A stretch of 55,396 bases of DNA, counting the filler, from Sphacelaria rigidula (taxonomy: Eukaryota), in NCBI GenBank assembly GCA_964200075.2. It is 6 parts of 6 records of this genome, joined end to end, with 100 filler letters (N's around TTAATTAATTAA, not from the genome) between each part and the next. Parts side by side here need not be neighbours in the genome. Positions count along the whole stretch, not along the records: positions 18,501 to 27,649 come from CAXNAA020009175.1; 5 more parts are not named here. One strand, given 5' to 3'. Under the pieces are notes generated by a model. It was given only the letters and a program-made list of their open reading frames with translations, did not search any database and was not told the DNA's origin. Every line of letters starts with the position of its first letter. The stretch's first letter is position 1. A program made the translations under genes and the position numbers. Positions 1 through 55,396 of the stretch are shown here, in pieces.

Positions 1-391
1 AGTTAACAATAATACAACAACGGCCACTTTGGGTAAGCTGGGTAGATTAGCCCCCCCCCCCCCACACACACACACATCATGAATGTAATTCTGCTGAAAA
101 TCTGCTTCACGTCGCTGGGCGTGTGAAGGCGCAAGTAGCAAATATATTCGATGACGGTCGACAAACTGCGGGAATGGTTACTACTGCCCGATGGTCAATT
201 GGCAGGCAGGTATCGGGGGAGAGATGGGTTAATCCATTGAGGATGAAGAGTAGGCCTGGGGAGACGGTGTAGGGAACGGGAGGTAGGTCATGAGTGGAGA
301 AAGCAACTAGAGTGCTACCGTACTGTAGTACTGCTATTTTCCAAGAGAAGAATACTGAGCCGCACATCCTCACCGGGGTGGTTGTGCGTGA

Positions 392-6537
<6,146 letters not shown>

Positions 6538-7599
6538 CCTCAACAAATGAGTTGATGTCTACCTCTAAAGCTTTGGTATCTTGGCAATGCTTCGTATTAT
6601 GGAGGTGGATATTTTGAGATTTGATGGTAAAGAAACAAGCCAACGAGAGCATTTTGGCTCAGGGAGGGGGTCTGTTACTACCTACCGTCCAAGTGTAGCT
6701 TTTCCTTAGTAGATTCATTTTCAGGTCAGGTTTTCGTATGCGTCTGAGCTCATCTTTTTCAGCACCACGCACTATTTCTTGGTGTGTTCCCGTGCGTACT
6801 CTGAGGTTGCTAAATAAGTGCGGTTGTGGTGCATGCCACCCCGGATTTCTGCCCTGATATTCCTGTTGTATCGCGGCGTCGTGTTTTGTCAGTACTCTCT
6901 TTATTTGAGGAGCAAGGAATTGCCGGAGCGTACTAGCGCAGAAAGCCCATCTTTGATGGGCAATGAAACAACTTTGGACGTTTCGATTTGGTTCTTGTTG
7001 TTCACTTGTTGCACGTTCCACTTGTGTTTGGCCGCGTCTTGGGAGGTTGGGGGGGGTGACAGCGTAGAGATTGCCGTCGACGGAAGGATAATGTGCAGTG
7101 CTGGAGGGCTTTGGTTGTTCGTCTCGTGACTAACAAAATGTTGAGATAGTCTAGGCTCATTTGGGCCGAACAGGTCAAGAGAGATAAGCAGATCCCAGCG
7201 TTTGGTGGACTGTTTGAGTAGCGTAACCACGGGCATGCCAAGACAAAATCGATGACCCACACTGAGTTTTTCTTCCGACCCGCCGGGGGGGCATACTTTT
7301 CCCTCCAAAATCTAATTCCATACTTATTAACGAGTGTAACAAATATACCGCGCAGATATCGGAACGTTTTTCAATGTGAAGACAGCAACAACAACAATTC
7401 CTACACGAAAACGGGTCACTTGATCTGAGACTAGCTGATGGAAGTTACTTATGGGTATATACGTGAAGCAAGTGCTCCAGTGGTCGACTTGTACAACTGA
7501 TACCAACATTAGGGCGGGGGAAACGCGGTCTCGATTCCTCATAGATGCGTTCAGTTTGGCTCTTGTCAACTATATGATTTACTCATTTTGCGACCGTGA

Positions 7600-7730
7600 G
7601 AGCGTGAGAAGTAAACAACATTCGATGAGAGTCGACGCGGGGCGGGAGTGCTGATCCACTCCGCGATACCAAATTGCAGGGCGTGTACAGGGGGCGAGAT
7701 GGGTCGATCCCTTGAGACTAGTAGAGCAGT
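7600..7730 (-). repeat. Dispersed repeat (probable retroposon 3'-end/SINE-like), copy 1 of 3
   Basis: Core GG(A/G)TCAG(C/A)ACT(C/T)CCGC(A/C)CCGCGTC(A/G)ACTC, preceded by TCTCAAGGGATC(A/G)ACCCAT-like sequence. It recurs at ~9930-10045 (-) and ~21358-21456 (+), on three different contigs. Confidence 0.6.
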
Positions 7731-9150
7731 AGACCACGGACCCTGAGGAAGGGGAGGAGTTGAAAGTGAGAAGGGGACATATAACCTTGATACTAGATTC
7801 GCTGAAGCAAGGTACTTGATCTATGAGTAGGAGGAAAGCTTCTAGAATCATTTGAGTATGGGCGACTCAAGTCACTTGCTTTTACAGGGGGTGACCCAAG
7901 TCGCTGGATCTTCTCAGACTTGATAGCTGAAGCGCGGTTCACGTCAGGTTTGTTCTTACAGTTGGTGCTTGGTCTGGCTTGGTTGGTGATGCCTCAATTA
8001 CTGAGTGAAAGCGTATTGTTACTGATAGAGCTCGAGTTCGATAAATAGCCTGGGCAGCGATTCGCACGTGGTATCCCAGATCCATTTTTCGACCTGTTTT
8101 TTCTCTGCATCATGACACATGAGAGAGAATGACAACACAGCCCATCGCAAGGTGGTCATGGCATCACGATCCAACGACCACAGCACATGGCACCTTATCG
8201 CAATAGACGGCGGTACCAAAGGAAGCTGTCAACTCGTCCGATTCGTCCACCGAAGAGGCAATTTCAACAAAGAAAAGGCGACCTGGAGTTGTTCCCCCAG
8301 CCGGCCGGGGGGGGGGGGGGGGGGGGGGGCCCGGGTTTTTTTCCCTGCCGGTAATTTAACAAAGGTTTAACCCAAAAAAATGGGCGGCGCCCGGGGGGGG
8401 GGGGGGGGNNNNNNNNNNCCCCCCCCCCAATACAAACTAAAACCAACGAAGACGCGGCGGGCGCCCGCCACCCCCGGCGCCGGGGGGGGGGGGGGGGGGG
8501 GGAGTCCAGGATTTTTTCGCATGCCGTAACTTAACCAAGGTTTAACGCCAAAAAATGGTCGTCGACCGCGAGTGGCTGTAGGAGTTGTCTCGTTCACCGT
8601 CGTATAACCCCGCGTCGGCTTGGGGTGCTGGCGTATTTGTATCACACTGTCCTATAACTTCTGAAGCAAAATTGCCGCGCGCGTGGGATGTATGTCGCAG
8701 AGTTTCCGCTAGATAATTGTCTTTGACCCATATTTTATCGTTTTATCGTCTGCTTCTTTCATGCGATAGCCCCAGGCAAGTGACGTGAAAAGAGTCGGCG
8801 CGTGCTGCTAAGACACGAATGATGCCATCGCTACGATGTTGGACGAAAGAGTGGTGGGCGAGGAGTACGTCCAACGGCACCACTTGTTTCGTACAATCGC
8901 CTGCACGCAACAGATCCGCCTGACAGGGTTGCCGGGCCACAATGTGCAAGAGTCAAGAGTCACGTACAGGGCTGGGTACTTGAGGGTATCGACTGCCGGA
9001 AATACTGGGTTTCCCACGCCCTCCAGATGGCGCGGGAACAATTCCCACCAGGAGCGAGCGAACGCCATTATTATTATTATAATTTATTATTTCCGCACAT
9101 TAGTCCGATCTCGCGAACCCGTGGTCACAGACGTAGGCTCGCCGTGCCGA

Positions 9151-9250
9151 NNNNNNNNNNNNNNNNNNNNNNNNNNNNNNNNNNNNNNNNNNNNTTAATT
9201 AATTAANNNNNNNNNNNNNNNNNNNNNNNNNNNNNNNNNNNNNNNNNNNN
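9151..9250. other. Artificial contig linker
   Basis: N-run, TTAATTAATTAA, N-run; 100 nt in total; gives stops in all six frames. Confidence 0.98.
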
Positions 9251-10919
9251 CCATTTATAGTGAGGAAACTTCAGTTGTAAATCCTCAGTTTTCCATCAAC
9301 GGTTCCAAAAGGGTTAACCAGTTAAATGGTGCACAATATTTTGTTCATAGAGCGGCGCAGTCGGGAGCCAAAAAGCCCTCCTCGGCAGAGGGGCCCCCGC
9401 CGCAGGCGCCCCCTTAGGGTTGCGCTGGAGGCACCATGCGGGAGGCACGTTTTTGCGTCATCTGGCTTCACTAGAGCTCATTTTCAAGAGCTGCATGTAA
9501 CATACGCGGCGGGTAACGGCCCATGAAGCCGGTAACGGGAAGTAAATGGTTTGAAACCATTCTTCCAAATTTTCATAAAACCATCACCATTATTACCATC
9601 ATCATGATCATGACAAGTTATAACTGGTACCATTTCCGAGCTCTGCGATTTACAATCGACGTTTTCTTGGGCAATATATGATCATTTTTCTGCAACTGTT
9701 TACGATTCAGCACGCCAAAATCATCACTCTGAGTTTAAGTATACTAACGTGACAGACAGATTCGTTCACCGAGCTCGAAATGACGTTTTCCCAGTGACGA
9801 AAGCGCGCATGTGGGAATTTGTACTGTTTTTCGCGAATTCCAAAAGGGTCAAGGGAGATTGTGGTTCGACTTTTTTTCTTCGGAGTGTCTCATTGCCACC
9901 GTCGATCGTGTGAGTACGTGAGTAAAAAAGGGCTATTCGACTCAGTTCAACGAGAGTTGACGCGGTGCGGGAGTTCTGACCCAACCCGTGGACGAAAATT
10001 CAAGGCGTGTTCTGCGAAGAGATATGGGTTGGTTCTTTGAGACCACGAATAACAATGTTTTCATGAGATTGAGAGTAGAGGATACGAGTGAGGGTGAGAA
10101 GCGGTCAATTTGTGAATGGATCGTTTCAGTTCCGAAATGCTTCTGCACGAGACCCAATATGCTTCCTGTAGTAGCTTGCCACTAAGGCCCTTGATATCCC
10201 TGGGTAGGATATTCACGTGTAGCTGTAAGCACACGCCTGTGATGAAGGCGAAGAAAAGCACGCATGGAATGAAAAACAGACTGAGTTCAAGCGAATATCG
10301 AAGCCACTCTCAGTCAGCGCTCTACCCTCAATGTCACGAAAACGTTTTTGGATGCGCCCTTATGAAGGGGAGGGATCCAAAGTGTGGGAATATAATGATT
10401 ATGTACATAAAATATGTACATCTAGGTCCCGCACGCCAACTGAACAGCTTGCTTACTTCCTTACAAAGCTGCTTGGGCGCACGTGCTAAGCTTGTTAAGA
10501 TCTGCAGTATCTGCTTGCAATCCGCTGACTGATTTGGTGCGCATGATTCGTGTGGATGCGATCTGACGTGGAGTGAGATCGTCAATTTGATCATACATTT
10601 TCGACATCATTCTGTATTGAAAACAATTTACTGACGGCTTGCCATTTCTTCTCTTGGACCCTATGTTGAGTAGTTGGTCTGTGACCACGGAAGGCGTCAA
10701 CATCAGATGCCCAGTACATAGTACATGGTACTGCCCAGATATCGAAACGGTTTTTGATGTGGAGACAGCAGCAGCAGCAACAACAACGATGCCAAGTGAG
10801 CTTTGTCGACGCCTGCCACACCTGACCCCTGTATCGCACAGTCGCGCAGGTGATCTTAGTCGGCCTGGCTGTTCCGGGGGGGTTCACAATAATTATCCTG
10901 AAAGAGGACACGACGCCTA

Positions 10920-11397
10920 CAGTAGTGGGCGCCAGCACTAGGTTTTGTTCAAAAGGGCATTTTCTCGAAAGTGCTAGCGTCGGCTGATTTTGATGAAATG
11001 AACAGGTCGTCTCCCTCTCCCAGTGCCCAAGTGTTGCCTGGTTTTATCGGGTGATACAAGTAGATTCCCCTCCATCAAGAGCGTGTAATTGACCGTGAAA
11101 CACAGCTTTTCGGCCCTGGTGCAATGGGTGGGTGGAATACTTGAAAGAAAAAAAGTGCACATTTCTTCACGAATACGATCGGGACAGGCCTGGCCGACCG
11201 AAATACCGAAGAGTCAAAATTTGGGCTGAAACTTACGAGGACCCCCGACGACCCACCAGCTCGTAAGTCACTCTATATTGAGAACAGAGATTTTTTCTTG
11301 GAATGTTGAGCGAATTCAAGTATCTCCAGATCCCTAATGTGATGAGCGGTTGCAAGCGAAAGAGCCTATGAAAATCGCCAGTTCAGGCGCCCACTAC
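10920..11397. mobile_element. Tc1/mariner-like MITE, copy A
   Basis: Follows a TA (10918-10919). TIRs CAGTAGTGGGCGCC...GGCGCCCACTAC. The body aligns with the adjacent copy B (e.g. GCTAGCGTCGG, CAGTGCCCAAG, TTTTCGGCCCT, CGTAAGTCACTC, AATGTGATGAGCGGT). Confidence 0.7.
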
Positions 11398-11399
11398 TA

Positions 11400-11926
11400 C
11401 AGCAGTGGGCGGTATAACTATTTAGGGTTGTTTTGGGCTTTTCGTCGCGTACTACTCTTCGATAGGAGTCGAAATTGCTAGCGTCGGTGGATTTTGGTAC
11501 AACAAGAGAAATCGTCCTTGAAACGCAGTGCCCAAGACAGGGTTAGTCGGTGTTATCGGGCGAAACGAGGAAATCTCCCGTTCATCAGGAGGGTGTTATT
11601 GACTGTAAACACAGTTTTTCGGCCCTAGTGCAATGAGTAGGCAAAATTCAAAAAAATGAAACTGTACATTTCTCGATCGGCCGAAAATACAGAAGAGGGA
11701 GAATCTGGGCCGAAACGTGGCAGGACCCTCAATGACCGGTCAGCCCGTAAGTCACTCAATATTGAGAACTATTGAATTTTTCTTCTTGGAATGTGAAGCG
11801 GATACAAAATACCTCCAGATTCCCAATGTGATGAGCGGTGGCGAGCGAAAAGATCCCAAGGAAATCGGCCAATCACGAAAAAATCACAAAATGCCACAAA
11901 ATAAATAGTCAGATCGCTCACTACTG
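11400..11926. mobile_element. Tc1/mariner-like MITE, copy B
   Basis: TA|CAGCAGTGGGCG...CGCTCACTACTG|TA. It is a diverged paralogue of copy A, directly adjacent and in the same orientation. Confidence 0.7.
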
Positions 11927-12650
11927 TACACAGAAAAACGGGGGGGTCTGGTCCCGCCGGGCCGTTGGCACGCACATGTGCAGTTGTATAGAACGGCCGG
12001 AAACCATGAGCAGTCGCATAGAACCGGTGGCAACCATGAGCACTTATATAAGAGGGGTGGAAACCATGAGCACCTACAGCACAAAATATTACCGCTCATT
12101 TGTGTTGTTGGGTGGAAACTACCATGAAGGTGTCCGTGCCACCAACGCATGTGGTATGACACGTGTCTAGGTTTTACAAGTCGTAGCCTACGAACCGTGC
12201 GTCAGACAACAACCGATGTGAGATCGCAGGGTTCTTACGTTGTTGCGTCTGATGAGAGCATCTTCACCCTACACGAAGGTGGGCGGATGCGGCTGTTGTG
12301 GTGTCGGAGCCTTGGGCAGATACAGCTCCGATAGCCTAGAATGGACGCCCCAGAAACTCCGATCCGCCCGCTAAACCATGAAGATCGGCCTGTACACTTA
12401 CCATACTCCATTAAGAACTTTTGTAATCCTGTCTGAGCACCCAGGGGCCATCAAAGGGCTATCTGCCCAATACTTGGCGTACTTCAAATGTCCGCGGGAC
12501 TGTCAAGTCAGGCTCTCGGAACTCAAAGCGTTGAGTGCTCGAGGAGTTGAATCTACCCACATCCCTTGATTGTCATGAATATGTCGCCCATCACCCGGAG
12601 TTTTGAAATCGTATTATTTTCGTGGTTATTTTCGACGTTGTCTGCAACAG

Positions 12651-14574
12651 AGACGTGTTACCGCCAAGCCCTGAGCGAGCAATGGACATGGGTTCAGTGG
12701 AAACATGGGCGCTGATCGAGGAGATTGTGAAGACCCTGGTGGGAGAGATGAAATCCCATCGAACCGAAGAGGTGGACGCCGGGTTGCGAGATATTGCGTC
12801 ACGGGTTACGAGTACTACCGAGTTAATGATGGTGATGCCTGAATTGATGCTGCTGCTAGGAGAGAACAGCAAAACACTTCAAGCCCTCAAGATGGTGAGG
12901 ATGCTGTGGGTATCGAGTCTAAAAACGTTTGGAAATGTTGTCGGTTTCTTCGTCGAGCTGATTATAGGTGATATGGTTTGCTCTGTACCACGGATCACTT
13001 CTTTGTTTGCACAAAAATCTTTCGATCTTACAGTAGTTGTTGCCCACCGTGATCGCTGCAATATTCTTTGAATATCAATATTCTTGCTTCCACGTCGGAC
13101 TTTCGTCAACCTTCGACCACGGCAGTCTGTGTGCCATCCGATACCTTTACAGGTTTACATGCATCATGCTGCCGCACATACCCGCGATTGCTTCGCATTC
13201 GAAAGGGCAGCTCGAGGCGGTGCTAGGCTGTGATTTTTCCACCATGTTTTGTCTTGTGATCGCTGTGTTCATTTTCCAAAAACAGGTGGATCAGGGCATG
13301 GTATTGCTGGGGGTCCACCACATGAAACGAGAGTGCACCAAAGGTCTGCTGACGAAAGACGTGCGATCAGCGGAGGGGTGGCAAGTCGGAGTGGACGTGT
13401 TCGAGCACGTGCAGGTATAAAACTTGTTTCACGGTGTGGTCAACGTTTTGTACTGGGAACAAGGTTGGAACAAACGAGGACCGTGCTTGCTGTTGGATGC
13501 GAGATCGATGTTTCGGGCTCATGATGTCGACAGCATTGCGTTGGATCAAATCCCGCTCCCAATGTCCCTGTGGTTGAGACATTTCAGTAGAACGTTTTCC
13601 GGAGCACTTCCTGTTTGCTCGATTTCTTCTCCTGGCTAGTGGCGTGGTTGAGAAGAAAACGCTCTGACTGCAGTGCAGTACCCTCAATTGGAAGAGATGA
13701 TGCTGATGCTGTCGTCTGTTCATGTGGCTCCGGAAAGTCTTGCCATCGCGTTGACGCACCTGGGGGCCTGATATCTCAGGCGTGGTGACGCTACTATGCC
13801 TTGTCCTTTGTCATGAGCTGCACTAGCCACGACTCTCAACAACGCTCTTGATTTGCTCAATGGTATTTTGGACGATCTCCACATTTCCCAGACTTGAGAA
13901 ATACCCTTGGCCGCCAAGCATTTGCGGTAAGCTATACCGCAAAAAACAAGGACACCGTGAAGTGGTGATTTGAACAGGGCTTGGTATCAAATGTCGGGAG
14001 ATCAGCGTCGGATCTCTTGGAAAGTTGTTGTTTAATATCCAGCATTCCCGGTGTCATTTACAGGACATGCGCTTGGCTACTCGACTCGATCCCCGTCTTC
14101 ACCTAATCGCTTTCTTTTTCTGCTGATTGTTTCCTATTCCCGTCCCCGCGGGTGCTCGGCGAAGGTGTACCACAAGCGACGAGAACAGTCGGTAGATGTG
14201 TTGAGCGGGGCCAACAATCACTTCGAGCTAGATTTTGAAGTTCGAGCAACTTTTGATCGGGATATGGAAGACCTGACCGCGGCAGGGCTGCGTGTTCAAC
14301 GACTGGTTTGTGCGCCAACCATGCAGTTGGAAATGAGGATACAGCTTGAGTCTCGAATACTGGGCGACTTGATCATCCTTTGATGCTCTCGCGCTGCGCA
14401 TGCATCATGGATCATGGATCACTTGAAATTGGTCACGCAGTTGACATGGCGTGGGATAAGTTCAAGATGCTCTTGACGGTGACGGCGGCGACTGTGGAAA
14501 TGGTTGAGACCGGGAACGTTTTGCGTGCCATCTTGTCCGTGATGGGGACGTCTCGCGTGCCATTTTGCATGTGA
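12651..14574 (+). pseudogene. Spliced coding remnant of unknown function (probable pseudogene)
   Basis: Putative exons 12651-12894 (cag|...ATG|gtgagg), 13286-13414 (cag|GTG...CAG|gtataa) and 14165 onward (aag|GTG) join in phase 0. They give a helical-looking peptide (ETWALIEEIVKTLVGEM...VDQGMVLLGVHHMKRE...VYHKRREQSVDVL). A stop at 14383 and frameshifts follow (ATCATGG duplicated near 14404-14417), with protein-like sequence continuing to 14574. No family recognised. Confidence 0.4.
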
Positions 14575-15994
14575 TTTTGCAGCTCGCCCTGTCCAGCCCC
14601 ACTGGCCTGGGCGCCATCTGCACGCTGTACGTGGATGAGCAAGAAATGCACTCGGCAGTTACGGCAAGAGCCTAGCTTTCGCTTTTTTTCGAAATGTAGT
14701 TGTACACATAACCAATATAAAAGTGTTCCTCTTGCGATTTCAACTGTTGAATATATTTTGTAATTGTCATCTCTAGTTTGCGCGCAAGGGGTGGGCGGTA
14801 ATGTCGAGGGGCATCGTGGTAGAGTCACACGGAAGTCGTCTCTCGTCTGTAGGGGCAAGGGCAGGCATGTATGCGTTTAGACCCGCCCCTCCGTCCCTCA
14901 GAACATCCTTGATTAAAAATGCCCCATGGGTGTGGGTGAGCATTGGGACAACGCAGGGGGCACTGGTACAGTAGGCTGTTACAGTGCTCATCGTTATGGC
15001 GTGAGCTCTTTTTCCATGGATGATGTTTGTTGTGGAACTGCTCAAAGGTCGGAGTTCCAGTACGTTGAGTTGGCGCTGCAATGTACGCCAGACCGCGGAC
15101 CTCGACCCTGAGCAGTGGACATTGTTCCTGTGTTTTTTTCTTTTCATCATCGTGGTGAGGGGAACCCAGTAGTTCCAGATCCTGAAGCGATATGCGTTGC
15201 GAAATAACAGTGGTAAAGGGTTGTACCCGTGTAGCGTGTAAAGATGTGAATTGCCTGGGCGCAGAACTTCTGCCGATATTATCACATCAAGTGTCCGTGT
15301 CGTTCGTTTTGCGATCCAGGATTCCCATAAATGGAGCACTTATGGAGGTGCTGTATTGTGTCAAATAGATTAAAGGCATAGATGTGCATAGTTTTGCATC
15401 CTCTTCTGTGGCTTATATTCCCTTTCTTCACGTGTAATTGGGGGATGGTTAATGCCGTATATGGTGGTGAGATGGACGGGACTAGGTGCTATATATATTT
15501 GAGATAATGAAGAAGTTTGAATGAAAAGTTGCTCTTTAAATGTGCAAACGAATGCTAGGAGGCAGGAGTCGTTGCGATGGAAGGCTACAATTAATCTCTT
15601 TTCGGGGTATGAGACAATCGTCCGTTTGCGCTAAATTATGCCATAATATATGGTTGAAGAGAACCTCCATGCACTCTTGTAAACCTGCGCCTCACTGAAG
15701 CCAATCTCAGTTTGATCTTTATCGGTACAGCCTACTCACACCTTGGACGTGCCGATGAATTATTCCGTCATACGGTCTGTCCGATTCCCCTTCGTACCAT
15801 GAGCAACCGTGCTCTCGAGAAGCTCGAGTATGAGTATTGTGCTGAGCTTCGAGGCTTCTCCCGTTTTGGGGGTACGTAACACCGCGGGAAGAGTCGACAG
15901 CCATGCTGCTGCACCGACGTGACCAGCCTGACGGTGGATCTGATGGCGAGCTTTGGATGGGCTTTGGATGACTAGGGGCGAGACACACCAAAAA

Positions 15995-17792
15995 CTACAG
16001 CCAACTGGACGGACAGTTCGGCTCGAAGTAATACAAATTAGCCAGAAGCATCAAATGGTCAGACGGAAACACGTCGTTGGGAATTCGGTGCTTCGCTCGC
16101 TTCGGATTTCCCCCCAAATACGGTGACCATGTTCCCTCGAAGCCTTCCTCCTCAGGCTCCCCTTTCCACCCGCTAGGCTTCCACGATCCGGGATTCGGCA
16201 CCAGATCCGTCTGGCGGACATCTCTACTCACCAAGTCTCCCATTTCGGGCATCGACAGCACCTCTCCGGGCAGCAAGCTTTGCTCGCTGAAGAAAATGTA
16301 GTCGACTGTGGCCGACCTCCTGTCGGAGAGCGTTGTGAATGCCGGCTCACCCCCGGACCAGTACGTCATGTATGCACTGCGTAACCCAAGCGCGTGTTTT
16401 TGGCGAGTGCTTCTGGCACCGGTTACTTTCAAGTACGCCAAACGCGAACAAACGTCTTCGCAAGATACCTGTCGGTACATCTGGGGCGGTGATTCACCAC
16501 TGTGTTTGCTTTTGCTGACAGTAATCAAGTCTTGTTCGCTTCGCCTCATGTCTTTGGCCCAATTCTCTGTGGAATTACCCTCGTCCGTCGTGGTCGCGGT
16601 ACTTCTCAGGAGAGAATATTCCGCCGTTCGACTTTCGCTCGTAGTCACACGAGACTGAGAGCCGTTGGTGCCGTAGCTTCCTTCAAAGCTTCGCTCACCG
16701 CCTGCATATTCCAATGAGGAGGTATCGTGGTCCTGACCCATGTGTCGCCTTCGTCCCGCACGCCTCCGTCTTCTGGGGGTTACATTGGCTGTTTTGTTTG
16801 TCTTCACAATCAGCTGGATTATGGGAAACCCAGCATCGGTTCTAGCATTGGCTAGGTCGGGATGCAGAAGAGCATCGGAGTAGCGCGGGGTTAGTCCGGA
16901 TACAGAGTCGAAGGGATGAAGCTTTTCGCTATCCAGGTCAACGAGACCGTGTATCTTGACCAACTTGCGCAACGCATAGGTGCGAGGGTCTGCAAGCCTA
17001 TCTTTCTCTCGATGTCGTGTCTCTGCGAGCTGCCGTCTTCGCAAGACACTAATGGAGGCGGCGCCTAGCAGTACCTTATCTTCTGGGTCGTTACCCGCTA
17101 GTTTCGGCATCCGAATCGGCTCCGATCTTTCCCCCAACGGTCCTTGACCAAGAGAGTTTACCGCGGACACTCTGAATTCATAAGCTACGCCCGAGCTGAG
17201 CCCCGTGACCACAGCCGACCTTGAGGGGTTCTGCACCGTCCGCGCGTTTCCACTTTCCGTCTCCACCGTATCATACATTAAACAATTGGATTCGAGGACG
17301 TCAATGCTTTCTCCAGAGAGAAATCTACTGCCACCAGGAACCCAAACTATCTTGTATTTATCCACCAGGGGGGACAGGGACTCGCTGTCTATTGGTGGTG
17401 GCGCCCAACGTAGTCGGACGCTGCTTGTCGATAGGGGTTCAACTGAAGGCTTGCCGGCCGGTCTTGGTTTGGCCGGATCTTGGGCTTCCACACCTCGACA
17501 AAGGATTTCATACGTGCCGCTGCTAGGCAAACAGTTCATGGTGCCGCACATGACTACCGGCAAATGAAAATCGGCGTTAAATGCCTCAATCATTCGAGTC
17601 AAACCACGAGCTTGGAGAGAGCGTACTTCTTCGGCTAGGGGTGTGTGTCCGTCATGTAGTTGTGTGCATACGACGCATGCCCCCGAGGGGTGTTGAGAAT
17701 CTTGCCATGGTCGGAGTAGCACCATGAGAGCCACGTCGTCGCTTGCGGCTGCCTCGCTTGCCAATTGTCTTTCTTCTTTGTCCTCTCCTAGT
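15995..17792 (-). CDS. CCR4/nocturnin/Angel-like EEP (endonuclease/exonuclease/phosphatase) protein with inserted fibronectin type III domain; last exon only
   Basis: Acceptor tttgtttcag| at 17793, then an open frame to TAG at 15995. EEP motifs: DDVALMVLL, VVCTQL, PVVMCGTMNCLPSSGTYEIL, HALGLRSAY, EPAFT, TVDYIFFS, IPNDVFPSDHLMLLA. FN3 at ~17105-17476 (SSVRLRWAPP, YKIVW, VTGLSSGVAYEFRVSAVNSLGQGP). Upstream exons were not found on this contig. Confidence 0.88.
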
Positions 17793-18400
17793 CTGAAACA
17801 AACGTTTCACGAATTCGGCATTAACCTTCATGTTTGAAACGAAGATAGTCGCGGCCGTTGACTGACCGCGCCCCAAGAGCTCAACGGGGGTAGATGGCGA
17901 CACAGTCGATCTCGCGAAAGAACGAGAAGACGTGCGGTAAGTTCGTGGAATTATTACTTCTGCAGCTTCCTCGAAATAGTTATACCTTGCCAAATTACTC
18001 TGATACCACGTAGACTCAAAGATCGACAGATGAACCCTTCAAATGCGAAACACGGATGGGTACTCGACCACAACAACAAGTTCATCGAAGTATTTCACAA
18101 ATCTAGTTTAAAAACGCAACTTTTAACGGCGGTACCACCATATTTACGAGCTCCTTTTGCAGAGCAGCCAGCTCGGTTCTACGAAGCCATGAATATACTG
18201 TACACAGTTTTTTTCGCCATGCTTTTAACCCCCCTTGCAAGATACGGTTTAAGGACAAGCGTGGCGCAACGAAGCACGGTTCAAATCACAGTCTCGTGGG
18301 GGAGGGTTTCGTGAGTTCACAGTGTCCGTGCAGAAAATAATGTTGTTGTTGTTGTTGTTGTTGTTGTTGTCTTCACATTGAAAACCGTTCCGATATCTGC

Positions 18401-18500
18401 NNNNNNNNNNNNNNNNNNNNNNNNNNNNNNNNNNNNNNNNNNNNTTAATTAATTAANNNNNNNNNNNNNNNNNNNNNNNNNNNNNNNNNNNNNNNNNNNN
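18401..18500. other. Artificial contig linker
   Basis: N-TTAATTAATTAA-N, 100 nt. Confidence 0.98.
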
Positions 18501-18572
18501 GAGGCGCTGTATGACCATTGTTTTCGTGACACTCTTAGCTGGTTTTGGGGGGTGGCTATCGTAGAAAGTGTC

Positions 18573-18857
18573 ACTCAACCTACTCGAAATTTGAGTAGAG
18601 TATTTGAGGTCGTACTCGACCTGCTCGAAATTTGAGTAGAGCATTGAGGTCATACTCAAGTGATACTCTATACTCAAGTATCACTGAGAGTGCTTACTCA
18701 ATATTTGAGTAGAATATTTGAGATCGTACTCGACCTACTCAAAGTTTGAGTAGAGTATTGGAGACCGTACTTGACCTACTCAAACGTCGAGTGGAGTAAA
18801 TACTTGAGTATTTTACCCGAGTACTCAAAAGTGCAAACTCTACTCGACCCACCCTTG
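18573..18857. mobile_element. Right end of a hAT-like element with subterminal repeats
   Basis: Ends in TCTACTCGACCCACCCTTG, matching the TIR of the 4754-4964 MITE. It is preceded by several ~41-bp repeats (ACTCGACCTACTCGAAATTTGAGTAGAGTATTTGAGGTCGT-like). Confidence 0.7.
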
Positions 18858-19322
18858 CATCCTTCCTTGTACATGGGCACCAAACGCCGGGGGTTCTCAC
18901 TCAAGACTTCGATTTGGAGAATGATACGTAGGCAGCGGCAACTGCTGTGTGCCCAGGTGCCCCTTGGAGCGGGGTGCGTTTGGTGTCTGTTTGACGAAGT
19001 TATCCCCCCAAAACGAAATCAATAGGGATTTTAGAGTGGAAAAATCTAGCAAAAAAACTATCGCAAGAACCGGGTCGCAAAAATCAGGTCGCAAAAACGG
19101 AGTCGCAAAAAACCGGTTAGTCGAATTTTTATCCGCAGCAGAAACCAAATTCACCTTGTGAAATTAGAAAACGCGACTTGGGCAACTTGGACATACGCTA
19201 TGTTGGCTTGAGGCATGGGAACACGTAATTATGCGCTTGCGAGTGATAGCGGTTGCGTTGCAGACAAGAACGCCAACGGGTTATTCTTAAGTCCTGGTCA
19301 TAATACATCCTCATGTACTCAC

Positions 19323-22300
19323 CGGGTGCAGGGACAGCCCCGATCTAGCGTTGCACTGCACGCTCATGCCCTCGGAGACGACGTAGTGGAACCAAAAACT
19401 CGGGATGTACAACATCTCACCAGCGGATATGACGGTATCCACAGCCGGAACTGTAGCAAAGCCCTTCAGGGTGAGGAGGGGGGGTGGGGGGTGTACTCAT
19501 GATTTCGCATCTTATAGTCATATGGCCATTGACCTTGCATCCCGACAAAGCCAGGACGGGCACGCCGGGTTTTCGCCAAACTATGCCCGCAATCAATCAC
19601 CGAGCGCGAAGCGCCATCATGTGTTCGGCGAGTTGCATACAAGGGTGAGCTGCATCCTGCTAAGATTGTTCGGTACGAAGCGTATTGATTACCTCGCATG
19701 TAGATGTCAGTCGCCAATGAGTTGCTTATTTTCTGGTATCTCCACTTCCAGAGACAGCCATGGGTTCCGCACTACCTTATAGGTGTCTCGCCATATACAC
19801 ACTAAGTAGTACTATCATCCCCTTCGCGCGGAATTGACGTTCTCACACCCCGCACAATGTGATCTAGCTCGACCACCATCATGGTTACCGCAAAAAACAC
19901 GCAAGGGCGAAAAAAACCCAGGTAACCTGCTGGTTGCCGAGCTCACGCAATGAGTGGTGCGTTTCACAGCGTCATTGCCAACCGACATCGACCCCATGGG
20001 GGGAGGGGTGGCGTTCTCCGTTCTTGCCTGCCTGAGTCATTTGACCATTGACCAGACACCCCTTTCGAGATGGGGGAGGGCGGAGGGGGGGGGGGAGGTA
20101 TTCGAACTAGAAAAATACGATCATCATGAAGTAACGGAACTAAAAACATCAGAGGGGACGTAAAATGTGACCCTCAATCATCATGAAGTAACGGAACCAG
20201 AAACAACAGAGGGGACGCGAAATGTGGCCCGAAGAGGACGCAATGGAAAGAAACGAAGGAAAATAGTCAAGAAAAAAAGCTATCTCACGACAGGACTCGA
20301 GGAATGACACAGCCCAGTATATTGTAACGAGCGTCCGTGCGGGAAAGTTGAAGCGGGATAAATAGAACGAAAAGGATGAACACGAGACGCAAATGGAAAC
20401 GAAAGATATAGGGCATCAATAGGTATCGACGATGACATTCCAGGTGGCCCAATTCTCAGTAAAGGCGACACAAGCACCGGCCACTTCGTCATATAACTTA
20501 CACTCCTCTTTTGTTGCGGTAATCTCAGATGGTGATTGAGGTCATGGTAACTTATCCTATATTTCTCGAGGGTAAAAGCGAAGCAGGAAGAAACCATACG
20601 AGCAGACACAAAATGGACAAGGATGTAGTACTGCAGGCGACAAGAGTGGAAAGGCGAAAAACGACAGAAGAAAAACAACAAAACATATAAAGAAGAAGCC
20701 AGAGCGTGTAAATGCTGCACTTCCCGTCATATTTACGTCATATGAGTCCCCGTTGTAGGAACTCAACAGTTCACAAAAGCATGTTCAAGAACAGTAGTAA
20801 GAACGACTTGAAAAAGGATATCAGTCTTCATCCTTTGACCGCGAAGGCAGGTCACCTGCTGAGTCGGCGATTAAGCCGTCGAGCTCGGTTCGACTTGACA
20901 TTTTTCCGATTGATATACAATAATAGCCTCTCTTGAGCATATATTTTCGGCGTGCGTCACCCCCGGGAGGCCCCTACCACCCTCCCGAAGGGGAACCTTG
21001 TATTATATACATTATATAGCATATATAATATAAAGGAGCAGAAGCAAATATACACCCCGCAAAGCCCACCAGACTTTTCGGATTTTGTCTATGTTCATTG
21101 ACCAATTTCTTGCAACAAATTTTGACCACACTTCACCCTGTGATTGATCCAATATCTTATCACCTACCGCACCATGCCGTTACGCATTCAATTTACGTCA
21201 GTTACACATGCACATGATCGGGTCGGGGCATACTCGACTACCATATCCCGAGAGGGGGGTGTACTCACAGGGGACGACACGTTGGAGACTTGTATTGATA
21301 TGTGTGTGTGTTCCCTCGCACTTTGAACCCTTCCCCTTCCTCGTGATGATGAGTCTGTGGTCTCAAGGGATCAACCCATCTTTCCCCCGGTACGTGCCTT
21401 ACATTTTGGTCTCGCGGATTGGGTCAGCACTTCCGCACCGCGTCAACTCACGTCACNNNNNNNAAAACCCAACGCATCAAGAATCGAACTCTCGTTCTCT
21501 CCACCCTAATGGCGACAGTCGGACCATTACACCACCGGGTAGCAGCGGCTTGTGTGTACACACATACACAATGTGTAAAGAGATGATGATGAAACCTATA
21601 GTCGTTCGAATCGGGGAGAAAACTGCGTGCAACGAGAAAAACGAAGTAGAATACCCACACACATTGGAGCATGGCTCACGCCGGAGTAAAAGTAAAATAC
21701 CCCCACACACTGGAGGATGGCCCGCACCGGAGTATTGCTTTCACGACAGAGTATGACGTATGCCCCGGAGTATGATATATCCACCTGAACATGACACTCG
21801 TAAACACACACCGAGGACGCACTACAAGGAGAATACAAGTTGGAACATAGTTGAAGACGTACACACGAATAGTGACGCAGATACACACCTCAGGCCACTC
21901 CGATTCGTTACTCCAGTCCACGTCAGAGTGCCGGTAAGAAGGATGTTTCGCGTCTTTGATGATGGCCAGGTGTGGGCAGGCGCTCGGAGCATTCAGGAGG
22001 TACCGTTTGCGGCCATGCAGCATAAGCACGAAATTTTGCCCGTGATCATAATGGCTTTCGGCGATGATGCCCCGTGCTCCGAATCGACATCGGATACCAT
22101 TTTGACTCGACACCTGCACCATTCGTAGAATTAGTGCCGGACAAACAGACACGAGTATTATATCGAGGAGTGTAGTGTTGGAGATGCACAAAACATCAAA
22201 GACGGGGAATGTTGAGATGTGTGAAAAGCGTTGTGAGGGATAATAATCATATATATAGATATACAAGGCCCCCCTTCAGGAGGTTGGTACGGGGCTCCCG

Positions 22301-25300
22301 GGGGTAATGCAAGTCGAAAATATATGGTTGAGAGAGGCTGTCGCACCGCAATGTACATTAGTGATCGTGGCTGTGCAAAACATCGCATGCGTTTTCAGAT
22401 GGTGGCTACGGATAAGGTTGACCAACTTGAGTAACACGGATGTGAAGGTTGTACGATCAATTGTTGGACGGCAATAATTGTGACATGTGTTGCATATGCG
22501 TAGCTGCTGCATATGCGTAGCTGCTCATCAGCTGTGCACGTTGTGCGTGATTCTGCTCAAATCTGTTCAGAATTCATTGAGAAAGGAGGATTTGTGTGAG
22601 ACGCGCACAGCACGCGCTTACAAAACGGTCAGCAACGACACGTTTTCGGTTGTTTTTGACACGCACGCGGCTGCCATTCGTCCAATAGGACATATTTCCG
22701 TCAAACAAAGACTGCCGTGTGTTGATTAGCAAGGGATAGCAGTGAAACTAATGCGCGTGAGTGGTGGGTGTCTGTGTGTCCGTTTTCGGGGCTGGATGTG
22801 TAGGTGTTGTGTTGCCTTGTTGCGTGTTGTCTGCAGCACTACACAGAACTTGGACTCACGACCACTTCCAGCCCCACCGCATTTCTGAACCTGCGTGCGG
22901 ATCATCTGTGGTCCAGTTTGTACAAAACTACTTCACGATAGGAATCAGGACTGATCGTTATGGGGCCAATCCCCTGTCAAAAAGGGACGGTGAAAGAGGG
23001 GATGACCCCCGTCGTTAAGAAGGGCCCTGAGAGTTTGCGTTTCTCTGGACAACAGGTGGGCTTTGGCTGGCTGTTGGAATGCGTGGAACATTCCTGGCAT
23101 GTTCTTTCTCACTTGAGAAGCTCGTGGATACGTTCTTTCAGTGCTTAGCTTTTTCTCTGCACATGAGAATTGCGTTTTTTTCTAAAACCGGCCGAACGTT
23201 TCACCGTGCCTTTCCTGTTACAACTTTACGTAGTATGTGCTTCGGGTGTTACTATCCGCGCTTGTAGGGGACTGCGTCTTTCCAGCCCCACCCGAGAGAA
23301 AAAACACTGATATCGCACGACCGAAGTGGAAGTTTGTGGTGTTGCCAGACGATGTCCCCTGGCTAGCTAGCTACCTAGCCATATATTCCGCTCGCGTACG
23401 GTAGTCGCGAGTGTACGTGCATGAAACTATTCTTGTGTTCGGGGAGAAATCCCCGAGCCCTCCGAACCCATGCTTGTGGACTTATTGTACTGGAAGGTCT
23501 TGTTTCGAACGCAAACGGTATAGTTTGTGGTGTTACCAGATAATGTGGCCCAGCTAGCTAGGGGATGCCTACATATTCTTGCATGGACGATTGAAGCCAA
23601 ATGGACTCCTCCAACAGGTCCTCTCGCTTCTCGCGAGACTTGAGAGGACTTATCGCCAGAAGCAACAATAAATTATGTTTCCCGCAAGAGTTATGGCGAG
23701 AGGTGAGAGGACGGCTCGAACAAGAGGAAATTGTCGCAGAACGGGGCTTGAATGGCTTCCATTGGTTGGGCATCAGTTTTCATCAGCACATACATGCGCA
23801 GGGGCGTGAACGGCGTTCGGACCCGTTCTGCAATTTCGAACATATTGTATTCCAAATTTCATGTCACTCAGACAGAGGCGAAGTAGTAAGTTGCAGCGGT
23901 TACTAACAACAGTCAGTAGGGTGTTAACAACGGCGGGGAGATATCACCCATGAACATTTGCACCGCAGGTCAGCTCTACTGATCGAAAAGGCGTTCGATC
24001 ACTCCGATATTTAAAATTTTGCTCGTAATTTACCGCATGTAACTATACCTTCGTGCGCATCAACCATGCACCTGGGGGTACGGGCTCCTTCCCTCAGGGA
24101 CCGTGGGGGTACGGACCCCTTCGCGCCAGAAGCCTTTGAGGGGATAAAACCCCTCGTCGCAACGACCAAACCTCTTGTCGCAACGACCTCTGGCGACAGA
24201 ACCGCTTCTCGCGAGAAACATTTTGCGACCAGCCCATTTAGCTTACATGGATATTTCCTGGTCGTTACAGGAGTTTATCGCGAGAAGCCGAGATTACTCC
24301 GCGCTCATCGCAAGAGGTCCTCTCACTTATGGTGAGAAGCACGGAGTAATATCGGCTTGTCGCCATAAGTCCTCTCGCTTATGGCGAGAAGGAGCAAGTG
24401 ATTTCCGGTAATTTCGGGGTCTCGCCATGAGTCCTCTCGCTTATAGCGAGAATCCGACCCGTAACTTGGCTTATCGCGAGACGTGAGAGGACTTCTCGCG
24501 ATAAGCCGGAGTAACTTCCTGCTTCTCGCCATAAGCGAGAGGACTTCTCGCGATAACAAAAACCATCAAATGGACGATGCCAGAACATGTTTCATGTTAC
24601 CCAAATGAACGGGAACGCGAAAAAGAGGAATACGGGGAAAAATACCCCGCCAAAAGCAATTATTTTCGAAGTTTTCCATGATCTTCGACGGGATTTCGTG
24701 GTTCAGGTTCCTGTTTCAAGTTTTCCATAATCTTGAAAAAGCTTTTGTGGTTCGGGACTGACACCCCGCGAAAAAGGACCAGTTTGAGCGACTTTCGATG
24801 GCCAGAAAGAACACGCGCCAAAGATATCAGATGACACCCAAACCTGAACGGTAATGTACCGCTTATCCTTCCTAGTGCGCTGCAAAAGAAAGCGCGGGAA
24901 ACAATGCCTTGTCATCAAGGGACACTCGGCAAAAGTGGTGGAAAATGTGAAATGATACATGTCCATATACACATTATTTCACATATCAAAAGTTTTGCGT
25001 TTGCTCCCTGATTTGATGGGAACATGAGTTGTGTGTACAGGCCTCCGGAATGTCGTGTCAAGTTCCTGGAATAAAGAGTAAAGTGGCATTCATTATACAG
25101 CCTCCCCAACAAAAACAAGAGTATTTTTTCATTTTCTCGTCCAATTGAACAACGAGCTTACCGAACACCGGGAGGAGGGGTTCCATCAAGAAAACTCTCC
25201 GGATTTCGACTCGTCAGATGTCGCTCTGTATATATATGAACCCCGTCCACTTTTCCGTTCAATACTTACGGACGCGTTTTTTCACCGTCTCAAGCCTAGG

Positions 25301-27159
25301 TGCATTGTCGTAGCGGCGCAACACACACACACACAGGATGTGCTATTCTGGTGATTGTTCGGCCGATTGTATCGCAAATTCACGAGAACAATCCTCGATC
25401 AGCGCAGACTTGTGGTTCATTCACCCTCGAGAAAACGATGGCTTCTACTTAAGATCTGCATGTACTGTACAGGAAGTGATTGTAATGACATTCATGAAAG
25501 AACTACAGTATCGCTTGAAGGTCACGAACGGCCTAAGTTGGTACCTTCTACTGTAGCGCCTACAGACGATCTGATATCTACATCTACAGGAAAACAACGA
25601 GCGATACCCGTGAGGTTGTGGTCGCAAATCCCCCCAATGTACGCCACGCACACCTATATTGATGGATATAACAATTTGTGGGAACCATCACATAGAAGGA
25701 ACCAATTCTCACAAGTTTTTTGTCAAGGAATCACCTTTTCACATTGGCGACACCATGAGATAGCTCGTATGCTTCACGAACAGAAGGTCCTGCGTTCAAA
25801 TCCCGGATCCCATCAAAATGGTGGGAGCCAAAAAAATGGTGGATCCCCTTTGAAGCAGAGTTCAAAACTCAAGGAAAATCTTCTGCGACGATTGTTGGTG
25901 GGGAGACCCCACACGCGTAGAAGATATGTGACATATAAGGTAAAATCCAACCGCTAGCCGGCGTGAAAGGTTACTCCTACAAAACCTCCAAAAGGTTCAT
26001 GAAATGGAGGTAGCGATGTGGGTAGCACCACATCGAAGGCACAGAATCTCACAAGTGCCTGTCCAGGAATCACCTTTTCACATATTGCTGCGAAGAGTAT
26101 CCTCGATATACATCCGCGATGAAGACCTTTCCGGTCCTTGTTGCGGACAAGGTCAGGCATTTCTAATTCACCGCAGTGTGCGGTAGGTGTGTGGCCAAAA
26201 TGCGATTACAACACTAGACCGTCTTACATTCGAGATGAAGAAATTTTCGTTCTTCGTGCTGAAGAATGGCAGGTCGTTAGCCACGAACGATCCCATACTG
26301 GCAGTAGTCTCGGCGCCAGCCAGCACTCCTGTTTGGCGCGCACCAGAATTAAATGTAAGAAGCAGCGTCAACAACAATGACAATAACCTGACGCTTTTCC
26401 TCCGCATCAAGCACTCAACCACCGTTCAACTTTCCACTTGTGGACCCATCCAACCAACTACCGACCAATCAGCTAAACATGCAAAATCCAAAGAACGAAC
26501 TTACCGCATCTCCTCATCCACCCACCCAAGCAACCGACGACGGTGTAATTCGTGAGCGGACCGCGTGCGTTTTGGACCGCATCGAATTGTAAACACCCCT
26601 ATGGTTAGTGTTAGGATTAGGAGTAGGGTGAGGGTGGGGGGCGCGGCCTCCGCAGGAACTGGCCCGAGTGATATTGAAAAACGTCGGTCCCGGGGTGTTG
26701 TGAACTCTGATGCGATCCAAAAAGCACGCGGTCCACTCACGCATTACAACGGGTTAACTAGCGAAGTATGCAACTCATCGAGCAGACCAACCACCAACCC
26801 ACCCAAGCAACCGACGACGGAGTAACCAACCAAACAATCAACCAGCCAGCTAACCTACCAGCAAGCCTAGCCACCCACCCGACCAACCGACTACCAATAA
26901 ACCAACCATCTACTACGTCACCAATTAACCAAATGACCGACTGTGTTGTTTCCTATCTCACTCTGCATGAAATAGTAGTGTGGATCGCTTGGACCGATCC
27001 TGTTCTCGTCCGCCTGCCTCGCCCACTCTCGCCATTGATCAAAGCCCATATACTGACGTGTGGTTGGGGGCGACCAAGTGCCCCCCTCCGCTGGACCTTT
27101 ATGATTCATCTCCCAAAGCATTTTACCGTTCATTTTCCAAAACATGAAGCGGTTAGTAT
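19323..27159 (-). CDS. JmjC/cupin-like Fe(II)/2-oxoglutarate oxygenase, partial (4 internal exons)
   Basis: Phase-consistent GT-AG exons 27159-26962, 26328-26228, 22113-21889 and 19463-19323. Peptide: TNRFMFWK...WSPPTTRQYMGFDQWREWA...HYYFMQRVLAG...NDLPFFSTKNENFFISNVSSQNGIRCRFGARGIIAESHYDHGQNFVLMLHGRKRYLL...HPSYRHSDVDW...GEMLYIPSFWFHYVVSEGMSVQCN. The HxD...H triad is intact and the 2OG-binding Lys position is present. Confidence 0.9.
24274..24557. repeat. Array of 36-bp palindromic repeats with short related spacers (probable DNA-transposon subterminal repeats)
   Basis: The unit CTT(C/G)TCGCCATAAG-TCCTCTCG-CTTATGGCGAGAAG (best copy 24356-24391) occurs about five times with 14-28-nt spacers. 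The last two units are inverted (e.g. 24522-24557). Related motifs occur at ~23617-23712. Confidence 0.8.
25677..26082 (+). mobile_element. Miniature LTR retroelement (TRIM-like) with ~67-bp LTRs and an internal tRNA-Val-like segment
   Basis: Direct repeats 25677-25743 and 26017-26082, both TGTGGG...GGAATCACCTTTTCACA (TG..CA, ~80% identical by manual count). PBS TGGCGACACCA at 25745-25755. Purine-rich tract GAAATGGAGGTAGCGA at 26001-26016. tRNA-like segment at 25766-25806. Confidence 0.75.
26544..26748. mobile_element. MITE with TGT...ACA ends and 4-bp TSD (Ginger-like), telomere-like core
   Basis: ~55-bp TIRs TGTAATTCGTGAGCGGACCGCGTGC... / ...GCACGCGGTCCACTCACGCATTACA. ACGG is duplicated at 26540-26543 and 26749-26752. 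Internal GGTTAGTGTTAGGATTAGGAGTAGGGTGAGGG. Confidence 0.75.
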
Positions 27160-27649
27160 CTGCAGGCGTGGAGGGGTCAAGAGCGGGGAAGGAAGGCAGA
27201 TACAATTACTATATAATTATACCTAGTGAGGAAACTATCCTCCACGTAAGACTGGCTACCGTGAGGGCTGTGCTTGTGCTCTGGCTGTAGAGTCTGGACA
27301 TGCGGATGTAGTACGGAGCACACGCAGATTTCTTAGGGCGGAGAGGAATCTATGTCCTTGGGTATAGGGGCAGCTACAGCGAGCTACAAGATAATATGGC
27401 GGAAACCTCCTCCCAGTGACTTCGGCCGACCCGCGAAACACGAGGTATCCCTCGTATTAGTGGGTGGAGTCTTCACGTCAGATCATGCTTCTGTTTCGGT
27501 TGCGCTGGAAAGAATGGAAGGTGACTAACGAGTCAGGACTGCAGCAGCAGCGGCAGCAGCGGCAGCAGTAGCAGCAACAACAGCAAACAGCCGATTTTCG
27601 AAAATGGGGTTGAAAACAAAAATGAGGTTCAACTCAAAAGCCGTGCTTT

Positions 27650-27749
27650 NNNNNNNNNNNNNNNNNNNNNNNNNNNNNNNNNNNNNNNNNNNNTTAATTA
27701 ATTAANNNNNNNNNNNNNNNNNNNNNNNNNNNNNNNNNNNNNNNNNNNN
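27650..27749. other. Artificial contig linker
   Basis: N-TTAATTAATTAA-N, 100 nt. Confidence 0.98.
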
Positions 27750-30700
27750 GATCTCCGGCCGAAACCGCGGGACACTAATCAAGCGTTGCTGCTAGGTTGC
27801 GGGGTGGTGACCTCAACGGTAGATTGTCTGGGTGCGACAATTGGGTCGCTGTTTGAAAGCCTTGCTGATCTGGACGACCTTTCCCTCGAGAGTTCAAGCT
27901 TTGGCGGCAGCGAGAGCGATTTTCAGGCGGAAGCGCAGCTAGTCTATCGGGGTCTAGAGGATCAAATGATGGGAAAGCGATCCAACGAAGCAACCGCTAC
28001 TGCCAGCGGTCTATCACCAGGGGACCTTACCTCCACAGGGCCGAAGGATTCAGAATCTGTGATATTTTTGGACGAGCCGCAGGTGGATACACAACAATTG
28101 ACCTTGCGAGGAAATGCCCTGTCAGACATGGCGGCCACGTATTCGGTACTCGACTCTATTCTACAGTTTGTGCGAGAGCTATCCACCAATGCCGCGTCTG
28201 CCCCAGCTATGGTGGAAGCAGGTCTTGTGTCGTTGCTGGTACAGGTTCTGCGAGCAGTACGAGGTATTCGCGACCCAATCCTTTCTGTCGCGGTGGAGGT
28301 ACTGTGGAATTGCCTCGAGCACAGCCAGGAATCTATGAGCTACGGATCGCCCGCGGCAAGCCGCACGGAGCTCGTCCGCAAAGCACGGAAGAGTAATGCA
28401 GCCTTTGCACTGTCCACCTGGGACGGCGTGTCCGCACTGCGAGATACTCTGGAGGCTCTTCTTGTCGGCGGCTTTCGCAAAAAGGAGAAAGAACTACGAA
28501 ATGAAGCAGTGATTGTTGCGAGCTTGCTCTCGAGCAACGGCCGCAGTCATTCCATATTTCGTAGTACGGGGATGCTCCAGTTACTATTGCGCTACGCTAC
28601 CGCCGTCGAGACAGGGCTAGCCGACGGTGACCCACAAGCTGCTGAATCGGAGGATAGAACGTCGGCGCTCGCAGCGGACGATCGTAGCACTAGTCGTGGA
28701 ACGGTCCGAAAAGATGTGCCAGAATTGGGAGAACTGGCAGATCCAAGGAACTTTGCGACAACAACCGAAGTCGATCTAGAGTTGAAGTTACTGCTGTGGT
28801 CGCTGCTTGCGGAGCTGTCGAAGCGGGATCCGCAGAATTTAGAGGTCATCAAAGCGTCGCCACTGGTGGGAATTATGCTGATGTACATGGACTTGGTTGT
28901 TGAGGAAGGACCATGTTCAGATGCAGCGTCCACGGGTCTGAGCCGCTCTGTGTCCCTGGCGTCCATGCCCTCCGCGGGCAGTAGCGCGAGTCAGGCCACT
29001 ACAACAGCTGTCGGAAGTTCCGACGAAACGGGTTTAAAAGCGGAAGTGCGCCATTCTACTGGAGCTTCGGGTACATTGGGCAGCCCGCACTCGGCGTCAG
29101 CACCTGCTCGTCGTGCTTCACCTTTAACCAAAGGTACACCCTCCGGTTCCTATCCCAGCGAAAGCCCAACTACCCCGCACAAGAAATCATCCGATACCTG
29201 GGAGAGAGAAACAATTTCGCCTTTTGCTGAAGGAGATGCGGAGCCTGGTGAGCGACCAGTAATGGGAGCCACCCAGCTATACGTTCCGGCAACGCTTGTC
29301 CGACTTCCGGTGACCTCTATACAACTGCTGCAGGGCCAAGCAATGGCTTCACTCCTAGTGCTGGCGCCCAGATTTCCGACCAAGTTCCAGGCGCTCGGCG
29401 GGCACATCGTGACTCTTCGTTTTCTGGATCGGCTTGGACCCCGCCGTGAAAATCAAGCCTTGGTCAAGGCTGCTACGAAGATGCTTGCCACGGTAGTCGG
29501 TCTCCCCGGGCTCAAGGAAGAACTCGGTCGGATGGACGCTGTGCGAATAATGCTCGAGAGGCTTTCTGAAGAGGGGAAACGCGGATCGCAGAGGTGTACT
29601 GGGGACATTGGTAGTGGGGGGAGTTCTTCCGGTGTCAGCGGCGGTAGCAGCGGAGCGGGTACTACAGAAGGCAGTGGGGGTGGGAATGGCGAGGGCAACG
29701 GCGACTTGCGTACCGACACAGTCATCATTCTGTGCCGTCTGTGCGAAGACTGCCATGACAACCAAGAAGCCTTTCGGAAAGCCGACGGCGTTCCAACTAT
29801 GATGGCGGCCATCAAGAGCTACTGCCGCGCTCGCAGCGACACGAAGCAGCACGAAGCAGGCCAAGTTGGTGCGGGGGATAGCAGCGGAGGTGGGCGAGCG
29901 AGGAATGGAGTAGCGGGATCCGACATACCGGTGGTAGGCCTTGGGGGGGGTGAAGGGGTCAAAGGTCCGGGAGGATCGAGTGGCCTTGACCCGGCGCTTG
30001 TGCACGTCGTTGACTGTATTTGGTGTGCTGTAGTCGGAAATCGGCGCAGCGAGGCCAGGTTTTTGCAATGCGAAGGTTTGGACACTTTGCTGGATCTCTT
30101 GGAGCTTTGTCCGGTTGTCATGCGACATCAGGTGAGCCCGACCAGAGATCCCTTCTTGTAAGAACTTCTCGTCTTGTTGTAAGGAGTGGTAACGATCGAA
30201 AAAGGTTGAATGCGTGTGCTGAAACTATTGAGATGGCTCCGGGTTTTTCGTGGTATCTCAGCGCACCATATTCTGTGATACGCAGACAAGCAGGTTGGGT
30301 TTATTCTGCGTCATCCTTCTGCCTTATTGCTGTACTAGAGGTGGGCAACGCTTCCGTGCACACCCAATCTACCATTGTGGTTAACACCTCCCTTTTAGAA
30401 GATAGGTGCGCTTGCACCGGCTGTGGTGGTCTTGGTTCTAAGATGCTTTTGCACAAAAAAACTGACAGACGGCCGTTGTTGGGGAGACGATGTCTGCCAT
30501 TTTGACACGCGTGCTTGTACCGGTAGGTGTGCGCATGGCGCTCGATCAACTAAGGTTTCGTGGAGAGAAGCACGTGAGTGCCCCGTTCGCTTCCATGCTT
30601 CCCCCTCAGCAAGAATCGCGGATCGAACACCATTTTACGATTATTTATCACCACTCGACAGGTAACCGGTGTCGTCGCCGACCTCCTCCGCAACAAGCGC

Positions 30701-32768
30701 TCCATTCCGTACGCGCGAGCATGGCGCAGCGATCTTAACATGCTGAGCATCTCCCAGCTCATGGTGCGGTTGTGGGTGGCGGAGGAGGCCAGGTTAGGAG
30801 TTTCTCGACCTAACGGCGTTTTACAGAACTTGTGGCGCCCGCTACAGTCGCACAGGCGTGGGATCGATCGTCTGAAGCAAAATAACTCAGAGACTGGTGC
30901 ATCGCAGTCTTCGAGATCAGCACCCTCATGTTCGGATCAGTACCACAACGCCACGAACGCCACAAGCAGTAATGGTAATGATAGCACAACGGATGCCCAG
31001 TGCTCTGCTATCGAAGATGCTGCTCTCGTCTCCCCCTCTGATTCTACAGTTGAACGTACAGGAACCCCTTCGGAAAATACCTTGCTTACGGTGGGCCCAG
31101 AGGGGAGAGACAACAGTGATCCAACAGATTCAAGGTCCACCAGAGGGAGGTTGGACACCGGTAGCAGCGCCTGTGCAAACAACGCGATCCTCTTGGCTTT
31201 GCAAGCTGGCAGACGCGATGCGGGGAAGTGTGGAGGCAGAGGGCGGTATAGGGACGAACGAAGGGCATCTAAGGTAGACGGTGCCGTGTCGGTGACGAAG
31301 GCAGTAGAACAGTTAGATTTGCGAGGAAAGATTGCCGCAGTGCTGGGGATGGTAGGATTTGACGTCGGCGCATCCGAGGGGCTAGGACCGAGCGACCTCA
31401 AGGCGTCGTATATGGCCATGAGCTACTTGGATTTTCGGATTGGAGAGGTTTGGCAGGAGGTGAGGTGATGTGTTGTACGCAGAGTATAGTTGTTCGGCTA
31501 CCCTTGGATATATTCGTGTAGCGAGTTCACCGACTGGAGTGGTGGCGATGCTGAAGATGAAGTTAATTTCGGTTGTGTATTGCGATCCAGATCCGACTTT
31601 TGCGGATGCCTCACCAAAAGGCTGGGATTTCTCTTGTCGGGTTCATGTCTCTCCTCAATGACTTCGACGTTTGAGAATATCGTCGTTTTATCTACATTCC
31701 CAGGTAGCTGCAGAACTTGAAGCGCAGCACGTGAATCCTATAGCGGCGGACGGGTTGGTGTTGGACACGATGTTGGAGCGAGCTTTCGACCGTGCACATG
31801 AGGTGAAGAGCAAGCAAACGGCGTTGAGTGCGGAGCAAGGCCTGCGAGACAGCGAAACAGAGGAAATGTTCTTCGCCAGTATAATATTCCAGCGCGACCA
31901 GGTAGGAGACTGAAACACTAGCTAGTGTCAATAGTGTGCACATCAAACGGGCAAATTTCTTGTGTGAACTCGCCCATGGCTTTCGGTTGATCATGTCATT
32001 GTCCAATCCGCTGGGAAGCGGTGTTCGTGAACCCGTGTACCAACAGCAACAAAATGTCACTGTTGATAATTATGCAAATGAACACGCTCCAGTAACTGAG
32101 CGTTTGCATGATCAGAAGTACTAATAATTCTGCAAGCCAAGTGCTGCCTGTCCGGTTCCACAGGGTATGTTGCTCGTCACCACCTCAGGATGAATTCCGC
32201 CCTGTTGTGCATGGTGTCATGCATGCAATCTAAATTCTCAGGTCCTTCTTTCAGTCGCATCCGTAGAACATCGCGTACGATATATATGCACAAGCTGACA
32301 TAAAGAGTCGCACAGGTAAACGCACAAGACGTAAATACACTGCCGATAGGATTATGAAGATACTCGGAAGTCGAGATGCAATAATACTGGACAAGTGAAG
32401 CGTTCGCTTTTTGCTATATAGTTTGGTAATACAGCTTTTTACTTTGTGCGCAGCGACGTCAGATTCAGCGTCTGGCAATGTGCGTGTGGCATGTCGGTTG
32501 GCCGGATGGGTTTGCCGTACATATTTTCGTCCATGATATATACTCATCGCTGATGTATGCGGCTTCACATATATTTCTGGGGCAGGAAATCCGACAAGCG
32601 ATAATTAAACGAAATGCATTGATGCCGGGAAAGGCGAAGCAACGTCTGGCAGCGAAAAAGGCCAAGGAACGTACACTCAAAAGGAGCGGCGACGCGCCAC
32701 CTTCAGAAGGGGGCAGTGAGACGGTGGGAATGGACACAGGGTTCGAATTGTCGGAAGAGGAAGGCTGA
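27750..32768 (+). CDS. CFAP69: Cilia- and flagella-associated protein 69 (ARM-repeat), 5'-partial
   Basis: Exons 27750 (contig edge)-30131, 30662-31459, 31704-31901 and 32586-32768 (TGA), all phase-0 GT-AG. Blocks recalled from CFAP69/C7orf63 occur in order: VEVLWNCLE, KELRNEAVIV, DLELKLLLW, QLLQGQAMASLLVLAP, VDCIWCAVVG..SEARFLQCEGLDTLLDLLE, LMVRLWVAEEARLGVSR, LRGKIAAVL, YLDFRIGEVWQEV..ELE...VNPI..D. Confidence 0.9.
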
Positions 32769-33022
32769 GTAAGGTTGTTGCAGATGGGGAGCAGATATGG
32801 ACCTGGAAAAACTTGCGAGAGAAGATTACCGAGTCTCAATTACCGTAGGCTTGAGGAGGTGGAATATTGGGCATCATGCTGTGATTTTGGAATGTTGAAT
32901 ACATTGTTGTTGCTCAGCTAAAGCACATGTATTTTTGCACGGTATCTCTCCAATAGGGCACCTTTGCAGCGGTAAAATACTCCGACTCCACCCTAGTTGG
33001 GCTACGATGTACTAAGAAATCA

Positions 33023-33423
33023 TTTCGAAATTGAGGTCGAACATTAAAACGAGGTTCAACTCCAAAACAGTGCGTTCCCTGACCTAAAGTTATGACATAT
33101 GATTTTCATATGGACGACCTCATGCCCCCCCGATCTCCCTGAAACTATTTTTGGGCGTTTCCCGTCTTCCGTTCCCTCAAAGGGTATATCTGGGCGAAAG
33201 CACCTTTTTGCCTCGATTTCGGGGTGAAAAAAGGGAAACTTTTTAGCCCGAAAATGGTGCTTTCAGACAATACCTTCGGGGGAATGGAAGACGGGAATCC
33301 CCAAGAATAGTCTCAGGGAGGCATGTGGTCGTCCACGTGAAAGGCATTCGTCAAATCTTCAAGTCAGAGAAAGTAATGTTTTGGAGTCGAACCTCATTTT
33401 AATGTTCAACCTCATTTCCGAAA
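33023..33423. mobile_element. Foldback-type MITE (~400-bp near-palindrome)
   Basis: The left arm TTTCGAAATTGAGGTCGAACATTAAAACGAGGTTCAACTCCAAAACA pairs with the right arm TGTTTTGGAGTCGAACCTCATTTTAATGTTCAACCTCATTTCCGAAA. Pairing continues inward (GGACGACC/GGTCGTCC, TTCCCGTCTTCC/GGAAGACGGGAA, GAAAGCACC/GGTGCTTTC). Confidence 0.8.
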
Positions 33424-34264
33424 AATTATGTTCACATATGTTTGATGTAACTCGGTTTGAATGCGAACACAGATAATGCGATCTTTAGTTGGGTTGACAC
33501 TCTCGTGTTCTCCTATGCACACCCCTTGCCCGAGGGTTCTCGGTATACCTCGGGTTGGGCTTAGGGTTACGGTGAGCGTTAGGGTTGAAATGTATTCTAC
33601 CATGAGTAGATAGTAGCCCAATTGGGGTAAACCCTCCTTAACTATTTCGCAAACCCCATCCTTGCCCGAAAAAGATCCTCGCGCATCATACACAACAGCA
33701 CGGACCCGTTGGTGGAAACTTTTACCATTTTCGGCCGAGGCTCCAAATGTTTTCGTAGGGGTTGTCATGAGTACAATTTCCTACATGATGACCATTTCTT
33801 GTTGCCACCAGCGTTGAATGATTGATTGATTGATTCATTGTTGTACCTAAACTGCCCCCGAGCAATGCGACGGTAGGAGTACACTTTTTTCGCGAAATAT
33901 TGTCTTGTCCAGGGGCTCCTAAAGATTCTAGATGTACAAGAATATGGGTCAGGACATCTCCGTTTGCAAATTCATTCGGGATATCCCTAGCACATTGAAG
34001 TAGTAATCCTAGCGTACTTTTTGATACTTTCATAAGTGGTGTTTTGCATGAGGTCAAGGGCTCTTAACAGTTCCAACGTCAGAAAATATTTGTGCACCCC
34101 CACCGTAGCATCACTCCCCCCGAGGGATCCAGCCGTGGTTACATGATACACGTTCCCGCAATAAAACAAGACATGAACACTAGCTGAAGAAAAATTAAGG
34201 AAACAGAACAACAGTAGGACAGTGTGTGTTATCGTCTCATCTTTTCTGGATGCTGGTCTACATC

Positions 34265-34575
34265 TTTCGGTATATGTGGGCGCACCAGCCGGGGTCACAC
34301 AGGAGGAAGTCCAACACATGAGTTTTTTCCTCTTTCTTTATTGTTTATTTTAGTTCTCCATCTTCCTTCTGCGGTACTTGGCTTTTATTTTTTTTTATCG
34401 CAAGAGGGATTCAGCAGTCCCTTCACCTCGTCGACCGTTTAGTCGATTTTTTTGTACCCACGACATGGTCGCTCTCCACTGTTGTTGAGCATTTTGTCAG
34501 AAAAAAACACAGATCGCTCCGATATTCGAACCCATCATCCAACCATCAAAATGTTTCGAGGTTACCAACTGAGCC
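34265..34575 (-). mobile_element. tRNA-derived SINE, copy 1
   Basis: The minus strand starts GGCTCAGTTGGTAACCTCGAAAC (A box) and has GGGTTCGAAT (B box). Body and tail (CTTCCTCCTGTGTGA, CCCACATATACCGAAA) are shared with the copies at 35839-36096 and 36137-36606 and a fragment at ~38510-38562. Confidence 0.75.
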
Positions 34576-35334
34576 GCAGAGTACATCACGAAAAGTTAAA
34601 TGAGCAGGCTAGAAATAAATGCTTGGCCTCTTCATCGCGGCTTCGGCGGAAAAGGTCTTCCGCCAAAAGTGCAATAATACCCAATCGTAAAGTACAAAGG
34701 TCGTGGCAACACAAGATTTCGGCTCATCTATTCCGAGCTCTCCATTTTGGGTGTGGAGCTCTCACATATGAACCGCACCTGCATACACCGAGGGGAAAGA
34801 GAGGGAGATGAGGGAAGAAAGAGAGAACGGCGACGGAGACGACAGAAGTGCAGAAGTGATGCATCCGGGAGGACACAGCCAGTACAGTTTAGAGGAAGTA
34901 CACACACTAGTGAGCACCACAAAACAATCGATCAAGGACAAAATCAAATGCCAATAGGAAATAACAGGGAGGGGTACATCAGTTTCCATGTTGAGTGAAA
35001 ATTTCTCGCATTCATCCTCAGTCGGGTAGAAAGCGGACCGTTCTCTCGGTAGTTCCCATCTTGGATTCCTCGCGAGCTGTTGCTGTTGCTGTGCTGACGA
35101 GCTGACGAGGGCAGTTTTCCGATTGGCAGCTCTCGACGCGGCAATCTCTCGTGTACGTCGGTGATCCGACTCTGTTTCTTCTTAGCGTCGCAACGTGTCC
35201 TCGCACCCTTCCGCTCCTTCCTCGACTCCAAGATGCCATGCGCCCATGTTTTTCGCCGCAGTGACCCAATCGTGTGCGTCGTTAACCTCTACACCGTAGA
35301 AGAGCTATTTCCGTCGCTCCTTTGCGGGGAAGCG

Positions 35335-35735
35335 CCCCCGTATGCATTCGAACAGCAGAGCTTCCACCACCTCGGCTTTAAGCAGCGAGACTTTCAGGGA
35401 TAGCTGGGTGACGGGTCGATCGGTTAGTTGAGAACTATTATACTTTCGGAGACGTGCCCACGCCGCGCTAATTCCGCGGTCGATTTCGATGGACATTTTC
35501 GCATCCGCGCTGATGTGCAGGGCGGTCTCCATTTTCTATGGAGCTGGATACTGACCACAGGCGCATGGACTCAGTCTTGCTCTCCGATACCGTCAACCCA
35601 AACCTGGCCGGTCACCACTACCACCTGGGCATCATTCTAGCAAGGCCGTCTGCGGTCTTCGAGACTACGCCGGCGTCATTCGCATAAAGCACCACCCACA
35701 CCGCGCGCTGTACCTTCTCTAGCGGCGTCTTCTGA
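35335..35735 (-). mobile_element. RTE-like LINE reverse-transcriptase fragment (degenerate)
   Basis: Minus-strand translation with frameshifts: VQRAVWVVLYANDAGVVSKTADGLARMM (YADD degenerated to YAND), FGLTVSESKTESM, ISADAKMSIEIDRGISAAWARLRKY...DRP...LKVSLLKAEVVEALLF. Confidence 0.8.
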
Positions 35736-35838
35736 AGGTTCGCATATCGTCGCCTTTTGGCGCATCATCGCTACCAGCGTTTGATACAGCAACAATTTAT
35801 GTCATCTCTGTTTGTCATTTCATCAAACTGTCCCTGCC

Positions 35839-36096
35839 TTTCGGTATATGTGGGCGATTCAGCGGGGATCACACAGGAGGAAGGCGAACGCCGGAGTTTC
35901 TTCTTTCTTATTTTGGTTTAGTACTCTACCTTCCTTCTGCCGTGCTTGCCTATTTTTTATCGCGAGAGGGGTTCAACGCTCCTGTTCAATGTATGGTGTG
36001 TGAGAAAAAATCCCACATCTTGCGACTGCACTGAGATTCGAACCCACGACAAAACCGCCAGAAGGTTTCGAGGTTACCAACTGAGCTGCCGGGGCG
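35839..36096 (-). mobile_element. tRNA-derived SINE, copy 2
   Basis: Minus strand CGCCCCGGCAGCTCAGTTGGTAACCTCGAAACC...GTGGGTTCGAATCTC (A and B boxes), with the same tail as copy 1. Confidence 0.75.
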
Positions 36097-36136
36097 CAAA
36101 CTGAGGCACCATGGGGCCGGTCGTCGGGGCGCCGGT

Positions 36137-36606
36137 CGCCCCGGTGGCTCTGTTGGTAACCTTGAAACCTTTTTTTGACGATTGGGTCGTGGGTTCGAAT
36201 CTCGGTGCAGTCACGTGATCTGGGATTTCTTCTCACAGCAGCCGATCATCCATACTGAGGCAAGATATGAATGGATGGAAACATATCTCGAAGATTTGGT
36301 GTGGATGCGAAGATTTTAATTTTCCGGTTATCATCCTCAATGAAAAGCTCCATCCTTAAAATGGATGATCGGCTGTTTCACACCGTCCCCAACAGTGGAG
36401 AACCACTATCTAGGTCGTGGGTACATAAAATTCGACTTCACGGTCGACGAGGGAAATGGGGCGCTTAACCCCTTTCGCGATAAACAGTAAGACAGGCACG
36501 GTAGAAGGAAGGTGGAGTGCAAAAACGAGCTAAACGAGAAATAAACTCCTGTGCTGACCTTCCTCCTGTGTGATCTCGACTGCATCGCCCACAACATGTA
36601 CCGAAG
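36137..36606 (+). mobile_element. tRNA-derived SINE, copy 3 (interrupted by a MITE)
   Basis: CGCCCCGGTGGCTCTGTTGGTAACCTTGAAACC...GTGGGTTCGAATCTC head. The body resumes after 36377 and ends CCTTCCTCCTGTGTGA...TACCGAAG. Confidence 0.75.
36237..36377. mobile_element. 141-bp MITE with 4-bp TSD nested in SINE copy 3
   Basis: TIRs AGCAGCCGATCATCCAT...ATGGATGATCGGCTGTT. TCAC is duplicated at 36233-36236 and 36378-36381. Confidence 0.75.
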
Positions 36607-36898
36607 TGGTTAGACTGGAGTTCAGACTATAGATGGGATGACAACACACACAGATACACACTGCAAGCTGGGCCGACCGGAAAGCTCACAATGTGTCAGA
36701 TCGCCATATCTCTACTTCCTTTAGGTTGTAGCTCAAACCGGAAACATTGCTGCAATTGGTGAACTCATGCGCTGAAGCTCAAACCCTCCAGATCCCGCAG
36801 AGAGCACGTTCTGCACTTGAAGGATTTCTGATCAATCACAGTCCGCTATGGTGCGGCGTAATTGAGGCGCGAAGCGGTCATTTTCGTTAAATTAAAAA

Positions 36899-36998
36899 NN
36901 NNNNNNNNNNNNNNNNNNNNNNNNNNNNNNNNNNNNNNNNNNTTAATTAATTAANNNNNNNNNNNNNNNNNNNNNNNNNNNNNNNNNNNNNNNNNNNN
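36899..36998. other. Artificial contig linker
   Basis: N-TTAATTAATTAA-N, 100 nt. Confidence 0.98.
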
Positions 36999-37731
36999 GT
37001 GTTACTCTTTCGTATCTTCCCTGCAATAGAGAAATGCGACTTCAGCCCCATTTTAGTGTTGAACCCCAAAATTTAAAATCGGCTGTTCGATGGCGGTTTG
37101 TGTTGCTAAATTGAAGCGGAGGCCGGTGTGTGTAGGCGGAGGTGGGATCGAGGGCGCGGCAGTTTTGGAAGATACAGGATTGCCATTTTTGTTCCGTTTT
37201 CTAGCGCGGGTGGCCCGTTATTCATCGCGCCGACATGCGCGATATGTCAGTGGCATCTCACTGCAGGAAAACTATTTGTGGTGTGTGGACGCGCACATTT
37301 TATATGTGACGACAAGCGTTTTTGGTTAACCCACCAACCACGTCTCCGCCTCTTGGAACGCGCGTTCGCAACGTTTTCTTTTGCGGACCGACCACCCGTG
37401 CATACACGTGGAGCACCGGTGCGGGCATGGAGTGATGTGCGAGGAGTATAAACGGAACACGAAAACGGAATAGAAATTTCGGATCAGAAAACCCGCGCAA
37501 TGCCACTGTTTGCGATTACTACAACCGCTCATTTGAATGAAGAGGTACTATGCATCGTGCGCGGATATTCAACGGAGATTTCGGAAGCTTATCCGACCGT
37601 TGTGATCTGCCATACGAGAAGAGACACCGGACGCCTTCCTGGCGCCGAGTGGCAGACAAGTCCGGAGTGAGCAGCAGTTTTCAAACCACACCCTGCCTGC
37701 AGCGGACAAGTCCACCTCGCGGCACTGCAAC

Positions 37732-40480
37732 ATGAGCGCGTACGTGGCAAGTCGGGTGGTGTTCGCCCAAGGTGAACGTCAACGGCCAGGGAAACCCTCA
37801 CCTGGAGGTGATGATGTCCCCTCTCCTGCAGGTCTGAGCCCATGCCCCCTCCAGACCATCAGCCCAAATAGCCCATCCCCCGACGGCTCGTTCCACAGCA
37901 CCCTACATCGGGGCAGTATAGGTCGACACTCGGGAAGCCGACCCCTTCAGAACGATTCAAAGCGAATGACACGGCCGGCTACTCCCGACGTATCGGACAT
38001 GGCGCAGATGTCATTTCAGAGCTGCAAGACACTGAAGCGTGTTGACGGTTTTGTTGGCCGCGCCGGTGATATCGTCGTACTGCGCGCAGAGCAAGCAGAT
38101 TTTGCAAAACTGAGGTCATGCCGGGCGCGACTTGACTGGGTGCGTCGCCAGGTGCCGCTTGTGAAGGTCGGAAAAAATCGGGGATCCATGCTAGCGGCGA
38201 ACGAGTTGGTTTGTAACTCGTTTTTCGGACTTACTGTCGGAGTGTCGCGCAACACCATCGAGTCCGCGAAGAGGAACCCACGGTCTTCGGTAGTCCTAAA
38301 CAGGCATGTCGTGCCATGACTTACAGTGTTCTGCGGGATCGAGACCAACTACTCAGGCTGTTCCCGTCGCCCGTGCTCGGAGTGTATTTTAATTGATACA
38401 CCGATCACCTGGGATCGTGCGTGTGTGTGTGTGCGTGTGTGTATGTATGTGTGAATGCACGGGTGTTTGTCGTCCCATCTATTCTGGAGGCCTACACGCC
38501 GGTGTACACCTTTCGGTATATTTGGGCGCACCTGCCTGGGGGCGCGCAGGGGGAAGGTCAACTTAGAAGCTTTTTCTTGTTTTTTTTTTGAGTACTGTAC
38601 TCCGCCGTCGTTCTGCGATGCTCACATTTACTTGTTGACCGCAACAGGGGTCATGTTTAAAATGGATAGATTGTTTCCAGTGCTGGTCGATGCTCATTTG
38701 GCCAGCATGCTTTCATGAGTTCAGTTGGGTCGCAGCGCGTACACCGATCCATCATGGTGGCGTGCAGCTCCTCACAAAAGTGCACAGCTTCTGCAGTCAG
38801 CACAAGTTCACGGCGAAGTAATCGAGTCGCGGTGCCACTAATGTATTCCGAACGCCAGCGCAGTGTAAGAAACGTCGCTAGGGTGTGCCGGCAGGCAGCT
38901 GTTGCGGAGCGGACGTTAATATCACAGAATAAGTTGTTACCGAGTAGCACTAGCATCCTTTGAACGCATGGGGTTTGAATTTGAAACCACCACAAGCTAC
39001 TGCACAGGCACTTCACCCGCACTTCGACATCGCCGTGCCAATAACACCCTCTCCTAAAGCCCATACAGACAGACCGTAAGTGCATGACAGCGGCGCAGCC
39101 CACGTTGTACCGAGTTCCGATCGACCGTGTGCGGTGAGGATTCTGAATCCACGTTCCTCCGCACTGTCCAACCGCCCCCCGCCTCGATCCATCGGCGTTT
39201 CTCCGACAACGGGTTTGACATGCAGGGCTGATAGCTCACAGGTACGCAGCCGACACGAGCACGTCGTGGCGTTTCTCGACCACTTCGTCGAACGCTTTGG
39301 ACAATACATGCCCCATAGAGACGCCACGTACCTCTACCTTCGAAGCAAGAAGGTGCGTTGTCCTGGTGTTCAACATCAAGTGCGAAGCAATGCAGGGTGC
39401 GACCTATCGCAGACGTGGTACTAGGCCGAAACATTTTGTCTCAGATCAAGCTATGAACACCCCGGCGTCTACCTTACATAATGTTAGGTTAATATCCATT
39501 GCACCTGCAAGGCTCCCGTTGACTCTTATGCTCGACCGCCACGCTCGATGCTCCGCACGGCTCTCACCCGGGCCAGTTACATTTCAGCTCCTTTCCCGGG
39601 CGAGCCTGCGTAGCAGTACAACAGCGGTTTTTCTCATTTTCGTACTAATGTAGCCTGGTTAGACCTGCAGTCGAGAGGTCTCACCGTTTCACGTCTCAGT
39701 CATCATGAGGACAATGTACATGTGCCCCTGGCTTTTGAATCTTCTCAACCCCACGTTGGTTGGAGAACAGGTATGTGTCACCCGATATTCGTTGACGTCA
39801 TACGATGGACGAAGGGGCGATGCGGGGGTCATCACACGTATGTGTCCATGGCCGAGACCGGGCTTGCGCCCGTTATCCTGGTATATAGCACCAGGATACT
39901 ATCATAAGACGTACAACGGGGGTGTCAACGCCGTCGGTACAACCCTACCTCTACCGATGACAAATCATCCCTTGTCGGGTCTATGGTCGCTACGTTCGGC
40001 AGGAGCTGTATGCCTTTTACAAGGGACAGGAGGCGGGAGGATTAGTTGCGAGCGAAGCGTTCTTTTATCGCGTTTGGCGACAGGCACAACCCAAGCTGCA
40101 GCCCAAGGTCGGTTCGACGTTCATGAAATGCCACGCCTGTACCGTGGACAAAGACACCCTGAACGGCACTCCTGGTGTCAGGGCGACCCAGGATCCCACC
40201 ATCATCGAGGCGGTTAAAGCTAAGCAGAAGGAGCATCTGGAGGTGAGGGAATGATGTCGGCCTCGCATGATCTTGAAGCAATGCCTCGTGTGAAAATGAC
40301 TCCATTTTCGTGCACTGGTACTTGATGCGTGCCGCACGAAAGCATCCTCAACCTTTGCTTTTAGGGTTGCAGCCGAGGTACACTGAGTCCAGGCACATGA
40401 AATGGCGCAAAATTACCCCGGCAAAATTTGGGTGCTTTCTTCCTAGCGGTGGAAACTTTGTTCTCGTTGGAGCAATCAGG
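37732..40480 (+). mobile_element. Intron-containing Sola-like DNA transposase gene: N-terminal exons open, catalytic region decayed
   Basis: Exon-like blocks: 37732-~38290 (..EQADFAKL..RLDWVRRQ..LVCNSFFGLTVGVSRNTI); ~39226/39242-39352 (VVAFLDHFVERFGQYMPHRDATYLYLRSKK|gt); 40003-40242 (ag|ELYAFYK...SEAFFYRVWRQAQPKL..STFMKCHAC...KQKEHLE|gt); and a broken block ~40364-40480 (VAAE..*..EMAQNYPGK / FFLAVE). The motif order VC..FF...GVS, G..MP, F..VW...P, CxxC...H matches my recollection of Sola-type transposases. Confidence 0.65.
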
Positions 40481-42951
40481 TGTCAGTGTTCTGTTGATTC
40501 GGTTATTACAACCGGCCACGATTCGTCACAACCGTCGTTGGGTGTCCGCCGCGATAACCTGGGCTCGTGCGATGTCGTGTTCGCCTATGTGTAATAAAAC
40601 ATTGCGGTCGACACGCGGTGTTTCCACAGACGTCACTGTTGAAAGGGTTCGTGTTACCGCACCCATTACCGCAAAAAATATATCCACCTATATAGGTGGA
40701 TCCTTATTTCCACCGTAACCTTTTATCATGACCGATCCCGCGTTGTTTTATTTAATCAGCTGCCCCTTACGCATGTGTGCAAACAAACTGAAGCCTCCAC
40801 GCGTAGTACCGGGGTGCAGGCAGTAGTACACAGCAGTAACACACACGCAGTAAACAAAGCAAAAGCACAAGACATTTTTTCAATGACATTTGTTGGGAGC
40901 GGGGCCTCCCGTCCAAAAACCAACTAAACAAATGCGTGTGAGCACGCCACGGTGGGCAAAAAATGCGCCTGAAATGTCTGGCCTTCATCAATCTATCGGT
41001 CCTAACTTTGAGAGTCTCTCGATGATAAACATCTGGGCCGAAGTGGCAACCCCCAACCCCCCTTTCACTCTGAACGCCCATTAAAAATGATTGCACATGT
41101 CAAAGGAAACGGTAAGTACGTAGCAGACAAGACGAAATAAATGAGTGTATACAGCAGAGACAAACATAAAGAGGACCGACGGAGTATCGAAGTCCAGCCA
41201 GCACGAGTCAATGTTGAGCACGACGGAAAACACCCACTTCGATCTTTCATCATCCGGTGGTGCCGTGGATGACATTTTGTTTCTCGAGATGATGGGCATA
41301 ACACATTCTGTACGATGTAGACTTTACGGTATAAAAATAGTACAATCAGTGCCAGGGTGTTGCAGCATGTAAGAGTATTCACAATACAGACCGTGGATTT
41401 TACGAACAGTACATTACAAGTACAGGCTATGCTTCGCAAACACGGCACAGCTGTAGTCTGTACTTCTTATCTTGTACTACTTCATGTCCGAGTACAGGCT
41501 GTACTCTGCCAGGTTACAAGCACGGGCTGTACTCGCGAGCACAGTAGGTACGTCATGGTAAGATACTGACCGCATTGGTAGGGGGGTGCCAGTTCGTGGG
41601 CACCGGGGCTAGCAGGCCCAAACACAATCATTAGTATCGAAGCCATTGAGTTCGACGTTACCAAGTGTAAAGTCAGCCACCGCACCAGTGGTCAGGTGGC
41701 ATGCCATGAGTCGCGCTGGCTGCAGCACAACATGTGTTGAATGTAGGTCAGGCTTACATTTGTAAAGACCAGAAAATCCTCTGAGATAGCAGTCCGTGAT
41801 GCCGTAGATGCTCTTGTATTATTGGCGTACAGGCTAACTTGTGCTTTGCTAGTTAAGATGCATGGTCCAAAACGCTGTGACCCAAGGGGGGCGGCCAAGC
41901 CAATCCAATCAAACAATGTAGTATGACCCATCAGGTACCAAGCATGACAAAGTATGACAAATGGAACCCAGTCGACTAGAACATGACCAATAAATCTGTA
42001 ACATCCCCCTAGCCATATTTATATGGCTACACACAAATTTATTGGAGGGGTGGAAGGGCCAGAACAAAAACACAGTCTGTGCATCATACACCTGAAAGTG
42101 AAACGAGAAAAAGCTGTTAAATTACAGTACAGGGGAAAACTCGTTGCAGATCTAAGGAATAGGTAAACCCTGATAAGCAGGGGAAAACTTCATCCGTTAG
42201 GAATGGAAAAAAATCTATAACGCCCTTTCCAACGACAGAAACAGCAGACAAGTAAGGTCGCTGTCGTTTTCCCGGGATCTCAGTTAGACTGGAAAACGAT
42301 CAGCTAGTTAGCGTGATCGCGCGTCCACACCCTGGATCAATTACACTGGATTCTAGGGTAGTGCGAGGCTTAATCCTCGCTAAAAACAACCTTTCCGCGA
42401 ACTGATCAATAGTTACAGGAGTGCAGCTTTTGAGGAGTGCTCTTCTGTAACTACCGACACCTATTCTACTGGAAATAGAGCCCACGCGCCTTGGCTCACA
42501 CATGTGCCCGTATATTACCAAATGGGAAGCAATCGATAACAAAGCGGCACAAGAAAAAGACAAGGAACACTCGAAATTCATGGCTGAAGCGAGCGTTAGC
42601 AGCAATATATAGTTACATATTCCCTTATTTCACTACCGTTTTCCTCTCGCAATGATATCGTACACCACATCACACGACAGCCATCCGTACACGTCCATGG
42701 CTGCAGTCTATCTTTGGCTCCTTCGTTCCAGCTTGGGGCGCTCAACTTACAAGCGAGATGGCTGTTTCCAGTCTCCATCTTCGTATCGTACTCGCCGAAA
42801 AAAATCCCATGATCATACACGTGGTGCTTCAGCTCGGCACTGCTGTAGCCTTTCCAGGAGGTAGCACCTATGGCAGAAGCTTTAATGCATCCCTACGTGG
42901 GGAAGCGAGGTGCTTTGAGTGCGATGGCGGGGTCGAAGAAACTGTGCGGTG

Positions 42952-43405
42952 ATACAGGTGCAAAAGACTCATGACGCCGTATGGGGCAATGGGCTGTGGG
43001 AACATATACGAGGAACGGTGATCAAAGGAAAGGTGTGGACGATGAAGACGACAGAAATGTGCCAAAAGGGCGATGATGCTAGACAGGGAAATATCAAAAT
43101 ATTTCGATATTTTGCAAGGAGTCGCACCAGGATGTACGTTATCACCGTCTCTACTCGAGGTATTCTTCGATGACCTAATACTAGCATTAGACATTGCAAA
43201 GCAAGGGGTAAAGTTGCTGAAGAAATTGGAAGCAGTGCAGATGATGACAATGATAATACTTTGATGCGGAATCGGTGCAAATGGCAGCTGGTGAAAGAAT
43301 ACTTGGATGCAATAAAATTAGTGAACAAGTTGTGAACAGTACAGATTGCAACAACTCAGAGAATACTTGGATGCAGTAAAGTTGGTGGAGGAGTTGGGAA
43401 TGGTG
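42952..43405 (+). mobile_element. Non-LTR (LINE) reverse-transcriptase fragment
   Basis: VQKTHDAVWGNGLWEHI..IKGKVW; MLDREISKYFDILQGVAPGCTLSPSLLEVFFDDLI (the QG..LSP motif); then KKLEAVQM and ILGC. Frameshifted and internally deleted. Confidence 0.85.
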
Positions 43406-43989
43406 CAGATTACAGCAGCTAGGGGAATTGCTTGGATGCTCGACACAAATGAGTACGCCCCCCCCCCTTTTGAAGTCTTTCCCTTTTGCCCACCCATCAG
43501 TGCCTGAAACAACGTAGAGTTCTCGACAATCCAACATGGTGACGGATACAGGCAATGCAGTCCAACACGACACCAATTCAGGGGTCAGGTGGAATGTGGG
43601 TGTGGCGTTCCAGTTTGGTCCCCCTCAAGGTGTGACACAAACACTTCGGGTATGAGGTGTTTCGGATGGGGTGGGCGGATATGGAAGGAACTTCTTGATA
43701 TTGAGACAGCGGTAATACGTGTGTAATGTTTACGGCCAGTCCAGAGCTCCAAGGAAAACGCGTCAGACGGTAGCATGGCGTCAGATCGTCGGGTAGGGTA
43801 CGATTGCGCAAGAGTGAGCGTGAAACGTACTCTCTCTGGGGCCAAGATTTGTACAATTCTGTAACCTTTTCAGCAGCCGTCCCCCTAGGTTCTCGAATCC
43901 TGTGAAACTGTAGACATAATCATGGCGAAAATGAAATAGACAAGGCATGCTGAGTAAAAAAATAATAATGAGGTACGTTGTACTGAATA

Positions 43990-44523
43990 TACCGAGACAA
44001 AGCACAGAAATGACAAGAAACATGCCCTCACACGCATGAGTTGTACATTGATGCTTATTGGGCGAGAGTCTAGTTCGTATGCCATACCCTAACTGAGCCA
44101 CTATGAGACGACCGGATTGTGGTGGTGAAGTCTTGCTGCAGTTGTACGGCACAAGAGTTTGACAGCAAAAGGAGAGCACGCGTTTATCTACATCGTGCAG
44201 CAATACTGTTGGCTTTCCTACTTATTCAGAACATCGGTCAGCAGGGCGACTAGAATGCTACGCTCCTGGACAAACTGTCCAAGGTACCTGGTGGCTTGAG
44301 AAACGAACGTAGTTTTTCGATTGTATGGATGTGACGTCTGAGCAATTGCGTTGCATTTGGAGGGGGCTGGTTGTATGCCGGTATTATCGATTAACAGGCT
44401 AAGGAACCTGTGAGACCCTACAGTAAAGACATATTTGGCGAACCTGGCGAATTTTACTGAACATAAAATCGTGTAGTCGACAAACTTTGCCGGGGAAAGT
44501 TGGGTGAGCAACACCTCGGTCAA
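43990..44523 (-). mobile_element. Highly degenerate Ty3/Gypsy RT-connection/RNase H remnant
   Basis: FAKYVFTVGSHRFLSLLIDNTGIQPAPSKCNAIAQTSHPYN...TRYLGQFVQERSILVALLTDVLNK resembles the KC.F...FLG.II..GI.P.P.K..AI....P...GY..FV...S...A.LT.L region of Gypsy pol. A weak RNase H-like GY...LSP follows. Confidence 0.6.
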
Positions 44524-45515
44524 GAAGCTTGTGCATTCCTTTTCTAATCATGCGGCGTATTCATGGTAGGAGGCCGCGGCGTTTTGTGGCAAAGGGTGTG
44601 CACGGTGTACAGCAACCATCAAGACAGTAAGAACTCGTACTTCGCCCCCACCAAAGGGGTTCAGCGACCATATCAGCGAAATAAGTGTCTAAACACTATA
44701 TGTAGGGCCTGTAAGAACCGTCAAAAACAAGATATATAGTCGCGCAGTCAACTTGCATGGTAGGCTGGGCATGAAGGGCAAAAAGGCAAAATAGGGAAAC
44801 TACGTACGTCTGCGTACTGAATAAGTAACGACAAGGCAATCCACGGGAGGATGAGTGGCAGCATGATATCGAAAACCAAGTTTGAAGCAACTAAACAATG
44901 TATTATCCAACTACGGTACCGCGAAGGAACAAGGTAGTATCCAACTACGGTACAGGGTGCGTCAAGAAGTCAACCTGGTGAATAGCAAACCATACAATCG
45001 ATTACCAGTGTGGGATAAAATGGGGATCCTATTTAGTGGCACCAAGGTAATGATCCTTCTACCAGAATGCTATGAAAAGGTGCCCGGGATTAGCTAAACC
45101 AAACCAAATTGCAGACACTCCACGCGGGACCATACCGTCATTGGCAAACCGTTCAGGGTTTCCTGCGTGTCCTCCCCAACGCAATAACGTTCAGCGCCGG
45201 TTCCCTCATCGGATTGCACACCCAGAACAAGAGTGTGGGTGAAACAAGGGCGAAAGTAAAAGAGGGCGTGGTTAGTATACGTTGGAAGTCTTGGGGTACA
45301 GGAAAATATGGCTCGGTTTTATACCACGTGACGCAGATCGAAATGTCGGGTGCCGGGCGGTAAATTCGGCGTTTCAGCCTTGCGAACCAGATAGATGAAA
45401 CGATTACCAGCGGAATCCTGCTCAAGCATGATGAGTATAGGCGGCGCAACAGACAAGGCCCTGCAGATAGCCTACCCCCGCACGGCAAAAAAAAGACATC
45501 GCGAGCGCCAAACAC

Positions 45516-45851
45516 AATACAAAATTACCAGAACATGAAATGAAAAATAGTGCAGCTCGAAAGAGCAAGACGACGGCGGCGTAAATGATGAGACAATCAA
45601 AATGAAATGCAAGATTACCAGAACATGAAATGAAAAATAGTGCAGCTCGAAAGAGCAAGACGACGGCGGCGTAAATGATGAGACAATCAAAATGGAATAC
45701 AAAATTTCCAGAACATGAAATGAAAAATAGTGCAGCTCGAAAGAGCAAGACGACGGCGGCGCAAATGATTAGACAATCAAAATAAAATACAAAATTTCCA
45801 GAACATGAAATGAAAAATAGTGCAGCTCGAAAGAGCAAGATGACGGCGGCA
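45516..45851. repeat. Minisatellite, 90-bp unit, ~3.7 copies
   Basis: TGAAAAATAGTGCAGCTCGAAAGAGCAAGA recurs at 45541, 45631, 45721 and 45811 (exact 90-bp period). Confidence 0.95.
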
Positions 45852-46147
45852 CAAAATTATAGAGCACTTAAAATACAATCGAGGGGCTCAAAAGACAGTT
45901 ATGGTAGACGCGACACCCGGAGATGCAGACACTATGCGTATGTAAGATGAAAGAAAAGCAAAGAAGATCGAAATAAAATGGAAGCTTTACTGCATGTGTA
46001 TTCCACATATCCCCGTCGCCACAATAAAAATGCAACCCCGGAAACAAAGTACATACTGATCATGGTGGGTTGTTTTGCAATAAAACTACCGGGATAATAT
46101 AGAGAATGTCTAGAACACGATCATTGCTGGTTAGGTACAGCGATGAT

Positions 46148-46247
46148 NNNNNNNNNNNNNNNNNNNNNNNNNNNNNNNNNNNNNNNNNNNNTTAATTAAT
46201 TAANNNNNNNNNNNNNNNNNNNNNNNNNNNNNNNNNNNNNNNNNNNN
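46148..46247. other. Artificial contig linker
   Basis: N-TTAATTAATTAA-N, 100 nt. Confidence 0.98.
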
Positions 46248-47219
46248 ACTTCTTGTCTACATATCACAAGAGGAAATCATCGCCAGCCTCGGAGTTCCTT
46301 CGGCATCAGGACGACGTCTTCAACGACAGTCTCCCCCGTAGGTCTCTGTCTACCCTCGCGATACGCCTTCCTCATATTGGCGACACCATAAAAGGATTCA
46401 GGCAAGACAGGCTGTAGAATTAAAAAAACAAGAATAAGAACCGATTGCTCCGACATCAGAAATACCAGGGTCCTCCGAAGAATGCTACAGCAGGTGAAAC
46501 GTATGGGTCATGTGCACAAATATTCGAGTTGAGAGGTTATTGGTGTAATGTGTTTGGGTCGATGCGAACTTAGTCTCATCAGCGGGCATTATATGTCACC
46601 CGCATGACTGATCGAACAGCTAAACGCAAAATGAGACTCCTTAGCGTGCACTAGATGTCACCAGCATGGCTAGTCAAACAGCGAAGCCACACTTCTCAAG
46701 CCACCTCTCACCACCATGGTGCAAGAGGCACGGCAATCAATCAAGCACACCGACCTCTGGAAACACGGTGACTCGACACGGCACTAACAAACATTCTACC
46801 CAACCTGCGAATGCACTACCTTGTCATTCCCCACCATTTAGCAAGCGAAAGAAGAAGCTGTATTGGACGGTCTTGCCGCATCTCAGCTCACAAGTTGAGA
46901 GGAGTTGAAAACTACAGATAGTTTAGTATTTCATATCTCAATACGCATGTAATGCAGAAAAAAGTCAACCCTCTGGTGGGAAGATTGGATAGAAGCGAGT
47001 TTTCTAGTCAGTAAAGTAACTCCTCCGGAGGGTCACCAGAACAACCGCCACTTGTGATGTGAAAATACATACTAAGATAAAGCAAAGGCTGCACAGAGCA
47101 CGATTGGAGTTGCTTCCTACGCAGCCTTTATAACAGCCGTCGAAAACAGCGATACAGCGGACAAGGGTCCGAACTCGTCGAAAATGAAGCTCAACTTGTT
47201 GAGACTCCTATCTGTTAGA

Positions 47220-49250
47220 TTTTGCGCGATACCCCAAGAAACCGGTAACGTTACATTCCACGTTGACACATGCTCAACCTGCCGCCAGAATGAACAACAA
47301 TCTTGTGAGCAATGGCTGTTGATCCCTTCAAAAAATCATTCGGTCACATCTGGTTTAGATGTAGCACCTTGATATAAGATCTGGTAAATCTTACAAAGAA
47401 GCGGCGAAACAAGTGTCAAAAACTCTGGAATACCGAACATGATTAAGTCTCCGGAAAAATTCAACAATTACTGAACGAGGCACCTGCCATTCATTTTCCA
47501 GATTTTCAGTAAAGCAATTACGATAAATGTCGATACGTCAGACCGAGGCGCGGGATCGTAACTGTCCCAGAAGAAGGGCGACGACGACGCAATAGTAGCA
47601 TACTTTACTCAACGTTTCAACGACGTTCATTCTCGCTACTCACCTACCATGAAATAATGTTATGCCGGTGTACCAGCAGTTCAGCATTTCAAACCCTTTG
47701 GGGGGGGGCGTCACTTTACGTGTATAACTGATCATACCGCTCTTCGATCTCTACATGCAATGCGAGATACGAGCAACATGTTGACCCATTGGGCGATCGT
47801 ATTACAATCATACGACTTCACGGTCAGACACAAACCGGAAAATGTTATTTCTGACACCCTCTCACGACAACACCAGTTTCAAATATCAGGTGAGAGGCTC
47901 GACGATCAAAAGCCAGTACAAATGACAGAGAGCTGTTCACCGTGAAATCAGTATGCGTAAGCTCCACGAACGTCTTCACGTCAGTCGACCGCGAAAAATT
48001 GCCAAAAGAGCAAGCACTGGAGTACGCACCCTATGTCAGGGTTGCCAACGCCGAGAAACGGTCCACAACCGGCCAAAATTACCGATGGGACACGTCCCGG
48101 TAGAACAGCCGTACGAAAGAGTGTCGGTAGACGGTCGAATACAAAACAGCTTCTATGTCAAACGCTGTAGTACTATGTAAATATGTACTGTCCGTAATGG
48201 ACCACCCCACAAGATATGATTTGCTCATTCCGGCGCCGAATGAACAGGCTACGTCAATAGCCAAAACTCTCATTAGAGTGTGTACTACATTTGGCATTCC
48301 GGAAAAGCTGCATTCCGACCAAGGAGCCGAATTTCAAAACAGGCTAATATACGCACTGCAGCAAGAGCTAGGTTTCAATAAGACTCGCACGACGTCGTTA
48401 CGCCCGCAAGGTAATTCAATGTTGGACAGAGTCCACTCCTCTATGCACGCGATGTCTGCTATGCATACGTCAGTTGGAAACAAAATTGGGCGTCCATGCT
48501 TCCGTTCATCCATGGCGTACAACACATCCTATCACGACACTGTACAGGAGACACCGTACTTTTCATTGTTCGGAAGACAGCCCAGATTAACATTTGACAT
48601 CACCCTCGGCGTACCTGAGGAAAGCCAAGCAGCAACACCCGAAGAATCTTACAAAGAAACACGAGAAAACTTACAGTTGGGATTTGAACTTGCGAGACAA
48701 GCTCTACGAGAAAGAGCGAATGAGCAAGAAAACAAAAACAACAAGTAACAGTTGTTCGCAGTGTCCAAAGCCGTTCAAGAGGTACCCCTTATCGACCGTA
48801 CCAGGACTCAGAAGGGCCGAACCCGAAACCCCAATTACCATGGAGAGCACCTTTCACCATAATCGAGAGACGATCGCCGGTTGTTTACAGAATCAAATAG
48901 GCGACGACTCCAAAGAAGTGTCAGTACATATCGCTCACCTGAAGAAATATCACCCTAGAGAGACACTACCAGCGCTGGATTTCGATAAGTTGAGTGGATT
49001 GTTCCTAGGCAAACAGATACCTCTACCAGAGATATACCAATCAGACGAAACGTTACCTAAAACAGAGCGTTACGCTGGGCAAAAACGTGGTAGGCCAAGC
49101 TCCAGGATCAGGTCGGAGAAGTCTTCATAACTATGAATATCGGTTGAGACTCAAAGCCTACGATCCAGCAGCCGACCTAACCTACCTCGCCGATGAAGGA
49201 CCACAATGTGAACATCTCATTGACAAGCACCGACAGGATAATGGGTTTGC
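47220..49250 (+). pseudogene. Decayed Gypsy pol: RT trace, RNase H, integrase, chromodomain
   Basis: AIPQETGNVTFHVD (RT N-terminal trace; no YxDD found). RNase H: EAPAIHFPDF, VDTSDRGAG, HFTCITDHTAL..LTHWAIVLQSYDFTVRHKP. Integrase: CQGCQ, YVLSVMDHPTRY, FGIPEKLHSDQGAEF, RPQGN, AYNTSYH..QETPYF.LFGRQPR, WRAPF. Chromodomain-like: YEYRLRLKAYDPAADLTY..EGPQCEHLI. Multiple stops and frameshifts. Confidence 0.9.
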
Positions 49251-49516
49251 AGAGTCCTCACGTCCAGATCCGGGATCCATCGATAAGGGGAAACGGAAAC
49301 GTAAGTAACTGTTCAACAGATTGTCCGAGCGTCCTAGCAAAACGCTCAGTGGTTGGACATTGGCCCAAAGTCATAATTCGGGAATTAGAGAGAATTACAC
49401 ATAAAATGACGTTAGAACAAGGCAGACATGAACGGAACAACATTTGACATGCCAGCGGTGACGGGGGTACAACATCCCAAGGAAGGTTTCCTTTCAGCAA
49501 TACGAGTAGTTGCTGA

Positions 49517-50070
49517 CAAGAAGCAAAGATCACTTCGACGATGTTTCGCCAAAAGAGCACAATGCTCACAGGATGAAAACATCATACCCACCGATTTGTC
49601 ACTAACGCGAAGATTTTGTCCTACTCCGGTGCTAGCGGAACCGAAGGCATCCCAGAACCCGGGCACAAATAACCCAGGCGCGCGTGGACCGAAAAGCGTC
49701 CCAGTGCCCAGTCATGTATAACCAGCTGATGCAGCCAGCACCAAAGTGCAAATGCATCCAATGGAATATGTCACACATGACACAGTCGCCTGACACAAAA
49801 TCACAAGAAGCAAGGGTATTTCGACGATATTTCGCCAAAAGAGCACAGTGCTCACAGGATAAAACATCATACCCACCGATTTGTTACTAACGCGAAGACT
49901 TTGTCCTACTCCGGTGTCAGCGGAACCGAAGGCATCCCAGAACCCGGGCATAAATAAATAACCCAGGCGCCCGTGGACCGAAAAGCGTCCCAGTGCCCAG
50001 TCATGTATACCAGCAGATGCAGCCAGCACCAAAGTGCAAATGCATCTAATCGAAATGGGTCACATATGAC
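49517..50070 (+). repeat. Tandem duplication (~290-bp unit x2) in the 3' non-coding region of the Gypsy element
   Basis: TTTCGCCAAAAGAGCACA...GGAACCGAAGGCATCCCAGAACCCGGGCA...CAGCCAGCACCAAAGTGCAAATGCATC occurs twice (~49517-49804 and ~49805-50070). Confidence 0.9.
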
Positions 50071-50338
50071 GATGAAATGATAAAAAAACACCAAAAAAAA
50101 TAAAAGGCTTTCGAATGCGTGCACCGCTATTGGCCACGGGTAGCTAAAGTTTACTGGAGGTGTTTAATCGATGCCACTGTATAGAGAAGGGCTACCTTTG
50201 CGATCAGCAGTGGCGTGACTCAATCAATGATTATCACTCAAAGAGGCTTCCACGTACACATCATCAACGAAGCCAATGGTCGCCTCGTCCCACCAACCAC
50301 AGTCCTGATGGGCTTGAGGCGCATGCAAGGGGGGGAAG

Positions 50339-50697
50339 TGTGGAAGACACTTCTGTGCAGAGACACATAAGAGATTGATGCCACACATGTATAAAGAACC
50401 AGCGCATGTAGGTACAAGGTATGAACGGTCCGAAAGGACCAGATTACCGGGACCCTGTAAGGCCAACGACACGAGGAAACTTGGGGTGATGCCAGGAAGA
50501 GCCCGATATCAGGGCGGCCCAACATCCCCCGAGCAGGTCACCTCACGGTGATCACATTCTCGTCTGGCCCACTTCTTGTCTACATATCACAAGAGGAAAT
50601 CATCGCCAGCCTCGGAGTTCCTTCGGCATCAGGACGACGTCTTCAACGACAGTCTCCCCCGTAGGTCTCTGTCTACCCTCGCGATACGCCTTCCTCA
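50339..50697 (+). repeat. 3' LTR (359 bp)
   Basis: TG...CA ends with an 8-bp imperfect inverted repeat, a PPT immediately upstream, and the last 127 nt duplicated at 46248-46374. Confidence 0.9.
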
Positions 50698-52199
50698 GAG
50701 TTGTCCGAAAAATTCATATCTTTCACGGAAAATCAAGGGTCATTTTTTCAGTCATTTTTCCCCTTAAAAATGGTTTTTTTGCCCTACTTCTCCGAAAAAG
50801 AACTGAAGAAAATGAAGCGGGATTTTCGGAGAAATATGGAGTCTGGCCGTTTCTTAAGCCCATTAAAACTGTTCCAGTCTTTTTCCGAACTCTCGAAATG
50901 TTGAAAAAAAGAGGTAATACTCTCATGGGAAGTAAAGTGCGACCGTTGGTGTTTCGGAAAAGAATGCCCATTGCTGGAAACGTTTTATAGATGTGAAAAC
51001 AGGAAATTTCATAGGTGGGAAACTCCCTGCCCCGTCCGAATTTTCCTAGGATTCGAAAAAAACTCCGGCACCATTTTCTTCCGAGATGAGGGCATCCAAC
51101 GAGCATCGGCTTCCGTCACCTGGCGAGAGCCGTTTCGAATGTACTCAAGGAGTTATAGACACCAGATCAACAACGCGCGACAGGGTAAGCTAGGGGAAGT
51201 TTTGACAGACAAATAATTTCCTCACTTCATTGTTTTTGCAAACTAGTTTACGTAACATGTGACTTTTTGGAAGGCCACCACTTGGAACCCGTTTTAGTGT
51301 TCAATCTCATTTTCCAGGATCCACTGCTAGACCCGTTAATATTATGCCTATCCGCTTTTTACGTTTTACTAGCAGTGTAGGCCGTCTCCTTCTGCAGTGG
51401 CCCATAAGAGCTCAATGGAAACCGAGGCAATAACCATCTTCAATACGGTATAGTTGATCTGCGAACAGAAACCAGAAGCATGAGCGGGGAAATTGCGCAG
51501 TAATCGAGTATTCTTGGATAATTACTGAGAACGTTCCTTGTGATTGAACAAAGGCAAATTGTTCAGAGTTCTTATATTTTGGGAACTGTAAGCGTATGTT
51601 TTACGGATCTTGTACCGCAGTAGATTTTGGATCGTAGGCAGTCGTGATAGGGAAGCGCTGCATGCCCTACTCTCTCACTCGTCTCCCTCACCTATTCACC
51701 CAACTGTCTACGTGTGGATAGTAGTAGTAAAGACTTTCAACAAATCTCCATCTTCTTCTCACTCACTACAAGAGGGCAGTAATCTGCTTGAGCACACAAT
51801 CCGGGGCTGTTGTCGCTGCAAGGTTATCTGATCAATACGATCATTCGAATACGTCAACATTATAATTCGAACTTGGATCGTTGTTCTGAGACGGCGGATC
51901 AAGACAGCTCAGTTGAAGGATTGAGGGCGCTGCTCGAGGTGCAGATTAGGACCTCGGTAGAAAGGCTGTCACGCGTCGAGGCTGCTCAGGAAAGCACAGG
52001 GGGACGAATAGAGAGGTCCGTCAGTGTAGATTAACCATCTTATCTCGATGGTGCTACGGGCGCGGAGCGGGCAGGGTCTACTTCCGGTCATAGAGGTGCA
52101 GTCACCACCGATAGCCTGCCGCCAGCTGTCGGTGAGATTGGGACTGCAGGAGGTAGCGCTTTTTCAATGAGTCCTAGGGAAATAAGCAGCATCAAAACT

Positions 52200-54462
52200 G
52201 CTGTCCCCAAGCAATAGGAGGTTTGATTTTCCTTCATGGAAAATACGCTTCGAGGGTTTCGCTACATCTAACGATTGTATGCAGGGTTTTTTCTATAGCT
52301 ATTGACATACCCGTAGGTTGACCAAGGTTTCAGTGAGACAAGCATAAGACGAGCACGTATTGCTTGAACGTGTTCGATGGAGAGCATCACGGACCGTGAA
52401 CTATTAAGTAGGATATTTGACACAAACTCCCCGAGTGCAGGTTGGTGCTTTTTATGTAATTAGTTTCTCCCGAGAACCCTCCCGGAAAAATCGACATGGA
52501 AACGCCTTTTCAACGAGTTACCGATGGAGCATAAGGAAGATACGATGAAGTTTCTCGCGCACGTGGATAAGGCTGTGGGTGTACTAGTATCACTACACTA
52601 CACGCTCATGTCTAGGAATGATACGAAAAACCGTAATGTAGGGCATGCTCTCGTTACTAGCAAGCCCACCCACCGAAACCGCAATCAAGATGGCGCCAAG
52701 GTGGTAGGGGTGTTTCTAGTAGTACTGTGGCCGACAAGAACGACCAGAGCAGCAGTGCGAAAAACGTAGGCAAGAAGTTCGACGACATGCGAAGCAAGTG
52801 TCATCGTTGCTTGGAGCCAGGACATCGATGGTTCGACTGTACCGCACACGTCATCCCAGCCCCGAAGAAATCACAGGGAGGCGTCGGTAAAATCACAGCG
52901 TGTTTGTCGATTGGCGTGCAACAAAGTAATAATGATGCGGTGGGAGAGCGTGATACAGTAAGGATGATACTAAGAGGTGAATTGCCGAAATTTCAGTGCA
53001 ACCCGATCTCCCTGTTCCGCTGGACTTCCCTGTAATAGCCCCCAGTAGTGCTGACTCACGCGAGACTACGGTAGGCATCGACAATCCCCGCTATTCATTG
53101 CGGATGCTGGCGCGGGCAAATAAAGTAGTAGAGATAAGGGATGTCATCGGGGAGGCGCCGCCGGTCATGGTGGTGGCGCCGGTAAAACTGCAGCAGCCGA
53201 CTTCGCCGAAGCTGACAGGGGCGTCGGAGCTGGGAGGGACGTCACTGTCGTGAGGGACATCGAAGATCGGAGAGACCCAGGAGCCGGGAGGGCTAGATGA
53301 TTTCGATTCTGCTCCACCGACTTCATTACCGCTATTGGCGAGAGGAATCCCCCATCAGTGTCGAGTGATATCTCTGGTGAAGAGTGCAGACCATGGTGGT
53401 GAAGGTGAGCGGGGTTCTCTTGGCAATGAAAATCAGCCGGCCCCGGACAACACAACTGCTTTTCAGGTGTTTATTTGCCGTCGATGAGTGATGGGCCGTC
53501 TGCCGGCGTCGACCTCTCAGTGGGGGGGAGCAATTCGTCTTCATCGGACGAAGAAAGTGTTTTAGTTCCAACGGCAGCGCGGACTACGGCGCGCCAACTT
53601 GAGTCAAATCTGGTTAGATCTGGAAATGGTGAGGAGCTTGGGCGAGCCAGAGAGCAGACGCGAACGCTCAATCGTGAAGCATCTGGGCTCGTGAGTATGT
53701 TAGAGCCCGATTAAGGGGGCAAAACCATCTAGGCTACCGGTAAGCCGGGTAAGCTCCCTAGCTGTCTCGTCAAGGAAGTGGAGCCAGAGCCGCTGTCTTA
53801 CCCTACGGCGTGTTCATCACAGTACTCGGATGTGTGGGTGGAGGCGATAAAGACGGAGTTCGATGGCCTTATGACTGCCGGGAAGTTTGCGGACGAGAGT
53901 GACATTCCAGAGGGGTGCAGTATTGTGGACGCTAAGTGGTTGTGTAAGTGGAAGGGTGATTCGCATGATGTGATTGACGGGGCGAAAGCCAATATGGTGG
54001 CCATTGGGTACAGTCAGGTAGAGAGAGTAGACTAGTTTGAGATAATTTGCCCTACGACATTTACCACTTCAAACATACATGTTAGTAGCGGCTATGACAT
54101 GTAAGCTAGACTGGGATTTGACGCACTTAGATGCAGGCTACGTCCGAGTTGGACACCGATACCTACTTCCGCCTGCCGCCCGGTTGTAAATCAGTACCTG
54201 GTAAGGTAGCGCGCCTCAACAAGGCTTCTTACGATTTGAAGCAGATGGTCGTGCATGGTATCAACTACTATTGTCAACTTTTTGAAGTGTGCTTTTGAGC
54301 AATGCTTGGTAGATCCCTGTGTGCTTCGACTGAGAGTTGTTGGTGACGTTGTGGCGATGATGGTCTTTCATTTAGACGACATCATAATAGCAGCTACTGA
54401 GGAGGTGACTAAGGTGATAGTCGGTGCACTCAATCAGAGGTTTCTCACTGAACATCTCGGCG
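52200..54462 (+). mobile_element. Degenerate Ty1/Copia retrotransposon (gag and RT remnants)
   Basis: gag-like FPSWKIRFEGFA...ESITDRELLSRIFDTNSPSAGW. Zinc knuckle CHRCLEPGHRWFDC (~52799-52840). RT: EPLSY...WVEAIKTEFDGL...IVDAKWLCKWK...KANMVAIGYSQVERVD* and FEQCLVDPCV...VFHLDDIII. Protease and integrase are not recognisable. Confidence 0.88.
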
Positions 54463-54479
54463 GGGGGGGTGGGGCGTAG

Positions 54480-55396
54480 TCATTTGTTACTTGCCTCACT
54501 CGTTTGACCATTGACCACGCATCCCTTTCGGGACGGAACGCCGTTTCTACTCACTCCTAATGGAGACACCTCCAACATTCCGGCGCTCATTGCGTTCCTT
54601 TCATACATATCCTATCCCCGTCCTTTTGCACATCTTATCCCCGTCCTGTTTCACCGTCTGTAGCCACCATTTATCTAGCCATAGCCATCGTTTTCTCCCT
54701 ACTTGTACTGTCTAACGCATCAAACGATTTCATGCCACCTTCGTTCACGTCCCGCATTCCCCCCTCTAGCACGTCCCGTTCCTCCTTGTGTAGTTCACAT
54801 TCTGCAACTATATGACTTCTGCTCTATTGCTTTGCCACAGGGGCAATTCTGTGCATCTACTTCCTCCTCCACACGACGACAGGTAAATCTCTTTCTTCTT
54901 TCTGGCAGGTCCAGGTCCCCCACCCGGAATCGCAGTTGCAATGTTGTCACCACGTCCATTGGGCCATGCAGATATATTTTCATCCCTATTCCCTCCCTCA
55001 GCCCCCCGTATAACTTCAGGTGTTCTTCCTTGTCTACTTTGTGTCTGAGTACTCCCATTATTTCTATCGTGTCTCTTACTTTTGTCTTGTACCCCGCGCC
55101 CTCATTTGTGGACAGTATTTCGTCTTGGTTTCCTCCTATCTCCTTCCATACTTCTCGACTTTTTATCCCGCCTTATTCCAGCCTGCCCTTCTACACTCTT
55201 CTTCCATACAGCCTTATCAACTGCAGCTGGCAATCTCTTTCTCTGCATGTTTTTTAGGCTATATTACCACCTAAATTTCCTGGTGTCTCTGTTTGTTTCA
55301 TATATATATATTTCCAACTCTGCTCTCAATGCTGTATTACTTGTCATTTTCGAACATCCAAGCATCTTCTTAGCTGCTGCCATCTGTACTGTTTCC
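54480..55396 (-). mobile_element. LINE ORF2 C-terminal/3' fragment
   Basis: Minus strand ETVQMAAAKKMLGCSKMTSNTALRAEL...HLKLYGGLREGIGMKIYLHGPMD...LRFRVGDLDLPERRKRF...NCPCGKAIE. It shares the VQM..ILGC block with the fragment at 42952-43405 and runs off the window end. Confidence 0.8.

Follow-up and report, generated by a model that had tools for sequence, protein, structure and literature searches.

In the stretch of Sphacelaria rigidula DNA that we analysed (the window: 55,396 nucleotides, a chain of contig pieces of about 9 kb each with N runs between them, taken from a genome of 244 Mb in which plastid genes are present) an LTR-flanked element of 406 bp occupies window positions 25677–26082, in the part taken from contig CAXNAA020009175.1. 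The initial annotation had described it as a tiny LTR retroelement with terminal TG..CA repeats of 67 and 66 bp, a PBS one base behind the 5' repeat and a purine-rich tract ahead of the 3' repeat, and all of these parts as well as the total length could be confirmed in the sequence (Table 1). A single spacer base separates the 5' LTR from the PBS at 25745. The flanks AATT and TATT are indeed imperfect copies of a target site duplication (TSD), the two LTRs are 81% identical, in agreement with the about 80% given for an old copy, and no retroelement protein motif was found, as the sole open frame crossing the element (25355–25957) shows no Pfam match. A T6 run at 25716–21 in the 5' LTR is private to the window copy, the T run of the family being a T4 near the LTR end. 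A cupin-like frame is located about 3.4 kb away from the element.

Table 1. Features of the LTR element and its flanks, with positions in the window.
Feature	Position	Strand	Basis or remark
Left TSD copy, AATT	25673–25676	+	sequence; family TSD length 4 bp
5' LTR, TG..CA, 67 bp (family: 66 bp)	25677–25743	+	sequence
Family T4 in the 5' LTR	25736–25739	+	sequence
PBS TGGCGACACCA, for host tRNA-Ser(GCU)	25745–25761	+	complementarity to the tRNA 3' end
Stretch AGCTC-GT-A(T/C)GC behind the PBS	25762–25772	+	two readings possible
tRNA-derived segment, tRNA positions 26–65, gap-free	25767–25806	+	matrix and covariance model
B box GTTCAAATC; A2 form GTTCGAATC	25794–25802	+	consensus GTTCRANNC
Acceptor-like 3' end, CCCATCA in the window copy	25807–25815	+	family form (A/C)TCCC-A-CCA
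Hairpin, CCA-like end paired with TGGTGGGAGCC	25805–25829	+	folds
Second TGGTGG repeat	25837–25844	+	pairs with the PBS in folds of 4 of 5 copies (folded from the PBS onward)
PPT	26001–26016 (approx.)	+	G run in most family copies, eroded in the window copy
3' LTR, TG..CA, 66 bp	26017–26082	+	sequence
T4 of the 3' LTR	26075–26078	+	sequence
Right TSD copy, TATT, one mismatch	26083–26086	+	sequence

An old family of TRIM elements

A DNA search of the genome yielded 289 first-look candidates, and the 40 of them that were scored gave 44 matches, nearly all full length and with 78–84% identity. In motif searches the tRNA-like core was counted at 92 places, the LTR end at 185 and a T-arm variant at 90. 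After removal of duplicates we located about 170 distinct copies with the tRNA-like part, so that the element is not single-copy; 100 of them belong to subfamily A1, 29 to A2, 13 to the loosely defined A3, and 28 are unassigned. Five places were left out of this set as they appeared by eye to be other repeats. A1 and A2 are the two clear subfamilies, with lengths of about 406 bp (median 408) and about 460–490 bp (median 472), respectively. Many indels are found across the family, and the tRNA-like segment, PBS, PPT and 4-bp TSD recur from copy to copy, showing that the window does not simply contain a one-off SINE insertion.

In the 78 full-length copies with TG..CA ends the 4-bp TSD is perfect in 15 and carries at most one mismatch in 41, compared with 0.8 and 6.9 in a control with shuffled pairing, and a TSD of 5 bp occurs in none of the 78. 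The LTR pairs are on average 79% identical in 78 A1 copies and 76% in nine A2 copies, and with a maximum of 91% no young copy was seen among the pairs compared. Together with the star-like tree of the A1 copies, these identities indicate old bursts. Solo LTRs also exist, one of them (L184) with a perfect 4-bp duplication. One T4 is located at LTR position 59 in both A1 and A2, and the longest T run of the interior is two, a scarcity which is not significant since 77% and 69% of shuffled sequences are also without a T4. With its short TG..CA LTRs, a length below 1 kb, PBS, PPT, non-coding interior and dispersed copies with TSD, the family is a TRIM family, that is, one of non-autonomous LTR retrotransposons, with at least two clear subfamilies and an old insertion in the window. 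Scans of metagenomes gave no match in one case and nine matches in the others, all of them without LTR or tRNA context, and family fragments lie inside longer contigs of two runs presumed to be RNA, contigs which are uninformative on starts, strand and polymerase.

The elements are primed by the host tRNA-Ser(GCU) and integrate with 4-bp duplications. In its full form the PBS is exactly complementary, over 18 nt, to the 3' end of this tRNA plus CCA, and the window copy carries a 17-nt form with one G fewer, which is found in two thirds of the copies (with G to without G: 29:61 in A1, 5:18 in A2 and 2:8 in A3). Because both forms occur in every subfamily and are scattered over the star-like tree (12 changes against a shuffled mean of 15, on a weak tree), they would fit source elements with the short form and a full PBS repeatedly re-copied from the primer tRNA. 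Priming of the element by its own internal CCA end was considered and rejected as unnecessary, as the PBS matches the host tRNA-Ser and its full form is present in all subfamilies.

Mobilisation probably occurs in trans by Ty3/Gypsy elements using the same primer. A decayed element (L114) with reverse transcriptase, RNase H and integrase in Gypsy order shares the PBS and has a different LTR, and GCTCGTAC likewise stands behind its PBS. An autonomous element with the family LTR was not present among the LTR matches listed (100 of 185). Animal Helenus elements, which depend on Gypsy, have 4-bp duplications and are primed by the 3' end of a tRNA, according to the accessible part of Kojima 2024 (PMC10886601). 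The Sphacelaria genome also contains a second TRIM-like family (L116 and L118) with the same PBS and no tRNA-like part.

The tRNA-derived segment behind the PBS

A tRNA-like segment with CAC at the anticodon position and a B box had been proposed for 25766–25806, and the sequence reads as quoted there. Using a position matrix built from 43 host and organelle tRNAs of the assembly, whose own median score is 42.1, the window copy scores 38.3, and the background of 107,934 windows has its 99.99th percentile at 7.8 and its highest value at 32.5. This top background score belongs to a SINE-like copy at window position 36166. A custom covariance model made from 30 tRNA 3' halves finds the segment with 18 bits and an E-value of 0.0036 (E-values of this model are rough), the best of four matches in 55 kb. 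Applied to 29 other loci, the same model finds the segment in 21 (E < 0.01 in 11 of them) and gives four matches elsewhere; it also finds the segment in six of nine LTR-selected A2-type copies, three of them at E < 0.001. The check by covariance model thus turned out positive for the custom model and negative for the Rfam tRNA model, which matched neither the window copy nor the better-preserved copies L021 and L205, both showing only a weak match to the tmRNA T arm in Rfam; ARAGORN called no tRNA in these three copies either. No tRNA-like match lies in either LTR, the one match being located 24–63 bases behind the 5' LTR. The tRNA-like segment is real, represents the 3' half of a tRNA and immediately follows the PBS as a fixed part of every subfamily. 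An HMM search placed the LTR directly upstream of it in 121 of 130 copies, and inspection of the other nine by eye revealed LTR or PBS remnants in six and an interruption in three.

A free SINE with the same head is not among these 130 copies, nor among 47 further places, which comprise 42 family copies and, by eye, five other repeats. The initial designation as a SINE/TRIM hybrid is therefore unproven, and an assignment to SINE2 (tRNA-derived SINEs) was rejected, as no free copies with a head of A and B box and a LINE-type tail were found. Other tRNA-derived repeats are present in the genome, with different heads. L164, at first a candidate for a sister family sharing the LTR but lacking the tRNA part, was also discarded: it is a single case whose interior holds a piece of a different repeat, and this interior was found at 11 other loci, none of them with the family LTR.

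Within the segment an unpaired anticodon arm (CAC at 25775–77) is followed by the variable loop AGGTC and the T arm. Among 115 A1-type copies the T stem survives in 88 with four to five pairs; the anticodon stem is lost, 82 of the copies having two of its five pairs, and there is no D arm. None of seven folds gave a cloverleaf and the folding z-scores are about zero in five of them, the two strong folds belonging to one copy with a perfected hairpin. The acceptor-like end has two bases less than a full acceptor strand, and in A2 the same pairing of the CCA end with TGGTGGGAGCC closes an insert of 40 nt. Two readings fit the stretch at 25762–25772: it may be what is left of tRNA positions 9–13, corresponding to the first half of an A box and joined to position 26, or it may continue the pairing with the primer into the T arm of tRNA-Ser. 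In two intact copies the 11 bases after the PBS lengthen the tRNA-Ser duplex in register (−45.0 kcal/mol versus −35.3 kcal/mol for the PBS alone), a gain that is not significant alone (shuffle fraction 0.07).

The identification as tRNA-Val found no support. Positions 34–36 read CAC in 80 of 100 A1 copies, CAT in 18 of 29 A2 copies and CGT in another five of the 29, and the best of the 43 tRNAs, plastid Val with 26.4 of 40 positions, is only one to four bases ahead of Asp, Ile, Thr and Met. With these varying triplets, the missing D arm and the unpaired anticodon stem, a tRNA-Val gene or mimic was rejected; the mimic is weak in structure and as a priming aid also unnecessary, as the PBS provides an 18-nt match to host tRNA-Ser(GCU). 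Pattern searches for the source gene, two of which listed 100 of 154 and 100 of 212 places, brought up nuclear tRNA genes for Ala, Thr, Phe, Ile and Pro; among the matches listed there was no nuclear tRNA-Val gene, nor any gene matching the segment, so that a nuclear Val gene is still conceivable. The family end (A/C)TCCC-A-CCA resembles the end of a mature tRNA, two bases short, and hence hints at a capture from RNA. The tRNA half was likely captured once by a template switch of the reverse transcriptase and then kept in the source elements. Capture of tRNAs by LTR elements is seen in this genome, where five of nine matches consist of an LTR followed by about 53–85 nt of antisense primer tRNA.

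To judge the conservation of the segment we compared the majority sequences of A1 and A2, which differ at 2 of 40 sites in the tRNA part (many A2 copies in this comparison had been picked through their T arm), at 42 of 189 sites in the rest of the interior (p 0.006) and at 5 of 66 sites in the LTR. Outside the tRNA part the two interiors are also separated by indels of 20 and 40 nt, and the tRNA part itself is indel-free. In a set of nine A2 copies selected by their LTR the tRNA part differs at 4 of 40 sites (p 0.056), and in four full-length copies selected in this way at 6 of 40 (p 0.17). The only T-arm difference between A1 and A2, in the nine-copy set too, is position 57 of the B box, which is A or G. 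Of the first 30 copies, selected for their similarity to the whole element, 18 have an intact B box, versus 12.3 expected from the decay rate of the family; it is also intact in 59 of 100 A1, 22 of 29 A2 and 9 of 13 A3 copies, many of which were picked via the B-box motif. The letters of the anticodon arm are conserved as well (17 of 18), and compensatory changes of the T stem between the subfamilies were not found. A constraint on the tRNA part is no more than likely, because the excess shrinks once the T-arm-picked copies are left out.

Possible roles of the tRNA half

Our leading interpretation, held tentatively and with less than even confidence, is that a B box acting at the DNA level has been conserved and would support, from downstream, a Pol III start in the 5' LTR and an end at the T4 of the LTR. 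A DNA-level B box is favoured because the D arm and the anticodon pairing are lost, both of which are needed for a tRNA fold and neither for a B box. Bound to the B box about 50 bp behind the LTR, TFIIIC would direct Pol III to start within the very short 5' LTR and ahead of its T4. The polymerase would pass this T4, lying so close to the start, and terminate at the T4 of the 3' LTR. The outcome would be a short R region as in Cassandra, and the element would be a TRIMp3 with the promoter core once in its interior and not twice in its LTRs. Pol III genes with only a B box work together with upstream elements. Neither a constant TATA-like word in the LTR nor a common A-box match in LTR or PBS was found, the latter by a regular expression in 170 copies with six copies at the most frequent offset. 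The sole A-like word, TAGCTC-GTACG, overlaps the PBS end 33 nt ahead of the B box; we take it to be one letter off the 11-nt A-box consensus, and as an A box it would presumably direct the start into the PBS and result in an RNA unable to replicate. A standard promoter of A and B box is excluded for this reason.

The anticodon-arm letters are dispensable for a B box, so their conservation counts against the B-box-only reading, and the second family with the same PBS and no tRNA-like part counts against a Pol III role. It is possible, though in our view rather unlikely, that the B box of the captured tRNA half sets the start in a 66-bp LTR on its own, from outside the LTR and behind the PBS, and makes the family a distinct TRIMp3 architecture. 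If true, the 3' LTR and the solo LTRs would be left silent, the LTR would be free to shrink, such elements would be invisible to screens seeking tRNA sequence in LTRs, and TRIMp3 would be extended to algae with red-lineage plastids.

Close to the Pol III reading, although doubtful in its own right, comes the idea that the tRNA half acts as RNA, namely as a structured leader behind the PBS for primer placement or as a packaging or dimerisation signal for Gag and reverse transcriptase of the partner, the transcription of the element then being due to Pol II acting at the LTR, or to read-through. For Ty1 it is described (available text of PMC4974528) that primer packaging requires sequences 3' of the PBS which pair with the T and D arms of the primer, and here the 11 bases behind the PBS could add about 10 kcal/mol of in-register pairing with tRNA-Ser. 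The presence of GCTCGTAC behind the PBS of the Gypsy element, the CCCACCA:TGGTGGG stem kept in A1 and A2 despite a 40-nt indel, and a conservation that spans all 40 nt and thus exceeds the B box also argue for an RNA leader. Against it stand the missing cloverleaf, the z-scores near zero, a T stem without compensatory change, and energies of the stem and the primer extension that stay within those of shuffles for each copy (fractions 0.07–0.25).

It is improbable that the segment is a mere passenger, i.e. a functionless tRNA or SINE head that came to lie behind the PBS in a single capture and has travelled with the element since. A pair of tRNAs with CCA ends is described at the PBS of one Culex Gypsy element in the available part of PMC3286476, tRNA capture is seen in the same genome as stated above, and the least biased set gives only p 0.17 for conservation. 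A passenger would however hardly be indel-free and nearly unchanged when the other interior differs at 22% of its sites plus the 20- and 40-nt indels, and no multiplying lineage without the tRNA part was found, L164 being a one-off. If the segment is a passenger after all, the family is an ordinary old TRIM.

Still less probable would be TFIIIC binding at the B box without Pol III transcription, as a boundary or by keeping the chromatin open where the 66-bp LTR provides no more than a weak Pol II promoter. Sites of the 'extra TFIIIC' type have a B box and lack an A box; the element resembles them, and such a site would fit the missing A box and TATA, but the hairpin and the conservation outside the B box would be left unexplained. 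Finally, a SINE-like short Pol III transcript starting in the PBS at the weak TAGCTC box and running to the T4 of the 3' LTR is highly improbable, as is a use of this non-replicating RNA as decoy or regulator: the word lies within one letter of an A box and at 33 nt from the B box, but A14, which is invariant in A boxes, is missing, the spacing is at or below the usual minimum, and the RNA would bring the element no direct advantage.

Relation to known TRIM and TRIMp3 elements

To our knowledge, Cassandra is the only LTR element experimentally shown to be transcribed by Pol III. The family presented here is real and its layout was not found in print, making it a variant, known from old copies, on the published TRIMp3 idea. 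One could test cleanly on this family whether a replicating RNA can be started in the LTR by a downstream B box that has no A box, or whether a piece of tRNA serves as packaging or priming signal, and the genome shows tRNA capture by the LTR machinery by preserving primer read-through products. The initial annotation had called the element a candidate new Pol III-linked TRIM, without naming Helenus or TRIMp3. The novelty stands for the internal layout, as no TRIM with an internal tRNA half was found in the openly available literature searched, and does not stand for the general principle, as Helenus and TRIMp3 are already described in the accessible text of PMC10886601.

With ordinary TRIMs the family shares short LTRs, PBS, PPT, a non-coding interior and many old copies. 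The annotation of a brown alga includes TRIMs as a class (bioRxiv 10.1101/307165), and the available part of that report describes no tRNA-derived interior, which by description sets the Sphacelaria family apart; in the available part of a sugar-beet TRIM survey, tRNA-derived motifs are mentioned only in LTRs and PBSs. The nearest case to an internal tRNA half that the literature searches turned up is cqgypsy_1 from Culex quinquefasciatus, which also carries tRNA sequence with CCA ends at the PBS of a Gypsy-type element, but according to the text at hand (PMC3286476) it is an autonomous single copy with two whole tRNAs and a 26-nt duplication, in contrast to a conserved half-tRNA in a TRIM. 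Like the multipartite PBS of Ty1, in which sequence 3' of the PBS pairs with the T arm of the primer (PMC4974528, in part), such pairing may explain 25762–25772 by analogy; the Ty1 boxes are complementary to the primer, whereas the 40-nt part of the Sphacelaria family is a sense copy of another tRNA.

Cassandra and Ajax, the 5S-type TRIMp3, are likewise TRIMs with a Pol III element derived from a small RNA, but theirs comes from 5S RNA and lies in the LTRs with boxes A, IE and C (PMC10886601 and PMC7215508, available parts), whereas that of the Sphacelaria family is tRNA-derived and outside the LTRs. The RNA of Cassandra starts and ends within the LTRs, with an R of 18 bp (PMC10886601, same part). 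Also close are the Helenus elements, the tRNA-type TRIMp3, which in the accessible text of PMC10886601 are 311–1263 bp long with PBS, PPT and a non-working tRNA-derived part with box B, show 4-bp TSDs and Gypsy partners in animals, and are inferred to use Pol III. They are defined there by a tRNA part that is present in each of the two LTRs and retains boxes A and B, and are known from fungi, animals and Selaginella, the screen having covered LTRs only; the supplement contains none of the taxon words Ectocarpus, Saccharina, Phaeophyc, Stramenop, Phytophthora or diatom. A tRNA half kept behind the PBS across subfamilies points to a layout missed by such an LTR-only screen. Compared with this description, the Sphacelaria rigidula family resembles Helenus as a TRIM with PBS, PPT, a conserved box B (GGTTC) in a tRNA-derived part and a 4-bp TSD, and differs in that its tRNA part is single, behind the PBS and absent from the LTRs, and that box A (TRGCY..YGG) is not conserved, without a shared match in 170 copies. 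The family is located outside Helenus as defined in that text, though it would work alike if our tentative Pol III reading holds.

Elements sharing the tRNA-Ser primer

The tRNA-Ser PBS of the 406-bp TRIM is also found in a second, younger TRIM-like family, represented by L116 and L118, whose LTRs are 367 bp long and show a pair identity of 98.9% in L116. The PPT–LTR junction of this family resembles that of the 406-bp TRIM, and the tRNA-like interior is absent from the family. After LTRs of a family other than the 406-bp TRIM we found ~53–85 nt of the primer tRNA-Ser in antisense orientation at L075, L076, L078, L082 and L079, which represent five of the nine matches of one search. At L079 the whole tRNA-Ser including CCA is present and continues into a Gypsy RT frame. 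All five loci look like integrated plus-strand products with read-through of the primer tRNA. The tRNA-Ser PBS is also present in the decayed Gypsy-order element L114 (contig G000:C7520), in which RT, RNase H and integrase are found in pieces. Behind its PBS, as in the TRIM, lies GCTCGTAC, and an inverted second LTR–PBS copy is located 1.7 kb from the element.

Aberrant and putatively transcribed copies of the TRIM family

In the family copy at L164 the interior has been swapped for a fragment of a different abundant repeat (426 candidates), an arrangement that is a one-off. A MITE-like element has inserted repeatedly among the Gs of the PPT, in L183, L191, L239 and others, and has thereby severed the 3' LTR. 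The copies at L155, L016, L147 and L133 carry a tandemly duplicated 3' part or additional LTR pieces. The hairpin behind the T arm is a perfect 11-bp palindrome in the copy at L123, which probably arose by repair after insertion.

Reads on the tRNA-like part of the TRIM, from two runs that we guess to be RNA, form one deep contig with a depth of ~1300–1600. It contains a diverged tRNA-like part with a worn PBS upstream and CA repeats downstream, and is probably an old TRIM copy inside an abundant transcript.

Other repeats and tRNA genes

Two members of a SINE-like family of tRNA origin, which possesses A and B boxes and also includes L087, L107 and L113, lie head to head in the window. Several more repeat families possess a T-arm/B-box motif in the middle of the repeat, in some of them without a clear A box. 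Another small repeat of the window, also found at other loci, has 43-nt inverted arms and is enclosed by 34-nt direct repeats.

Positions of the features described, with the loci of the mid-repeat motif and the exon-size frames of the window
Feature	Position or loci	Remarks
Read contig	window 25766-25805
SINE-like copies	window 36001-36240
Small repeat	window 26515-26830	arms 26541-26583, 26709-26751
Mid-repeat T-arm/B-box	L088, L089, L090, L094, L096, L098, L099, L101, L106; L102, L104; L105; L315, L325, L331, L348
L079	L117:282-433 onward
Second TRIM-like family	L116:4220-5262; L118
TRIM copy, swapped interior	L164:258-858
TRIM copy, palindrome	L123:610-716
tRNA-Ile genes	L256:284-358; L353; L110	anticodon GAT
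Exon-size frames	window 27750-30161, 15995-17806, 21679-22275, 48131-48748	matches: CFAP69 ARM repeat, fibronectin type III, cupin-like and integrase core families

Among the matches listed for the tRNA-Val pattern search, those at G000:C1260, C5410, C6668 and many more were taken up by a dispersed tandem repeat of ~235 bp. The T stem of the TRIM tRNA-like segment is that of three nuclear-looking tRNA-Ile genes, whose anticodon is unusual for tRNA-Ile in the eukaryotic cytosolic set.
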